From Candidatus Poribacteria bacterium (lineage in GTDB: Bacteria; Poribacteria; WGA-4E; WGA-3G), in the NCBI GenBank assembly GCA_963663765.2, contig CAXXUA010000013.1, positions 96,001 to 160,000 on the forward strand: a stretch of 64,000 nt of DNA. Direction: 5' to 3'. This document shows positions 1 to 64,000 of the stretch, piece after piece. The position numbers and the translations under genes were made by a program. Position 1 is the first letter of the stretch. Every line of letters begins with the position of its first letter. Below the pieces are notes generated by a model. The model was not told the DNA's origin, made no database searches, and saw only the letters and a list, made by a program, of their open reading frames with translations.

Positions 1-1884
1 CTTATCCTTTCACCTTTTGACCTTACTGTCGGTAAAACTCCCCGATATTACCAACAAATTGCGATTAATAATGTTATCTCAGCCATAGTAAAAGATCAGA
101 AACGAATTCTTTTGACAATGGCAACTGGAACAGGAAAAACCACTACCGCTTTCCAAATTTGTTGGAAACTTTGGCAGCAGCGTTGGAATCTCAAGGGGAA
201 CCCGCGTCATCCGAAAATTCTCTACCTATCTGATAGAAAAATCCTCGTTGACGATCCAATGAATAAAGATTTTGCCGCTTTTGGAGAGGCACGACATCGG
301 TTGGAACATGGTAAAGTTGTCAAAAGCCGAGGTATCTATTTCGCGCTTTATCAGTCTATCGGTCCCAGAGAGAATAATCCTGGCATCTATCGCGAATACG
401 AAAAAGATTTCTTTGACCTCATTATTGTAGACGAATGCCACCGCGGCTCTGCTCAAGAGGATAGTTTGTGGCGGTCAGTGCTGGAATACTTTGAACCTGC
501 GGTGCAACTTGGCATGACTGCAACACCTCTTCATGAGGAAACCCGAAACACCTATCAATATTTTGGCAATCCTGTCTATACCTACACACTTAAACAGGGT
601 ATTGAAGATGGGTTTCTTGCACCTTATCGTGTTCGGCACGTTAAAACTACGGCAGACGCAGAAGGTTGGCAACCTACCCCTGGACAGACTGATCGACATG
701 GTGAAAGAATACCTGAGAGGGAGTACAACACTGAAGACTTTGAAAATACACTTGCTTTAAGACCGCGTACGGAAGCGATTGCAAAACATTTGACAGGTCT
801 ATTGGAATCTGATCCTTATGCCAAAACTATTGTCTTCTGCGTTGACCAAAAGCATGCAGACACTATGCGGGAAATCCTCTCTAATCTAAACGCTGAGCAT
901 GTCCAAAGATACCCCGACTATGTAAGTCGTATCACTGCAGATGAAGGTGATTTTGGACGTGAACGTCTTAGTCGATTTCAAGATATTGAGAATGATTCTG
1001 TTATCATTGTAACTACTTCTAAACTCCTCACTACTGGTGTTGATGCACCAACAGTGAAAAATATCGCTATTGCACGAGGTGTTGGTTCAATGGTTGAATT
1101 TAAGCAGATGATTGGGAGAGGTTCTCGTGTCTGTGAGGAATACAAAAAATTTACTTTTAATATAATTGATTATACAGGAGCTTCGTTTAAACATTTTGCA
1201 GACCCTGATTTTGATGGCGAACCAATAGACGAAGATGATGATTTTATAGAAAGCGACGATAAAAAGAGTAATCGTAAAGGAAATGGCACTTCTGTTCAAC
1301 CGTCAGAAGGGCAAAAGTTCTATGTTGATGAAGGCACTGTGACAATTGCTGAGGAAGGGGTTTTAATCCTGAATCCTGACGGAAGTCAACAACATAAAAC
1401 TTACGTGGAATATGTTAGTGGAAAAATCTATACGCTGTACGAATCAGAATCAAAACTGCGTGAAAAATGGATTGACCAACATTCTCAGCGTGAAATTATT
1501 GAGGAATTGGAACAATTCGGTATTGAAAGAGAACAGTTAGTGAAAGAATTACAACTTCCAGATGGTGACACCTTTGATTCAATCGATTTGTTTTGCTATG
1601 TCGCTTTCGGAGCCGATCTCCAAACAAGAGAGCAACGCGCGCAACGAGTACGAAGAGATACTGAATTTTTTAAACAGTATAATGTTTTTGGACAGTATAT
1701 ACTGTATACGCTACTTGATAAATATAGTCAACACGGACCCGACGAACTGAAAATCCCTGGTGCATTAAATATGCCTCCTATTTCTGATCATGGTAATGTT
1801 GCTGAAATTGCCAAGTCTTTCGGAAATGAAAGCCAACTCCGAAAAGCGGTCGAAAAACTTCAGAAGTTGATTTATGAGGCATAA
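1..1884 (+). CDS. hsdR: Type I restriction enzyme R subunit (EcoAI/EcoEI-like), 5' end outside window
   Basis: Frame is open from base 1 (…PRYYQQIAI…). Motifs MATGTGKT, DECHRGS, GMTATP, LLTTGVDAP and QMIGRGSR, plus an EcoEI-type C-terminal region. Confidence 0.93.
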   Translation, partial: LILSPFDLTVGKTPRYYQQIAINNVISAIVKDQKRILLTMATGTGKTTTAFQICWKLWQQRWNLKGNPRHPKILYLSDRKILVDDPMNKDFAAFGEARHRLEHGKVVKSRGIYFALYQSIGPRENNPGIYREYEKDFFDLIIVDECHRGSAQEDSLWRSVLEYFEPAVQLGMTATPLHEETRNTYQYFGNPVYTYTLKQGIEDGFLAPYRVRHVKTTADAEGWQPTPGQTDRHGERIPEREYNTEDFENTLALRPRTEAIAKHLTGLLESDPYAKTIVFCVDQKHADTMREILSNLNAEHVQRYPDYVSRITADEGDFGRERLSRFQDIENDSVIIVTTSKLLTTGVDAPTVKNIAIARGVGSMVEFKQMIGRGSRVCEEYKKFTFNIIDYTGASFKHFADPDFDGEPIDEDDDFIESDDKKSNRKGNGTSVQPSEGQKFYVDEGTVTIAEEGVLILNPDGSQQHKTYVEYVSGKIYTLYESESKLREKWIDQHSQREIIEELEQFGIEREQLVKELQLPDGDTFDSIDLFCYVAFGADLQTREQRAQRVRRDTEFFKQYNVFGQYILYTLLDKYSQHGPDELKIPGALNMPPISDHGNVAEIAKSFGNESQLRKAVEKLQKLIYEA

Positions 1885-1907
1885 TATGTACAAAAAAAGG
1901 AAATAAT

Positions 1908-4109
1908 ATGACACAAAACCCAAAACAGTTGCAGCTTTTAGAGAAATTAGAAAACTCACAAACAACGGCTCAGGAGTTAAAAACCCTTATCAAGTCTGCC
2001 CGTGATATTATGCGAAAGGACAAAGGATTAAGTGGTGAGTTAGACCGCATTCCGATGCTAACTTGGATTATGTTCCTTAAATTCCTTGATGACATGGAAC
2101 ATATCAGAGAATCAGAAGCTGAACTTGCAGGCAAAGATTTTCACCCACTTGTTGAAGAACCTTACCGTTGGCGAGATTGGGCAGCAGATGAAGGCGGCAT
2201 CACGGGGGACGATCTGATAAACTTTATCAACCTTGAAGAGGCTAATCTACCAGATAACACTAAAGGACAAGGACTTTTCCACTATTTGCGTAACCTTCGA
2301 TCTGCAGATGGTAAGGGCAGAGAAGATGTCATTGCAACTGTTTTTAGAGGTATCATTAATAGGATACAATCCGGTTACCTACTCAGAGATGTTGTTAACA
2401 AAGTCAACAGTATACATTTTGATGCATCTGAGGAAATGCACACGCTGAGCCGATTTTATGAGACAATGCTTAAAGAAATGCGTGATGCCGCGGGTGACTC
2501 TGGCGAATTTTATACGCCTCGTCCCGTTGTCAAATTTATCGTTGCTGTAACCAATCTTCAACTCGGTGAAACTGTGCTTGATCCTGCTTGCGGTACTGGA
2601 GGCTTTCTCGTTGAGGCATTTACCCACCTTGAAAAACAGTGTCCAACCATTGCTACTCGGCAAACGCTCCAAGAATCGACTATTTATGGGATAGAAGCTA
2701 AACCGATGTCTTATCTTCTCGGTCAGATGAATCTACTTTTGCATGGATTGGAAAATCCACAGATTAACTTTGGCAACTCTCTGACTGTCAAGAGGTACAA
2801 CGAAATTGGTGACAGTGACCGATACGATGTTATTCTCACCAATCCGCCCTTTGGCGGTGAAGAAGAGGTCAGCGTTAAAAACTATTTCCCAACCAACATG
2901 CAAACCGCAGAAACCGCGTTGCTATTTCTTCAGATCATCATGCGAAGACTCAAACGTCCCGAACGCAATAAGGGGAAACCGGGACGTGCCGCTGTTGTCG
3001 TGCCAAACGGAACGCTTTTTGAGGATGGAGTCTGTGCCCGTATCAAGGAAGAGCTCCTTACGAATTTCAATCTTCACACGATTGTTAGATTGCCAAAAGG
3101 GGTTTTCGCGCCATATACTGGCATACCAACTAATTTGCTCTTTTTTAACCGTTCCCATCCGACTAAGGAAATATGGTTTTATGAGATTCCGCTTCCGGAT
3201 GGTTGGAAGAGTTATTCCAAAACAAAACCGATGAAATTTGAAGGGTTTTCGGATTGTATTGAGTGGTTCCATCCAATCGCAGAAAGACAGGAAAATGAAT
3301 ATGCATGGAAGGTTAACGTTAAGGATGTTTTAAAATATGATGAAGAAGGCAAGATCGCCTCCGTGGATTTGGATCTAAAGAATCCTAACAGCGCGGAAAC
3401 TTTAGATCTTTTGCCTCCCATTGAAATTGTCAAAAGTATTACTCGGAAAGAGCAGAGCATCCTAGAATTGATGGAGGAAATCAGACTGAAATGTGTATCA
3501 GTTTACAACGATGCACTAAAACCCAACGAAAGTTGGAATATTAAATATGTTAGTGAATTGTGTGAGAAACCACAGTATGGATACACAGCTTCTGCTACGA
3601 CTGAACAAATTGGACCGCGTTTTCTACGCATTACAGATATCCAAAATGGTTCGGTTAACTGGGAAACAGTTCCATACTGTGATTGTCCGAAACCTGAAAA
3701 ATATCTTCTCCAAAAGGACGACATCTTATTTGCTCGAACTGGACCAACAGGTAGAAGTTTCCTTGTAGAAGAGTGTCCGATAGCCGTATTTGCATCATAT
3801 CTTATTCGCCTTCGTGTTTGTGAGTGGGTCACGCCACAATATCTCTATGCGTTTTTCCAGTCACCATATTATTGGGCACAAGTTTTAGAAAACACCATTG
3901 GAAGTGCCCAACCAAACTGTAACGCGACGAAACTTGCAAACCTCAAGGTACCAATTCCTCCACCTGCAGAGCAGCAGAGCATTGTAAACTATTTAGGTGA
4001 CTTCCAGAAGAAGGTAAACCGTATCAAAATCTTCCAAGCTCAGACAACCCACGAACTTGATGGGATTCTGCCTTCCGTTTTTGATAAAATCTTTCGGCAG
4101 GATGAGTAA
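1908..4109 (+). CDS. hsdM: Type I N6-adenine methyltransferase fused to a single-TRD specificity (HsdS) half
   Basis: GEFYTPR, DPACGTGGFL and NPPF motifs. The last ~190 aa are HsdS-like (PQYGYTASA…FLRITDIQ…DDILFARTG…FASYLIR…PIPPPAEQQSIV). Confidence 0.9.
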   Translation: MTQNPKQLQLLEKLENSQTTAQELKTLIKSARDIMRKDKGLSGELDRIPMLTWIMFLKFLDDMEHIRESEAELAGKDFHPLVEEPYRWRDWAADEGGITGDDLINFINLEEANLPDNTKGQGLFHYLRNLRSADGKGREDVIATVFRGIINRIQSGYLLRDVVNKVNSIHFDASEEMHTLSRFYETMLKEMRDAAGDSGEFYTPRPVVKFIVAVTNLQLGETVLDPACGTGGFLVEAFTHLEKQCPTIATRQTLQESTIYGIEAKPMSYLLGQMNLLLHGLENPQINFGNSLTVKRYNEIGDSDRYDVILTNPPFGGEEEVSVKNYFPTNMQTAETALLFLQIIMRRLKRPERNKGKPGRAAVVVPNGTLFEDGVCARIKEELLTNFNLHTIVRLPKGVFAPYTGIPTNLLFFNRSHPTKEIWFYEIPLPDGWKSYSKTKPMKFEGFSDCIEWFHPIAERQENEYAWKVNVKDVLKYDEEGKIASVDLDLKNPNSAETLDLLPPIEIVKSITRKEQSILELMEEIRLKCVSVYNDALKPNESWNIKYVSELCEKPQYGYTASATTEQIGPRFLRITDIQNGSVNWETVPYCDCPKPEKYLLQKDDILFARTGPTGRSFLVEECPIAVFASYLIRLRVCEWVTPQYLYAFFQSPYYWAQVLENTIGSAQPNCNATKLANLKVPIPPPAEQQSIVNYLGDFQKKVNRIKIFQAQTTHELDGILPSVFDKIFRQDE

Positions 4110-4142
4110 CTTTCCAGTCCCTACCAGTTTTATGGGAAGATA

Positions 4143-5024
4143 TTATTGATTTTTCTCCGTTTGCTTCCTTTCCTGAATTTCTTTTTCTATCTGGGTGTTT
4201 TCTTCAAAATTATTACGGATTTGTTCTTTACTCCGATAATCCCCAGGGTACCACGTGTGTACAGGAAAAACCGGCAGTTTCAAATGGTGTGATGTCCAAT
4301 CATCATAAGGATATTTCGCGAAAAATGAAATGTCAGTAAGTTCGCTATCAAGTGGTTCTAAGCCAAAACTCAATACATAACCTAACGGAGGAAATGCAAT
4401 CTCACTGGAAGAAAGACTTTTCGGAGAATCTCTCTGATACTGATTTAACATGTCATCAAGCATATCGCGACTTATTTCGTCCGGATTGATCTCAATTGCT
4501 GATATTGATGTTCCACCTACATAACGCGCATGGGGACCAAGAGAAAAATACACGAAAATTCGAATGTCCGGACTTAGGTAACGTTCATTTTTGTTAAGAA
4601 CAAACTTTACCAAATCAGGATGGCTGAATCTAAATTGATCCTTGTTAATGCTAAAAAACATAGTGATAATTTGTTTAATCACTCGCAAAGGATAGATGCG
4701 AAATGGATAGTAGAGCGATGGTTGCCCTTTCACATGCTTAAGGATATCAAGACTTTGATGTGCAAAATTAGCGAATGCATCTCCGTACCATGCCCCTGTA
4801 TCGTTATTACATTTCTCACAGAGCGTATAAGCACCAGCACCCCGTTGAGATATACGCCCTTTTCCATCAAAATAGTAGTCAGGGTCCTTGTTGATAAGTT
4901 CAAAGATGTGTTTTCCTGCTACGCGATGGTTGTTAAATGCAGCACGGGGCGGAACATGTTCAAATGATAATTTCGCATGTCTGCCACAGATACGGCAGTT
5001 ACCGAATACTTTTTTGCGCGCCAT
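4143..5024 (-). CDS. Putative HNH-type zinc-binding endonuclease
   Basis: Probable start is MARKK at 5024. CxxC…EHVPP…LCxxCNN pattern typical of HNH nucleases. Confidence 0.6.
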   Translation of the reverse strand: MARKKVFGNCRICGRHAKLSFEHVPPRAAFNNHRVAGKHIFELINKDPDYYFDGKGRISQRGAGAYTLCEKCNNDTGAWYGDAFANFAHQSLDILKHVKGQPSLYYPFRIYPLRVIKQIITMFFSINKDQFRFSHPDLVKFVLNKNERYLSPDIRIFVYFSLGPHARYVGGTSISAIEINPDEISRDMLDDMLNQYQRDSPKSLSSSEIAFPPLGYVLSFGLEPLDSELTDISFFAKYPYDDWTSHHLKLPVFPVHTWYPGDYRSKEQIRNNFEENTQIEKEIQERKQTEKNQ

Positions 5025-5106
5025 GCAAAACCTCTTGACTGATCGGTGAATTAGGTATTCCACACGAGCTCTAATCCACATAGATGACCTTCTACCGTAT
5101 GCTAAT

Positions 5107-6561
5107 TTAGAGAGCGAGCAATACTCTATGGATTTCGACTGTAGCGAGGGTATCCAGTTCGCAATACTCCTTTAAATGTTTAATCATTTCGCTTTTCTTT
5201 CTTTCATTTTTCGTATTGAGCATCAGATTCCAGACAGCCTGGGCTTCTAAACCATCTTGTACATCCATATTTTCATAGCACAACGAAGGCACTAAAACAG
5301 GAAGCACATCCTTGAGAGAATTAGAACCGCAAAAATCAGGATGCATATAATGTTTTTGGAATATCACTAACTGATCCCAAAGGCGGTCTATGATTGACTG
5401 AAGTATTGAAGCATGATCGGGAAAAGATTGCACTAGATCTTCAAGCAATCTTTTTTCAAAACTTGCGTTGTAAACCACTATAGAACCATTAGTGGAAATG
5501 TGATTAAGTAAAGATGCTAACAATTGTTCTCTCGGATCGGACATATCAGTATGTAGGTATTCGTGATGCGTAACCGATCCATCTTGTTGCAGGACGTGAC
5601 AACTGTACTGAAATAGAAACTGTTGGTACGGTCGTAATCCGTCAAATATCGGAATCGGAGGATTGTCTGTTTCAAAATCAAGAAAGTGAATTGGATATTC
5701 TAATTCAGTCAAAAGGCTTTGGATTGCTGGAATATCAATCTCTGGTTGTTCATCTTGAACACTATTTACGTACGTCCGTTGCCTATCGCTCAGTGGATAA
5801 TCGGCAGGGACATCTTTAAGACCAAATATACCTTTTTTTATGAAGTCGTTCTTTTTATTTCGGTTAAGGCGTGAAATAGTAAAAATGGATTTTTTAGGAA
5901 CGGACTTCCAACAATACGTTTTCTTAAACGGACAAGTGTAGGGTTTATCACAGTGGTCCCCAATCAAAACCTGTGGTTCATCGTTTCCATTGAGTATGGT
6001 TTTGAACTTTTCTACATTGCTGTGAACATCGTCCATCAACTGATTGACCTGATCTGTTACATCCTCAATAGTAAATAGGTTTGACAGATCAGGGTAAACA
6101 CAATCTTTACTATTTATGAACATTAATTGGGTTTCAGAAATAGATAACCCATGCTCAGTTAAAACGTACTTTTGGATTGCTAGGTCCTGCAAGTGTTCTT
6201 CTTTGACACTTGTTGATGCCTTTACTTCAGTGAGCCGCCACGATTTTGAGTCTTTCTGAAGAATGTCGCATTTAACCAAAACATCATTGAAAGTGAATGA
6301 AGCTTCAAAAATACATGAATCACCACGTTTTATGGCTTCTTTGGTTTGTTCTACGGAAACCAGAGGGTCTATGGCATTAATAAGCACTCCCTCTGGAAAA
6401 TAGTCACGAGCTAAAATTCCAACATCTTTACTCTGATCAAATCTTCGCTGTTGTGATATGGAAATTTTTGCAGCTCTGTCTGGATGTTTATCTTCATTCC
6501 AGATACGTTTATGACACTGTACACCATACAAATATTTTGATTTTGTAAGATAATTTGGCAT
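5107..6561 (-). CDS. DUF2779-type protein (N-terminal PD-(D/E)xK-like nuclease, C-terminal RNase H-like domain)
   Basis: Start MPNYLTKSKY at 6561. Motifs CDIL…EVKAST…DLAIQ, Cys cluster CxxPYxCPFxxxC, FLDFET, PYQQFLFQYS and YCELDT. Confidence 0.75.
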   Translation of the reverse strand: MPNYLTKSKYLYGVQCHKRIWNEDKHPDRAAKISISQQRRFDQSKDVGILARDYFPEGVLINAIDPLVSVEQTKEAIKRGDSCIFEASFTFNDVLVKCDILQKDSKSWRLTEVKASTSVKEEHLQDLAIQKYVLTEHGLSISETQLMFINSKDCVYPDLSNLFTIEDVTDQVNQLMDDVHSNVEKFKTILNGNDEPQVLIGDHCDKPYTCPFKKTYCWKSVPKKSIFTISRLNRNKKNDFIKKGIFGLKDVPADYPLSDRQRTYVNSVQDEQPEIDIPAIQSLLTELEYPIHFLDFETDNPPIPIFDGLRPYQQFLFQYSCHVLQQDGSVTHHEYLHTDMSDPREQLLASLLNHISTNGSIVVYNASFEKRLLEDLVQSFPDHASILQSIIDRLWDQLVIFQKHYMHPDFCGSNSLKDVLPVLVPSLCYENMDVQDGLEAQAVWNLMLNTKNERKKSEMIKHLKEYCELDTLATVEIHRVLLAL

Positions 6562-6607
6562 TGTTACACCTCTTAATATTTTATTATATTGACTTAGATC
6601 ACCGACA

Positions 6608-6658
6608 TAATACCCCAACAACGCAGTCCCCTCACGATAGGTCTGAAAAGCACCTAAC
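6608..6658 (-). repeat. Diverged remnant of the mdh 3' end (QTYREGTALLGY)
   Basis: 38 nt align with the mdh end at 12706-12743 with 7 mismatches, 6 of them synonymous. Confidence 0.75.
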
Positions 6659-6666
6659 ACACCGCA

Positions 6667-6850
6667 TCAATCAGCAACTTCAGAGTCCACAGATTCTGGG
6701 AGTTTTGGATTTTTACTTGGTAAATCTGCGAATTTATATTTGCCAGACCGCCGCATCTTTTCCTGCATCTCTTGGTAGTGCGCGACCAACCGTCCTACAT
6801 CATGGTCAAACCGTGCAGAGATTTTATGCCGTATTTCACGTACCTCGTTG
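6667..6850 (-). pseudogene. 5'-truncated copy of the small PIN-partner gene (11934-12170)
   Basis: Direct nucleotide similarity to 11934-12120, ending abruptly at ~6850. Confidence 0.75.
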
Positions 6851-6885
6851 ACGTCACACTACACGCTAAAGCGTGTGGATTCTGT
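6848..6885 (-). mobile_element. IS200/IS605-type right-end hairpin remnant
   Basis: Minus strand reads AGAATCCACACGCTTTAGCGTGTAGTGTGACGTCAA, a subterminal hairpin ending in TCAA at the point where the small gene is truncated. Confidence 0.55.
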
Positions 6886-8154
6886 ATAGCAGAAATATAG
6901 TCGAGTTGTAGAATGATGAAGTTTGTAGAATCACAATCGTCACAAGATGTGTGTATAGTACCACACCACGCGTGAAACGTCAAGTAGGTAAAACACGTGG
7001 GGTGTGTAAAGTTTTTGGCATGAAAATGCCTTGAATGGAGTTCTTGCTCAGAATGTATACACATGGTATCCTAACCTAATAAATAAATTTCAATTTTAGG
7101 AGAGGATACCAATGTCAAGTATATCATTAAGTGTTCATGAAAGCAATGATTGGGAAGATGATTTTAGAAAGATTGTCAAAGAAGTAACCGATCTCTATGG
7201 AGACATTGATGCTGACGAGAGTTTATCTTTAGATGATGTTGAAGTTCGTGTTTCCGAAGCATTTCGTTCTCTTGAACAAAAGTTTTTAGAAGTGTGTGTG
7301 TGTCTAAAAAGGCAGGTAAGAAAGAGAGTGAACCTGTTGAATGTCCAGAGTGTCAAGCACCTTGTCGTCCATTACGCAAGCGTGCGAAACATCTAACAAC
7401 TCTTTGTGGCAAAATAAGTCCAAGGCGTTGGGTGTATTGTTGTGAACACGGACATAGGCATGCCCCGTGGGAAGTCAAACAGAAGTTATCGGATCAATAC
7501 ACGCATCGTGTCGTTGAAGCGATGTGTCGTTTGTCTGCGCGTATTGACTATAGGGAAGCATCAGAGGAGTTGTCTCATCAAGGGATAGAAGTGAGTCACA
7601 CGACACTTCATCAAAGTGTGTGTAAGTTGGCAGAAGATTTGGATGTATGTGAACAAGTAGAGGCTCAAGAACTTGCGGAAAATCAGCGTTGGTATGTGAG
7701 TTGCGATGGGTGCCACACGAACTCTCCGGATGGGTGGAAAGAGGTGAAAGTGGGGTGTATTTACAGAGATTATCCACAACCTGTTTCGGGTGGGACCCCG
7801 AGTGTGAGAACAGAAAGTATTCGGTATGTTGCGGGTCGTCAAAATGCCGCCGCATTTGGTAAAAAGTTGTATGCGTTAGCACTACAAAGTGGCATCTATC
7901 AAAAAGATATAAATACACAAGAGATTGTATTTATCGGAGATGGTGCTGCGTGGATTTGGAACCTTTGTAAAGAATACTTTCCGAATGCTGTTCAGATTGT
8001 GGATTATCCACACGCCGTGTCTCATCTGTATGATGTTGCGAAACTTGTGTTTGAAGAGACAGAAACGGAGCTGTTTGAAGCGTGGATAAAAGAAACAGAA
8101 TGTTTTCTGCATGATGGGAACATCGCAGAAGTTGCCTCAAGCATTCGTGCCTTA

Positions 8155-8243
8155 TACCAAATTAATGGAATTTATCTTGTTTACGACGGTAGGTGCGGTT
8201 TCCTAACCGCACACTTAGCAAGACGACTCACGTTAATTGGGTA
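8155..8243. mobile_element. 89-bp MITE with IS630-like ends carrying a GTAG-REP hairpin
   Basis: Absent from IS copy 2. TTA duplicated at 8152-8154 and 8244-8246. Ends TACCAAATTAA…TTAATTGGGTA; internal GTAG-GTGCGGTT-TCCT-AACCGCAC. Confidence 0.85.
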
Positions 8244-8410
8244 TTAGCTACACAGCACCCAGAGGTGTCAGAGAGTTTAGAAAGAGAAGCAAGATATTTT
8301 GAAAAACATGCAAACCGCATGCAGTATAAAGCGTTTAGAGAAAAAGGGTATATGATTGGAAGTGGTGTGATTGAAAGTGCATGTAAACATGTTGTCGGAG
8401 AAAGGTGTAA

Positions 8411-9566
8411 TACCAAATTAACGCGTGTCGTATTGTTTTTCCATTTTGCAAATCCACTGAAAACCGACGTGTGCCAGCACTTTCTTTTTGTTTTCGGAAA
8501 ACCATTGACACCTTTTTACCAATACTTCTTCAAGTGCTGATAGTGTTGTCCAAACTTTATTCACAACCACCTCCCGCAACAGAGGCCATAAGCGTTCAGC
8601 AGGTTGAAGTTCCGGTGTATACGGCGGCAAATAAAATAACTCAATCCCTTGTGGGACTTCTAAACCTTTACCCGTATGAAAACCCGCACGATCTAACAAG
8701 AGGATTATCTGTTTCTTGCCTTCCGGGTTTACATCACGAGCAAACTCTGCCAACGCAAGGTTCATGATTTCAACACTCACACTCGGCATCAGAAGCCAAT
8801 AGGTCTCACCTGTCTGCGGACGGACAAAACCGAAACCATAGAGCCATTTATAGGCTGGACACACCGGGGCTACCGGTCTTTCACCTTGCTTCGCCCAGAC
8901 ACGCCGATGAACAGGTAATAAGCCTAAGCGCGTCTCGTCTTCTGCCCAAATCTCTACAGGTTTCTCCGGGTGCTGACTTTCAAGCGTAGCTACCCGATCC
9001 TTAAGTTTTTTTTTAAATGTTTGCTGTGCTTCGGGGGTTGCAGCAGCCTGATGTTGTGGACGAGGCGTTTGTAAAGTCCAACCGAGACGCTTGAGATATT
9101 TCCAACCTGACACATTACTGACAGGACGCTGAAGGGTCTCAGATATCCACGCTGCTACCTTCGGACCTGTCCAAAGACCACCATCAGCAGGGGGCTCAGA
9201 AAGCACAGCTTCAAGTGCTGCTTGCTGTTTCTCATCCAAAAAACGCTTGCCTTTATTGTTTTTCCGTTTATCTTGTAGAGCTGTTTCCCCTTCAGCATTA
9301 TAGCGTTTGAGCAACTTGCGAACCCAGTCCGGAGTGCATCCTACAATCTCAGCGACTTCGCGGGGTGTGCGTGGATGTGTCGTATCAGCAAGAAGCCAAA
9401 TAATATGCCAATGCGTCCGTTCCCGAGTACATTTACATTCAAGATACCTTTGTCTAAGAACTTCTACTGGAAAGTGAGGGAGAACCTCATGTTTTTTCTT
9501 TTTCATCTGTTCACAATAGCATATTTTCAAAAAAATATAAACAAGAACTATTCCGTTAATACGGTA
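8411..9566 (-). mobile_element. IS630-family insertion sequence
   Basis: Absent from IS copy 2. TAA duplicated at 8408-8410 and 9567-9569. Imperfect TIRs TACCAAATTAACG / CGTTAATACGGTA. Confidence 0.9.
8418..9506 (-). CDS. IS630 transposase (intact single ORF)
   Basis: Start MKKKK at 9506. HTH region, then WAEDE, LLDRAGFH and LPPYTPELQPAERLW. Confidence 0.92.
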   Translation of the reverse strand: MKKKKHEVLPHFPVEVLRQRYLECKCTRERTHWHIIWLLADTTHPRTPREVAEIVGCTPDWVRKLLKRYNAEGETALQDKRKNNKGKRFLDEKQQAALEAVLSEPPADGGLWTGPKVAAWISETLQRPVSNVSGWKYLKRLGWTLQTPRPQHQAAATPEAQQTFKKKLKDRVATLESQHPEKPVEIWAEDETRLGLLPVHRRVWAKQGERPVAPVCPAYKWLYGFGFVRPQTGETYWLLMPSVSVEIMNLALAEFARDVNPEGKKQIILLLDRAGFHTGKGLEVPQGIELFYLPPYTPELQPAERLWPLLREVVVNKVWTTLSALEEVLVKRCQWFSENKKKVLAHVGFQWICKMEKQYDTR

Positions 9567-9787
9567 TAAACAAGCAGCTATGAGATGGGAGCAACCGGGC
9601 ATCAATGCTGTGCTAAAGTGGAGATGTTTGTCAAAGAATAAGGCTTGGGACAGATATTGGTATCCAAACACAAAAGCAGCATGATGTCCATGCCAAAAAC
9701 TTTACACACCCAAACACGTGTATCTGAGGTTCTGTTATATTTAAGAATAATACGCCTCCGATGTGCAGGTGGAGGTGGGTTTCGTGC

Positions 9788-9816
9788 TTGCTTTTTTACA
9801 CAACCTACGGTATAGT
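9788..9816 (+). promoter_or_regulatory. Sigma70-like promoter
   Basis: TTGCTT-17 bp-TATAGT. Confidence 0.45.
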
Positions 9817-9941
9817 GTTATATGAAAGTTCGGAATGGATTAATGCATCCCGAACTTTCACATTATAAGGGTAAGTTCGGTCTGGGCTTGAAAAGTAATG
9901 ATACGTATTGAACCGATTTGTCACATCGGACTGGACTGCCT

Positions 9942-9979
9942 AAGAATTGTCAGTGAGTTACATCTCACTGACAATTCTT
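9942..9979. terminator. Perfect 16-bp inverted repeat, probable bidirectional terminator
   Basis: AAGAATTGTCAGTGAG-ttacat-CTCACTGACAATTCTT downstream of kwaB. Confidence 0.6.
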
Positions 9980-10027
9980 CTGTGCAGTATTATATCATAA
10001 AATTGATAGAAATGTAACATGAATCAA

Positions 10028-10939
10028 CTATTTTGGTCTACTTGTCATAGCTTCATTGACTGCACCGTCTCCATGTTTTCTGTAATAGTCTCCGTTAACC
10101 GCTATTAGTGTTTCTTTCGTATAATCTTCATCTTGTTCAGGAAAATATATCTTTTCATCTCTAGTGTGTATTATAGCTCCCATACTTCTTCCATACGAAA
10201 CTATTCTTGGAACATCACTGATTGTTAGTTTTTTTAAAATTCCATAACGTTTAGTTTTAGAAAAATACCTTCTAAGACTTCTGCTGCAGTTGTGTGCAAT
10301 ATGATGTTTTTTAGGACAGTAGAAAATTTCTCTACTCAACATTCCAATAATTTCTTTGGTAGTAGCTTCTTCATATTCTTCATCTAACGGAAGAAATTGA
10401 CTTGCTACATGATAACTCTTTATCAATAATTTTCTATCTTTTCTAAAATATACAGCAGCCAAATCTCTATCTATTATGTATCCAGTGCTATCTATATATC
10501 CGTATTGACCTTCTCTATTTTTACTTATAAGATCCTCTTGCCCAATTATTTTAGAAGGCTTAAAACTTTGAAATAAAAGAATCTCCTTGTCCTCATTATC
10601 CTGATCCTGCATATAGGCAATAAGGCATTTTATGTGCTTTTCATGAATTTCAGGGTCCTCTTCCATTTCCATTATTGTATCCTCTTCTATACTCCATTTC
10701 TCTATCCAGTTTGGAAGATCATAATCATGTATGGCAATTCGATAATGACCTTCTGCTTTCAATGTAGTTTCTAAATCCAACTCCTCTATATCATCTGTAA
10801 ATCTCCTATACTGCCTATCCCATTTTTCAATCATAGAATTAAACGTAGGATCCTCTAATTCCATTATACTCACCACACCACTTGTAGTTTTCAAATTATC
10901 TGTTTTAGTCAAAACTGATAGATAAAATTTATCAATCAT
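10028..10939 (-). CDS. kwaB: Kiwa anti-phage protein KwaB-like (DUF4868-like)
   Basis: ILLFQSFKPSKII…DRDLAAVY…EATTKEI pattern. Overlaps the upstream membrane gene by 4 nt. AT-rich. Confidence 0.65.
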   Translation of the reverse strand: MIDKFYLSVLTKTDNLKTTSGVVSIMELEDPTFNSMIEKWDRQYRRFTDDIEELDLETTLKAEGHYRIAIHDYDLPNWIEKWSIEEDTIMEMEEDPEIHEKHIKCLIAYMQDQDNEDKEILLFQSFKPSKIIGQEDLISKNREGQYGYIDSTGYIIDRDLAAVYFRKDRKLLIKSYHVASQFLPLDEEYEEATTKEIIGMLSREIFYCPKKHHIAHNCSRSLRRYFSKTKRYGILKKLTISDVPRIVSYGRSMGAIIHTRDEKIYFPEQDEDYTKETLIAVNGDYYRKHGDGAVNEAMTSRPK

Positions 10940-11502
10940 AAGCCCTCTTCTATAAAAACATCATGACACACGCGTCTTGTATTAATTGGATCACAAGATC
11001 TTAACGTTCTTTTTGTAATCAGCAATAAATTAAGGTTGTTCTTATTCTTCAATGTATAAATCTTATATCCACACAATCTCATTATAGGGTTAATATTGTA
11101 AGATCCTATATCTGTCATTATAAATACAGTGAATATAAATACAATACCGTATATTATATAGTCTGTCCACAACAATTCTGACTGCAGTCTTATTATAGGA
11201 AGTATATACAAGAACATAAAGTTAAGTAACCCTTGATCTCTTCTTCCAAACTCTTTTATATTCAACTCAAACTTTGTACCTTCCTTAGACAAACCCTTTG
11301 TAAGTCTGTAACATATTATAGACAATGTAATAGGTATAGCCAGGCAAATAATTATAAACAATATTATCTTATATAGTGGTATACAACATATCCAATCAAA
11401 TATTGGAAATTTAATAAATCTTAATTGAGTTATTCCAAATACTACCATTACTGGAGAAAGTGATGTTGCCATCAATAAGAATTTAAAATGTTTTTTCAAC
11501 AT
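10936..11502 (-). CDS. kwaA: Kiwa anti-phage membrane protein KwaA-like
   Basis: About four TM segments; TSLSP, YILP and INPIMRLCGYKIY motifs; coupled to the KwaB-like gene. Confidence 0.7.
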   Translation of the reverse strand: MLKKHFKFLLMATSLSPVMVVFGITQLRFIKFPIFDWICCIPLYKIILFIIICLAIPITLSIICYRLTKGLSKEGTKFELNIKEFGRRDQGLLNFMFLYILPIIRLQSELLWTDYIIYGIVFIFTVFIMTDIGSYNINPIMRLCGYKIYTLKNKNNLNLLLITKRTLRSCDPINTRRVCHDVFIEEGL

Positions 11503-11514
11503 TATAGCATCTCG

Positions 11515-11850
11515 TCAAAATTTTGTTGTCAATGTTATCACAAAATAACAAAACGTGCAAATTTTACATTGAATCAAATTCTTTATTTCTCCATATCTCA
11601 AAATTTTCGGCACGGAAACATAATTGCATTTCTCACAAAGCGTATGAGCACCAGCATCCCGCTGAGATATGTGTCGTTTTCCTTCAAAATAGTGGTCAGG
11701 ATCCTTGTTGATAAGTTCAAATATTTGTTTACCTGCTGCAGTACAGTCGTTAAACGCAGCGCGGGGTGGAACATGTTCAAAAGATAATAAAGATAATTTC
11801 GTATATATTCCACAGATACGGCAGTTACCGAATACTTTTTTGCGAGCCAT
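11515..11850 (-). pseudogene. Truncated paralogue of the HNH-like gene at 4143-5024
   Basis: Near-identical N-terminus up to LCEKCN, then unrelated sequence. Confidence 0.8.
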
Positions 11851-11874
11851 TCAAAATATTCTAACCTCCCATCT

Positions 11875-11926
11875 TCAATATTACAACAGCGCAATTCCCT
11901 CACGATAAGTCTGAAAGCACCTAACA
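11875..11926 (-). repeat. Second diverged remnant of the mdh 3' end
   Basis: cag act tat cgt gag gga att gcg ctg ttg = QTYREGIALL, synonymous variants of the mdh C-terminus. Confidence 0.7.
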
Positions 11927-11933
11927 CACCGCA

Positions 11934-12170
11934 TCAATCAGCAACTTCAGAATCCACAGATTCTGGGAGTATTGGTTTTTTACTTGGTAAGACTGCGAAT
12001 TTATATTTGCCAGACCGTCGCATCTTTTCCTGGACCTCTTGATAGTGCGCGACCATCCGACTCACATCATGGTTAAACCTTGCCGAAATCTTGTGACGAA
12101 TTTCGCGAACTTCGTTGACTATCTCACATTCGGTATTTTCTATGATTTCTCTGTCTCTCATTTTAAGCAT
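11934..12170 (-). CDS. Small protein coupled to PIN gene (putative antitoxin)
   Basis: Overlaps the PIN stop; IVNEVREIRHKISARFNHD motif; partial duplicate at 6667-6850. Confidence 0.6.
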   Translation of the reverse strand: MLKMRDREIIENTECEIVNEVREIRHKISARFNHDVSRMVAHYQEVQEKMRRSGKYKFAVLPSKKPILPESVDSEVAD

Positions 12171-12651
12171 TATCTCCGAAGTAATTCAATGGGGTTATTA
12201 ATTTAGGTGTTGCTAAACCTATATCTTGATTAATTCGCTGGATAAGAGAAATTTTGTTGGCATTGGCAATATGTGATTGATTCCATGTGAGGAGTTCGTC
12301 CATATTGTGAAAAGAAGCAATTGCCAAGTGCAGCGCGTCTCCAGAAGGATCTTGAGGCATTATCAATCTATCAATATAAATTTGCGTGATTTGAAGTATC
12401 TCAGCAGTAATCGGCAATATCTCAAGATTTGCAATTAATGAAATCCGGTCACGCGTTTTTTCGCTTATCCCGTCACTAAGTTCCTCAATTACGGTAGGAC
12501 TTGTAGTGAGGGTAAATAAATTCGCATATTTGTTCCACCATTGCCGAGTTACCCTCCGCCTCGCGAGAGATCCCTCGTCGGTCCGCAATGTATAGTAGGT
12601 ACTGGGAATTGACGTATCAATGTAGATGCGTTTTTGTGTTTCCCTATGCAA
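12163..12651 (-). CDS. PIN-domain (VapC-like) ribonuclease
   Basis: IYIDTSIPS…EEL…DALHLAIA…LLTWN…H. Confidence 0.85.
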   Translation of the reverse strand: MHRETQKRIYIDTSIPSTYYTLRTDEGSLARRRVTRQWWNKYANLFTLTTSPTVIEELSDGISEKTRDRISLIANLEILPITAEILQITQIYIDRLIMPQDPSGDALHLAIASFHNMDELLTWNQSHIANANKISLIQRINQDIGLATPKLITPLNYFGDNA

Positions 12652-12704
12652 TAATTATACTCTCCGTCAAGGTTGAATGCAACACAATATGATGTAAGAC
12701 TGTT

Positions 12705-13631
12705 TTAATACCCCAGCAGTGCAATCCCTTCACGATATGTTTGTGCAGATGTTTGCAAAGCACCCAACTCATCATCTGTCAGTTCAATCTCAATAATCTC
12801 CTCGATGCCGTTTGCACCGAGTTTTATGGGAACACCTATATAGAGATCGTTGATACCGTATTGTCCTGTAAGATGTGCTGAACACGGCAGTAGCCGTTTC
12901 TTATCCAAAACGATCGCTTCTGCCATCTGTGCTAACGAAGCACCAGCGGCGTAATATCCGCTTGTCTTGAGAAGATTGACGACCTCAGCACCGCCATCAC
13001 GAGTGCGCTGTGCCATCGCTTCAATACGTTCTGTTGAAATCAGTTGTGGAATTGGAATACCGTTGACGGTCGTATAGCGCGGTAGGGGAACCATTGTATC
13101 ACCGTGTCCACCCAGAACGAGTGCATGGATGTCTTCAACCGATACACCGAGTTCAAGTGAGATAAAATAGCGGAACCGTGCTGAATCCAACACACCAGCC
13201 TGTCCAACGACTCGGTGTGATGGGAATCCTGATACCTTCCATGCGTGATAGGTCATGATGTCAAGCGGGTTGGTGAGCATCATGATTATAGTATCTGGTG
13301 AATGCTTCACGACATTTTCTGTGACGCTTCTGACGATGTTGGCGTTTGTTTGCAATAGGTCTTCGCGTGTCATACCCGGTTTACGTGGGGACCCTGATGT
13401 GATGATAACTAAATCGGAATTTGCGGTTGCGGAATAATCAAGGTCGCCGCTTATTGAAGCGTCAAACAGTTCTACCGGTCCCATCTCCGCCATATCTAAT
13501 GCTTTACCTTGTGGGACTCCATCAACAATGTCAATCATGACGACATCGCCAAGTTGTTTTTGTGCTATTAGAAATGCTGCTGTTGCGCCGACGTTACCTG
13601 CACCGATAACACTAATTTTTTTTCTTGCCAC
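12705..13631 (-). CDS. mdh: Malate dehydrogenase (LDH-like type)
   Basis: GAGNVG, GKALD, PRKPGMTREDL, NPLD, LDSAR and GGHGD motifs. Confidence 0.96.
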   Translation of the reverse strand: MARKKISVIGAGNVGATAAFLIAQKQLGDVVMIDIVDGVPQGKALDMAEMGPVELFDASISGDLDYSATANSDLVIITSGSPRKPGMTREDLLQTNANIVRSVTENVVKHSPDTIIMMLTNPLDIMTYHAWKVSGFPSHRVVGQAGVLDSARFRYFISLELGVSVEDIHALVLGGHGDTMVPLPRYTTVNGIPIPQLISTERIEAMAQRTRDGGAEVVNLLKTSGYYAAGASLAQMAEAIVLDKKRLLPCSAHLTGQYGINDLYIGVPIKLGANGIEEIIEIELTDDELGALQTSAQTYREGIALLGY

Positions 13632-13659
13632 TTCTTCCTCCGTTTTGGACTATAAAATG

Positions 13660-13851
13660 CAGGACTTACGCAATTTTCATGATTTAATCAAGAATTGTGT
13701 TGAAAAGGATGTAATTTTCAGCATTATTGATGTTCCAGCGCCAAATCAACGGTATGAATGCCTTTTTGCATTCCCCGCCTACAAAGCACCAAATCAACGG
13801 TATGAATGCCATTTAGGCATTCACCGCCTACCGTTTGGAGCGTAAATCCTG
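13660..13851. mobile_element. MITE containing REP-like hairpins
   Basis: TIR CAGGACTTACGC…GCGTAAATCCTG with 5-bp TSD AAATG on both sides. Two GTATGAATGCC-n-GGCATTC-n-CGCCTAC units inside. Confidence 0.8.
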
Positions 13852-13875
13852 AAATGATTTGTGATTAGACTACTA

Positions 13876-14010
13876 TTATTCCCCTTGTTTTCGTATTGTA
13901 ATCAACTCATCTAAGATGCGTTTATGAAGCCGATATAACTCAAAACCGATTGCGAAACCGACCGCCGCTACTACTCCGATTCCGAAATAGATTTTTGCTT
14001 TTAAAGACAA
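13876..14010 (-). CDS. 44-aa single-TM small protein (MSLKAKIYFGIGVVAAVGFAIGFELYRLHKRILDELITIRKQGE)
   Basis: Hand translation. TTG start with AAGGAG RBS, hydrophobic helix, co-oriented between icd and mdh. Confidence 0.6.
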   Translation of the reverse strand: MSLKAKIYFGIGVVAAVGFAIGFELYRLHKRILDELITIRKQGE

Positions 14011-14029
14011 ATGTTGCTCCTTTTAATGA

Positions 14030-14292
14030 TAAGACTTACGTAGTTTTCTTGATTTAATCAGGAATTATGATGAAAATGATGCAATTTTCAGCATTTTTAT
14101 GGTTTCCAGCGCCAAATCAAGAAATCAACGGTATGAATGCCATTTAGGCATTCCCCGGGTATGAATGCCTTTTGGCATTCCCCGCCTACAAAGCACCAAA
14201 TCAAGAAATCAACGGTATGAATACCTTTTGGCATTCCCCGGGTATGAATGCCATTTAGGCATTCACCGCCTACCGTTTTTGCGTAAATCCTA
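14030..14292. mobile_element. Second copy of the same MITE with four REP-like hairpins
   Basis: TAAGACTTACG…GCGTAAATCCTA; body homologous to 13660-13851. Confidence 0.75.
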
Positions 14293-14305
14293 TTATGATA
14301 TATAT

Positions 14306-15574
14306 TTATGAAAAGTTCTCAATGATTGCTTCGCCGTATTCAGAAGTGCGAACTTTTGTTGCCCCTTCCATTAGTCGTTCCAGATCGTAGGTCACCTTTT
14401 TCTGTAGAATAGTCTTCTCAAGTCCAGTGATAATGAGGTCGGCTGCGTCTTGCCAACCGATGTGTTCTAACATCATCACAGCAGAGAGGATAAGCGAACT
14501 GGGATTAACAACATCCTGATCTGCATATTTCGGTGCTGTACCGTGTGTTGCTTCAAAGAGTGCGACTTCATCGTTGAGATTGCCCCCCGGTGCCATACCG
14601 ATACCACCGACTTGAGCTGCGGCAGCATCGGAGAGATAATCACCGTTCAGATTTGGTGTAACGATAACATCGTATTCATCAGTACGTGTTAGGATCTGCT
14701 GTAACATGCTATCTGCAATTCGGTCGTTTACGATAATTTTGCCTTCTGGGTCGCTACCATCATATTTGTCATAAAGTTCGGTTTCGGTAATGGTGGTATC
14801 AGCAAATTCCTCTTTTGCGAGTTCATAACCCCATGCGCAGAAAGCACCTTCAGTGAACTTCATGATATTTCCTTTGTGAACAAAGGTGACGCTGCGTCTG
14901 TTGTGGTCAATAGCATATTGGATCGCCATTCGTGTCAGTCTTTTTGTGCCGAAAATACTTATTGGTTTTATACCGACACCTGAGTCTTCACGGATTTCCA
15001 CTCCCATTTCTGTGCGAAGTAGGTCAATCACCTTTTTTACTTCTGGTGTTCCCTGTTCCCATTCTATACCAGCGTAAACATCTTCAGTATTCTCACGGAA
15101 GATGACGACATCCATTTTTTCCGGATGCGTGACAGGTGCAGGTACACCTTGGAAGTAACGAACAGGACGCACACACGCATAGAGTTCAAGCACTTGGCGT
15201 AATGTTACATTTAGACTGCGGAAACCGCCGCCGACTGGTGTTGTCAAGGGACCTTTTAGTGCAACGCGGAAATGTTCAATTGCTTTGAAGGTATCTTGCG
15301 GTAGCCATTCATTGTATTTTTCCATGGCGTTTTCGCCTGCGTATATATCAAACCAGACGATCTGCTTTTCACCATCATAGGCACTTTGGACAGCGGCATC
15401 AACGACACGACGCGTTGTTTTCATGATGTCTCGTCCGATACCGTCACCTTCAATGACAGGAATAATCGGGTTATCTGGAACAGCTTTCTGTCCATTGGCA
15501 GTCTGTATTATTTCACCATCTGTTGGGATTGTTAATTGATCAAATTCAATCACTGGGATTCCTCTTTGATTCAC
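14306..15574 (-). CDS. icd: NADP-dependent isocitrate dehydrogenase
   Basis: [40 protein letters not shown] and [10 protein letters not shown]. Confidence 0.96.
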
Positions 15575-15639
15575 GCAAGTATCTATAGGATATACTCACG
15601 GATTTAGATTTGTGCTTTTAGGGATTAGGGTAGGTGTCT

Positions 15640-17201
15640 CTATTGGTCAAATATTTCATCCCCTGCCATTCGGTTGTGCAATGCGACGACTTCATTAGCG
15701 ATTGTCATATCATCGGTAGGCTTCGGAATAATTTCGGGGTCTGGTGGAATTACGGGTCGTATAATTTTGAGTTGGAGCTGTTCACGTGCATCCATCATCC
15801 AACCGAATCCACGGAAAATATAAGTTAGAAAAGTCCTGTCATTTTCATAAATATCCAAACCTTCTTGGACAGACCATCCGCCAAAATCGGTGTTTGGAGT
15901 TAGCCGTAGCGGTGGTTCATTTTCTCGACCCGGACGCACAATCCCTTCAATAAAGGCAATTTGATAGATACGTTGCATAATTGATAAGCGTTTTTTCTGT
16001 CTATCGTTAAGTTGAATTTCACCTTTATTCACGGCATCTAAGAAAGGATTAAAATAGATTGCGGGTCTTGGGTCTTGTTGTATTTCATCTGTTCTACCCG
16101 CGGCTGCAATTTCTGGGTGTCCGAAGGTTGGAAGAGCCGTGAGCATGCGTTCACGGATTGCAGCTTCTCTCTCATCGGAATTGAGCGGTTCAATCTGATT
16201 GATAAAGTCAGTCATGTCGTGGATAGCACCGAAATGTCGGTCACCGTCTAAAGCCATTTGTGCGGCAACGAATAAGTCTGAGACTGCACCTGCGTGTAGA
16301 GTTGCGAGGGTAACGTGCAACGACGTTTGACCCAGCGGAACCGTGGTGCGTTTGTATGATACCCATACGTTCTAATATGAAGGCTTCAACGGAAGTTGCT
16401 TCTCTGCCTAAAAGGAGACTATAGCACGTTTGAAAAGCGGTTTTTTCCATTTTTCTGGTGTTCAATAATAAGGTCATTTGCGCGCATTGCGAGTACTTGT
16501 GGGTGCAATGCGTTGCTTTCTCTCAGTTGGTGTCGCATAAAAACAGATATTGTTCCCAATGCGACGTTTTCCATGTGGGTATTAATGAGTTCTAATAATA
16601 GATCCCCTTGTTCCCTTGTTGTATTTATACCTTTTTGATCTGGGATGCTAAGTTTGCGGAGTGTGGAAAAATGCTGTATAACTGCTTCGGGGCCGGTTTC
16701 TGGGAAGGCTTTTACAAAATCTGCGACTTGATTGATGAGACGTTGGTTGCCTGTGAGACCGTCTCTGCGTATCTCAATGAATTCATAGAACGTTCTGTCT
16801 ATTATCTCTGAAAAAAGGTTTTCTTCGTCTAAATCATCTTGGTTAGTGTTAGGTATTCTTCCGAATAGACCTACGAAAATAACGTGCGCTGGGCTAAGTT
16901 GTTTTGCAATAATTTCGCTTTCAGAAACGATACCGCGTATACCAAAACTTCGGACATTGAGGGTAATCTGTGTATCGCCACACTCCACGGCGGTCTGGTG
17001 TAAAACGGGGTTTGCAAAAACATTTGTGGATTGTGGCATTGAGCTGAAACTCTTGAGTGCTGCAGCAATTTCTCCCTCGCCTAACGTAGTTGCCCGTGCC
17101 ATTGACTTATTTACAGGTGCATACGTTGAGGCTTGGGGAACTTCAGACACGATTTTTTTGACCGCCTCTTCTCGCTTTGCCTCCGTACTGTTATTCAACA
17201 T
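15640..17201 (-). pseudogene. Divergent citrate-synthase-fold enzyme, split by two +1 frameshifts (real or assembly error)
   Basis: Three overlapping ORFs join to ~520 aa with HHGS…S, RHFGA, FGHP, DPR and PNTDF motifs. Shifts lie at an A-run (~16443) and at CCC (~16309). Confidence 0.7.
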
Positions 17202-17430
17202 GAAATCTCCTTAGTCATGAATCTGATACGTCCACGTATATCTCGCTCGTTGTTGCAATCCGATTCAAAAATATTGTGTGTAGAAGGTGAAGACGTTCAG
17301 ATTCCATCATAATATGAAAAGTTTGCTGACTGATCTATTAATCCTTTAAGATATTTTATATGATTTCTGAATAAAAGTCAAGATAAAAGTTGTAAGGTTG
17401 TAAGTTGTAAGGTTGTAAGGAGAGTGCAAA

Positions 17431-17468
17431 AACAATGCCGAGTGCGTGAGTTGCACACGGCATTGCCT
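17431..17468 (-). terminator. Intrinsic terminator
   Basis: Minus strand GGCAATGCCGTGTGC…GCACTCGGCATTGTTTTT downstream of the gene ending at 17524. Confidence 0.6.
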
Positions 17469-17523
17469 TGTTAGAGGTATCTATCTTCTATATAATGTAA
17501 ATTGAATTAGTTACTAAATGAAC

Positions 17524-18342
17524 TTACTTTATGTCTTTGATGTGACCCCAAGTTGTAGTTGCTTTTCCAGCAGGTTCAACGGGTGTTGCGACATCAGCTT
17601 GTAGTGAGATAAAGTTAATCATCTCAATGAGTACTTGACCACGAGGCAGGTCTCCGCCATTTGGTTCCTGCATGCAAATTCCAACTCGGCCACTGCTGTC
17701 GTTTAACTTAATGATACCGGGATCAAAGTAATCAGCACCGTTGTCTCCAAAAGCTGCTTCGACGCTCCATGGGTCAACAATTTGTGGTGTTTTGAACGGA
17801 CGTTCGGACGTGTAATTCACCAATGAAGGTGTATGTTCTGCTCCCAAATCAGTCGGTGTGATCTGAGTTCCACCACCCCACAAATCAGCATTAAGGTTGA
17901 TGATATTTTGCAATCCACCTACAGCATTTGCGCCGCCACCTTCAGTTACATAGAAGATGTAATCAGAGCAGTTAAGGACAACATTACCACCGTATATGAA
18001 CCGTTCCATTATTGAATCGTCAACTTGTACATTTCCGGGAGTGTATAACGTTGTTGGTGTCCAACCAAAGAGAATAATGATGTCCGTGTGTTCATCATCA
18101 ATGCGTTCTTCAGCCCAAGGCCCGATTTCAGCATCAGTTTTGTATACGACTTCATCCACAGCAGTAACAGTATTTTTCAGGTTATCAAACACGATTGCGC
18201 GTTGTATGTCAGCATTTTCCTGTGTAATCCACCCAACACCTTCACTAAAGATTGCAACATCACCGAGGCCAGCCCAAGTTGTTGTTGCCATAGCGAAAAC
18301 AGCGAGGATTGTAAATAGTAATATCATAGGTCTAATGTTCAT
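17524..18342 (-). CDS. Secreted hypothetical protein with C-terminal VEPAGKATTTWGHIK motif
   Basis: Signal peptide; paralogue of 18429-19247. Confidence 0.8.
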   Translation of the reverse strand: MNIRPMILLFTILAVFAMATTTWAGLGDVAIFSEGVGWITQENADIQRAIVFDNLKNTVTAVDEVVYKTDAEIGPWAEERIDDEHTDIIILFGWTPTTLYTPGNVQVDDSIMERFIYGGNVVLNCSDYIFYVTEGGGANAVGGLQNIINLNADLWGGGTQITPTDLGAEHTPSLVNYTSERPFKTPQIVDPWSVEAAFGDNGADYFDPGIIKLNDSSGRVGICMQEPNGGDLPRGQVLIEMINFISLQADVATPVEPAGKATTTWGHIKDIK

Positions 18343-18389
18343 TAGATTCTCCTTTTAATTTGTTTGATAAAAAACTTGGATTTTTGTAT

Positions 18390-18419
18390 GTAAGGACGTA
18401 ACGCAATGTACGTCCTTAC
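18390..18419. terminator. Intergenic hairpin
   Basis: GTAAGGACGTA-n-TACGTCCTTAC. Confidence 0.5.
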
Positions 18420-18428
18420 AGATAATGG

Positions 18429-19247
18429 TTAATAATCTGATTTGATGTGTCCCCATGTAGTAGTTACTTTTTGTTTAGGATCGACATCTGCTGCCCCGAG
18501 GACATTAGCGAGATAGTTATCAATCATTTCAGCAAAAACTTCACCGCGCGGAAGTCCAGCATTATTGGGTTCTTGGAAAGCGATACCTATACGTCCACCA
18601 GAATCAGTGTCGTGGACAATTGCAGGATCAAATAATCCTGCCCCGTTATCACCGAATACCACCTCAACTTCCCATGGATCAACAACTTGGCTTTCTTTAA
18701 AGGCTCTTTCTGAGGTGAAAGCCACCATACTTGGTGTATATTGCTCAGCGTCGGTACTTGGTTTGATAGCTGTTCCACCGGTCCACAAGTCTATGCTGAT
18801 GTTCATCATATTTTGTAAACCACCGACAGCGTTTGTACCTGCACCATTTACCACGTAAAAGATATAATCAGCAGTATTGAAGAATATATTTCCTCCCTCA
18901 AGGAAATTTTCTGCAACTGAACCATCAGGTTGTGTGTTTCCTGCAGGATAAAGAGTCGCTGGAAAATCACCGAACAAGACAATAATATCAGAAAAACCGT
19001 TATCAGTATGTTCTTCTGCCCATGTTTTTAGTTCGTTTTCACCAAGCGTGACAACATCAGCAGGTTCTTTCAAGAGTTCTGCTAATTCTTCTCCTTCGGC
19101 TTTTGCAGTTGTTTGTGCAATCCATCCAGATCGTTCGGTATAGATTGCGACTTCTCCCAGGGGTCCTGCTTCACTGAAAACCGAATTAACGGATACTGCA
19201 AGAATACACCCTAAGGTGATAGTCGTAAGTGTTATCAATTGTTTCAT
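18429..19247 (-). CDS. Secreted hypothetical protein, tandem paralogue (VDPKQKVTTTWGHIK tail)
   Basis: Signal peptide; shares DYIFYV…NAVGGLQN…DLW…DPW…FGDNGA with its neighbour. Confidence 0.8.
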   Translation of the reverse strand: MKQLITLTTITLGCILAVSVNSVFSEAGPLGEVAIYTERSGWIAQTTAKAEGEELAELLKEPADVVTLGENELKTWAEEHTDNGFSDIIVLFGDFPATLYPAGNTQPDGSVAENFLEGGNIFFNTADYIFYVVNGAGTNAVGGLQNMMNISIDLWTGGTAIKPSTDAEQYTPSMVAFTSERAFKESQVVDPWEVEVVFGDNGAGLFDPAIVHDTDSGGRIGIAFQEPNNAGLPRGEVFAEMIDNYLANVLGAADVDPKQKVTTTWGHIKSDY

Positions 19248-19464
19248 TCAAATTCATCCTTTTATTAATTGCCTTATAATAGTAATGTTGTAGTATAGTT
19301 TCTACAATGTGACAAGGAACAATTACATTTCTTATTTAATTTTCCTTTATAAAATTATACGAAAACTAAAAAACAATGTCAAGTAAAATATATAAAATAT
19401 AGGGTTATTTAGTTTTAGGCATTTTAGCTGTTTCCTGAGAAAATCGCGACCAGTAAATCAAAAA

Positions 19465-20100
19465 ATCAACGGTATGAATGCCACTTGGCATTCCCCTGAT
19501 CGCTCCTACCGAAAAATCGGGGTTACAAACCCCTCCCACAAGATATGATAAGTGACAATTGACTGCAAAATATTGTGTATTTTTTGAGATTTCATAAGAA
19601 ATTTCTATTTTAATAAACCGTACCATATGGTACGGTTTATTCGGTTTCTGGTACGGTTTTGAAAAGGGGTTATTCGTCCAGTATTCATAAGGGTTGTTCG
19701 TTGTTTTTGTAGTGGTATTTTGGAATTTATTTTTGTTTTTTTGGTACGGTTTTTTTGATTGTGTTTTTTTGTTTTTTGTTGTTGGTTTATGTTTGATAAT
19801 ATTATATATGATGTGGTGGTGATATGGAAGGTTTATTGAGGTTTGTTTATTGGGATTTCCAATAGATATACAATAGACTTGGGGATTGGCTATTGGTGAT
19901 CTGATGGTTGATTGCTGCATTGACTGAATCGCAGATTTCGCGGATTACACGGAGATCGCGGATAAGACTCGTATAGTTGAACGTGTTGCTTAGAAAACGC
20001 CTATTCTCCGCGATAAATCCTCATGTAGGCATCTTATATCCGCGTTATCCGCGAAATCTGTGTAATCCGCGATTCTGTACGCTAAAAACTTTACACACCC
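19465..20100. repeat. Cluster of REP-like hairpins, GGTACGGTTT repeats, an ATCGCGGATTACAC-type inverted repeat pair and a solo ISKra4 end
   Basis: REP-like units at 19470-19540; GGTACGGTTT three times (19620-19755); inverted repeat 19925-20077; AAAAACTTTACACACCC at 20084-20100. Confidence 0.6.
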
Positions 20101-20254
20101 GTTTTGTCGCAGAGGCATTCAATTGTCAAGATTTACTCAATAGTTTTGGGATTTTCTCGACCAGGAGGTTGCTCCTACCGAGGGGTTTCTTTTTTGAAAA
20201 ATCCAAAAATTAGGAAAACTGAATAAGCCTGAAAGAGTATTGATATGTGTTGAC

Positions 20255-21559
20255 TTAGGGAAGGTCAGGTTTTCTCAATAGGTGTTCAGGTGGCGTTTCA
20301 CCTGTTAAGGTAATGAGAAAATCCACCAATTCTTGTACTTCTTGTTCATTCAGATTAAGGGGTTCAAGAGTTCCTTCACGGATACCGACAAATCCGTTTG
20401 GAACACCACCTGCGTTGTTAAATTCGATGATTGATTTTAATGTAGGGAACTCTCCTGTGTGGAAATAGGGGGCAGTGAGTGCGACATTTCGAAGAGTTGG
20501 TGTCTTGAACTGTCCTTGATGTTGTTGGGTAGGTTCCAGAAAGTTCAGTATTCTTTGTGGTACGTCTGGTTCATCACTATAGATTCCACCACCGTTAAAG
20601 GGGTTGTCCAAGAGTTGCTTAATGCCGTCATATCGTCCCGTGTCTTCTGGTAGCTTACCTTGTGGAACACCGAGGTTGTGGAATTCGTTGTCAGTAAAAC
20701 TTGGTGTATCGTGGCAGAGGATACAAAACCCTTTTCCGATAAATAGTTTTAGTCCGCGTTTTGCTTCCGTGCTGATTGCATTCACATCACCTGCGACATA
20801 TTGATCAAACGGAGCATTTCGGCTGATTAGTAGGCGTTCATAAGCCTCTATAGCTTTGCCAATATTTGCGAAAACAGTATTTACAGCAATTTTATCAGTT
20901 TCTGACATATTGTCAAATTGCGTATCTCCTGGTTTCCCATTTAGAGGGAATTGGGTTATGTTATCTAAATGAGGTAGTGGACCGAAGACTTTTTCATAAT
21001 CATGTTGATACATCTGTTTGATGAGATGTGCATATTGAAGGCGTGTGCCTGCTTGTTCTGGTTCTCCTTCAAGTGCGATTAACGCTTGTGACCAGAGAGT
21101 GTCAGCTCTACCATCCCAAAAGTGCCATTGGTTATATGCGACATTAAGTAGTGTTGGTGCATTTCTTGTGCCTCTGCTTGCTCCCAATGAAGTTGCTTCA
21201 ACGTCTGCAAATCCGTAAAATGGTGAATGACATGTTGCACATGAGACGGTAGCATTTATAGAAAATCGCTCATCAAAGAAGATTTTTTGTCCTAATAGTG
21301 CTGCGTCAGAATTGTCTGCGAAGCGATTGGTTAGACTTGGGGGAGGTACTGCGGGAAGTGGGGATAAACTTTGGATTACTGCCCATTCACGTTCTGTAAA
21401 AATGTCAATCTCTGGCTCAATGTCTTCGTTCATTGGTAAAGTGCCTTCGTCTCCGCAACCGATAAGCGCTAATGTGATAACGGAAATTAGGTAAATAGAC
21501 AAAAAATAATTGCGTTGTAATCTCGGTGCAGAAACATGCGATGACATTTTTTCTTCCAT
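20255..21559 (-). CDS. Di-haem cytochrome c peroxidase/MauG-family lipoprotein
   Basis: Lipobox LIGC; CATCH and CILCH haem motifs; RNAPTLLN, FWDGRA and FKTPTLRNV…PYFH. Confidence 0.9.
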   Translation of the reverse strand: MEEKMSSHVSAPRLQRNYFLSIYLISVITLALIGCGDEGTLPMNEDIEPEIDIFTEREWAVIQSLSPLPAVPPPSLTNRFADNSDAALLGQKIFFDERFSINATVSCATCHSPFYGFADVEATSLGASRGTRNAPTLLNVAYNQWHFWDGRADTLWSQALIALEGEPEQAGTRLQYAHLIKQMYQHDYEKVFGPLPHLDNITQFPLNGKPGDTQFDNMSETDKIAVNTVFANIGKAIEAYERLLISRNAPFDQYVAGDVNAISTEAKRGLKLFIGKGFCILCHDTPSFTDNEFHNLGVPQGKLPEDTGRYDGIKQLLDNPFNGGGIYSDEPDVPQRILNFLEPTQQHQGQFKTPTLRNVALTAPYFHTGEFPTLKSIIEFNNAGGVPNGFVGIREGTLEPLNLNEQEVQELVDFLITLTGETPPEHLLRKPDLP

Positions 21560-21574
21560 TTCTTGTAGTAGGAT

Positions 21575-22495
21575 TTACTGCTGTATTGGTGCGTCCATTG
21601 CGCATCTGAATCCGATGATTTGTGAGCTGCCGACGATGTCGTCATAGTCTCTGTATGCACAACGCACGTAGTCGAAACCAGCGAACCAACTGGAGCCTCT
21701 CCAAGATTTCTTCCCCATACCGCTTGTTTTTGGTCCTTTTGGGTTTTCTCTTGGACTGACTAAATAGTAATCCATATCAAACCAATCTGAAACCCATTCT
21801 GAAACATTTCCTGCCATGTGAAGTGCGCCGTAAGGGCTTGCACCTTGATGGAAACTATCCACAGGGGCAGCCGTTGCATACCCGTCGAGATGTCCATCAA
21901 ACTTTTTGTCGTCATCAAAGTTACATTTTGTGGGTTCAAATTCGTTGCCCCATGGCCAGATACGTCCATCAGTTCCGCGGGATGCTTTTTCCCATTCGGC
22001 TTCAGTTGGTAGTCGTTTGTCGATCCACTCTGCATAAGCGGCAGCGTCTCCCCAAGTTACACCTACTACTGGTTGATCTGGATGATTGAATTTCGGATTG
22101 TCCCAAAAGATAGAGTTTCTATGTCCAGTAGCTTCAACGAATTTGGTGTAATCAGCATTAGAGACTTCAAACTTGTCAATGAAATAGGCATCTAAGAATA
22201 CTGTGTGTTGTGGGAACTCATCAAGTGGGTCTGCTAATGGGTCGTGATCTGGGTCACTTCCCATGATGAAATCACCTGCAGGCACATAAACCATACCTTC
22301 GGGTATGTCTATTGAGTCTTTTTCTTCTTCTTTTTCTTCCATTGGAAGATTTACCATAGGTTGTTGTTCATCGGTTGGTTCTACGGTTTCTACTTCTTCA
22401 TTAGGAATCATTTCATCGCTTCCACACCCGTATATAGTGGTAATCAATAGAATGAAGAGAGTGATCAATGATTTATATAGAGTTTTTAAGTTCAT
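21575..22495 (-). CDS. FGE/SUMF1-fold lipoprotein
   Basis: PAGDFIMGS, PVVGVTW, RLPTEAEWEKA, MAGNVSEW and GFRC; lipobox YGC. Confidence 0.88.
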   Translation of the reverse strand: MNLKTLYKSLITLFILLITTIYGCGSDEMIPNEEVETVEPTDEQQPMVNLPMEEKEEEKDSIDIPEGMVYVPAGDFIMGSDPDHDPLADPLDEFPQHTVFLDAYFIDKFEVSNADYTKFVEATGHRNSIFWDNPKFNHPDQPVVGVTWGDAAAYAEWIDKRLPTEAEWEKASRGTDGRIWPWGNEFEPTKCNFDDDKKFDGHLDGYATAAPVDSFHQGASPYGALHMAGNVSEWVSDWFDMDYYLVSPRENPKGPKTSGMGKKSWRGSSWFAGFDYVRCAYRDYDDIVGSSQIIGFRCAMDAPIQQ

Positions 22496-22528
22496 ATTGC
22501 TTCATATCGTACAATTAACGTTGATTAT

Positions 22529-22882
22529 CGGACTTACAAAGCCCTCCCACAAAAAGTTTGATTTGTCATATGATACATATAGTAGACTTTAGAACTAATT
22601 GGACATTATGTTCGGTTAGGAAACCGAACATATCAGCTGTGTTGTATCACAAACTGTATGAAGATTAAAAAATAACTTTGGTAATTTTGCAGTGAAATCC
22701 CGGCGCGCTTACAAAGCACGATTACAGGGTTTGGTGAAAATTAGAATTACCGAATTAATAGATTAATCTTCATTTAGTTTGTGTTCGTAACTGCACAAAC
22801 TTACAGTTTGTGATACAATATGTCCAATTAATAATATGCTTTACTATATACAGCGCGCCCACCGTGGGATGCGTAAGTCCTA
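22529..22882. mobile_element. Nested MITE assembly
   Basis: Concentric inverted repeats: GGACTTAC…GTAAGTCC; TATAGTA…AATTGGACA / TGTCCAATT…TACTATA; TGTATCACAAACTGTA / TACAGTTTGTGATACA; TGAAGATTAA / TTAATCTTCA. Confidence 0.7.
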
Positions 22883-22907
22883 AATTTATTCTCACATTCA
22901 CTCTATA

Positions 22908-23747
22908 TTAAGGTGTTTTTGCACAACGAAACCCGACAGAACTGCTGTGGTCGCTGCATTGTGCGGGATAAATATAAAAGACAGTGGTGCGCGTATCGTC
23001 AGGTCCATTTGTCCACGAACCACCCCGTATTGTGTATGTTATGCCGTTTGTTAGTTCGGATTTTTCGTCTGCAATATCTCTCTTGATGTCTTGCAGTTCA
23101 GGAAGGTCGCTTGTTACCCATTCCCACACATTGCCAGACATATCATGTAGTCCGTACGGACTAATGCCTTTTGTGAAACTTCCGACAGGAGCGGGTTGCA
23201 TTTTATAACCATCGTATTTTCCATCCATTTTACTGCCGTCATCAAAATTACCGAGTGAAGGGTTATATTCATTTCCCCATGGGTACAAACGTCCCTCAGT
23301 ACCTCGTGCAGCTTTTTCCCATTCTATATCAGTTGGTAATCTTTTCCCTGTCCAATTTGCGTAAGTTTCAGCATCCTCCCAATTGACACCGACAACCGGC
23401 TGATCGGTGTCATTAAGGTTTGGATCTTTCCAAAATTTCGGTTCACGATGTCCAGTTTCAGACAGAAATTTCGCATATTGTCTATTTGTTACCTCATACA
23501 TGTCAATATAGAATGCTTCCACAAAAACGTTGCGTGCATCTACTTCATTCGCAGACGTTAGATCGTTTTTGTTATCAGTGCCGATGATGACTTCACCTGA
23601 GGGAATCAAGACCATATCGTCAACATTAACAACCTGCTCTACATTGTCATTAGGTTGGACAGGAAGATCTGCATTGTTGTCGTCATTGCATGCAATCAAT
23701 CCAATTATTAACACAACCATGAACAACAAAATGACGTTAACTTTCAT
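22908..23747 (-). CDS. FGE/SUMF1-fold lipoprotein
   Basis: EVTNRQY, PVVGVNW, RLPT…EWEKAARG, GNVWEW, RGGSW and GFRC; lipobox IAC. Confidence 0.88.
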   Translation of the reverse strand: MKVNVILLFMVVLIIGLIACNDDNNADLPVQPNDNVEQVVNVDDMVLIPSGEVIIGTDNKNDLTSANEVDARNVFVEAFYIDMYEVTNRQYAKFLSETGHREPKFWKDPNLNDTDQPVVGVNWEDAETYANWTGKRLPTDIEWEKAARGTEGRLYPWGNEYNPSLGNFDDGSKMDGKYDGYKMQPAPVGSFTKGISPYGLHDMSGNVWEWVTSDLPELQDIKRDIADEKSELTNGITYTIRGGSWTNGPDDTRTTVFYIYPAQCSDHSSSVGFRCAKTP

Positions 23748-23788
23748 ATCAATAACCAGTATTATGTCCGTGCTGTTAGGTGTTTTCT

Positions 23789-24763
23789 CTACTCAGTTGT
23801 TTCAGCTGTTAGGGTTAGGAACAATTCTTCTAAACTCTTTTCATTTGAGCGCATTTCAAGTAAGTTCCATCCGTTTTCAATCACTGTTTTTGCAATTTCT
23901 GCGCGGACATCGCTGGTTGGAGTATATTTTATGTGAAAAGTCAAAGTATCATGAAGGTCTTCGTTTGCCTTTTCAACTGAAAAAACATCAAGAATACTTG
24001 TAAGGGTTATGATAATTTCCTCAGGGTTCTCGCCATCGACTACAAGGGTGAGTGTATTGATTGGGATATTGCGTTCATCATCATTTGTGTTTATATTTGA
24101 GGTGGCTCGACCGTTGGACAATTGGACATCACCCGTGATTTTGCCATTGCTGATGAATAGGAGTCGTTCACATGTCATGCTTGCCTCGGGAAGAATGTGT
24201 GTGCTAAATAAGATCGTGCGTTCCTTACCGAGTTCTTTGATTAATTCTCGGATTTCAACGATTTGTCGTGGGTCTAAGCCGGAAGTGGGTTCATCAAGAA
24301 TTAGCACATTGGGTTCATGCACCAGTGCTTGTGCTAAACCGACGCGTTGTCGAAAACCCCGTGATAGTTGTCCGATAATCTGTTTGCGTCTTTCGGTTAA
24401 ACCGCATGATTCAATCACAACGTCTACTCGTGCATTAATTTGTTTTCGCGGAATACCACGAATTATTGCCATATAAGAGAGGTACCGTGTGACTGTCATT
24501 TCTGTATAAAGTGGTATGTTTTCAGGTAGGTATCCGATTCTTTTGCGCACCTCACGTGATTCTTTGAAGACGTCGTATCCTGCGACGGTGACTTTTCCAC
24601 GGCTTGCAGGCATAAAGCAGGTGAGTATGCGCATGGTTGTTGTTTTTCCTGCGCCATTGGGACCGAGAAATCCAACAATTTGCCCTTTTTCTACACTGAA
24701 AGAGATGTCTTTGAGAGCTTGAAATGAACCGTAGTTTTTTGATAGATCTTGAACTTCAATCAT
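23789..24763 (-). CDS. ABC transporter ATP-binding protein (ABC-2/GldA-like)
   Basis: GPNGAGKT, LSRGFRQRV and LILDEPT. Confidence 0.92.
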   Translation of the reverse strand: MIEVQDLSKNYGSFQALKDISFSVEKGQIVGFLGPNGAGKTTTMRILTCFMPASRGKVTVAGYDVFKESREVRKRIGYLPENIPLYTEMTVTRYLSYMAIIRGIPRKQINARVDVVIESCGLTERRKQIIGQLSRGFRQRVGLAQALVHEPNVLILDEPTSGLDPRQIVEIRELIKELGKERTILFSTHILPEASMTCERLLFISNGKITGDVQLSNGRATSNINTNDDERNIPINTLTLVVDGENPEEIIITLTSILDVFSVEKANEDLHDTLTFHIKYTPTSDVRAEIAKTVIENGWNLLEMRSNEKSLEELFLTLTAETTE

Positions 24764-24829
24764 TGTGGTTATCAGTAGTTGGGTATTTGTAGTCAGTTAA
24801 AAAGGTAATTGAGTTGAGTATTCATAATA

Positions 24830-25723
24830 TTAATCTGAAACACTATCCATATTCCGTTGGATAGTAAATTGCTGATCTCTGGGACGTCCGGAAAGGTATG
24901 GATTATTATCTGGATTGGCGGCTTCGGATGCTGCAAGTACTTCCGGTAGGTCAACAGGTACGGAATTCACCTCAATTCTATCAGGATATACATGCACCTG
25001 TCGCCACATCATTGGGTAGCAGATAATTCCGGATGTTACAATACACAACATGCCTTGTTCTCTGAATACACGGTTAAGGTGTTGGTGTCCACAGAAGAAA
25101 CCTATAATATGTTTCTCAAAGGGTGCTACGATTTCAAGTACTTCAGCAGAATTTGCGATTCTGGATCCAACCCCTTGGAATTCTACATTTGGAAAAGGGA
25201 GTTGGTGTGTAAAAAAGATAATGTCTTCCCCGTAGTCTACAGCCTTTTTCATCTCCCGTTCAACCCATGCGAGTTGATTTGTGCTGACATATCCGTGCGT
25301 TAGGTCTTCGGGTACTTCTTGTGCATCCATTAGTATGAATCGGATGTTTTCTTTTGCGAAACTGGTGGAACCCATACCATTTATCCCAAATCTCTTTAGG
25401 TATGAGTCTTTTGAACCGGTTTCTGGGTCAAGATCGTGATTACCTGGGATGTAATAGCATTTCGCTTTTAGTCGTTGTCCCAATAGTTGAACAGTATTCA
25501 GTGCTTCTTCATACTCTTCAGCTGACATATCAAAACTTTTTCCACCACAGACGATGTCGCCGCCATGTATGACAAATGCCGGATCAAAGTCATTGAGTTG
25601 TTCAATTAGTTTTTCGTATAACGCGAAACTATGACTTTGCTGTTGCAAGCCACCAGCAAAGTTTTGCTTTGCGTAGGGATAGAGATGTGTATCAGTGATA
25701 AAGGCAAATTTGAAGGGTGTCAT
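24830..25723 (-). CDS. Calcineurin-like metallophosphoesterase (CpdA/Icc-like)
   Basis: DTH, GGD, GNHD and GHQH motifs. Confidence 0.88.
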   Translation of the reverse strand: MTPFKFAFITDTHLYPYAKQNFAGGLQQQSHSFALYEKLIEQLNDFDPAFVIHGGDIVCGGKSFDMSAEEYEEALNTVQLLGQRLKAKCYYIPGNHDLDPETGSKDSYLKRFGINGMGSTSFAKENIRFILMDAQEVPEDLTHGYVSTNQLAWVEREMKKAVDYGEDIIFFTHQLPFPNVEFQGVGSRIANSAEVLEIVAPFEKHIIGFFCGHQHLNRVFREQGMLCIVTSGIICYPMMWRQVHVYPDRIEVNSVPVDLPEVLAASEAANPDNNPYLSGRPRDQQFTIQRNMDSVSD

Positions 25724-25850
25724 AGCATCAATCTTTTTTTGTAAAATTGTAGCATATTGGGTTTACTTATGTCAATATTGCATTCAATTGGTGCCGGGCT
25801 ATTTAGTTTTATGAATTACCCTTTGATGAGTATTTCAAAAAGTTTATATT

Positions 25851-26050
25851 GTAGTTCGGGTAGAACGTTAGTGAAACCCATAAGCGTCAATTTAAGGATT
25901 TTGACCTCTTGTGGGAGGGGTTTTCAACCCCGATTTTTTAGTGCATTTCCGCTCAAATCGGGGTTGAAAACCCCTCCTACAAGAGAAAATGCAAACAGTA
26001 TTTTCTTAAGTTGACACCTATAGGTTTCGCTAACGCTCTACCCGACCTAC
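25851..26050. repeat. Three-layer REP doublet / MITE / REP doublet
   Basis: Outer GTAG…GGGTAGAACGTTAG / CTAACGCTCTACCCGACCTAC; middle GTCAATTTAAG / CTTAAGTTGAC; inner CTTGTGGGAGGGGTTTTCAACCCCGATTT and its inverse. Confidence 0.75.
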
Positions 26051-26184
26051 AACACTTCAAAATATTAATAATTGTAACAAATAAACGTCCAAAATACCTA
26101 AAACTAAATAATCCTGTAATTCGTGTGTCCATCCTCTTACTGTGAACCTGTATTTCAGTTGCGATCATTTCTATGAAAACATAA

Positions 26185-27543
26185 CTACTTCCGGACATAA
26201 CCTGTTGTTCCGTTCCGTTCCTCTTTATGTGCTTCCCAATAATCTTCAATACCTTGTCGCCATGTTTGTGCTGCTTCTGTCAACTCAGCGGTGATTTGTG
26301 GGTATTCGTCTTTCAGATTTGTGGTTTCTCCCATATCTGTTTCAAGGTCTGCAAGGTGTACATCGTCCTCTGAGGGTGCTCCTTCAACCAATTGACCATT
26401 TAGGACTAATTTCCACTTTCCGCGTCGCATTGCAGTCTGTTTTCCCATTTCCCAAAAAATATCTGTGTGTGGTGTGAATTGGCCGTCACAGACAACAGGT
26501 AATTGATTGAGACCATCAAGTTCATAATTGGAAAGATCACCATCAGCTGCGGATAAGAAAGTCGGAAAGACATCCATTGCCGCACCATAAAGATTTGATA
26601 AAGTTAATACGTTACCGGGCGGAATTTCTTTTGGCCACTTCATAATCCCTGGAGAACGGATTCCCCCTTCATAAAGACTGAATTTGTGTCCTTTGAGTTT
26701 TCCTGCGCTGCCCCCATAATATGGGTCTTGTGTGCCATCTAACCAATTGCGTGTCTCGCGCGAGGGACCGTTGTCACTTTGGAAATAGGAGAATGTGTTT
26801 TCTGCGACACCGAGTCGTTCAAGTTCTGCAAATATTTCCCCCACACTATCATCCACTGCACTTAGCATTGCAGCCATAATTTGTCTATCCCACGGCAAGT
26901 TTGGAAACCTGTCAACGTATTCCTGTGGTGCGTGCATCGGATAATGTGGTGCGTTGTATGGCACATATAGGAAAAACGGTTTGTCTTGTTCAACTGCTTT
27001 TCGGATATATCTGACGGCATATTCAGTGATCAGTTCAGTAAAATACTCCCCGTTTCGGTATATTTCTTCACCGTTTTCCCAGAGGTCATGGGTTTGGTCA
27101 AAATCTGGTCGTCCTAATGCCCAATAAAAGATGTGTGAATAGAAATCAATGCAGCCAGCCATGAATCCGAACCAATCATCAAACCCGTGGTCTTCAGGTC
27201 TTGAACCCTCTGCGAGTCCAAGATGCCATTTGCCGGACATTGCAGTGTAATATCCAAGTTCCTTGAGTGCGGTTGCGATCGTTGGAACAGATAGTGGTAA
27301 TCCAGTAGCAGTACGATGTCCTGCTAAGATAGATCGTACACCTGCATGGCAAGGGTATCGTCCTGTCAATAATGCAGCACGGGAAGGTGAACAGACAGGT
27401 GAGTTGGAGTACCAATCAGAGAATTGGATACCTTCTTTTGCCATTCTATCCAGATGGGGTGTCTTGAAGTCTGTAGCACCCATACAGGAGAGGTCACCAT
27501 AGCCTTGGTCATCTGTTAGAAATATAATGAAATTGGGTTGCAT
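26185..27543 (-). CDS. Formylglycine-dependent sulfatase (no signal peptide)
   Basis: PNFIIFLTDDQG, CSPSRAALLTGRY, GKWHLG, PHYP and SDNG. Confidence 0.93.
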   Translation of the reverse strand: MQPNFIIFLTDDQGYGDLSCMGATDFKTPHLDRMAKEGIQFSDWYSNSPVCSPSRAALLTGRYPCHAGVRSILAGHRTATGLPLSVPTIATALKELGYYTAMSGKWHLGLAEGSRPEDHGFDDWFGFMAGCIDFYSHIFYWALGRPDFDQTHDLWENGEEIYRNGEYFTELITEYAVRYIRKAVEQDKPFFLYVPYNAPHYPMHAPQEYVDRFPNLPWDRQIMAAMLSAVDDSVGEIFAELERLGVAENTFSYFQSDNGPSRETRNWLDGTQDPYYGGSAGKLKGHKFSLYEGGIRSPGIMKWPKEIPPGNVLTLSNLYGAAMDVFPTFLSAADGDLSNYELDGLNQLPVVCDGQFTPHTDIFWEMGKQTAMRRGKWKLVLNGQLVEGAPSEDDVHLADLETDMGETTNLKDEYPQITAELTEAAQTWRQGIEDYWEAHKEERNGTTGYVRK

Positions 27544-27607
27544 TTTACCTCCGTTGTGTTCATGCTGTTGTAAATTTGACGTACTGCTTATGAGTAAAAT
27601 TACAAGA

Positions 27608-29632
27608 TTATTTTAGAATCACCATTCGTCGGGTTGCTTTAAATTTGCCTGCTTGAAGTGTATAGACATAAACGCCACTTGCAACAGGTTCGCCTGTAGA
27701 GTTACGTCCATCCCAATGCGCTGCACGGGACTGTGTGCGATATGTACCCGCTACCTGATGTCCTATTGCTAACTGTCGGACGCGTTGTCCTTTCATGTTA
27801 TAAATGTCTATTTTCACATTTGCATCTGTTCCTAAGTCGTACGGTATCCATGTCTCTGGATTGAAAGGATTTGGATAGTTTGGCAGAAGGATTGTTTTAT
27901 CTGGAATTATGTTATCAAGTAATCCTTTTAAAGTGGCAATACCCTTTTTTAGGACTTCAGACCCATCGTCTACTAAGCGTGCCTCTATGATCCATTTTTC
28001 TATTTGACCCAGATGTTTTGAGTTAGTTTTTCTCTGTGTTGTGGGTGCTGCTGGATTTGTAGTCTCGCTAAAATGTGCTGCAACTATTAGCAAGTCAAGT
28101 ATATTAACTCTACCATCTTGGTTTACGTCAACCTTTGAATTTTCTGGTGAATCTGCACCAAAACTTCCCGCTATAACTAAGAGATCTTGAATATCAACGA
28201 TCCCGTCATTGTTTATATCCCAAGCTAGAGATGGTGCTTTAAGAGGTTCTTTCTGGATGTGGGGTAGTGCTTGTTGCCACCCATCGTTAAGCCATTTACC
28301 AAGTGTATCAACAAGTTCGCTGTTTTCTGAAAGATTAGCAATATTAATAGTTTCATTTGGGTCGTTGTAGTAATCATAGAGTTCCTTTCCGCGTTCACCA
28401 TTGTTCCCCCATTCGGTGTATCGAAATCTGTCTGTCCGTATTGAACGTCCTGAAGTACTTCCTCTGTTGAGTTGACTAAAAGCTGCAGATTTCCACTCAC
28501 GAGTTGGCTCATTGAGAACGGGTTTAAAACTAATGCCTTCTAATTCTGGTGCTATTGGTATTTGACACACATCACATAGTGTTGGATAGATGTCAATCAG
28601 TTCAACCAAGGCATCTGTTTTCGTACCGGGGTGAGTTTGTCCTGGGATACTAGCGATTAACGGTGAGCGGAGAGATACCTCAAACAGAGTGTTTTTTCGC
28701 CAAGTTCCATGCTCTCCAAGATGAAATCCATGGTCACCACAAAAAATAATAACTGTTTTCTCAGTTAGGTTTAATGCGTCAAATTGGTCAAGGAGACGTC
28801 CCACTTGTGCATCCATATAACTTGTTGAAGCGGCATAAGCTCGAATTAGTTCTAATGTTTTTTCTTCTGATATCGGGGTATCTCTATCAGGAATATCTGA
28901 ATACAGTCGAAAGTAACCTAATTGGTTGTGTGCGAATATTGGAGAATTCATAGGAAAACTTGAAGTAACTGGTAAGCTGAAAGCTTCGGTATCGTATAAA
29001 TCATAATATTTGCTGGGTGCGTAGAAGGGTAAGTGGGGTTTATCAAATCCAACAGATAAAAAAAATCGTTTATCTTTGATATCAACTAAGAGCTCTTCTA
29101 TACGTTTTGCCGTTTTTCCATCACTTAACTCATCGTCTGTTACGTCAAGGGAACGCCATGATGGACCTGAAATAAAAGTTCCCCAAATCTGACCGATTTT
29201 ACCTTCAGAGTGGGTATAATAACCTTGGTTTCCGAAGTATTGTTGTAGGGTTGTTATACCAGGTAATGTCGTTCCAAAATCGATCAAATTATTTTGAAAT
29301 CCGGTTGTATCTGGTCGCATTCCACTAATTATAGATGCGCGAGAGGGCCCACATAGTGGAAATTGGCAATATGCGCGGTTGAAGAGTGTGCCTCTCTGGG
29401 CGAGTCTATCAATATTTGGTGTGTGCATCTCTTGATGTCCATAGCATCTAAGTAGAGGGCGCAAGTCATCTACAATGATGAACATCACGTTGTATTGCCC
29501 TTGGGTATCTGCTTGTAGTTTGGGTATAAGTCCCGTTGTGAATGCAGCCGCGCCTGCCTTCAATCCTGTTGAGATGAAGCCCCGCCGAGTAAAAGACCGT
29601 GAGAATGGCTTGTGTCGTACCGTCTCTTTCAT
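27608..29632 (-). CDS. Tat-exported iduronate-2-sulfatase-like sulfatase with dockerin-like and FlgD-like C-terminal domains (sulf1)
   Basis: TRRGFI signal, DDLRP, CGPSR, KPHLPF and DHGFHLGEH; two DxNxDG repeats; PNYPNPFNPETWIPY. Confidence 0.9.
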   Translation of the reverse strand: MKETVRHKPFSRSFTRRGFISTGLKAGAAAFTTGLIPKLQADTQGQYNVMFIIVDDLRPLLRCYGHQEMHTPNIDRLAQRGTLFNRAYCQFPLCGPSRASIISGMRPDTTGFQNNLIDFGTTLPGITTLQQYFGNQGYYTHSEGKIGQIWGTFISGPSWRSLDVTDDELSDGKTAKRIEELLVDIKDKRFFLSVGFDKPHLPFYAPSKYYDLYDTEAFSLPVTSSFPMNSPIFAHNQLGYFRLYSDIPDRDTPISEEKTLELIRAYAASTSYMDAQVGRLLDQFDALNLTEKTVIIFCGDHGFHLGEHGTWRKNTLFEVSLRSPLIASIPGQTHPGTKTDALVELIDIYPTLCDVCQIPIAPELEGISFKPVLNEPTREWKSAAFSQLNRGSTSGRSIRTDRFRYTEWGNNGERGKELYDYYNDPNETINIANLSENSELVDTLGKWLNDGWQQALPHIQKEPLKAPSLAWDINNDGIVDIQDLLVIAGSFGADSPENSKVDVNQDGRVNILDLLIVAAHFSETTNPAAPTTQRKTNSKHLGQIEKWIIEARLVDDGSEVLKKGIATLKGLLDNIIPDKTILLPNYPNPFNPETWIPYDLGTDANVKIDIYNMKGQRVRQLAIGHQVAGTYRTQSRAAHWDGRNSTGEPVASGVYVYTLQAGKFKATRRMVILK

Positions 29633-29750
29633 AAGTGATTTCCTTATTTATAGTTTGTATCAAATGACCCCATGAGTTATACTATTAGTATGCGTTATAC
29701 TAACGAGTAGATGTATTCGGATCCCCGTTAATCTATTCATGGAGGTCAAC

Positions 29751-30551
29751 ATGAATCGCAAAAAGGATACCGCCTACGGTATTAACCGGCTCGAATCCAA
29801 GAATGCCAGAGTCGCTATTATTCAGAAGATTTCAGCAGACTTAAATCTAATGCCTATCGTTGCTGAAGCCTACTATAAACAGATTTCTACTTACTTTGAA
29901 CAACATACCGATGTGAAACTGACATCAGGACAAATCTGCTACGAGGCTGTCGCCGCTGAGGAACCCGCAGGAAAACACATCGCTTTAGCGAAAAAAATCT
30001 CCTGTCGGCTCACTCTCAATGACACAAACGCCGATCTTGAAGTCTTAGCGAATTATGGTCTCGCAGGACTCAGACGCCATCGGATCCTCCGATTGACTAA
30101 AGAAACTTACGACCAAGATGCCTTGCTGAGCTATGAAGATTTAGCTGTCTTATTAACCACCAGTCCTTCTACAGTCAAACGTGACATACGTCAGTTGAAA
30201 CAGGAAGGATATTTCGTTATGACGCGCGGGACGAAACACGACATGGGTACCGGCACTTCTCATAAGACGCAGATCTTGGAGCTGTATTTCAAAGTCTATA
30301 CCTTTACCGAAATGGAGCAAAAAACGAACCACAGCGAACGGGCTGTCTACCGCTACTTGAGAGACTTCACACAAGTTGCTACGCTCCACCATCAGGGGTT
30401 CCCTAACGCTCAGATACGCCTGATTACCCATCTCTCTGACCGGTTGATCCGTGAGTATCTCTCGCTGTTCAAGGAATATCAACACACCGATCGCATGACC
30501 CAACTCCTTCACCCAGAACCAGAGGACACAAAAAAGGGGGAACTCTCATGA
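29751..30551 (+). CDS. DUF1670-like protein A (intact)
   Basis: GGAGG RBS before ATG 29751; YDQDALLSYEDLA…STVKRDI…TRG…HDMG…SHK…HSERAVYRY. Confidence 0.75.
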   Translation: MNRKKDTAYGINRLESKNARVAIIQKISADLNLMPIVAEAYYKQISTYFEQHTDVKLTSGQICYEAVAAEEPAGKHIALAKKISCRLTLNDTNADLEVLANYGLAGLRRHRILRLTKETYDQDALLSYEDLAVLLTTSPSTVKRDIRQLKQEGYFVMTRGTKHDMGTGTSHKTQILELYFKVYTFTEMEQKTNHSERAVYRYLRDFTQVATLHHQGFPNAQIRLITHLSDRLIREYLSLFKEYQHTDRMTQLLHPEPEDTKKGELS

Positions 30552-31432
30552 GCAAACCTCTAACACGCACGCAAATCAACCAGAAAACATTCAGACGCAT
30601 CAACGATAAGTCTCTACGACAGTTGCTTATCCATCGCTTTCTCAATGACTACGGGTATGACAAAGGCGAAGTCACTGCCACCGCCATTGTTGATGATATT
30701 CTCAAGACTGTTGAGGACTATTTCGTAATTACCCTCCCCTTGGAGAAACTCGCCACCGGTGATCAACTCACAGATGAGCGTTTCCTGAGTTATGGACAAC
30801 TCGTTTGGATGGCTGTCCCTATTGATGAACATCCAGAAAGAGGGAAGTCCATCGTCAAAACCCGGATGAAACCCATCATCTTGACCTATCTCGCTACCGA
30901 GGATATTGAATCTTTTCAAAACGGATTTACCTCCCGACAACTGTGAATCAATCGCTTTGTCCACTGGTGTCATCAAGTTTATGACCAAGGTGCTTTATTG
31001 ACACAACTCGATTTAGCTGTCTTGCTGAACGTCTGCGATGCAGTTGTCTGTGATTATGTCAATGAATGGCAAAAAACCACTGGCGACATCTTGCCCACTC
31101 GGGGCAACATCCATGATTTATCAGGTGCCATTACCCACAAAAAAGAGATCATCACGCTCTATATTCAAGGACATCTTACTCCCAGAATCGCCGCAAAAAC
31201 CAAACATTCTAAGGAGGCAGTTGACCGATACATTCGCGATTATGAGAGCGTCAAAGTCGTTCGGAAAGCAACCGCAGATATTGACCAAATCTCACAGATC
31301 ACACAACTTTCTAAACGCGTTATCACTCAATATCTCGACCTTATTCCACAGCACCAACTTCAAGCGATGGATGCAAACCTTACCAATTCATCTGCAAACG
31401 ATGCAACAACACGCCAAGGAGAAGAACAATGA
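30548..31432 (+). pseudogene. DUF1670-like protein B with one nonsense codon
   Basis: ATGA overlap with A. TGA at 30944-30946 where copy 2 has CGA; the same frame continues (YDQGALLTQLDLA…PTRG…HDL…THK…HSKEAVDRY). Confidence 0.78.
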
Positions 31433-31501
31433 TACTAAACCTCCTGATCCACCAGACGAACATTATTCAGCAAAACCGAGGCAGTTTCCTTGAAAATAGG
31501 A

Positions 31502-31529
31502 TTGACAACTGCTACTTGTTTTCTATACT
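31502..31529 (+). promoter_or_regulatory. Sigma70-like promoter inside the element's 3' region
   Basis: TTGACA-16-TATACT; copy 2 has TTGATA-17-TAAACT (35606-35634) with a diverged spacer. Confidence 0.65.
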
Positions 31530-31534
31530 CTAAG

Positions 31535-31650
31535 AATGTTTACCGTTAATCGCATCATTATCTCAAAGAGAATGATAGCGATTCCAACTTAACCCACTCA
31601 TCAACGATGGTTGCGAAGCTAATAAACATCAGCATTCCAGTTATCCTATG
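31535..31650 (+). ncRNA. Candidate structured ncRNA of the DUF1670 element
   Basis: Enclosing helix TGTTTA…TAAACA; hairpin AATCGC-ATCATT-TCTC-AAA-GAGA-ATGAT-GCGATT; second AACC…CATC-AAC-GATG-GTT hairpin. Conserved in copy 2. Confidence 0.4.
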
Positions 31651-31661
31651 GTCATATGATA

Positions 31662-33737
31662 CTATTTTTTTATTACCATTTTGCGTGTAATTTTCGATTG
31701 CCCCGCGCTAAGTGTATAGAGATAGATACCACTTGCGACAGGTTCACCAGCAGAATTATATCCATCCCAATGAGCGGAGCGCGACTGTGTACGATATGTG
31801 CCTGCTGTTTGAAAACCAACTTTAAGTTGTCGGATAGTTTCACCTTTTAAATTGTAGATATGGATATTGACATCTGCATCTTGGCCTAAGTCGTAAGGAA
31901 TCCATGTCTCCGGATTAAAAGGATTAGGATAGTTTGGCAATAGTGCCGTTTCCTTTGGAATCACGCGGTTAAGCAATCCTTCTAAGTTAGCAATACCACG
32001 CTGATAGACGTGGAAGTAATCATTAACATTATGTGCTTTTGTGATCCATTCTTCTATACGGTCAAGATCTTCTAGTTGAACGTGGGTAGATTTTGGAGAG
32101 GCAGCTGTGCTACTGGTTTCAGTAAAATGTGCTGCAACAATAAGTAAATCAAGGATATTTACACGCCCATCTCTGTTCACATCAACTTTTGGATGTTCCG
32201 GGTTTACCTTGCCAAAGTTATCGGAAATAAGAACAAGGTCTGATATGTCTATAACACCATCATTATTTATATCCCAAGGTGGCGTTCGTGGAACATAGTT
32301 GTGGTCTATATCTGGTAAAGCTCCGATCCAACCCGCTTGAAGTTGTTCACCAAGGTCAGTCACAAGTTCTTTATTTTCAGGACTTTCTACGATATTGACG
32401 GTTTCATTTGGGTTCTCCTGATAATCATATAACTCAATGCCATTTTCTCCATTGTTTCCCCACTCGGTGTATCGATATTGATCGGTGCGCATGGTATATC
32501 CATCCACAGTACCTCGCTTTAGTTGACTAAACGCTGCAGTTTTCCAGGGGCGTGCCGGTTCTTCAATGACAGGTAGCATAGTAATACCTTCAAGTTCTGT
32601 TAGGATCGGCAGTTGACAAGCATCACATAATGTCGGATAGATATCAACAAGTTCAACTAAGGCATCAGTACTTACATTACGATGAGTTTGCCCTGGTATA
32701 CTAACTATCAAAGGCGATCGTACTGAATCTTCAAAAAGGGTGTTTTTTCTCCAGAGTCCGTGCTCCCCGAGGTGAAACCCATGGTCTCCCCAGAAAACGA
32801 TAACCGTATTTTCAGTAAGACCTAATACATCTAATTGATCTAATACACATCCTATTAATGCATCTACATAACTAATATTTGCAGCATAAGCCAGGGTTAA
32901 TTCCAACGTTTTTTCTTCAGAGAATGGAGGATAATTTGTAATATCTTGGTAAGCCCTCATGCCTTTTGGGTTCTCAGCTATTATCGGGGCATTTCTTGGA
33001 AGGCTCGTATCAGAGGGTGCTGTGAAGTCTTGTGTCGTATATAAATCAAAGTATTTCGTTGGTGCATAGAAGGGCAAGTGTGGTTTGTTAAAACCGACCG
33101 CAAGGAAAAAATTCAAGTCTTTTATCTCTGTCAAAACTTCTATAGCAGCATTTGTAATCTTACCATCTTCCAGTTCATCATCGGCAACATCAAGAGCTTG
33201 CCAAGAGGGAGACATTGTTTTATCAATATATTTCCAACGTTCCCTCCAAATTGGCTGGCTCCATGAAAGTTCATCTTCCCATGCGGCATCCCCGTGTGCA
33301 ACTTTACCGACAGACCGAGTATGATAGCCGTAGTTTTTAAAATGTTGTGGTAATGTTATAACGTCTGGGAGCACCTGTCGAAAATCTGTAGGATTATCAT
33401 GTACACCCGTTGTATCTGGTCGCAGCCCAGTGAGTACTGAAGCCCGTGAAGGATTGCAAACTGGAAATTGGCAGTAGGCGCGGTTGAAAAGCGTGCCACG
33501 TTGTGCTAGTCTATCAATGTTAGGCGTATGCATCTTTGAGTGTCCATAGCATCCTAACATTGGGCGAAGATCGTCAACAGCAATGAATAAAACATTGTAT
33601 TGTCCTTCAGCATTAGCATGGCGTTTGGGGAGTAAACCTGTCGTGAAAGCAGCTGCACCTGCTTTTAAACCTGTTGAGAGAAAATCGCGTCGGGTAAAAG
33701 TTCGAGAAAATTTCTGTTGTTGTGTAGCATCTTTCAT
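31662..33737 (-). CDS. Tat-exported IDS-like sulfatase with dockerin/FlgD-like tail (sulf2)
   Basis: TRRDFL, CNPSR, KPHLPF and WGDHG; same C-terminal domains as sulf1. Confidence 0.9.
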   Translation of the reverse strand: MKDATQQQKFSRTFTRRDFLSTGLKAGAAAFTTGLLPKRHANAEGQYNVLFIAVDDLRPMLGCYGHSKMHTPNIDRLAQRGTLFNRAYCQFPVCNPSRASVLTGLRPDTTGVHDNPTDFRQVLPDVITLPQHFKNYGYHTRSVGKVAHGDAAWEDELSWSQPIWRERWKYIDKTMSPSWQALDVADDELEDGKITNAAIEVLTEIKDLNFFLAVGFNKPHLPFYAPTKYFDLYTTQDFTAPSDTSLPRNAPIIAENPKGMRAYQDITNYPPFSEEKTLELTLAYAANISYVDALIGCVLDQLDVLGLTENTVIVFWGDHGFHLGEHGLWRKNTLFEDSVRSPLIVSIPGQTHRNVSTDALVELVDIYPTLCDACQLPILTELEGITMLPVIEEPARPWKTAAFSQLKRGTVDGYTMRTDQYRYTEWGNNGENGIELYDYQENPNETVNIVESPENKELVTDLGEQLQAGWIGALPDIDHNYVPRTPPWDINNDGVIDISDLVLISDNFGKVNPEHPKVDVNRDGRVNILDLLIVAAHFTETSSTAASPKSTHVQLEDLDRIEEWITKAHNVNDYFHVYQRGIANLEGLLNRVIPKETALLPNYPNPFNPETWIPYDLGQDADVNIHIYNLKGETIRQLKVGFQTAGTYRTQSRSAHWDGYNSAGEPVASGIYLYTLSAGQSKITRKMVIKK

Positions 33738-33764
33738 AAGTGATTTCCTTACTATATATAGTTT

Positions 33765-35766
33765 GTATCAAATGACCCCATGAGTTATACTGTTAGTATG
33801 AGTTATACTAACGAGTAGATGTCCTCGGATCCCGTTAATCTATTCCTGGAGGTCAACATGAACCGCAAAAAGGATACCGCGTACGGTATTACCGGCTCGA
33901 ATCCAAGAATGCCAGAGCCGTTATTATTCAGAAGATATCATCAGACTTTAATCTAATGCCTATTGTTACTGAAGCCTACTATAAACAGATTTCTACTTAT
34001 TTTGAACAACATACCGATGTGTGAATGAAATCAGGACAAATCTGCTACGAGGCTGTCGCTGCTGAGGAACCCGCAGGTTAACACATCGCTTTAGCAAAAA
34101 AATCTCCTGTCGGCTCACCCTCAATGACACAAACGCCGATCTTGAAGTCTTAGCGACTTATGGACTTGCAGGACTCAGACGACATCGGATCCTCCGATTG
34201 ACCAAAGAAGCCTATGACCAAGATTCTTTACTGAGCTATGAAGATTTAGCTGTCTTATTAACCACCAGTCCTTCTACAGTCAAACGCGACATTCGTCAGT
34301 TGAAACAGGAGGGATATTTCGTTATGACGCGCGGGACGAAACACGACATGGACCCCGGCACTTCTCATAAGACGCAGATCTCGGAACTGTATTTCAAAGC
34401 CTATACCTTTACCGAAATCAAGCAAAAAACGAACGACAGCGAACGGGCTGTTTACCGCTGCTTGAGAGACTTCACACAAGTTGCTACGCTCCATCATCAA
34501 GGATTCCCTAACGGTCAGATACGTCTCATTTTCCATCTCTCTGATAAGCTAATCCGCGAGTATCTCTCGCTATTCAAGGAATACCAACACACTGACCGCA
34601 TGACCCAACTCCTTCACCCAGAACCTGAGGACACAAAAAAGAGGGACCTCTCATGAGCAAACCTCTAACACGCACGCAAATCAACGAGAAAAAATTCAGA
34701 CGCATCAACGATAAGTCCTTACGACAGTTGCTTATCCATCGCTTTCTCAATGACTACGGGTATGACAAAGGCAAAGTCACTGCCACCGCCATCGTTGATG
34801 ATATTCTCAAGACCGTTGAGGACTATTTCGTAATTACCCTCCCTTTTGAGAAACTCGCCACCGGTGATCAACTCACTGATGAGCGTTTCCTGAGTTATGG
34901 ACAACTCGTTTGGATGGCTGTCCCTATTGATGAACATCCAAAAAGAGGGAAGTCCATCATCAAAACTCAGATGAAACCCATCATCCTGACCTACCTCGCT
35001 ACTGAGGATATTGAATCTTTTAGAAATGGTGTTACCTCACGACAACTACGAATCAATCGCTTGGTCCGCTGGTGTTATCAAGCTTATGACCAAGGTGCTT
35101 TATGGACACAACTCGACTTAGCTTGTCTTGCTGAACGTCTGCGATGCAGTTGTCTGTGATTATGTCAATGAATGGCAAAAAGCCACTGGCGACATCTTGC
35201 CCACTCGGGGCAACATCCATGATTTATCGGGTGCTATTACCCACAAGAAAGAGATCATCACGCTCTATCTTCAAGGACATCTCACCCCCAGTATTGCTGC
35301 AAAAACCAAACATTCTAAGGAGGCAGTTGACCGATACATTCGCGATTATGAGAGCGTCAAAGTCGTTCGGAAAGCAACCACAGATATTGACCAAATCTCA
35401 CAGATCACACGACTTTCTAAACGCGTTATCACTCAATATCTCGACCTTATTCCACAGCACCAACTTCAAGCTATAGATGCAAACCTTACCAATTCATCTA
35501 CAAACGATGAAACAGGACACCAAGGAGAAACACAATGATATCCTAACTCCCTGTTCCAGACGAACTTTATTCAGCAAAACAGAGATAGTTTCCCTGAAAA
35601 TAGGGTTGATAACCATCCCCATCTTTGCTAAACTTTAGAAACGTTTATCGCTAACCGCATCATTTCTCAAAGAGAATGGTAGCGATTCCAACTTATCCCA
35701 CTCATTAACGATGGTTGCGAAGCTAATAAACATCAGCATTCCAGCTATCCTATGGTCATTTGATAC
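33765..35766 (+). mobile_element. DUF1670 element (copy 2), both genes frameshifted
   Basis: Perfect 13-bp TIR GTATCAAATGACC…GGTCATTTGATAC. ORF A (from 33858) has several indels; ORF B (34653-35538) has +1 T at ~35124. Confidence 0.8.
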
Positions 35767-37819
35767 TATTTTAGAATTACCATTCGCCGCGTTGCTTTGA
35801 AATTCCCTGCTTGAAACGTATAGACATAAACGCCACTTGCAACGGGTTCGTCTGTAGAGTTACGTCCATCCCAATGTGCTGCACGGGACTGTGTGCGATA
35901 TGTACCAGCGACCTGTTGTCCCATTGCTAACTGTCGGACGCGTTGTCCTTTCATGTTATAAATGTCTATTTTCACATTTGCATCTGTTCCCAAGTCATAA
36001 GGTATCCATGTTTCTGGGTTGAAAGGATTTGGATAGTTTGGCATAAGGATTGTTTTATCTGGAATTATGTTATCAATTAAACCTTCTAAAGTGGTAATAC
36101 CCTTTTTTAGGACTTCAGATCCATCGTCTACTAAGCGTGCTTGTGTGAGCCATTTTTCAATTTGACTCAGATTTTTTAGTTAGTATTTATATGTGTTGTG
36201 GGTGCTGCTGGATTTGTAGTCTCGGTAAAATGTGCTGCCACTATTAGCAAGTCAATGATGTTAACCTTGCCATCCTTGTTTACGTCGACTTTAGGATTTT
36301 CAAGTGACGATTTACCGAAGTTATTTGAGATTAGAATTAGATCTTGGATATCAACGACACCATCACTATTTATATCCAATCTTTTATTGAGTGGAACATT
36401 GGGATGGTCGTGTATATCCGGTAAAGCTCCCCGCCAACCTGCCTTAAGCTGTTCACTAAGACGTGCGACAAGTTCAGCGTTTTCTGGTAGATTTACGATG
36501 TTATAATCAGAATACGGATCAATGTTAAAATCGTAAAGTTCTCGTAGCTGCCCCCACTCCGTGTACCGATATCGTTCAGTGCGAATTGAGTGTCCTTGTT
36601 TAAGTTGACTAAAGACACCGTTTTTCCAAGCAAGTGTCGGTTCCTGAATCACAGGTAACATGCTTAATCCCTCTAATTCTGGCAAAATAGGCAAGTGACA
36701 TGCATCACATAACGTCGGGTAGATATCAACGAGCTCAACAAGTGCTTCTGTTTTTTCTCCAGGCGCAGCCTGTCCTGGTACGCTGACAATCATTGGAGAA
36801 CGAAGTGCAGTTTCAACGATGATGTTTTTTCCCCATGTTCCATCTTCACCAAGATTATATCCGTGATCTCCACAAAATGCAATAACCGTTTTTTCTGTGA
36901 GTCCGAGTGAGTCCAATTGGTCTAAAACACGTCCTATTTGTGTATCTGTATAACTTGTTGCAGCTGCATAAGCTCGAGTTAACTCCAAGATTTTCTCATA
37001 CGAAAGAGACGTATAATCTGGAGGAATATCTGCAAAAGGTCGGATTTCGTTCCAAGTTGGTGGCATTATGTCGGAAGGGAGTTCTCCTGAGAGGGCAGGT
37101 AAATTAAAAGTTTTGTTCTTGTATAATTCGAAATATTTCTTTGGTGCGTTGTAGGGTAAGTGTGGTTTAAAAAAACCGACAGCTAAAAAAAACTGTTGAT
37201 TTTTAATCTGTTCCAGAACTTCAACAGCTCGTTTTGCTACTTGACCATCTTTGAGGTCGTCGTCTTCCACGTCGAGTGCCTTCCAAGAAGGGGTCGTCTC
37301 GTAATCAAGTGGGTACCATGGCGGTCTCCATGAAGGTGCACTCCATGAATTTTCATCGTCTTGGAAATCTGGCGTGTGAAATATTCGACCAACTGATTGT
37401 GTATAGTAACCGTGTGATTTGAAATGTTGTGAGAGTGTGATAACTTGGGGCACTGTCTCACGAAAATAATCCCTATTATTTAGTACACCCGTTGTCTGAG
37501 GTCTTAGTCCGGTAATAATAGAAGTTGGAGATGGGCTACAGAGCGGATATTGACAATAAGCATGATCAAAAAGTGTCCCGCGTTGTGCGATTCTATCTAT
37601 GTTCGGTGTGTGCATCTCTTGATGACCATAGAAGCAAAGTAGAGGGCGTAAATCATCAACCATGATTAACAAGACATTATAATGTTCTTCTCCTGAAGCG
37701 AGGTGTTTAGGTAATAGTCCTGTCGTAAGAGCTGCGGCACTCGCTTTCAAACTTGTTGAGAGAAAGTCACGCCGGGTAAAAGGTCGTGAGAATGTTTTGA
37801 GTTCTGTAGTCTCTTTCAA
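35766..37819 (-). pseudogene. Tat-exported IDS-like sulfatase (sulf3), frameshifted, with motif CSPSP
   Basis: 1-bp deletion at ~36175 relative to sulf1 separates the FlgD-like tail; the CxPxR arginine is replaced by Pro. Confidence 0.8.
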
Positions 37820-37829
37820 ACGTTTCCCT

Positions 37830-39893
37830 TTATTTTGTAACTATCATTTTGCGTGTAGCTTTAGCCTGCCCAGCACCAGCATGGAGTGTATAGAAGTAGA
37901 TACCGCTTGCCACAGGTTCACCTGCGGCGTTGCGTCCATCCCAATGTGCGGCACGTGTTTGTGTCCGGTATGTGCCAGCGGTTTGAAATCCTACCTTGAG
38001 ATGTCGAATAGATTCCCCTTTTAAATTATAAATCTCAATACTGACATCGGTGTCGTTTGCCAAGTCGTAAGGTATCCACGTTTCCGGATTAAATGGATTC
38101 GGATAATTCGGTAACAACACTGTTCTTTCTGGTATAACGCTACTAAGCAATGCTTCTAGGACGGTGATACCCCGCTGATAAATATCGGTGTCAATTTTTA
38201 CTGTGTGTGCTTCAGCGAGCCATTCTTCAATGCGGTCAACATGTTTCAGCAGTATAGCAGTGTGTTTTGATGGGGCTGCTGTATTACTGGATTCAGTGAA
38301 ATGTGATGCAACGATAAGCAAGTCAATGATGTCAACACGACCATCTCGGTTCACATCAACTTTCGGATCATCCAGGTTCATTTTACCGAAGTCGTTAGAA
38401 ATGAGAATAAGGTCTTGAATATCAACAATACCATCATCATTTATATCATAAGGTTGAGTAGGTGGAACATAGGGATGGTTATGCATATCTGGCAACGCTC
38501 TGTACCAACCTGCACTGAGTTTTTGACTGAGGTGTGCGATAAGTTCAGTGTTTTCCGGTAGATCAACTTGATTTATAGTTCCATCTGGATCAATATGATA
38601 ATCGTACAGTTCTTTTCGTTCTCCAGATTCTGTATATCGGTATTGTTTCGTGCGAATAGAGCGGGAATTTCCGAGTTGACTAAAAGCAGCAGTTTTCCAT
38701 GGGCGTGTTGGTTCCTCTATGACAGGTACCATACTTAAACCTTCAAGTTCTGGTGGAATAGGTAAATTGCACAGATCACATAACGTCGGATAGATATCGA
38801 CTAACTCAACAAGTGCATCTGTTCTTTCACCGACTGCGTTCTGTTCAGGAAAACTTACAATCAAAGGTGAATGGAGGGAAACATCAAAAATAGTTCTTTT
38901 CCCAAATAGTCCATGTTCCCCCAAATGGAATCCGTGGTCCCCAGCAAAAACGATTACCGTATTTTCTGTTAGATTAAGAGCATCCAATTGGTTCAAAATT
39001 CGTCCTACTTGGGCATCCATGTAACTTGTTGATGCTGCATACGCTCGGATCAACTCTAATGTTTTCTTTTCAGTAAGCGGTGCATCTCCGACAGGGATAT
39101 CTGAATAATTTCTGAGCTCATGCCACCGGTGTAAAACTATTCGTGGAACATTATCAAAAATTTGAGTATCATACAATTCAAAATATTTTTGGGGTGCGTG
39201 GAACGGTAAATGAGGCCTGACAAAGCCAACAGCAAGTAAAAACTGACTATCTTTAACATCTTCTAAAACACCTACCGTGTGTTTCGCGATTGCACCATCC
39301 TCTAACGCGTCGTCATTTACATTAAGAGCTTGCCAAGACGGAACACCTCCAAAAGCTCTCCATTTTGGCCACCAAAAAGGAACACTCCAAGAATTGTCAT
39401 TTTGCAACGGTGGAACACCGTTCTTAATTTCTTCACTGGTACGGGTATTGTGCCTAATTTTCCCAATAGAACGCGTATGATAACCGTGGGTTTTGAAATG
39501 TTGCGGAAGCGTGACTGCGTCAGGTACTGTCTCACGAAAATCAGCGTAATTATCATGAACACCAGTTGTATCTGGACGCAAACCGGTAAGGATTGAAGCA
39601 CGAGAAGGATTACAAAGTGGAAATTGACAATAAGCACGGTTGAACAACGTTCCCCGTTGTGCTAATCTATCAACGTTAGGAGTGTGCATTTCTTGATGAC
39701 CATAACAGCCTAACAAAGGGCGCAAATCATCTACCATGATAAATAGGACATTATATTGTCCCTGAGCTTTTGCGGAGAGATTTGGCAAAAGTGCAGTTGT
39801 GAAAGCAGCTGCACCTGCTTTCAGACTTGTTGAAAGAAAGTTACGTCGGGTTAAAGATCGTGAGAATGTTTTCTGTTCAATTACCTCTTTCAT
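37830..39893 (-). CDS. Tat-exported IDS-like sulfatase with dockerin/FlgD-like tail (sulf4)
   Basis: TRRNFL, CNPSR, RPHLPF and GDHGFHLGEH. Confidence 0.9.
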   Translation of the reverse strand: MKEVIEQKTFSRSLTRRNFLSTSLKAGAAAFTTALLPNLSAKAQGQYNVLFIMVDDLRPLLGCYGHQEMHTPNVDRLAQRGTLFNRAYCQFPLCNPSRASILTGLRPDTTGVHDNYADFRETVPDAVTLPQHFKTHGYHTRSIGKIRHNTRTSEEIKNGVPPLQNDNSWSVPFWWPKWRAFGGVPSWQALNVNDDALEDGAIAKHTVGVLEDVKDSQFLLAVGFVRPHLPFHAPQKYFELYDTQIFDNVPRIVLHRWHELRNYSDIPVGDAPLTEKKTLELIRAYAASTSYMDAQVGRILNQLDALNLTENTVIVFAGDHGFHLGEHGLFGKRTIFDVSLHSPLIVSFPEQNAVGERTDALVELVDIYPTLCDLCNLPIPPELEGLSMVPVIEEPTRPWKTAAFSQLGNSRSIRTKQYRYTESGERKELYDYHIDPDGTINQVDLPENTELIAHLSQKLSAGWYRALPDMHNHPYVPPTQPYDINDDGIVDIQDLILISNDFGKMNLDDPKVDVNRDGRVDIIDLLIVASHFTESSNTAAPSKHTAILLKHVDRIEEWLAEAHTVKIDTDIYQRGITVLEALLSSVIPERTVLLPNYPNPFNPETWIPYDLANDTDVSIEIYNLKGESIRHLKVGFQTAGTYRTQTRAAHWDGRNAAGEPVASGIYFYTLHAGAGQAKATRKMIVTK

Positions 39894-39901
39894 AAGTTCA
39901 C

Positions 39902-41926
39902 CTAATTTGCAATTACCATTTTGCGGGTTGATTTCGTTTGTCCTGCGCTGAGTGTATAGAAATAGACTCCACTTGCGACAGGTTCACTAGCGGAATTATG
40001 ACCATCCCAATGTGCAGATCGCGATTGAGTGCGATCTGTGCCAGCGGCTTGGAAGCCAACCTTTAGATGTCGTATAGATTCTCCTTTGTGGTTATAGATA
40101 TAGATTTGAACATCTGTATCTTGTGCTAAGTCGTAAGGTATCCATGTTTCTGGATTGAAAGGATTAGGATAGTTCGGTAATAGCACTGTTTTTCTTGGCA
40201 TTACAGAATTTATTAAAATCTCTAAGTTTGTAATTCCTTGACGAAAAACTTTAGAACCGTCATTTACTAAACGGGCTTCAGTAAGCAATTGTTCAATTCT
40301 GTCGATCTGTTGAAGCGGTATAGGAATAGATTTTGGTGCTGCAACATTGCTTGCTTCACCTAAATGTGAAGCAACAAATAGAAAATCAATTAAATCAACG
40401 TTTCCATCCTTATTTACGTCAACTTTCGGATATTCATGCGTATCAGCATCAAAACTATTTGCGACTAAAAGGAGATCTTGGATATCAATGGTCCCGTCAT
40501 TGTTCACATCCCACGGAAGAAATATAGAATTATAATTTTGTTCTTGGTCAGTCGGTAAAGCGGCTTGCCATCCAGCTTGAAGCCGTTCGCTGAGATGTTT
40601 TACGAGTTCCGCGTTTTCTGGAAGATCGGCAATGTTTATAGTTCCATCTGGGTCAGTGTGAAAATCATAAAGTTCTCTTGTTTTTTTCCGCTCCGTGTAT
40701 TGGTATCGTTCTGTGCGAATAGAGTGTGCTGCGTCAATGTCAACTTGGCTAAAAGCAGCCGTTTTCCACGGACGTGTTGGTTCTTTAATCACAGGTGTCA
40801 TGCTTAAGCCTTCAAGTTCTGATGGAATAGGTAATTGGCACAAATCACATAACGTCGGATAGATATCAACAAGTTCCACAAGAGCATTTGTATTAACGCC
40901 ACGAGGAGACTGTCCAGGGAAACTGACAATCAAAGGTGAACGCAGAGCAGCCTCAAAAATAGTTCTTTTGGCAAATGTACCATGCTCTCCAAGATTGAAG
41001 CCATGGTCACCCGCAAGAATGATAACTGTCTCTTCAGATAGTCCGAGTGTATCCAGCTTATCTAAGACACGTCCTACTTGTGCGTCCAGATAACTTGTAG
41101 ATGCAGCATATCCTCGAATTAACTCTAATGTTTTTTCTTTAGATAATGTGCCGCCTTCTGTTGGAATATCCGAATAAACCCTCATTTCATGTTGGGCATG
41201 TATGACAACATCTTCAACATCTTCAATGATTGTCGTGTCGTACAAGTCGTAATATTTTGTTGGCGCGTTGAAAGGCAAATGTGGTTTATAGAAACCAACA
41301 GCGAGAAAGAACTGATCGCCTTGTACATCTTCTAAAACTCCCATTGTGTGTTTTGCTACTTTACCATCTCTTAATTCATCGTCTGAAACATCAAGGGACT
41401 GCCAAGATAGTCGATTAATATAGGGTTCGAATCTTGGTGACCAACTTGGAATACTCCAAGATTTACTATCAGCAAATGGACCATGTAATATTTTTCCTAT
41501 TGAACGTGTATGATAGCCGTGTGTTTTGAAATGTTGTGGTAAAGTAACCACATCAGGTACTGTAGTCCGATAATGTGTATTATTATCTTGCACGCTATTT
41601 GTGTCTGGACGCAATCCCGTGAGTATTGACGCACGGGAGGGATTACAAATTGGGAATTGGCAATAGGCACGGTTGAAAAGTGTACCTCGATGCGCAAGTC
41701 TATCAATATTAGGTGTATGCATTTCTTGATGACCATAACAACCTAACAAAGAGCGCAAATCATCTACCAGGAAAAATAGGACATTATATTGTCCCTGAGC
41801 TTTTGCGGAGAGAATAGGAAAAAGTGCAGTTGTGAAAGCAGCGGTACCGGCTTTTAAACTTGTTGAAAGAAAATCGCGTCGCGTAAACAAGTGTTTTTGC
41901 ACCTGTGATTTTAAATTATGCTTCAT
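39902..41926 (-). CDS. Tat-exported IDS-like sulfatase with dockerin/FlgD-like tail (sulf5)
   Basis: Probable start MKHNL at 41926; TRRDFL, CNPSR and KPHLPF. Confidence 0.9.
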   Translation of the reverse strand: MKHNLKSQVQKHLFTRRDFLSTSLKAGTAAFTTALFPILSAKAQGQYNVLFFLVDDLRSLLGCYGHQEMHTPNIDRLAHRGTLFNRAYCQFPICNPSRASILTGLRPDTNSVQDNNTHYRTTVPDVVTLPQHFKTHGYHTRSIGKILHGPFADSKSWSIPSWSPRFEPYINRLSWQSLDVSDDELRDGKVAKHTMGVLEDVQGDQFFLAVGFYKPHLPFNAPTKYYDLYDTTIIEDVEDVVIHAQHEMRVYSDIPTEGGTLSKEKTLELIRGYAASTSYLDAQVGRVLDKLDTLGLSEETVIILAGDHGFNLGEHGTFAKRTIFEAALRSPLIVSFPGQSPRGVNTNALVELVDIYPTLCDLCQLPIPSELEGLSMTPVIKEPTRPWKTAAFSQVDIDAAHSIRTERYQYTERKKTRELYDFHTDPDGTINIADLPENAELVKHLSERLQAGWQAALPTDQEQNYNSIFLPWDVNNDGTIDIQDLLLVANSFDADTHEYPKVDVNKDGNVDLIDFLFVASHLGEASNVAAPKSIPIPLQQIDRIEQLLTEARLVNDGSKVFRQGITNLEILINSVMPRKTVLLPNYPNPFNPETWIPYDLAQDTDVQIYIYNHKGESIRHLKVGFQAAGTDRTQSRSAHWDGHNSASEPVASGVYFYTLSAGQTKSTRKMVIAN

Positions 41927-41985
41927 TCGTGCATGATTCCTAAATAATCTGATGTAGATTTGTTTTTCCAACGATTTCTAATTAA

Positions 41986-42990
41986 CTATCGCCTATTATA
42001 CCGTAATTTTGTCATTGTTTCAAGGAAAATTTGTGCAATACTTGGATTTAATTCAAACGGAACTCTGGGAGGGACAGGATGTAAGGTATGATTAGCATAA
42101 TTCAGGAATGTTTTGTCCAATGGTAATTCGCAGAATTCACATAAAGATAACAATGTTTCCTCAGGTGCTGTAGTCAACTCTTCAAAACGAACTGTGTAAA
42201 TACAATCTGGGTAGTTTTGTATTAGATTCAGACCTTCATGCATAGACAATACCCATTCAATCGCTGCTCTGTCCAAATGTCTATCACACCTTTTTATATC
42301 CTCAACCACATCTTTCAAGTCATCGTCAGTGGAAACAAGTTGGTCCACTAACAGATTCCATTTGCGGTCATTCACACCCCACCAATCGTGTTTCTCTCCA
42401 TTGACTTGCACGCCGAGTCTCATTGACCAATTCGCAATTGATTGGCAGGTATCCCATCCGTTTCTAATAAGAAAAATAAAACGCGCATCCGGAAATATAG
42501 CACGTACAAAATCAACTCTAAAAATCAGTTCTGGATATTTATCTACAAGACGTTTTGTGCCTGTTGTTGATAGGTATGCACCAAACATTTTGGTGGCACG
42601 TTGTTGCATGTTGTCAGTTTTATCCTCTGCAGACAAACGATATTTTGCATGTTCACGACTGTAGTTTCCGATGATATCTTCATTTGGATGAATGAGGTGC
42701 CATATTGCTTTCGGTTCATTTAAAAACCCTACATCTTTGTGCATGGATAGCACTATTCCAAGTATTGTTGTTCCACTACGACCAGTGCCGAGAATAAAAA
42801 TAGGTTTATGAATAGGTTGAAATTGTCTATGACTATTTGCAGCTTTTTTCAGAAGTGAAAGGACGATTGGATTTATCCATCTACCCTTTGTTGTTAGAGG
42901 ACGTCCTTCAAACAGTGCATAACTGATGAGACGTGTTATTGCTTTGATTGGTCGCGTTTTGATATAAGCAGAATTAATTTGTGCAACCAT
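41986..42990 (-). CDS. PAPS-dependent sulfotransferase
   Basis: 5'-PSB loop IFILGTGRSGTTIL; 3'-PB motif LIRNGWDTCQS. Confidence 0.88.
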   Translation of the reverse strand: MVAQINSAYIKTRPIKAITRLISYALFEGRPLTTKGRWINPIVLSLLKKAANSHRQFQPIHKPIFILGTGRSGTTILGIVLSMHKDVGFLNEPKAIWHLIHPNEDIIGNYSREHAKYRLSAEDKTDNMQQRATKMFGAYLSTTGTKRLVDKYPELIFRVDFVRAIFPDARFIFLIRNGWDTCQSIANWSMRLGVQVNGEKHDWWGVNDRKWNLLVDQLVSTDDDLKDVVEDIKRCDRHLDRAAIEWVLSMHEGLNLIQNYPDCIYTVRFEELTTAPEETLLSLCEFCELPLDKTFLNYANHTLHPVPPRVPFELNPSIAQIFLETMTKLRYNRR

Positions 42991-43013
42991 ATTTCATTTA
43001 TCTCAATTCTTGA

Positions 43014-44039
43014 TTATAGTCGTCTTTTTAAGGTTTCGCGAATGTTCTTTATTCTGTCAAGATTGTAAATAAGTGCTAACACTAATTTCAAGGGAAACGA
43101 GAGTATATTTATTGCTAAGCCGAAAACATTTGGTCTAATTGAGATAGGCAAATAATTGTGCATTAGCATCAATGTTCTATTGAGTTTTTGACAGATGTAT
43201 ATTTCAGCTGAACTGAGGTTACTCACATTCCTATTGCTTTCATTCCAGTATCCTGCGCGCTCTGGATTTATTCCAAGTTGTCCTGGTTTGTCCGTGTTCA
43301 CAGAAGACCCTACTTGCGGTACTTGGAGCAATGACTTATCATATTCTATATCCACAAAGTTGCAAATACGCGAAACCGTGGCTTCAGGATTCTCAAGCAA
43401 TTTCTCAAAGTAGACAGTCATTACCCGTGCGTTATCAGCAAATTTCTCTGCGGTACTAACTGCAGAGTGCCAAATTTTGTTAATCGTTATGGGGTGATAG
43501 TTAATCCAATCGCGCAAACTTTCCTTTATTGGCATATCGGTGCCTCCCAAAAATCTGCGTTTCCATTTACGTTTTTGTGACAAGAGCACATCTCGCGGGT
43601 CACGTACCATATTTACGATTTTTGCGTTCGGATAGTATTTTAGGATTTCATCAATATAAAAGACGTTGCGCGGGGTCTGGTCACAAGGAATGGTTTTTCC
43701 ATGCAACGAAGTCTCGTAACTTAGGAAATCGGAATAAAGTTCTGAGGGGTCAATAGGAAAACCTGTCAACGATTCGCAAAATGTCCGTGCGTCTCGCTCA
43801 AAACGTTGGGAATCTCCATGTGTGCGGTAGCCTTCACGTTGAATACACAACAACTTTGCAGCCAATGCTTCTGCCTCTGATTGATTCAATTTTGCCTTTA
43901 TTGCAGGTGACCAAAGTTGTCCGTAAAAGTGAAGTTCGCCAAAGGTGAAAACATCTGGGTGATTGCCTAATATCCGTCCCATCATTGTTGTGCCGCTACG
44001 ACTGTTCCCAACGACAAAAAGCATTTTAGCAGAATTCAC
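43014..44039 (-). CDS. PAPS-dependent sulfotransferase
   Basis: FVVGNSRSGTTMM; MVRDPRDVLLS. Confidence 0.9.
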   Translation of the reverse strand: MNSAKMLFVVGNSRSGTTMMGRILGNHPDVFTFGELHFYGQLWSPAIKAKLNQSEAEALAAKLLCIQREGYRTHGDSQRFERDARTFCESLTGFPIDPSELYSDFLSYETSLHGKTIPCDQTPRNVFYIDEILKYYPNAKIVNMVRDPRDVLLSQKRKWKRRFLGGTDMPIKESLRDWINYHPITINKIWHSAVSTAEKFADNARVMTVYFEKLLENPEATVSRICNFVDIEYDKSLLQVPQVGSSVNTDKPGQLGINPERAGYWNESNRNVSNLSSAEIYICQKLNRTLMLMHNYLPISIRPNVFGLAINILSFPLKLVLALIYNLDRIKNIRETLKRRL

Positions 44040-45661
44040 TTGTGTACCTCAATTACACCGAAACTGTTTTTGGGAATTGACAGATTCTTTGCTTTCCCTT
44101 TCCATTCTTGGAGACGCACCTCAATTTCCCCCGAACCTTCCAACTCAGCATTTCCCCCATTCGTCGCTTTTAGTCTTTCATTCGCAACAAAACGATATGT
44201 AATCTGCTTTTTAAATCTTCTCCCATCTATGATGATTTGCGGTAAAACTTCATCACTGGTACGGTTGCTGACGAAGATGTTAAGTCGTTCTGTGCTGCCA
44301 ATTGCTTGTGTTTGAATACCGTCCATCATCTGTCCTTTATAATCCAATTGTCCATCAAGCAAAGGTGTATTTGCGGTATAGGTTTTGAACTGTGTGTCAG
44401 CTTTTGAAAAAGCATCACCAATTAATTGAAAAGTATAATAGACAGTGCGCCGAATTGTGTTACCGTAGTCCGATTCAGGTTCACCACCATATTTCCAGAA
44501 ACTGCGTTCAGATGGGGGAGTAATACGAGAAAAAACTGGGAATCCTTTGCCAGGACCAGTAATTACATGAAAATTGGCATGTGTAATTTTGGGTGTATTT
44601 AGGATTTTAAGAAAGAAATCACCCGCGTACATTGCATGCAGTTGTGTGTTTGTGACACGGTTTGCTGGATTGGCGATATTCCATTCTGTGATCCACATCT
44701 CTTTATCGGGGAATAACTCTTGGTAGTATTCCATTGCCTGATCAAAATCATGATGTATCCATCCGAATAAATATCCTCGCATTTGTTCAATTTTCACATC
44801 ACGTGTAGCTTTGTAAGCATAGACATGAACGGAGAAAGCATCATACCAACTTGATGCTGTTGGATCATCTTGTTTAGCTAATCCTTCATCCCATTTACGT
44901 TGCGGTGTTTTTATTAGGAATCCCTCTTTGTGAAATGCGACTGGTGATGCACACACCGAAACCTTTATGTCCGGATCAACCGCTTTCATCGCTAAACCGT
45001 GCTTCTCTGCTTCTCTCATATAGATTTTTGCAGTTGGAAATTTGTTAGCATAGTGTGGAAGATAATGCTCATTTCCGAGTTCCCAATAGGAAACCTTGTA
45101 TCCTTTATTTTTTGCATAACGCACCCATTCAGCACTCTCTTCGGGACTCCCTGTCCATAGATTTACCATGACGATGGGAGTAATATTTTGCTTTTGACAC
45201 AGTTGCATGAAGTTATCAAAAGAAATTATCCCATTCCGACGTTTTTGAAGTCTGACAAAGTTACCTCTATTACGTTTGTTGAGTTGTGGACTCAATGTCG
45301 TCTCCATTTCCTCTCTAATAAAACCTTTAGTTTTCCAGTGGTAGAAATTGCCGACAGTTCCCCCAGGAAAACGAAGCGTCTTCGGTTGGAGTACTTTTGT
45401 GAGAGCCAAAAAGTCTTCATCAAGATACGCGTAATCCCCACTCATCATGTTCGTATTGAAACCGTAGAGTTCTTTTCTTAATGGTGTTGATGTCTGCGTA
45501 TCAACCTCTAAGCGGATTGCTCCATCCATATATGATCTGTCAATACATCCACGTATGAGTATTACAGATAATATGCCACTGGCTAAACAGATGCAAAACA
45601 GGAAAGTCATTGAAGTAAACGATTTCCATTTCTTTGTTTGCTCTTGATTCATAAGTCTCAC
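44036..45661 (-). CDS. Membrane-anchored clan-A glycoside hydrolase (GH51/GH79-like)
   Basis: N-terminal TM; LRFPGG, WELGNE and WITEWN catalytic motifs. Confidence 0.75.
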   Translation of the reverse strand: MRLMNQEQTKKWKSFTSMTFLFCICLASGILSVILIRGCIDRSYMDGAIRLEVDTQTSTPLRKELYGFNTNMMSGDYAYLDEDFLALTKVLQPKTLRFPGGTVGNFYHWKTKGFIREEMETTLSPQLNKRNRGNFVRLQKRRNGIISFDNFMQLCQKQNITPIVMVNLWTGSPEESAEWVRYAKNKGYKVSYWELGNEHYLPHYANKFPTAKIYMREAEKHGLAMKAVDPDIKVSVCASPVAFHKEGFLIKTPQRKWDEGLAKQDDPTASSWYDAFSVHVYAYKATRDVKIEQMRGYLFGWIHHDFDQAMEYYQELFPDKEMWITEWNIANPANRVTNTQLHAMYAGDFFLKILNTPKITHANFHVITGPGKGFPVFSRITPPSERSFWKYGGEPESDYGNTIRRTVYYTFQLIGDAFSKADTQFKTYTANTPLLDGQLDYKGQMMDGIQTQAIGSTERLNIFVSNRTSDEVLPQIIIDGRRFKKQITYRFVANERLKATNGGNAELEGSGEIEVRLQEWKGKAKNLSIPKNSFGVIEVHK

Positions 45662-47007
45662 AAGCCGATTTTTATTGTTCTATAGGTTTGAAGTGATGCG
45701 TCACTTCCAAACATGAGGCCTGCACACAACCAAAAATAGAACCCGTAACCTCTGAATTCAAGTGTGCGATTGAAAAACAGCAGAAAAACAGTCACAGTAA
45801 CTAAGCATAACATAGTCATAGCAATTTCTTTCGTATATTTGCCGACTGCATGTTTATATATGCTCAAAGCAGCCATAAAGAGTCGGAGAAAGATTAAGGC
45901 AAATAATCCTAAACCTAACAACCCGTAGAAACAGAGAATAGCGACCCAATACACATCTTTAAAACCTTTTTTACTTAGGACTTTGAGAAGAAACGAACGT
46001 TTGCTCATATTAAGTCTTTCAATTGTCGTGTTCTGGTCTGCACCATAACCTAAAATAGGTTTATTTGCAAGGACTGTCGGTACATTTCCGATGAGCGCAC
46101 CGAGTCTCTGTTTTTGAGCGACATGCACATAAGAACCGGAAAAAACACCTGTAATATTCCCTACCATACCGACTTTTGCTTTGCGGGGATTTATGTATTC
46201 CAATCCGAATGGGTTCACGATTGCCAACAAAACTGCAAAAATGAGTATTATTGCTAATGCTAAACGCAATGCTTGCATCCAACCGTATTGGAAGAAGTAC
46301 CAAGCGGCACAAGCCAAAATTGCGGAAAAAGTTGCGGCGCGTGAATATGATCTTGCAATGAACATTAACAGGATCGCTATTCCAAGCAAATTTAGATATT
46401 CTAATCGTTTTATACGCGACAAAAAAATGACCAATATAAGGATCATAAAGACCCCATAAATGACAGTATCTCCTAAAGTGCCGTAGATACTTCCTATTTC
46501 TCGTCCTAATTCCAACAACCTGTATTCTTTTGTAAAACCCCCAACTTCAAGATTAGAGGCGCGAGGAAGGAAGAAGTCAAAAGCACCGGTACCACCAACC
46601 CACTGTATCATACCGGCAAAGAGTTGGACGACACCAACACAAAGAACAATTCGAAGTAACGTCCCAATTCGTTTTTCAGACAAAGGAGAATTGGCTATGA
46701 GGTAGAATAGGACGATATATCTTGCAAACGGTCTGATATTGTAAAGACTTCCGATCAGTGGTGAACGGTTTATCACCATGGAAAGAAAAACCACGATATA
46801 AAAACCTATAACGGGTATATCAATTGAAGTTTTGACAAACGGGATCCCTTTGTAGAGTTTGTGGATAACGAGTTTCCCAAATGCTACGTAGATTAGCATT
46901 TCACCCAAGAATCTTAGATAGGAATAGATGGTATCACTTACAGGCAAGAACTTAAGTACAAATTCTTCAAATGCAAAGTAACCCGTGAGAAAATATATAA
47001 TTGACAT
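45658..47007 (-). CDS. Wzy polymerase / O-antigen-ligase-like membrane protein
   Basis: About 11 TM helices; SYSRAA and PILGYG loop motifs; polysaccharide-locus context. Confidence 0.75.
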   Translation of the reverse strand: MSIIYFLTGYFAFEEFVLKFLPVSDTIYSYLRFLGEMLIYVAFGKLVIHKLYKGIPFVKTSIDIPVIGFYIVVFLSMVINRSPLIGSLYNIRPFARYIVLFYLIANSPLSEKRIGTLLRIVLCVGVVQLFAGMIQWVGGTGAFDFFLPRASNLEVGGFTKEYRLLELGREIGSIYGTLGDTVIYGVFMILILVIFLSRIKRLEYLNLLGIAILLMFIARSYSRAATFSAILACAAWYFFQYGWMQALRLALAIILIFAVLLAIVNPFGLEYINPRKAKVGMVGNITGVFSGSYVHVAQKQRLGALIGNVPTVLANKPILGYGADQNTTIERLNMSKRSFLLKVLSKKGFKDVYWVAILCFYGLLGLGLFALIFLRLFMAALSIYKHAVGKYTKEIAMTMLCLVTVTVFLLFFNRTLEFRGYGFYFWLCAGLMFGSDASLQTYRTIKIGL

Positions 47008-47044
47008 TTTATATTACTAAACTACAAGAGCAGATTGATAGACC

Positions 47045-47947
47045 TTAGATAGAATCCTTATACGAATTCCAATGAGATAAATCTTGGTGAATTAATTTCT
47101 CCAATTGCTCGTTGTGTGGTTTAAAATAGTTGACTAATTCCTTGTGCGTTTTTGAAGTTAGAGGTGGCGGTGAAAAATGTTTTTCATTCAAATCCAAAAT
47201 GGTTTTTCTGATTTTATGAGCTGCTTTTGACGGTACCAACTTGCGAATTGCACGTCTGATTGGGTTTTTAGATGCAAGAAACTGTGTGAACAGATAGCTA
47301 AATTTATCGGAACGTGGCATTGCTGCTTGATTATAGTGCCGTTCTACGCTCGGTTCAAAATCCTCACGGATACCTATCAAGTTATAGATACGTCTACATA
47401 CTGCTTTAGCATCGGTCTTTAGTTCATCTGTTAGGATGCAATGTATCTGCTCTTCTCCAAATTGCGTTATCAGGTTTTTGATAGGTGGATAGTAGGTACT
47501 ATTGAACTTATATGCGCATTGTCTCCATTTGAACCAATCTTCAATGAGGCGGTGCTGTTCTACTGCGAGTGCTTCTTCAAATGTTTTGATATTTTCCCAA
47601 CCTCTGCGCCGCGCCCACCAATAAGCAGAATAGGCGCGAGCAACCGGTTCTCGGAGGAGAACAACAAGATGGATCTTCGGATTGTGTTTATAGATCCGTT
47701 GCATTATGTCATGTGAGTACATCACCATAACATTCTTTGCAATCAGTTTTTTGTCCTCAGGACATTGTGCAAAGTATTTCGTATAAGCCAATTCGTAACC
47801 ACGTTCATATTCATGGTCTTGGAGAAAATAGGTCATCTCTGACTGTGAATGGGTATGTATCTCGGGATGCTGTGCTAAATAACGCAGTAGTGAGGAAGTT
47901 CCCGATTTCTGAGTTCCCACAATCATGAGTTGAATTGTTTTATTCAT
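47045..47947 (-). CDS. Sulfotransferase (heparan-sulfate 3-O/N-sulfotransferase-like fold)
   Basis: IVGTQKSGTSSL…QHP…E; LREPVARAYS. Confidence 0.88.
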   Translation of the reverse strand: MNKTIQLMIVGTQKSGTSSLLRYLAQHPEIHTHSQSEMTYFLQDHEYERGYELAYTKYFAQCPEDKKLIAKNVMVMYSHDIMQRIYKHNPKIHLVVLLREPVARAYSAYWWARRRGWENIKTFEEALAVEQHRLIEDWFKWRQCAYKFNSTYYPPIKNLITQFGEEQIHCILTDELKTDAKAVCRRIYNLIGIREDFEPSVERHYNQAAMPRSDKFSYLFTQFLASKNPIRRAIRKLVPSKAAHKIRKTILDLNEKHFSPPPLTSKTHKELVNYFKPHNEQLEKLIHQDLSHWNSYKDSI

Positions 47948-47989
47948 TGAATTTCATCTCTTTGAAATAATGACTTGACTTCCTCTGAA

Positions 47990-48973
47990 CTAAAGCTCAG
48001 TAGTAAATAGTTGCCATGGTGGATTTCTACTGATTAATTCTGCAAGATTATGCACATCGTCCTTGTAAAAATTGATTAGCCGATTTCGTGTCTCATCTGA
48101 CATGTTGACGTTTTCAGTTGGACGTGTGTTTAGTCGGAGATAAATTGGTTCAATTGTTCGTCTGAGTAATTTAAATGAACTATGTACAATCGGTTTGTCA
48201 TGAGTCCATTTGCGTAATCGGAATCGGAAGTCTCTATACTTTCTATGTACTTCAGTGTTTTTCATCGTTTCAGTCCGATTTGTGACTTTAAACGTGTAAT
48301 CCTCGTAAAAACTTGCATCGATGTCTGCGAAACGACATAGGTTATTGAGAACTGTTGAAGGGTCTGTTGCAAGGTCTTCATAATAGAGGATGTGCAAACG
48401 TGATGGTTCAAACTGACTATAATACTCCTTGAGATAAACCGAATAACATCCTTGTTTGAGTGTTTCCCAATGTTGTTCAGCGGGTGTTTCATCCTTATTA
48501 CCAAAAAAATCAGAATCATACTTACCATCAAAATAGTCAAATAAAATCTCTACATAGGTATCAAAAGTAAAGTCTTGTGGTAATTTTCCATCCTGTTTTG
48601 CAAACCGATACCATGAGATCAACCTTGAAATCGGTTCACGTAGACTAAAAACAAACTTTGCTTTGGGTAGAAACTTTGCAATTCTTTCAAGTGCATAAGG
48701 ACAATACAGATAATCTGGTGTTGATTCAAGTCGGATCTGATCGTCACCGCATTGTGGAAAAAGTAGATTATACTCCTCTACATCACCGGTAAATCTATAT
48801 TTTGAGGGTAGTGGGTAATCAGTGTGTAGAAAGAATCGTGTTTCTTTGTAGGTGGCACTACATATAGCGGGATGGTCTGCAAGATATGTAAATAACGATG
48901 TCGTGGCAGCTTTTGTTGTTCCACCAACGATTAAATAGTGATGGTCACTGACCATTTTTGTTGAAATACTCAT
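47990..48973 (-). CDS. Sulfotransferase (same class)
   Basis: VGGTTKAATTSL…HP…KETRFF; ESTPDY; LREPISRLIS. Confidence 0.88.
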   Translation of the reverse strand: MSISTKMVSDHHYLIVGGTTKAATTSLFTYLADHPAICSATYKETRFFLHTDYPLPSKYRFTGDVEEYNLLFPQCGDDQIRLESTPDYLYCPYALERIAKFLPKAKFVFSLREPISRLISWYRFAKQDGKLPQDFTFDTYVEILFDYFDGKYDSDFFGNKDETPAEQHWETLKQGCYSVYLKEYYSQFEPSRLHILYYEDLATDPSTVLNNLCRFADIDASFYEDYTFKVTNRTETMKNTEVHRKYRDFRFRLRKWTHDKPIVHSSFKLLRRTIEPIYLRLNTRPTENVNMSDETRNRLINFYKDDVHNLAELISRNPPWQLFTTEL

Positions 48974-49016
48974 AATTCGTCATGTGTTAAACCGATGCTA
49001 CAAGGTAAAAGTGAGA

Positions 49017-50363
49017 TCAATATCGGGTGAACAAAGAAATCCCGGTTTTTCGCAGTAGGTATGTTAGATTCGCAACTGCAAGCAATGCCGTCACTGCAAC
49101 AGCTACTGGGATTCCAACAAGTTGCCATACATTTACCAATCCAAAAGCTAAAACGAAGTTTATAACAGCCATCGTTAGCATGTTTCTAAAAACAAGTGAA
49201 TACGCTTTTTGTGCATAAAGTCCAGCATTTAACACAGGTATAAGACATGCGAATGTCATACCCGTACTGAGCCAAAAAAGCAGTTGTGCAATCTGTTGAA
49301 TTGATGATTCATTAAGACTACTTTGTCCGTAGAAAAACAGCATAGATATGATTTTTGTATTGCTTAGAAGCAAAAGCAATGACACCGGTATTGCAATGCA
49401 GAGTGCTGCAACTATATTTCTATAGAGTGTGTGTTTTAATTTGTGGTGATTATCCTCCACATCATGTGTCGCCATTTCGGGTAACCCTGTAGTGGCAATA
49501 CTTATACCAATGAGTGTTTGTATAGCAGAATAAATTCGGAATGCGCTGTTGTAACGTGTGATTGCGCCTTCACCTATTTTCTCTACAAGATATATTTCAA
49601 CTAACAAACGTGCACTGATCTGTCGGATTGCAAACCCCAGTGTAGGTAACGTAATAGCGTTTTTCAATGAACGTAACGTTTCAAAAGATACCCATTTTAG
49701 TTGATACCGATGTCCTGTTTGGTACATTCCAAGGCATAACCATCCGAAGTATGCTACGAATCCTACTGTATAAGCTAACGTAACCCAGTGGGATATTTGT
49801 TCTGTGTTCCATAGGAACAGAAAGACTACAGTAGCAATGCCCGGTGGTAATGCATTTCGGAGTGCTACGGTTTTGAATCGTCTCTGACTGTTGAGATATG
49901 CACCAAGTATCGTACTTCCACAACCGAAAATCAGTAGTGGCGAACAATACCTTAATAGAAGTGTCATTTCTGTTTGAGCTTCAACTGAGCTACTTGATAG
50001 CAACACTATAGCAATCCATGGTGCAAAAACCGCTATTGTCAGTGCGATCATCGCACCTACTCCCAGTGCAAGATTTAGGATTCCGTTCGTAAAGTGTTGA
50101 TATGCGACACCTTTCTTTGATTTCTCCTCATTAATAAAAAGTGGGACAAGACTAAACTTAGCGCCTTCCCTAAAAATAGTATCTACTAATAGGACAACTT
50201 TTAACGCGGTAATCAATGCGTCCGCAGTAGAACCTTCTCCCAAGCGTCTCGGAATTAACAGATGGAATATGAGACCAAACGCCATTCCAACAAAAGTAAT
50301 CAGCATCACCCATCGCGTTGGACCATGCCAAAGTTTGTTGATGAGGCTGCGAAAACGGTTCAT
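49017..50363 (-). CDS. MurJ/MviN-like (MOP) flippase
   Basis: About 12 TM helices; FREGA…LVPLF; GISIATTGLP. Confidence 0.75.
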   Translation of the reverse strand: MNRFRSLINKLWHGPTRWVMLITFVGMAFGLIFHLLIPRRLGEGSTADALITALKVVLLVDTIFREGAKFSLVPLFINEEKSKKGVAYQHFTNGILNLALGVGAMIALTIAVFAPWIAIVLLSSSSVEAQTEMTLLLRYCSPLLIFGCGSTILGAYLNSQRRFKTVALRNALPPGIATVVFLFLWNTEQISHWVTLAYTVGFVAYFGWLCLGMYQTGHRYQLKWVSFETLRSLKNAITLPTLGFAIRQISARLLVEIYLVEKIGEGAITRYNSAFRIYSAIQTLIGISIATTGLPEMATHDVEDNHHKLKHTLYRNIVAALCIAIPVSLLLLLSNTKIISMLFFYGQSSLNESSIQQIAQLLFWLSTGMTFACLIPVLNAGLYAQKAYSLVFRNMLTMAVINFVLAFGLVNVWQLVGIPVAVAVTALLAVANLTYLLRKTGISLFTRY

Positions 50364-50418
50364 ATTGAATTCATATTTGGTATCAGTTCAACCGATGTTA
50401 TTGCATCGCTGTTGGGGT

Positions 50419-51423
50419 TTATTTATTCCAAGCATCTGGTAAATTCTTTCGAATTTCTATATTACTAAATTCTGTAGCAGGACGAGGTCCAACAGATTTT
50501 GCCCATTTTGCCATGCGGTTAAGTCCTTCTGCAAGGGGAACATGAGACGCAGTTCCGAAAATCTGACGAAACTTTTCATGGGAACAATACGCGTGTTTCA
50601 CTTCGTCCCGTGCTTCAAAATGTTTTATAGGCACTTCCTGTTCCATTGCAGTCATGACAAGTTCCGCTAACTTATTGACAGAAACATGTGTATCCGACCC
50701 AACGTTGAAGACTTCACATGAGGTTTCTGGAATGTCAACGCATCGAGCAATATGGGGTGCAACATCAGCGATATGTGTAAATGCTCGAGTCTGTTCACCA
50801 TCTCCAAAAACAATCAACGGTTCATGCTGCATAATCTTGTTCATGAAGATGCCGATAACGTTTCGGTATTTATCACTGATATTTTGCAGTTCACCGTAGA
50901 CGTTGTGTGGACGAAAAATGGTGTAATCCAGGTCAAAAAGACGTTTTGAGACGATGAGTTCCTGTTCCACAGCATATTTTGCGATTCCGTAAGGATCTTC
51001 AGGTATCGGTATAAGTTTTTCGTGCATCGGTAGTTGGTTTTCACCGTAAACTGCGATGGAAGAGGTAAACACAAACCTTTTGACATTGTTGTTGACTGCA
51101 GCGTTTATTAAGTTGACACTACCGATTAGGTTATTTTGATAATTGAACCGCTTGATGAAATGGCTCAGACCTTCTGCAGCATACGCTGCGAGATGATAAA
51201 TATAGTCAAATTTGTACTGCTCAAAGAGTTTTTCTATAAGTTGAACATCAAGAATGCTGCCTTCAATGAAAGTTGCTTCGGGGTTGACATTTTCACGAAA
51301 CCCACCGCTTATATCATCAAGGACAACAACTGTATGGTCACCGACGCAGAGTAGTTCGTTGACGACGTGTGCTCCCATGAAGCCCGCGCCGCCGGTAACC
51401 AATGAACTATGTTTCATATTCAT
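50419..51423 (-). CDS. NAD-dependent nucleotide-sugar epimerase/dehydratase
   Basis: TGGAGFMG, HLAA, YGIAK, NVYG and GDGEQTRAF. Confidence 0.92.
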   Translation of the reverse strand: MNMKHSSLVTGGAGFMGAHVVNELLCVGDHTVVVLDDISGGFRENVNPEATFIEGSILDVQLIEKLFEQYKFDYIYHLAAYAAEGLSHFIKRFNYQNNLIGSVNLINAAVNNNVKRFVFTSSIAVYGENQLPMHEKLIPIPEDPYGIAKYAVEQELIVSKRLFDLDYTIFRPHNVYGELQNISDKYRNVIGIFMNKIMQHEPLIVFGDGEQTRAFTHIADVAPHIARCVDIPETSCEVFNVGSDTHVSVNKLAELVMTAMEQEVPIKHFEARDEVKHAYCSHEKFRQIFGTASHVPLAEGLNRMAKWAKSVGPRPATEFSNIEIRKNLPDAWNK

Positions 51424-51430
51424 TGCCTTT

Positions 51431-54052
51431 TTATTTAATTATTACAAGACGTTTAGTTTGGCTTGTTTTTGGCGTCACTAATTCGTAGATATAGACACCA
51501 CTTGCAACTGCCTCTCCAGATTCATTCCGTCCATCCCAATATGCGGCTTTGCTACGGTTAATATAATATCCTGAGGTCTGATGTCCTGAATAAACTGTCT
51601 TTACAACCTTACCTGAAGTGTTATAGATGCGTATAATGATATCAGCATCCCCTGCAAGTTGATACGGAATCCAAGTCTCAGGATTAAAAGGATTTGGATA
51701 ATTTGCAAGAAGTTTTGTTTTGATAGGACCATTATCCGGCATCAACAGTTGTCTTAAAAATCGTTTTACCAATTCTTTCTGTGTAGCGTCACCTTGAATT
51801 TCTTCAATTTTTAGATAAAATGAATAGAGGAGAGCGATGTCGTTTTCAGTCAAGGATGGGAAATGACTTAACATCGTGCTTGCATTTGAGACTCTCTGAT
51901 GTGTCTGAGAAGGTGCGGCGTTACTATTATGTTTTTCTTCAATAATCTTAATAATCCAAATCACATCAGCAAGGTCTACTTTTCCATCTTTGTTAGCATC
52001 AAGTCGTGCGTTTGAGGGAGGATCTTCTCCGAAATGCGCTACAACAACAAGCATATCGAGTATATCTATATTACCGTCCTGATTGACATCACCTGGGAGT
52101 CGCGTTTGAATACCACTTTCAACGATGTGCAACACTTGGTTAACTTCAATGTCAGACAATTTTTGCAATATCCCGCTGGGCCAATAGATTGCCAATTCGC
52201 CGACTTTCTCATTCTGTGCGAGTCCAAAATGGATGCGTTTCTGGTCTTGTTGGCACCAATGAAATCCGCCCCCGTTTTCCCGTAATTGGGTTTTGCCATC
52301 AGGAGTTGTAGCAAAAAGTCTTGCTCCGATACCATCCCAATTAGAAACATTGCCTTCTAAATCAATTTGCAACCAATTGTTTCCACTCCCTATATTTCGG
52401 AAAAGTTGATCGGGGCCTTCACTAAACGGGTATTCGCCTCTACCGTTTGTGACGAAAATATCAAGATAACCGTCCCTATCGTAATCTGCTACGGTCGCAC
52501 TTTGACCTCTACCCTGCATACTTCCAACGATACCACTTGAATTTGCACGTTCCATAAATGAACCATTGCCAAGGTTTTCATAGAGGTGATTCGGGTAGTT
52601 TTCACTTGTGTTTGATCGTACAACATAGATGTCAAGATCCATATCATTGTCAAAATCACCAGTGGCAACACAGCGACCATCTGCAAACGTACTAATGTTA
52701 CCTATTGCCGTTGAGACAGAAAACATGTTTCCATCGTTAATCAGAAGCCGTGATGGAGGTTGTTCCTTTAGGTCTGAATCGGAAAAGTTAATTCTCTCTA
52801 TTTCTATCATAGGTTCAGAGGATCTAATTATTGCAGATGCTGGACGTTTATGACTCAAAAATGTCCATTTTTGGGTGTCCGGTTCATATCCTACATAGAT
52901 ACCGAATTTTTCGTTTTCAGGACGTGCCTTGAGTCCAACTACTTTTGGCTCATTAGGAAATAGTGTAACTTTAAAGGAAGCAGCTCTTAGGGTTGGCTGG
53001 ACTCCCTGAAATTCACCATTCTGAAATTCTGTTACTTGATGTCCTTCAACGCCAATTTTTACTAATGAAACTTGGGGACCCCACTCTGAATAGATTTCAA
53101 AAGATACATCCCCTTCAGTTACAAAACTCACACCTTTTTCTGTCTCAATACTACGAAGATTCAATTCCAATGTTTGAGTTTCTACCTGTTTAACAAATGA
53201 TTGGTAAAGTCCACGAGCAATAAAGATGTCTGAAAGTAGATCACCATTGAAATCTGCAATGACAGCATCTTGAACAGAGTAACCGTTGGGAATCGTCAAA
53301 CTTTCAGTTATATTTCTAAATGGAGTAATAGATGTATCAAAGACAACAAGTGGGTAGCGATGATAGCTTACAACCAGATGCATGTTCCCGGTCATGTTTA
53401 TACTGGCTAACTGCGCCAAAGCTGTACTCTTATCAAGTGCAAAACCGGCTTGATCACTTTCATTTTCAAAACCACCTGCTGTTTGACCAAACAATGCAGT
53501 TGTAAGCAAGTCTCCACTGCTATCCGTTCTTGTCACCCCTGTAAGGAGAACATCAAGATGACCATCACTATTCCAATCAAACCAGAGAGGAGTTCTACCT
53601 CGTAGAAGCGGAAAGTCTAAACCGAGTTCAGCAGCACTTTCAATTAGCATACCGTTCTCATTGATATAGAAATGGTTGGCATGGTTGCTGTGTGTACCAG
53701 TACTGAAACCACCGTCACTACCGGACAAAATGATAAGATCCTGATCTCCATCATTGTCATAGTCTGCCCATGCCACACCGTGTGTGTCTGCATAAGGATT
53801 TGCGTCCCATACCACATCAATAATGTCTGTGAAAGTGCCATCACCGTTGTTATGATAGAGACTCGGTTTGTGTCTGTGGTTTGTTACCCATAGGTCAAGA
53901 TACCCATCGCCATCAAAATCACCCCATGAATTTCCCCAACTTTCACCAATATGTGTAATACCTGCTTGATGAGAGTCGTCTTCAAACTGTATTTCACTTG
54001 ATGCGGTGGACAGCAGAATGAAAATGAACATTAAAGTTATGAAAATTCGCAT
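51431..54052 (-). CDS. Secreted FG-GAP/CRTAC1 (ASPIC-UnbV) protein with dockerin and FlgD-like tail
   Basis: Multiple D(F/Y)DxDGxxD repeats; NWDGIGARL…IHFGL…WPSG; NYPNPFNPETWIPY. Confidence 0.85.
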   Translation of the reverse strand: MRIFITLMFIFILLSTASSEIQFEDDSHQAGITHIGESWGNSWGDFDGDGYLDLWVTNHRHKPSLYHNNGDGTFTDIIDVVWDANPYADTHGVAWADYDNDGDQDLIILSGSDGGFSTGTHSNHANHFYINENGMLIESAAELGLDFPLLRGRTPLWFDWNSDGHLDVLLTGVTRTDSSGDLLTTALFGQTAGGFENESDQAGFALDKSTALAQLASINMTGNMHLVVSYHRYPLVVFDTSITPFRNITESLTIPNGYSVQDAVIADFNGDLLSDIFIARGLYQSFVKQVETQTLELNLRSIETEKGVSFVTEGDVSFEIYSEWGPQVSLVKIGVEGHQVTEFQNGEFQGVQPTLRAASFKVTLFPNEPKVVGLKARPENEKFGIYVGYEPDTQKWTFLSHKRPASAIIRSSEPMIEIERINFSDSDLKEQPPSRLLINDGNMFSVSTAIGNISTFADGRCVATGDFDNDMDLDIYVVRSNTSENYPNHLYENLGNGSFMERANSSGIVGSMQGRGQSATVADYDRDGYLDIFVTNGRGEYPFSEGPDQLFRNIGSGNNWLQIDLEGNVSNWDGIGARLFATTPDGKTQLRENGGGFHWCQQDQKRIHFGLAQNEKVGELAIYWPSGILQKLSDIEVNQVLHIVESGIQTRLPGDVNQDGNIDILDMLVVVAHFGEDPPSNARLDANKDGKVDLADVIWIIKIIEEKHNSNAAPSQTHQRVSNASTMLSHFPSLTENDIALLYSFYLKIEEIQGDATQKELVKRFLRQLLMPDNGPIKTKLLANYPNPFNPETWIPYQLAGDADIIIRIYNTSGKVVKTVYSGHQTSGYYINRSKAAYWDGRNESGEAVASGVYIYELVTPKTSQTKRLVIIK

Positions 54053-54130
54053 TATTTCTTCTTTTTGCTTCTCAACAAGTCATACGCAAAAGCTACCTAA
54101 TATATTCTAAGTTTCCTAATACATCCTTTA

Positions 54131-55333
54131 TTACAAAAACTTCTGATAAACATCCATAATTCTTTGATAATGAATGTCTGCGTTAAACTCAGTTTCCATT
54201 TTTTTGCGTCCAACTTTTCCCATTTCGGCAGCTTCAACTTTGTTTTCATACATCCACAGCAATTTTTCTCGGAGCGTCTCCGTTCCTGCGGAAGGAACGA
54301 GAAATCCATCTACTCCATCAATAACGAGTTCAGGAATACCACCTATATCAGCTCCAATTACCGATTTACCATAGGCAAAGGATTCTAAAACAGACATAGG
54401 ACAATTTTCATACCATTCTGATGGTAAAACAGTGCAGATACTATTGAGAATCAGTTCTCGGAGTTCATCTCCCTGTTTAAAGCCTAAGAGACGTATATGT
54501 TCACAACCATTTTGCTCTACAAACTGCTGGACTTCTGGCATTGCTTCACCGTCACCAACGATATAGAGCGGCACCTGTTTCAATGGTGCAGCAGCTTCTA
54601 TCAGTGTCAAAATTCCCTTGCTCCGATGCACCCGTCCGAAATAAAGTATGTATTCTCCGTTTGAGAAATTCGGTGTAATCTCAGAAACATCTGCAAAGTT
54701 ATGTACAGTTGATATTTTTTCTTCAGGTATACCGTATTGTATCATCTTTTTCCGAAGAAAATGTGACACAGAAATAAAATGGTCAAACTTATCAACACAT
54801 CCGAGGAAACGGGAAACATAGGACTCCGCAACACTCAGGGTAGTTCGTGCAAAGGAACCTCTATTACACTTTTTCGGAAGAGCTCGCCAGAAGTGTTTAC
54901 CTTCACAGTCTTCACATATCTCATCATTTGACAGATGACTATACACAGGACAGGTTATCTTATATTCGTGTAATGTTTGAATTAGCGGTATACCCGCATT
55001 TTTCAAACTTCCCAAAATGGAAGCAGTTAATTTACCGTAGTAAATATGGAAGTGGGCAATATCTATATTAGTCTTGTTTAATAACTTATGAATTGATTTG
55101 ACCGCATCGCGTGAATACAAAAAACGTAGAAGGTCAATTGGACCTGGTTTGTCAAAATCCGCTGCACGCGGAAAATACTGATCCCATTCTGTCGGTTCAT
55201 TTCGTGGACTTGCTGCGGTGAATGGTATGACGTTATGTCCATGCTTTTGGAGTAACTCACCCATCGTAAAAAAGTATCTGTCTGACCCACCACGCACATA
55301 GTGATTTTGTGAGATATTTAGTATCGTTAGCAT
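54131..55333 (-). CDS. Family 4 glycosyltransferase
   Basis: Probable start MLTILN at 55333; GGSDRY, TLHEY, PSEWYENCPMSVLES and GGIPE. Confidence 0.9.
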   Translation of the reverse strand: MLTILNISQNHYVRGGSDRYFFTMGELLQKHGHNVIPFTAASPRNEPTEWDQYFPRAADFDKPGPIDLLRFLYSRDAVKSIHKLLNKTNIDIAHFHIYYGKLTASILGSLKNAGIPLIQTLHEYKITCPVYSHLSNDEICEDCEGKHFWRALPKKCNRGSFARTTLSVAESYVSRFLGCVDKFDHFISVSHFLRKKMIQYGIPEEKISTVHNFADVSEITPNFSNGEYILYFGRVHRSKGILTLIEAAAPLKQVPLYIVGDGEAMPEVQQFVEQNGCEHIRLLGFKQGDELRELILNSICTVLPSEWYENCPMSVLESFAYGKSVIGADIGGIPELVIDGVDGFLVPSAGTETLREKLLWMYENKVEAAEMGKVGRKKMETEFNADIHYQRIMDVYQKFL

Positions 55334-55337
55334 GTAT

Positions 55338-56240
55338 TCACCCCCGTGGTCCTGCTTCTTCAAAACGCGTTTCAGCAATTGGGGTATAAAACACCGTTCC
55401 AATCGGTTTTGTTATTATATCTGTATCAGCAGAATCTAAAACAACCTTTGCTATTTCGTTATCAACGTGTGTTCCCCACCAATTATTTGGTATAGATAGA
55501 TCGAATTTTACATTTAGATTTACCGCGAAATCGTTCTTTTCAAAGTTGTTATACCGAATAATAGATTGTACATTCTCACAAAAAATTCCAAACTCATTAC
55601 TGCTTATATTATTATATTGAATTTGTGGTCGATTTTGTCGTTCTATCGTACTGATACCAATCTCATTTTCAAGAATATCATTATATTGGATTATTGAGTC
55701 ACTTCCATCTAAAGCAATTGCCGTTTCATTATTACGAAGAGTGCAATCTAACACCGCGGGAGAAGTTGTCTTGATGTCAAGCGCGATTTCAGCGTATTCT
55801 ACTACTGCACCCCTCAGGTAACTTGTAGCATCACGCGTAATGTCAAAAAGGATACCCTTCCAATCTCCAGTCTCTGGATTAGCATTATTTGAGGTTAAAT
55901 ACACAGGTTCATCTAATGTTGTTTGTCTCAATGGCGTTCCAACCTTCAGTATTGCCTTGAGTCCAGAAACCTTGATTTGAGCATCACGTGCGAATTTGAC
56001 GATTGTTCCAGGTAATATTTCAAGAGTGACATCACCCGGAATCTCTAATGACCCATGCACAATGTATGTTATATCTGGTTCCCATGTTTCGTCCCCAGTA
56101 AGCTTATAATTCCGTAGAACTCTTTCCGAGTCATTGATAGAACCGTTAATAGCAGAAGTTGAATCTTGACAGCCGCTTACTGCTAAACCGATACCTAAAG
56201 TCGTTATGCAAAAGAATAGTGTTAAACGTTTAATATACAT
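55338..56240 (-). CDS. Lipoprotein with right-handed parallel beta-helix
   Basis: Lipobox VSGC; TLEILPGTIVKF, WKGILF, Asn/Ile repeats and NNWWG. Confidence 0.7.
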   Translation of the reverse strand: MYIKRLTLFFCITTLGIGLAVSGCQDSTSAINGSINDSERVLRNYKLTGDETWEPDITYIVHGSLEIPGDVTLEILPGTIVKFARDAQIKVSGLKAILKVGTPLRQTTLDEPVYLTSNNANPETGDWKGILFDITRDATSYLRGAVVEYAEIALDIKTTSPAVLDCTLRNNETAIALDGSDSIIQYNDILENEIGISTIERQNRPQIQYNNISSNEFGIFCENVQSIIRYNNFEKNDFAVNLNVKFDLSIPNNWWGTHVDNEIAKVVLDSADTDIITKPIGTVFYTPIAETRFEEAGPRG

Positions 56241-56335
56241 GTTCTGATTTTGTGGTAGAATTTATATGTTTTCTTCAATTAATGCAATTCTTATCAATTC
56301 AAAACGTGACAAATAGATAAGTTTTCAGATCGCAC

Positions 56336-58897
56336 TTACAACCTTGGATCCACAGTTTCACTTTCAAGTGCTAATATCCCGAAAACACATTCATGAACTT
56401 TGGATATGGGTTCATTGTTCACGAACCGTTCAAGTGCTTCTATGCCTAAAGCAAATTCTCTGATGGCAAGCGAACGTTTATGAGATAATCCTCTATTTCG
56501 CAGACGTTCTAAGTTGTGTTCTAAAGTATATTCCGGTCCGTATATGATACGAAGGTATTCCCTACCCCGACATTTGACTGCGGGTTGGGCAAGTCCACGC
56601 TTCCCTTTTACAATGAAATCTAACGGTTTGATGACAAAACCCTCACCACCTTTTGTGGTAAGTTCTTCCCACTGACGAATAGCAGCAGCTTCGCTATCTT
56701 GATCTGTTAGGTCTACTGTGCCGTAAGCAGTTGAAAATAGGACGTTATTTTCAGAACCTTCACATAGTTTGGCAAGCATCTCCATGTGCCACAAATGTTC
56801 TTTGTCAATAAATACTTTTCCTTCTGCAGCTAAAAGATGGAACGGCGCAAGTTTTAGGTCCGAAATAGACTCTACTTGCCAACAGTAACGTTGATAGGCG
56901 TTGACGTATTCTTTCGCAGCAATAGTTCGTTTCCGATATCCATCCAAAAGTCCATTCAACTGAACACCACGTTTCTCAGCAGTTTCTAATGAACCAACCA
57001 CGTGGTCTATGGCGACACGTGCGGATGTCCCTACCGGTGCGTACTGTTGTCGTAATAGTTCTTGTGCTTTGACGGACCAGGGCATGAGTTCACAATCAAG
57101 ACAGAACCAGTCAGTATTCAAGTCCTCCCAAAAACCTGATTTATCAGCTGCCTTTTTAACTTGTAACAACACTTCATTTTCTAATGCTTCATCGTCGAAA
57201 AAGGGTCTACCAGTGCGTGTGTAACATATTCCAATTCTATCTTCCGATGACCCAAAACGCCTCTTCGCGACTTCGGAGGATTTACATACAATGACGACAG
57301 CACGTGATCCCATGTGTTTCTCTTGCCAAATCACATTGGTGACACCTTGATTGCGATAATACTTAAAACCTTCAGCAGGATGTTCAAGCAAGTTCGGTAT
57401 CGTTGTCGTTTCGGTTGGAGACATTGTCGGCGGCAGATAGATAAGCCATTTTGGATCTATGGCAAAGCGACTCATCACCTCAAGTGCTGCGATAGTGTTC
57501 TCTTCGCGGATCGTTACATTGTGATTTAAACGAGTGCTAATTGTGCGCCTTCCTATTACATCACTAATGTGCAAGATACCTTCATCTTTTTGTATATCTG
57601 AAGATGTTTGTTTATCTTGCAGTGGTTTTGCAGGTTCATAATATGTCTTGCGCGCAGGAACAGAAACAAGTTCTCTTTCAGGATATCGCAACGCAGTCAA
57701 TTTCCCACCATAGACACATCCAGTATCAACATTGATTGTGCGATTTATCCATTGCGGTTCAATCACGGGTGTGTGTCCATAGACAACAGTAGCACCACCA
57801 CGATATTCCTCTGCCCAATTTAGCCGAATTGGCAAACCGAACTCATCCGTTTCTCCTGTGGTTTCGCCATAAAGCGCGAATTCACGCACACGTCCAGACG
57901 CTCTACCTTGTAATTCCTTTTTCATGCCAGCGTGTGCTACAACAAGTTTCTCATTGTCAAAAACATAATGGCTTATCATAGCTTCAATGAATTCTGCAAC
58001 CTGCACCTTAAATTCATCCGACTCGTGTTCCAATTGAGACATTGATTCTGCTAAACCGTGTGTTTGCGTAACATTCTTGCCTCTGAGTGCGCGAGTTAAT
58101 TTTACATCATGATTGCCAGGTACACAAATTCCCACACCAGCCTTATGCATCTCCATCACCAATTTGAGTACTTCTAAAACCTTCGGTCCTCTGTCAACAT
58201 AGTCACCTACAAAAACTACTTTCCTACCTTGTGGATGTTTAACAGCTAATCCACCGTCCGGTAGATCAGATAATTCATAACCGAGTAACGCAAGCAATTC
58301 AACAAGTTCATCATAGCAACCGTGTATATCCCCAATGATGTCAAACGGACCGATATCTTCTGTGCGATTCGTCCATAATGATTGCCGTTCCACTTGCGCT
58401 GCTTCTACCTCTTCTGGTGTAGACATGACATACAAGAAGTTTCGGAATCCTTCGCGCTTAAGAGATCTAAGCGATCTACGCAATTGACTGGTCTGATTTC
58501 GCACGACATGCGATTTGAAGTTTCGGTCAGGACGCACTTCGTTCCTCTCATGACAGAGTTTTGACGGTAAGTTCAACACAATTCCAACAGTCAAATAGTG
58601 ATATTCACGTGCCAGTGCATGTAATGTTTTTCGTGATTCAGCTTGAACGTTTGTCGCATCAATCACCGTTAACTTTCCTGCAGCGAGACGTTTAGCAGCG
58701 ATATAATGTAAGACATCAAACGCTTCTTTCGTTGCAGATTGGTCGTTTTCATCGTCCGATACAAGTCCACGACAGAAATCGGATGAGAGGATTTCTGTAG
58801 GTTTAAAATGCTGATGTGCAAAAGTAGACTTACCAGAACCAGAAGCTCCAATAAGGATAACAAGTGATGGATCAGGAATTCTAATAGTGATACTCAC
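56336..58897 (-). CDS. pnkp: Bacterial polynucleotide kinase-phosphatase-ligase (Pnkp)
   Basis: Kinase GASGSGKS…SSD; phosphoesterase GDIHG/GDYVDRG/GNHD; ligase EKHMGSR, EGFVIKP and VKCRG. True start is uncertain. Confidence 0.95.
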   Translation of the reverse strand: MSITIRIPDPSLVILIGASGSGKSTFAHQHFKPTEILSSDFCRGLVSDDENDQSATKEAFDVLHYIAAKRLAAGKLTVIDATNVQAESRKTLHALAREYHYLTVGIVLNLPSKLCHERNEVRPDRNFKSHVVRNQTSQLRRSLRSLKREGFRNFLYVMSTPEEVEAAQVERQSLWTNRTEDIGPFDIIGDIHGCYDELVELLALLGYELSDLPDGGLAVKHPQGRKVVFVGDYVDRGPKVLEVLKLVMEMHKAGVGICVPGNHDVKLTRALRGKNVTQTHGLAESMSQLEHESDEFKVQVAEFIEAMISHYVFDNEKLVVAHAGMKKELQGRASGRVREFALYGETTGETDEFGLPIRLNWAEEYRGGATVVYGHTPVIEPQWINRTINVDTGCVYGGKLTALRYPERELVSVPARKTYYEPAKPLQDKQTSSDIQKDEGILHISDVIGRRTISTRLNHNVTIREENTIAALEVMSRFAIDPKWLIYLPPTMSPTETTTIPNLLEHPAEGFKYYRNQGVTNVIWQEKHMGSRAVVIVCKSSEVAKRRFGSSEDRIGICYTRTGRPFFDDEALENEVLLQVKKAADKSGFWEDLNTDWFCLDCELMPWSVKAQELLRQQYAPVGTSARVAIDHVVGSLETAEKRGVQLNGLLDGYRKRTIAAKEYVNAYQRYCWQVESISDLKLAPFHLLAAEGKVFIDKEHLWHMEMLAKLCEGSENNVLFSTAYGTVDLTDQDSEAAAIRQWEELTTKGGEGFVIKPLDFIVKGKRGLAQPAVKCRGREYLRIIYGPEYTLEHNLERLRNRGLSHKRSLAIREFALGIEALERFVNNEPISKVHECVFGILALESETVDPRL

Positions 58898-59028
58898 GAC
58901 GACTAAAGTCGTGTGCTTCTTTGAAACACATAACTCTCCTCTGTGTGATTCCTGCTTCCGTCTCTCGTGCCTCTATCCTGAACTGCGTGAGGTCTTATTC
59001 GGACTCCACAAGCGTTTATGCTCTCTGT

Positions 59029-59375
59029 CTATCCGACAGCGAGGGTTCTTAGGTTGATTGCAGCATTTATGTCTCTATCTATTTGATAGTCGCATTGACT
59101 GCAATGATAAGTTCTCTCTGATAGCGTCAAATCATCTTACTTGTGTCTACAACGACTACAAGTTTTGCTTGAAGCATAGAATATCGGTGCTTGTAATACC
59201 ATTTTCATGTGATAATGTCTCATTAGCAGCGGAAATCTGGTAGGAGCGACCTCCCGGTCGCGACCGAGAGGTCGCTCCTACCGAAGAGAGTAACCCCCTG
59301 CCAGTAAACAGTAGAATTCCTTAATGAGACAAGATTTATTTGCATTGGTATAATCTTGTGTGTTTTGTAGGGCAT
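59029..59375 (-). pseudogene. tnpB: TnpB remnant
   Basis: Hand translation: MPYKTHKI, then FYASSKTCSRCRHK*DDLTLSERTYHCSQCDYQIDRDINAAINL (zinc ribbon + RuvC-III). Confidence 0.85.
59197..59350. mobile_element. 154-bp TACC…GGTA MITE with REP doublet
   Basis: TAA duplicated at 59194-59196 and 59351-59353; subterminal TGTCTCATT/AATGAGACA; internal GGTAGGAGCGACCTC…GAGGTCGCTCCTACC. Confidence 0.75.
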
Positions 59376-59570
59376 ACCTAACTCCTGTAGGGTGCTGACT
59401 TCCATTGTAGTGGTGTGGTAGACGCTACAACATCTACCACTAAGTCAGTCCTATAAGGGATACCATAGAAAACATATAAATGTCAACGTTTTTTGACCCA
59501 AGCATAAATGCTTGGGATTGTCAGTTAATTCCCTTCATTATCTTAAATTAAATCACATATTTAGTCTGTT

Positions 59571-60974
59571 CTAATCATGACTTTCTCGCTTAAACACAGC
59601 CATCTGAGTAGGAGAACCAACAACTTCATCCGTTTCCCCTACAGGATTTAAAGCAACATTATACCCAAACTTTTTGGAAACACCTGATGCCCAAGATTGA
59701 AATTCTTCACGCGTCCATTCAAAACGGTGGTCTCTGTGTCGAAACTTACCTTCAGGTAGATTCTCAAACTTTACGTTATATTCCACATTAGGTGTTGTCA
59801 ACACTACCATTTCAGGAGAAGCAAACTCAAATATAACACGTTCAAAAGCAGCAAGACGCGACACATCCAAATGTTCAATTACCTCTATTACGGCAGCAGC
59901 ATCATAGCCTTCCAAACGTTTGTCTCTATAGCAGAGGGACCCTTGCATTAACTTTAGTCGTTCTTTTTGTTTCTCTGGCATGCGATCATAACGTAGTCGC
60001 TGTTGGGCAATTACCAAAGTTTGATGCGATACATCCATCCCAACAATCTCCTCAAACTGTTTTTCTTTCATCAGTTTTCGCAGCAATTTCCCTTCTCCAC
60101 AGCCTAAATCCAAAACACGTTTTGAACCAGACTGCTTGATCACTTCTGTCGCTTGCGTTAGACGAAGTTCATTCAAACCAATGCGTTGTTCAATTTCCGC
60201 TTCTCCTTGATGCGTTTGTTCTTCCGCTTCTTCTATCGCTTCGTCGCGCAATTGTGTAAGTGCTTCCCGTGTAAGTCTCCGTTGATGTTTCAGATAGCGA
60301 TTGACAATAGTTTCTTGCTCAGGATGTTCGGGAAGCCACTCCTCACCGTGTTTCAATAGTTTCCTAATCTCCGCTTCGTCAACCCAGTAGTGTTTTTCAT
60401 CATCAAGTACAGGAATTAGCACATATAAGTGTGTAAGGAGTTCACACAAACGGCATGTGGACTCAAGCGTAACACTGAAGTAACGGCTATCACCCCAATC
60501 CGGATTTTGTGAATCTAATCCATATCGTTCTGTCTTGACAGTATAACCGAGGGGTTCAAATAATCGTCTAAGGTATTTTTCTCCACCTCGGCAAGGCAAT
60601 GTAGACAATTTAACAGTTAGGGGTATCGGTGTGTCTGCAAGTTCTTGTCGTTCTTTGCTTTTCCCGGATAAACTATTGCGAAAAACCTTTGCAATAGCAA
60701 CACTCATGAATGAGGAAGCAACATAAGGTCGGTCATTGACGTATTCGGCTAATGCAAAACTATCCCTAAATTGTCCACGATTCTTACGCACAAGTCCAAC
60801 GGAATCAATTTCAAGCAGCAAGGCTGCTGTGCATCTATCTGCATGCGCTTCTGGATAAAAAACGTGAGCTTGTCCGTAAGCAAGACTAAAGGTGTGAAGT
60901 CTATCAGGATGCTTGTGTAGCAGAAACCCAAGGTCTGTCGCAGGAGAATAGGTTGTTGTGATTGTTAGAAGCAT
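59571..60974 (-). CDS. hen1: 3'-terminal RNA ribose 2'-O-methyltransferase Hen1
   Basis: MLLTITTT…DLGFLLHKHP, YVNDRPY, LDLGCGEG, EVIEH, TTPN and HRDHRFEW. Confidence 0.95.
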   Translation of the reverse strand: MLLTITTTYSPATDLGFLLHKHPDRLHTFSLAYGQAHVFYPEAHADRCTAALLLEIDSVGLVRKNRGQFRDSFALAEYVNDRPYVASSFMSVAIAKVFRNSLSGKSKERQELADTPIPLTVKLSTLPCRGGEKYLRRLFEPLGYTVKTERYGLDSQNPDWGDSRYFSVTLESTCRLCELLTHLYVLIPVLDDEKHYWVDEAEIRKLLKHGEEWLPEHPEQETIVNRYLKHQRRLTREALTQLRDEAIEEAEEQTHQGEAEIEQRIGLNELRLTQATEVIKQSGSKRVLDLGCGEGKLLRKLMKEKQFEEIVGMDVSHQTLVIAQQRLRYDRMPEKQKERLKLMQGSLCYRDKRLEGYDAAAVIEVIEHLDVSRLAAFERVIFEFASPEMVVLTTPNVEYNVKFENLPEGKFRHRDHRFEWTREEFQSWASGVSKKFGYNVALNPVGETDEVVGSPTQMAVFKRESHD

Positions 60975-61040
60975 TTCTTAGATGATATAAATCAGATATT
61001 ATTAGGTTTCAATTATATCTTTTATTACACATATTGTCAA

Positions 61041-62498
61041 GGGTGTGTAAAGTTTTTGGCATGGACATCATGCTGCTTTTGTGTTTGGATACCAATATCT
61101 GTCCCAAGCCTTATTCTTTGACAAACATCTCCACTTTAGCACAGCATTGATGCCCGGTTGCTCCCATCTCATAGCTGCTTGTTTACACCTTTCTCCGACA
61201 ACATGTTTACATGCACTTTCAATCACACCACTTCCAATCATATACCCTTTTTCTCTAAACGCTTTATACTGCATGCGGTTTGCATGTTTTTCAAAATATC
61301 TTGCTTCTCTTTCTAAACTCTCTGACACCTCTGCGTGCTGTGTGGCTAAGGCACGAATGCTTGAGGCAACTTCTGCGATGTTCCCATCATGCAGAAAACA
61401 TTCTGTTTCTTTTATCCACGCTTCAAACAGCTCCGTTTCTGTCTCTTCAAACACAAGTTTCGCAACATCATACAGATGAGACACGGCGTGTGGATAATCC
61501 ACAATCTGAACAGCATTCGGAAAGTATTCTTTACAAAGGTTCCAAATCCACGCAGCACCATCTCCGATAAATACAATCTCTTGTGTATTTATATCTTTTT
61601 GATAGATGCCACTTTGTAGTGCTAACGCATACAACTTTTTACCAAATGCGGCGGCATTTTGACGACCCGCAACATACCGAATACTTTCTGTTCTCACACT
61701 CGGGGTCCCACCCGAAACAGGTTGTGGATAATCTCTGTAAATACACCCACTTTCACCTCTTTCCACCCATCCGGAGAGTTCGTGTGGCACCCATCGCAAC
61801 TCACATACCAACGCTGATTTTCCGCAAGTTCTTGAGCCTCTACTTGTTCACATACATCCAAATCTTCTGCCAACTTACACACACTTTGATGAAGTGTCGT
61901 GTGACTCACTTCTATCCCTTGATGAGACAACTCCTCTGATGCTTCCCTATAGTCAAGCCGCGCAGACAAACGACACATCGCTTCAACGACACGATGCGTG
62001 TATTGATCCGATAACTTCTGTTTGACTTCCCACGGGGCATGCCTATGTCCGTGTTCACAACAATACACCCAACGCCTTGGACTTATTTTGCCACAAAGAG
62101 TTGTTAGATGTTTCGCACGCTTGCGTAATGGACGACAAGGTGCTTGACACTCTGGACATTCAACAGGTTCACTCTCTTTCTTACCTGCCTTTTTAGACAC
62201 ACACACTTCTAAAAACTTTTGTTCAAGAGAACGAAATTCTTCGGAAACACGAACTTCAACATCATCTAAAGATAAACTCTCGTCAGCATCAATGTCTCCA
62301 TAGAGATCGGTTACTTCTTTGACAATCTTTCTAAAATCATCTTCCCAATCATTGCTTTCATGAACACTTAATGATATACTTGACATTGGTATCCTCTCCT
62401 AAAATTGAAATTTATTTATTAGGTTAGGATACCATGTGTATACATTCTGAGCAAGAACTCCATTCAAGGCATTTTCATGCCAAAAACTTTACACACCC
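61041..62498 (-). mobile_element. ISKra4/ISLre2-like IS (copy 2), 1458 bp; transposase 62386-61068 with a -1 frameshift
   Basis: Same TIRs as copy 1; one G missing at ~61747 relative to copy 1; no TSD in the flanks. Confidence 0.92.
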
Positions 62499-62535
62499 TT
62501 TGGTTTGGGTATTTTGCTACACACATTTTACAAAT

Positions 62536-62564
62536 TTGACTATATCCAACCTGTGTGGTATATT
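62536..62564 (+). promoter_or_regulatory. Sigma70-like promoter
   Basis: TTGACT-17-TATATT upstream of ATG 62599. Confidence 0.6.
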
Positions 62565-62598
62565 AAACCTAACAGATACCAAAAAAGAGAGTGAACAA

Positions 62599-64000
62599 AT
62601 GTATACACCCCAATATCCTGGTCCCAACGAAGACCTACTTGAAGCACAAGCAAGAGTATGCACCGGTCCACATCAAACCCGTCCATTAGGCAAGAAAGTC
62701 AACGATGGACCGCAACCTGATGCCGTCCTTGAAACTATTCTAAAATCACTGGATGGAAAGTTAGATGAAAAAGAGATGGTTTCAGAAGCACAGATGGGAG
62801 CATTTTTCGTAGCAATGACGTTACGCAAATACTTCCCAGAAGCAACGCAATGGTCACAAGCCGAGAAAACAGCATTTCAGAAATATCTACCTGCATTATT
62901 ACTGCGTCTACCTAAAGAGATTCAATTCCTTTTGAAACCGGAACTCGGTTATGTTCCGTCAAATCCAACTGAGAATATTGTTGTCAAAGCACTGGAAACG
63001 ATTATATTAGCAAAACATTTGAGCTATGCGGAAACTCGGCAGATGTGTGAAGCTATCCTCACTGATGATGTTAAACCTGCACTCAAAGCTGCAGCACTCA
63101 TCGGTCAACGTATGAACCGAGAAACTTACGAGGAGGTGCGCGGCTATCTTGATGCATATTTCGGTCCTGAACAGGTCAAACCAATTGATGTGAACAGTCT
63201 AACACATTTCGGTCAACCTTACGATGGTGCAACACGCTATTTTCGTCCAACACTTTTTGTCGCAGCAGTGCGAGCAGCTTTGGGAGAACCCTCACTCCTT
63301 CATAGCGTAGATATGATGCCACCGAAGAACGGCGTGACCGAAGAGAATCTCCTACATGCACTCGGTGCAAAAACAGACCTCTCTCTTGAACAGACTGCAT
63401 CCCTCATTACAAACAACTCTGTAGGGTTTGGATATATCAGTCAACGGGAGTATTCACCAGGTGCTTATGGAATTCGCGAATTGCGGGTACATATCAAGAA
63501 ACGTCCCCCATGGGCTGCAACAGAAAAGGCACAACAATTCTTTTCTGCACGCCGCATGAACTACATAGTAATCGGATATTATCATATCGGTTATGAAAAA
63601 CCATTACTTCAAATGGCATTAGAACGTGGGTTTCAGGGAGCGGTCGCAATAAAAGGTGAAGAAGGCACAAGCCATTACGCACTCCGTCTTGGTAAACCCT
63701 CTACCTCGGATAGAATGGCGGTGAACTATTCGCAAGGATTCCGATGTATTAAAGGAAAACGTGAAGACTTTGCTTTGGATATTGATCCAAAAACTTATGG
63801 GATTGAATATAAACTCAACCCACGTCCAGAAACTGTCAGCACAGATGACTTCGCACAAGCAGGTATGAGTGCGTTGGCAGGAGAGAAGGGACATATTTAT
63901 GATAGGATACTGCTCAATACAGCGATGATTGATTATCTGTTAGGAATATGTCCAGACCCGCATTACGCAATAAAGCGCACAAAATCCGTTATGGATGATG
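62599..64000 (+). CDS. Anthranilate-phosphoribosyltransferase-like (TrpD2/YbiB-related) protein, 3' end outside window
   Basis: Hand translation MYTPQYPGPNEDLLEAQARVCTGPHQTRPL…QPYDG…PPKNGVTE…KKRPPWAATEK…GYYH…KGEEG. Missing from the ORF track because it has no stop in the window. Confidence 0.75.
   Translation, partial: MYTPQYPGPNEDLLEAQARVCTGPHQTRPLGKKVNDGPQPDAVLETILKSLDGKLDEKEMVSEAQMGAFFVAMTLRKYFPEATQWSQAEKTAFQKYLPALLLRLPKEIQFLLKPELGYVPSNPTENIVVKALETIILAKHLSYAETRQMCEAILTDDVKPALKAAALIGQRMNRETYEEVRGYLDAYFGPEQVKPIDVNSLTHFGQPYDGATRYFRPTLFVAAVRAALGEPSLLHSVDMMPPKNGVTEENLLHALGAKTDLSLEQTASLITNNSVGFGYISQREYSPGAYGIRELRVHIKKRPPWAATEKAQQFFSARRMNYIVIGYYHIGYEKPLLQMALERGFQGAVAIKGEEGTSHYALRLGKPSTSDRMAVNYSQGFRCIKGKREDFALDIDPKTYGIEYKLNPRPETVSTDDFAQAGMSALAGEKGHIYDRILLNTAMIDYLLGICPDPHYAIKRTKSVMDD

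Follow-up and report, generated by a model that had tools for sequence, protein, structure and literature searches.

The window analyzed here, a 64-kb stretch of a Candidatus Poribacteria genome, carries a tandem array of sulfatase genes and, antisense to it, two ~2.0-kb units, each with a pair of genes of the DUF1670 family (Pfam PF07900) between 13-bp inverted repeats (Table 1). The repeat, GTATCAAATGACC, occurs four times in the window, against 0.13 occurrences expected by chance, and from outer repeat edge to outer repeat edge copy 1 measures 2006 bp and copy 2 measures 2002 bp. The two copies are 92.1% identical, occupy equivalent positions ~4.1 kb from each other in the gene array, and are both defective in their genes. 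An initial annotation, made from the letters of the window, had described two such repeat-bounded copies on the strand opposite the host array, and in this it was correct. It had also read the near-duplicated hexamers outside the repeats as flanks that would give an excised circle a 13-6-13 junction. These hexamers are present, but they belong to constant parts of the element. ATAGTTT precedes the left repeat in 34/35 repeat-bounded elements collected with the repeat alone as the probe and is missing where paralogous and orthologous sites are empty, while TATTT directly follows the right repeat in 32/32 and 35/35 elements collected in the same way, whatever the target 5-mer. Since TAGTTT falls within the element-borne ATAGTTT and TATTT forms the right tip of the element itself, the hexamers are not a target duplication, and the true boundaries lie at the outer ends of the two tips. 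The general layout is thus ATAGTTT plus repeat at the left and repeat plus TATTT at the right, and identical 13-bp repeats were found in elements of 72-73% DNA identity.

Table 1. Coordinates (positions in the 64-kb window) of the two DUF1670 elements and their target genes
Feature	Position	Strand	Remarks
Displaced native end of sulfatase B	29644..29649	-	Lys codon + TAA, now left of copy 1
Copy 1, true boundaries	29650..31667	+	2018 bp; basis: empty sites in relatives and sequence common to all copies; order: 7-mer tip, left repeat, ORF A, broken ORF B, noncoding right end, right repeat, TATTT tip
Left tip ATAGTTT, copy 1	29650..29656	+	Element borne
Left 13-bp inverted repeat, copy 1	29657..29669	+	GTATCAAATGACC on + strand
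ORF A, copy 1	29739-30551	+	DUF1670, PF07900, E 4.6e-60; 270 aa from first ATG
ORF B, copy 1	30548-31435	+	DUF1670 paralog; start in ATGA overlap with A
Putative outward sigma-70-like promoter motif	31502..31529	+	TTGACA, 16 nt, TATACT; ~135 nt from right tip
Right 13-bp inverted repeat, copy 1	31650..31662	+	GTATCAAATGACC on - strand, one mismatch
Right tip TATTT, copy 1	31663..31667	+	Element borne
Sulfatase B, target of copy 1	31662..33737	-	Dockerin and FlgD_ig / Por_Secre_tail C-terminal domain
Copy 2, true boundaries	33758..35771	+	2014 bp; both genes frameshifted
Left 13-bp inverted repeat, copy 2	33765-33777	+	
ORF A remnant, copy 2	33858..34656	+	Several stops and frameshifts; last 152 codons open
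ORF B remnant, copy 2	34653..35538	+	Frameshift near 35128-35159
Right 13-bp inverted repeat, copy 2	35754-35766	-	
Target of copy 2	35766..36044	-	92-codon C-terminal-domain ORF (FlgD_ig / Por_Secre_tail), split off from 547-aa sulfatase ORF at 36176-37819

Against the Pfam gathering score for DUF1670 (25 bits, the cut-off for membership), ORF A of copy 1 scored 203.2 bits, the two halves of its ORF B 35.5 and 151.2 bits, and the pieces in copy 2 71.2 and 120 bits. A likely starts at the ATG at 29751, 5 nt past a GGAGG, which gives the 266 aa seen in most homologs. ORF B is interrupted by an in-frame TGA (30944-30946), at which intact copies have an Arg codon. In an intact copy A and B are 30% identical over 255 aa (E = 1e-26), and the ATGA overlap recurs in 23 of the 33 distinct elements that have both ORFs intact, so that the proposed arrangement of two overlapping, coupled DUF1670 paralogs per copy holds. 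The dN/dS values, 0.07-0.13 for A (15/28 pairs usable) and 0.04-0.17 for B (17/28 pairs usable), indicate strong purifying selection on the two genes and rule out a further gene concealed in overlap with them. ORFs hidden on the two strands were considered and rejected, as the one in an alternative frame is broken in the intact copy on contig 2 and synonymous sites vary freely. The family comprises 1218 representative clusters (E up to 0.001), among them fused proteins with two and three DUF1670 modules, and its members are named "hypothetical protein," "biotin operon repressor," or "DUF1670 domain-containing protein." Pfam assigns it no function, and no paper in the literature searched mentions it.

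The host genome holds four full copies and eight partial copies or end remnants, including a 369-bp internally deleted copy; they occupy three contigs besides that of the window, and in the full copies on contigs 2 and 3 both genes are intact. These copies diverge by 5-8%, and with both window copies broken, nothing shows activity in this genome. Elsewhere, four copies in genome G035 and six in an unclassified bacterium are 100% identical at different loci, seven in G050 are 99.2-100% identical, and nine in G051 have a median identity of 99.8%. Congeners carry 0 to 9 copies, and PF07900 was found in 11/41 related genomes, always as A+B pairs. The hosts of the family are Poribacteria, Calditrichota, a Bacteroides-labelled MAG, Gemmatimonadota, and Methanosarcina, the last recovered from a control genome. 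In the sulfatase arrays of relatives, all six empty sites fetched carry the target 5-mer once. The further copies and empty alleles that the initial annotation had proposed to seek were therefore both recovered, and its central claim, a mobile element family built on a DUF1670 pair without a canonical transposase, agrees with this distribution. The general marks of an insertion sequence (IS), namely, sharply and identically bounded copies at unrelated loci, empty sites, and terminal inverted repeats, are all present, and the element is very probably mobile and IS-like.

The element enters its targets in a single orientation, directly 3' of a 5-mer that is rich in T, with the consensus TAYTT and invariably T as its last base. 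Of 68 distinct sites, 28 have TACTT as the left 5-mer, 23 TATTT, 6 TTTTT, 5 CACTT, and 6 another word; position -1 is T in 68/68 and position -2 in 66/68. At positions -3 to -5, the left flank and the right tip differ in 45/68 sites, always in the same direction, and agreement between the two junctions is limited to the TT at positions -1 and -2. Because the left 5 bases vary as the target's own while the right tip is constant, there is no target-site duplication, and the exchange is confined to the common TT. In Poribacteria the target 5-mer is usually a Lys codon plus the first bases of the stop codon of a gene with a type-IX-like C-terminal domain: ends of such genes account for 52/68 sites (located by regular expression, with domain identity from FlgD_ig / Por_Secre_tail matches), and the left 6 bases read as Lys plus stop on the gene strand in 56/69 sites and not in the remaining 13/69; at the GATTT site in G021, the reconstructed gene is left without a stop. 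In copy 1, sulfatase B now takes its Lys codon and its TAG stop from the TATTT tip and base 31662; since the tip resupplies Lys plus TAG, the protein of the interrupted gene is unchanged. In one lineage the target 5-mer is instead the loop of a REP-like hairpin. The loop is TTTTT, not TATTT, in 50/50 perfect unoccupied copies of the REP hairpin of G035, and occupied hairpins have TTTTT at the left and TATTT at the right. Homing by gene conversion via the conserved sequence of the C-terminal domain was rejected, because identity falls sharply past TATTT among the near-identical G050 copies and their left flanks are unrelated. Guide-like words common to target flanks and noncoding ends were found at the same element position in G034 (a 10-mer) and G026 (a 7-mer), with nothing consistent in the remaining lineages; these two are possibly due to chance.

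Searches of Pfam and NCBIfam (E up to 1) recovered no DDE, HUH, serine-recombinase, or tyrosine-recombinase family in A or B, in line with the initial annotation, which had seen no DDE, HUH, or serine-recombinase motif; Pfam likewise gave no Phage_integrase, resolvase-type, Y1_Tnp, DEDD_Tnp_IS110 (PF01548), or Transposase_20 (PF02371) match. An alignment-based structural model of A (pLDDT 90; an AlphaFold model from the single sequence reached only pLDDT 40) comprises a winged helix (residues 101-169), helix-turn-helix (HTH) bundles (173-251), and an N-terminal part of helices and one beta-hairpin, whose secondary structure is not that of an alpha/beta catalytic domain. Its matches are exclusively DNA-binding folds (best VIA-align Z 6.7): residues 173-251 superpose on HTH domains (TrpR-like, DesR, and Mor/C; Z 5.2-6.7), and residues 58-169 weakly match DnaD-NTD and MarR-like domains. 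No recombinase or nuclease fold emerged from the fold searches, which barely covered the N-terminal 100 residues. Foldseek against PDB returned nothing at E up to 0.001, sequence searches of PDB returned HTH-type matches only (the best, at E 3e-5, being a designed repeat protein), and the ESM Atlas gave no usable match for residues 5-125. PHROGs matches to A were confined to regulators and DnaD-like HTH proteins, and PADLOC returned nothing. A predicted A+B complex scored 0.25 against a mark of 0.32 and counts neither way.

The ends of the element are very strongly conserved. The noncoding right end bears a putative outward promoter that matches the consensus at 11/12 positions, is the sole + strand site within the element, and is kept, as a consensus match, in 33 distinct right ends. 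The region 29500-31800 has no Rfam match at E up to 1. RNAalifold found no consensus structure for the right-end transcript with all 18 sequences and a weak hairpin with one compensatory pair for the 17 Poribacteria sequences, on which we claim no RNA. The circle junction foreseen in the initial annotation was sought as a right repeat, 0-30 nt, and a left repeat. No such joined-end or tandem form occurs in 176 Poribacteria genomes, and neither it nor an exact-excision joint was found in the Logan contigs of four sequencing runs, which do show internal-deletion joints (29758>31638 [X3] and 29991>31452 [X2]) and a greater sequencing depth over the element ends than over the interior. A metagenome scan returned two contigs, one of them an unrelated long palindrome; on the other, L118, a full element begins with its 7-mer and left repeat directly after a right repeat plus TATTT. 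This is the 13-12-13 arrangement expected of joined ends, but it may be an insertion beside a leftover end.

On balance, we favor the reading that the window holds two degenerate copies of an autonomous ~2.0-kb IS, of a family undescribed in print, whose DUF1670 pair drives duplication-free insertion. We consider it likely that A and B are required for movement. In such a mechanism A and B would bind the conserved ends and the target through their winged-helix and HTH modules and the N-terminal helical/beta-hairpin part and would perform or recruit a conservative, site- and orientation-specific exchange at TT, probably via joined ends, with a 12-nt spacer made up of the TATTT and ATAGTTT tips between the right and the left repeat. 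In that state, transcription from the conserved outward promoter motif of the right end would run into both genes. We rate it as somewhat short of an even chance that the pair cuts the strands itself, the other option being a recruited host enzyme. We put forward, more tentatively still, that the pair represents a new class of recombinase or transposase made of HTH modules, whose active center would comprise the invariant Arg, the two conserved His residues, and the conserved Tyr and which would carry out precise, orientation-specific, duplication-free insertion at a 2-nt overlap.

Several other readings bear on these points. A single segmental duplication of a nonmobile regulator pair inside the sulfatase array would account for the spacing and equivalent positions of the two copies; it is refuted by the copies on three other contigs, the empty sites in relatives, and the 100%-identical copies at different loci of other genomes. 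Moreover, each window copy is closer to a copy elsewhere than to its neighbor (copy 1 to the contig 2 copy, 95.1%; copy 2 to the contig 3 copy, 94.3%), the window pair being the least alike among the four full copies, and the flanking sulfatase genes are 65.6% identical. Hardly more credible is a nonautonomous element mobilized in trans by a transposase that belongs to some other element and recognizes these ends, with the DUF1670 genes as passengers or regulators. Deletion derivatives and solo ends do exist, as this would have it, but a whole-element search of the host genome found 10 matching places, all of them the element's own copies and fragments, and, these and a few end remnants excepted, no repeat there ends in the 13-mer. 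Besides, in 33 distinct elements from several phyla both genes are intact and coupled, and purifying selection acts on them; a target duplication such as IS3 makes is also lacking.

The remaining two readings concern the chemistry. The initial annotation had compared the junction to tyrosine-recombinase core sites and Tn916-type coupling sequences and had suggested that an R..H..H..Y tail might be a catalytic tyrosine module, while granting that it also fits a plain HTH. The conservation of this tail stands (among 83 sequences of ~30% identity, R163 of A never varies, and conservation is 90% or more at G164, H175, H198, and Y206), and so, by the pLDDT-90 model, does the HTH fit, with residues 173-251 superposing on HTH domains. 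When the A profile was aligned by hhalign with five tyrosine recombinases of the host genome, the only alignment reported placed H198 on a conserved His and Y206 on the invariant Tyr, but with a probability of 0.2% and an E value of 0.27, and there is no Phage_integrase match to support a catalytic module. Tyrosine recombinases need an identical overlap of 6-8 bp at both junctions. Neither an exchange over such an overlap nor donor-derived coupling sequences would give junctions that share only TT and differ one way at positions -3 to -5, and the supposed 6-mer duplication is element sequence; a tyrosine-recombinase-like module acting on a 13-6-13 core site is therefore improbable. A mobile element whose DUF1670 pair only recognizes ends and target and builds the complex, the strands being cut and joined by a host enzyme common to many phyla, is a more serious contender, though we judge it unlikely. 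The whole of A that was modelled consists of DNA-binding and oligomerization-type modules, none of 11 long DUF1670 proteins scanned has a fused catalytic domain, and the invariant polar residues could merely contact the strongly conserved ends. Against this, the spread of the family over several bacterial phyla and Methanosarcina would demand a near-universal helper, and we know of no host recombinase that performs duplication-free insertion at a 2-nt overlap at many sites.

If the DUF1670 pair moves the element, a widespread family now labeled hypothetical or repressor would gain a function, and a whole IS family would become visible to annotation pipelines; were A and B a new class of recombinase, they would add to the five transposase groups of the IS literature (DDE, DEDD, HUH, serine, and tyrosine). 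Insertion in one orientation, exact to the base, with no duplication and with the gene end rebuilt is the behavior wanted of a small site-specific integration tool, and it is achieved here with ~560 protein residues that show no known catalytic fold. Within the poribacterial gene arrays for secreted sulfatases and other C-terminal-domain proteins, the element stands as a marker and divider between genes, and its putative outward promoter may fire antisense into these target genes.

The behavior of the DUF1670 element overlaps that of several known systems. Tn7 at attTn7 (the TnsD pathway) makes a 5-bp duplication and needs TnsABC, and the integrases that target tRNA genes are tyrosine or serine recombinases that restore the 3' end of the tRNA gene. 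None of their proteins is present here, but like Tn7 the element uses a "safe harbor," inserting in one orientation at the end of a conserved gene whose product stays intact, and like the integrases it brings along the bases from which the gene end is rebuilt. IS607 and other serine-recombinase elements make no target duplication, and their crossover can be placed on a 2-nt overlap; the DUF1670 element shares both properties, the overlap being TT, but has no resolvase or serine-recombinase domain in Pfam searches and an N-terminal part whose modelled secondary structure is not alpha/beta. Members of IS200/IS605 insert 3' of a short target word kept at the left flank, may target hairpin loops, and make no duplication. 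The DUF1670 element likewise has the target word at its left flank, a similar word as its own right tip, and hairpin loops among its targets, but its ends are terminal inverted repeats in place of subterminal hairpins, and it lacks a Y1 HUH transposase. From IS110 it differs in having two HTH proteins instead of one recombinase, without a DEDD/RuvC-like (PF01548) or Transposase_20 (PF02371) domain. IS110 has a circular form and a bridge RNA; for the DUF1670 element, the searches gave no Rfam match, weak right-end covariation, and no joined ends in the 176 genomes or the sequencing-run contigs. According to the IS621 study (Durrant et al. 2024, PMC11208160), IS110 elements also typically lack terminal inverted repeats, whereas the DUF1670 element has perfect 13-bp ones. 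That account (PMC11208160) describes for IS110/IS1111 elements such as IS621 what the DUF1670 element shares with them, namely, sequence- and orientation-specific, duplication-free insertion; exchange at a very short core common to element and target, with REP hairpins among the targets; and long noncoding ends with a sigma-70 promoter reading over the joined ends (here a motif that would do so).

The 13-mer occurs four times in the window (0.13 expected by chance) as two inverted pairs. The units that these pairs bound measure 2006 and 2002 bp, share 92.1% identity and sit between the sulfatase genes of a tandem array, in antisense orientation; the products of these genes end in a dockerin and a FlgD_ig/Por_Secre_tail (type-IX-like) C-terminal domain. 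The initial annotation had described these units as coupled DUF1670-like paralogues between inverted repeats, with no canonical transposase, and our searches bear this out. ORFs A and B overlap at the junction and are paralogous (30% identity over 255 residues; E = 1e-26). Both A (E = 4.6e-60) and each half of B matched the Pfam family DUF1670 (PF07900), with secondary matches to winged-helix and transposase-type helix-turn-helix families; neither Pfam nor NCBIfam gave a transposase, recombinase or nuclease family at E values up to 1. Both ORFs are frameshifted in copy 2. The codon that is a TGA stop in ORF B of copy 1 reads TAA in a truncated copy of the same subgroup (contig 3, 571655-573155) and Arg in intact copies, which suggests that a copy already defective gave rise to another, or else that the two have a CpG hotspot in common. 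Where the element is absent, the genes of the sulfatase array are separated by gaps of only 10-64 nt. The sulfatase to the right of copy 2 is split, and a 300-nt segment there matches the 3' end of sulfatase A at 93% identity, the genes being otherwise about 60-73% alike; this looks like gene conversion between C-terminal-domain segments.

Features of the DUF1670 elements and the surrounding sulfatase array in the window
Feature	Position	Strand	Remarks
Copy 1, true boundaries	29650-31667		
Copy 2, true boundaries	33758-35771		
ORF A, copy 1	29739-30551		Open
ORF B, copy 1	Start at 30548		Start in ATGA overlap with A; in-frame TGA at 30944-30946
Promoter-like motif TTGACA-16-TATACT	31502-31529	+	Outward; ~135 nt from right tip
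Tandem sulfatase array	26185-39893	-	At least 5 paralogous genes, most with dockerin + FlgD_ig/Por_Secre_tail domain
Sulfatase right of copy 2, main part	36176-37819		547-aa ORF
Sulfatase right of copy 2, detached C-terminal domain	35766-36044		92-codon ORF
C-terminal-domain segment right of copy 2	35767-36066		
3' end of sulfatase A	27609-27908		

A search of the whole source genome with copy 1 matched 10 places, including two further full copies, one on contig 2 and one on contig 3, each with an intact A (270 aa) and an intact B (294 aa). Partial forms in the same genome are a 5'-truncated copy, a left-end fragment of 360 bp, a copy with an internal deletion (369 bp from tip to tip), right-end fragments and, by 13-mer search, three solo right repeats. 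Each window copy has its nearest match on another contig, copy 1 on contig 2 (95.1%) and copy 2 on contig 3 (94.3%); of all pairs among the four full copies, copies 1 and 2 differ most, and the sulfatase genes flanking them are only 65.6% identical. On these comparisons, the copies are two independent insertions, and a single local segmental duplication is ruled out by the nearer copies elsewhere and the divergence of the flanks. PF07900 was found in 11 of 41 related genomes, as an A+B pair every time. Pairwise identity within genomes, at 100% in G035 (4 copies) and an unclassified bacterium (6 copies), 99.2-100% in G050 (7 copies) and a median of 99.8% in G051 (9 copies), shows that the element has moved recently. 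Numerous homologues lie on ~2.0-kb metagenome contigs, like collapsed repeats, and in four sequencing runs the summed contig depth is several-fold higher over the element than over its flanks, with a peak over both ends. In empty sites from the sulfatase arrays of relatives, the left-flank alignment stops and the right-flank alignment starts on one and the same TATTT, which is present once in all six sites fetched. The proposal of a new mobile family with no canonical transposase holds; in the literature searched, we found no mention of "DUF1670" or "PF07900," and related searches gave unrelated papers only. A different, 800-bp repeat (L002:4207-5005), which lies outside the contig-2 copy at a distance of ~700 nt from its left end, has many matches in congeners at 75-80% identity (at least six each in G006 and G052) and is probably another insertion sequence. 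The 33-kb contig 12 carries tyrosine-recombinase genes at 14431-14970 and 31505-32002, one with an in-frame TGA, together with duplicated sequence, and may be a plasmid or integrated element.

From the sulfatase empty sites alone, TATTT has the appearance of a 5-bp target duplication. All copies have in common ATAGTTT outside the left repeat and TATTT outside the right. Probing with the repeats alone gave TATTT after the right repeat in 32/32 and 35/35 elements and ATAGTTT before the left one in 34/35 (the other 23 of 58 loci are without a repeat pair, the contig being cut or the left repeat diverged); in a lineage whose proteins are only 60% identical, the right repeat and TATTT persist, and the left tip is AAAGTTT. 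While the right tip is constant, the left 5-mer varies over 68 distinct sites (TACTT in 28, TATTT in 23, TTTTT in 6, CACTT in 5, GATTT in 2 and four others once each), a count for which the probe contained the tips, so that only its left-flank figures are unbiased. In the lineage of the related genomes G035 and G026, the insertion site is the loop of a REP-like hairpin; this loop is TTTTT in all 50 perfect unoccupied hairpins of G035, and the five occupied hairpins carry TTTTT to the left of the insertion and TATTT to its right. A target duplication is thereby excluded; TATTT is element sequence, and no target bases are duplicated. Only the T at -1 (68/68) and the T at -2 (66/68) are common to both junctions, so the junction can be drawn anywhere within TT.

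By pattern search, 52 of the 68 sites are ends of C-terminal-domain genes, with the element antisense to the gene in each. In 56/69 sites, the left flank spells Lys plus stop when read along the gene (AAG TAA, AAA TAG, AAA TAA, AAG TAG or AAG TGA), this being where the target gene natively ends; the interrupted gene gains a new AAA TAG from the element, its end being exactly as before insertion. Downstream positions +5, +6, +8, +10 and +11 (A, T, A, C and A) are jointly kept in 47/69 sites; since these bases encode the conserved ...KMLILK end, they may be kept for coding, for recognition by the element or for both. The exact 7-mer of the repeat is present in the downstream flank of only 8/69 sites. 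The 30-nt REP-like hairpin occurs in 77 copies in G035 and 23 in G026, some at even intervals, such as 159 nt between four copies near 3456649 and ~193 nt within runs near 1894819, a spacing that suggests a larger, tandemly repeated unit.

Both A and B are intact in 33 distinct elements, where they meet in an ATGA overlap (23), a slightly longer overlap (3), a 2-nt gap (4) or otherwise (3). The dN/dS values, 0.07-0.13 for A (15/28 pairs usable, the rest being saturated) and 0.04-0.17 for B (17/28 pairs), are those of genes under strong purifying selection and make a further overlapping gene unlikely. In a representative library, we recovered 1218 DUF1670 relatives at E values up to 0.001, among them ~520-aa proteins with two modules and ~940-aa proteins with three; these fusions argue that A and B act together, and no added catalytic domain was detected in the 11 long proteins scanned. 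The outward promoter-like motif agrees with the consensus at 11 of 12 positions, and the element's + strand has no other such site. It persists in 33 distinct right ends, those of a 72%-identical lineage among them; the G034 element (L013) misses the -35 criterion. In the integrated element, this putative promoter would fire antisense into the host gene. A 10-nt word of the right flank of the L013 target recurs at the -35 of the motif (~0.02 expected), and the G026 element has a 7-nt flank match at the same element position; these may reflect chance or a common protein-binding site. A search for RNA structure in the element gave nothing convincing.

The initial annotation had envisaged a 13-6-13 circle junction resembling tyrosine-recombinase core sites and Tn916-type coupling sequences. 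A tyrosine recombinase does not fit an exchange confined to at most two bases, as strand exchange 6-8 bp apart would leave mixed or identical overlaps, and coupling sequences would differ by donor, whereas the right tip is constant. A DDE-type staggered cut with repair likewise does not fit so narrow an exchange, in which native sequence always stands on the left and element sequence on the right. Joined ends would instead form a 13-12-13 site (right repeat, TATTT, ATAGTTT and left repeat) with TT flanked by a 5-bp inverted pair, across which the outward promoter would read into A and B. Such abutting ends were absent from 176 Poribacteria genomes and from the contigs of the four sequencing runs. 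In a single metagenome contig (L118:1541-1578), where a C-terminal-domain gene ends, a right repeat and TATTT run directly into the left end (7-mer, then left repeat) of a full element; no more of a right end lies upstream, and this may be a fresh copy inserted beside a leftover end. In another (L117:6303-6350), the two 13-mers are arms of a longer perfect palindrome with a 22-nt spacer, with no DUF1670 genes in the stretch read.

The proposed R..H..H..Y tail is indeed conserved (83 sequences): R163 of A is invariant, and G164, G170, H175, H198, Y206, F210 and Y240 are at least 90% conserved. Its reading as a tyrosine-recombinase module fared poorly, as profile-profile comparison of A with five tyrosine recombinases of the source genome was not significant (probability, 0.2%; E = 0.27), the sole alignment placing H198 and Y206 on their conserved His and invariant Tyr. 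Conservation alone is no proof of catalysis, since the ends presumably bound by A and B are equally conserved. A model of A from the 83-sequence alignment (pLDDT 90) begins with short helices, then has a beta-hairpin at 65-92 and, at 96-125, a helix of 30 residues; a winged helix (126-162), a conserved loop and two three-helix bundles (175-257) follow. Foldseek gave no match to it at E values up to 0.001, and VIA-align recovered only DNA-binding domains (TrpR-like, NiaR, Mga, DesR and Mor/C; weakly, MarR and DnaD-NTD), with a best Z of 6.7, none reaching 8, and residues 1-100 barely covered. That the DUF1670 pair is a new kind of recombinase we regard as possible, at somewhat less than even odds, and strand exchange by a recruited host enzyme as slightly less likely. 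Among known systems, the TT junction formally fits the 2-nt overlap of serine recombinases and IS607, the one-strand cleavage of IS200/IS605 after a short word at both ends and the short core of IS110/IS1111, although the element encodes none of these enzymes. IS110/IS1111 elements are further described in PMC11208160 as having REP elements as targets and a promoter that reads across the joined ends.
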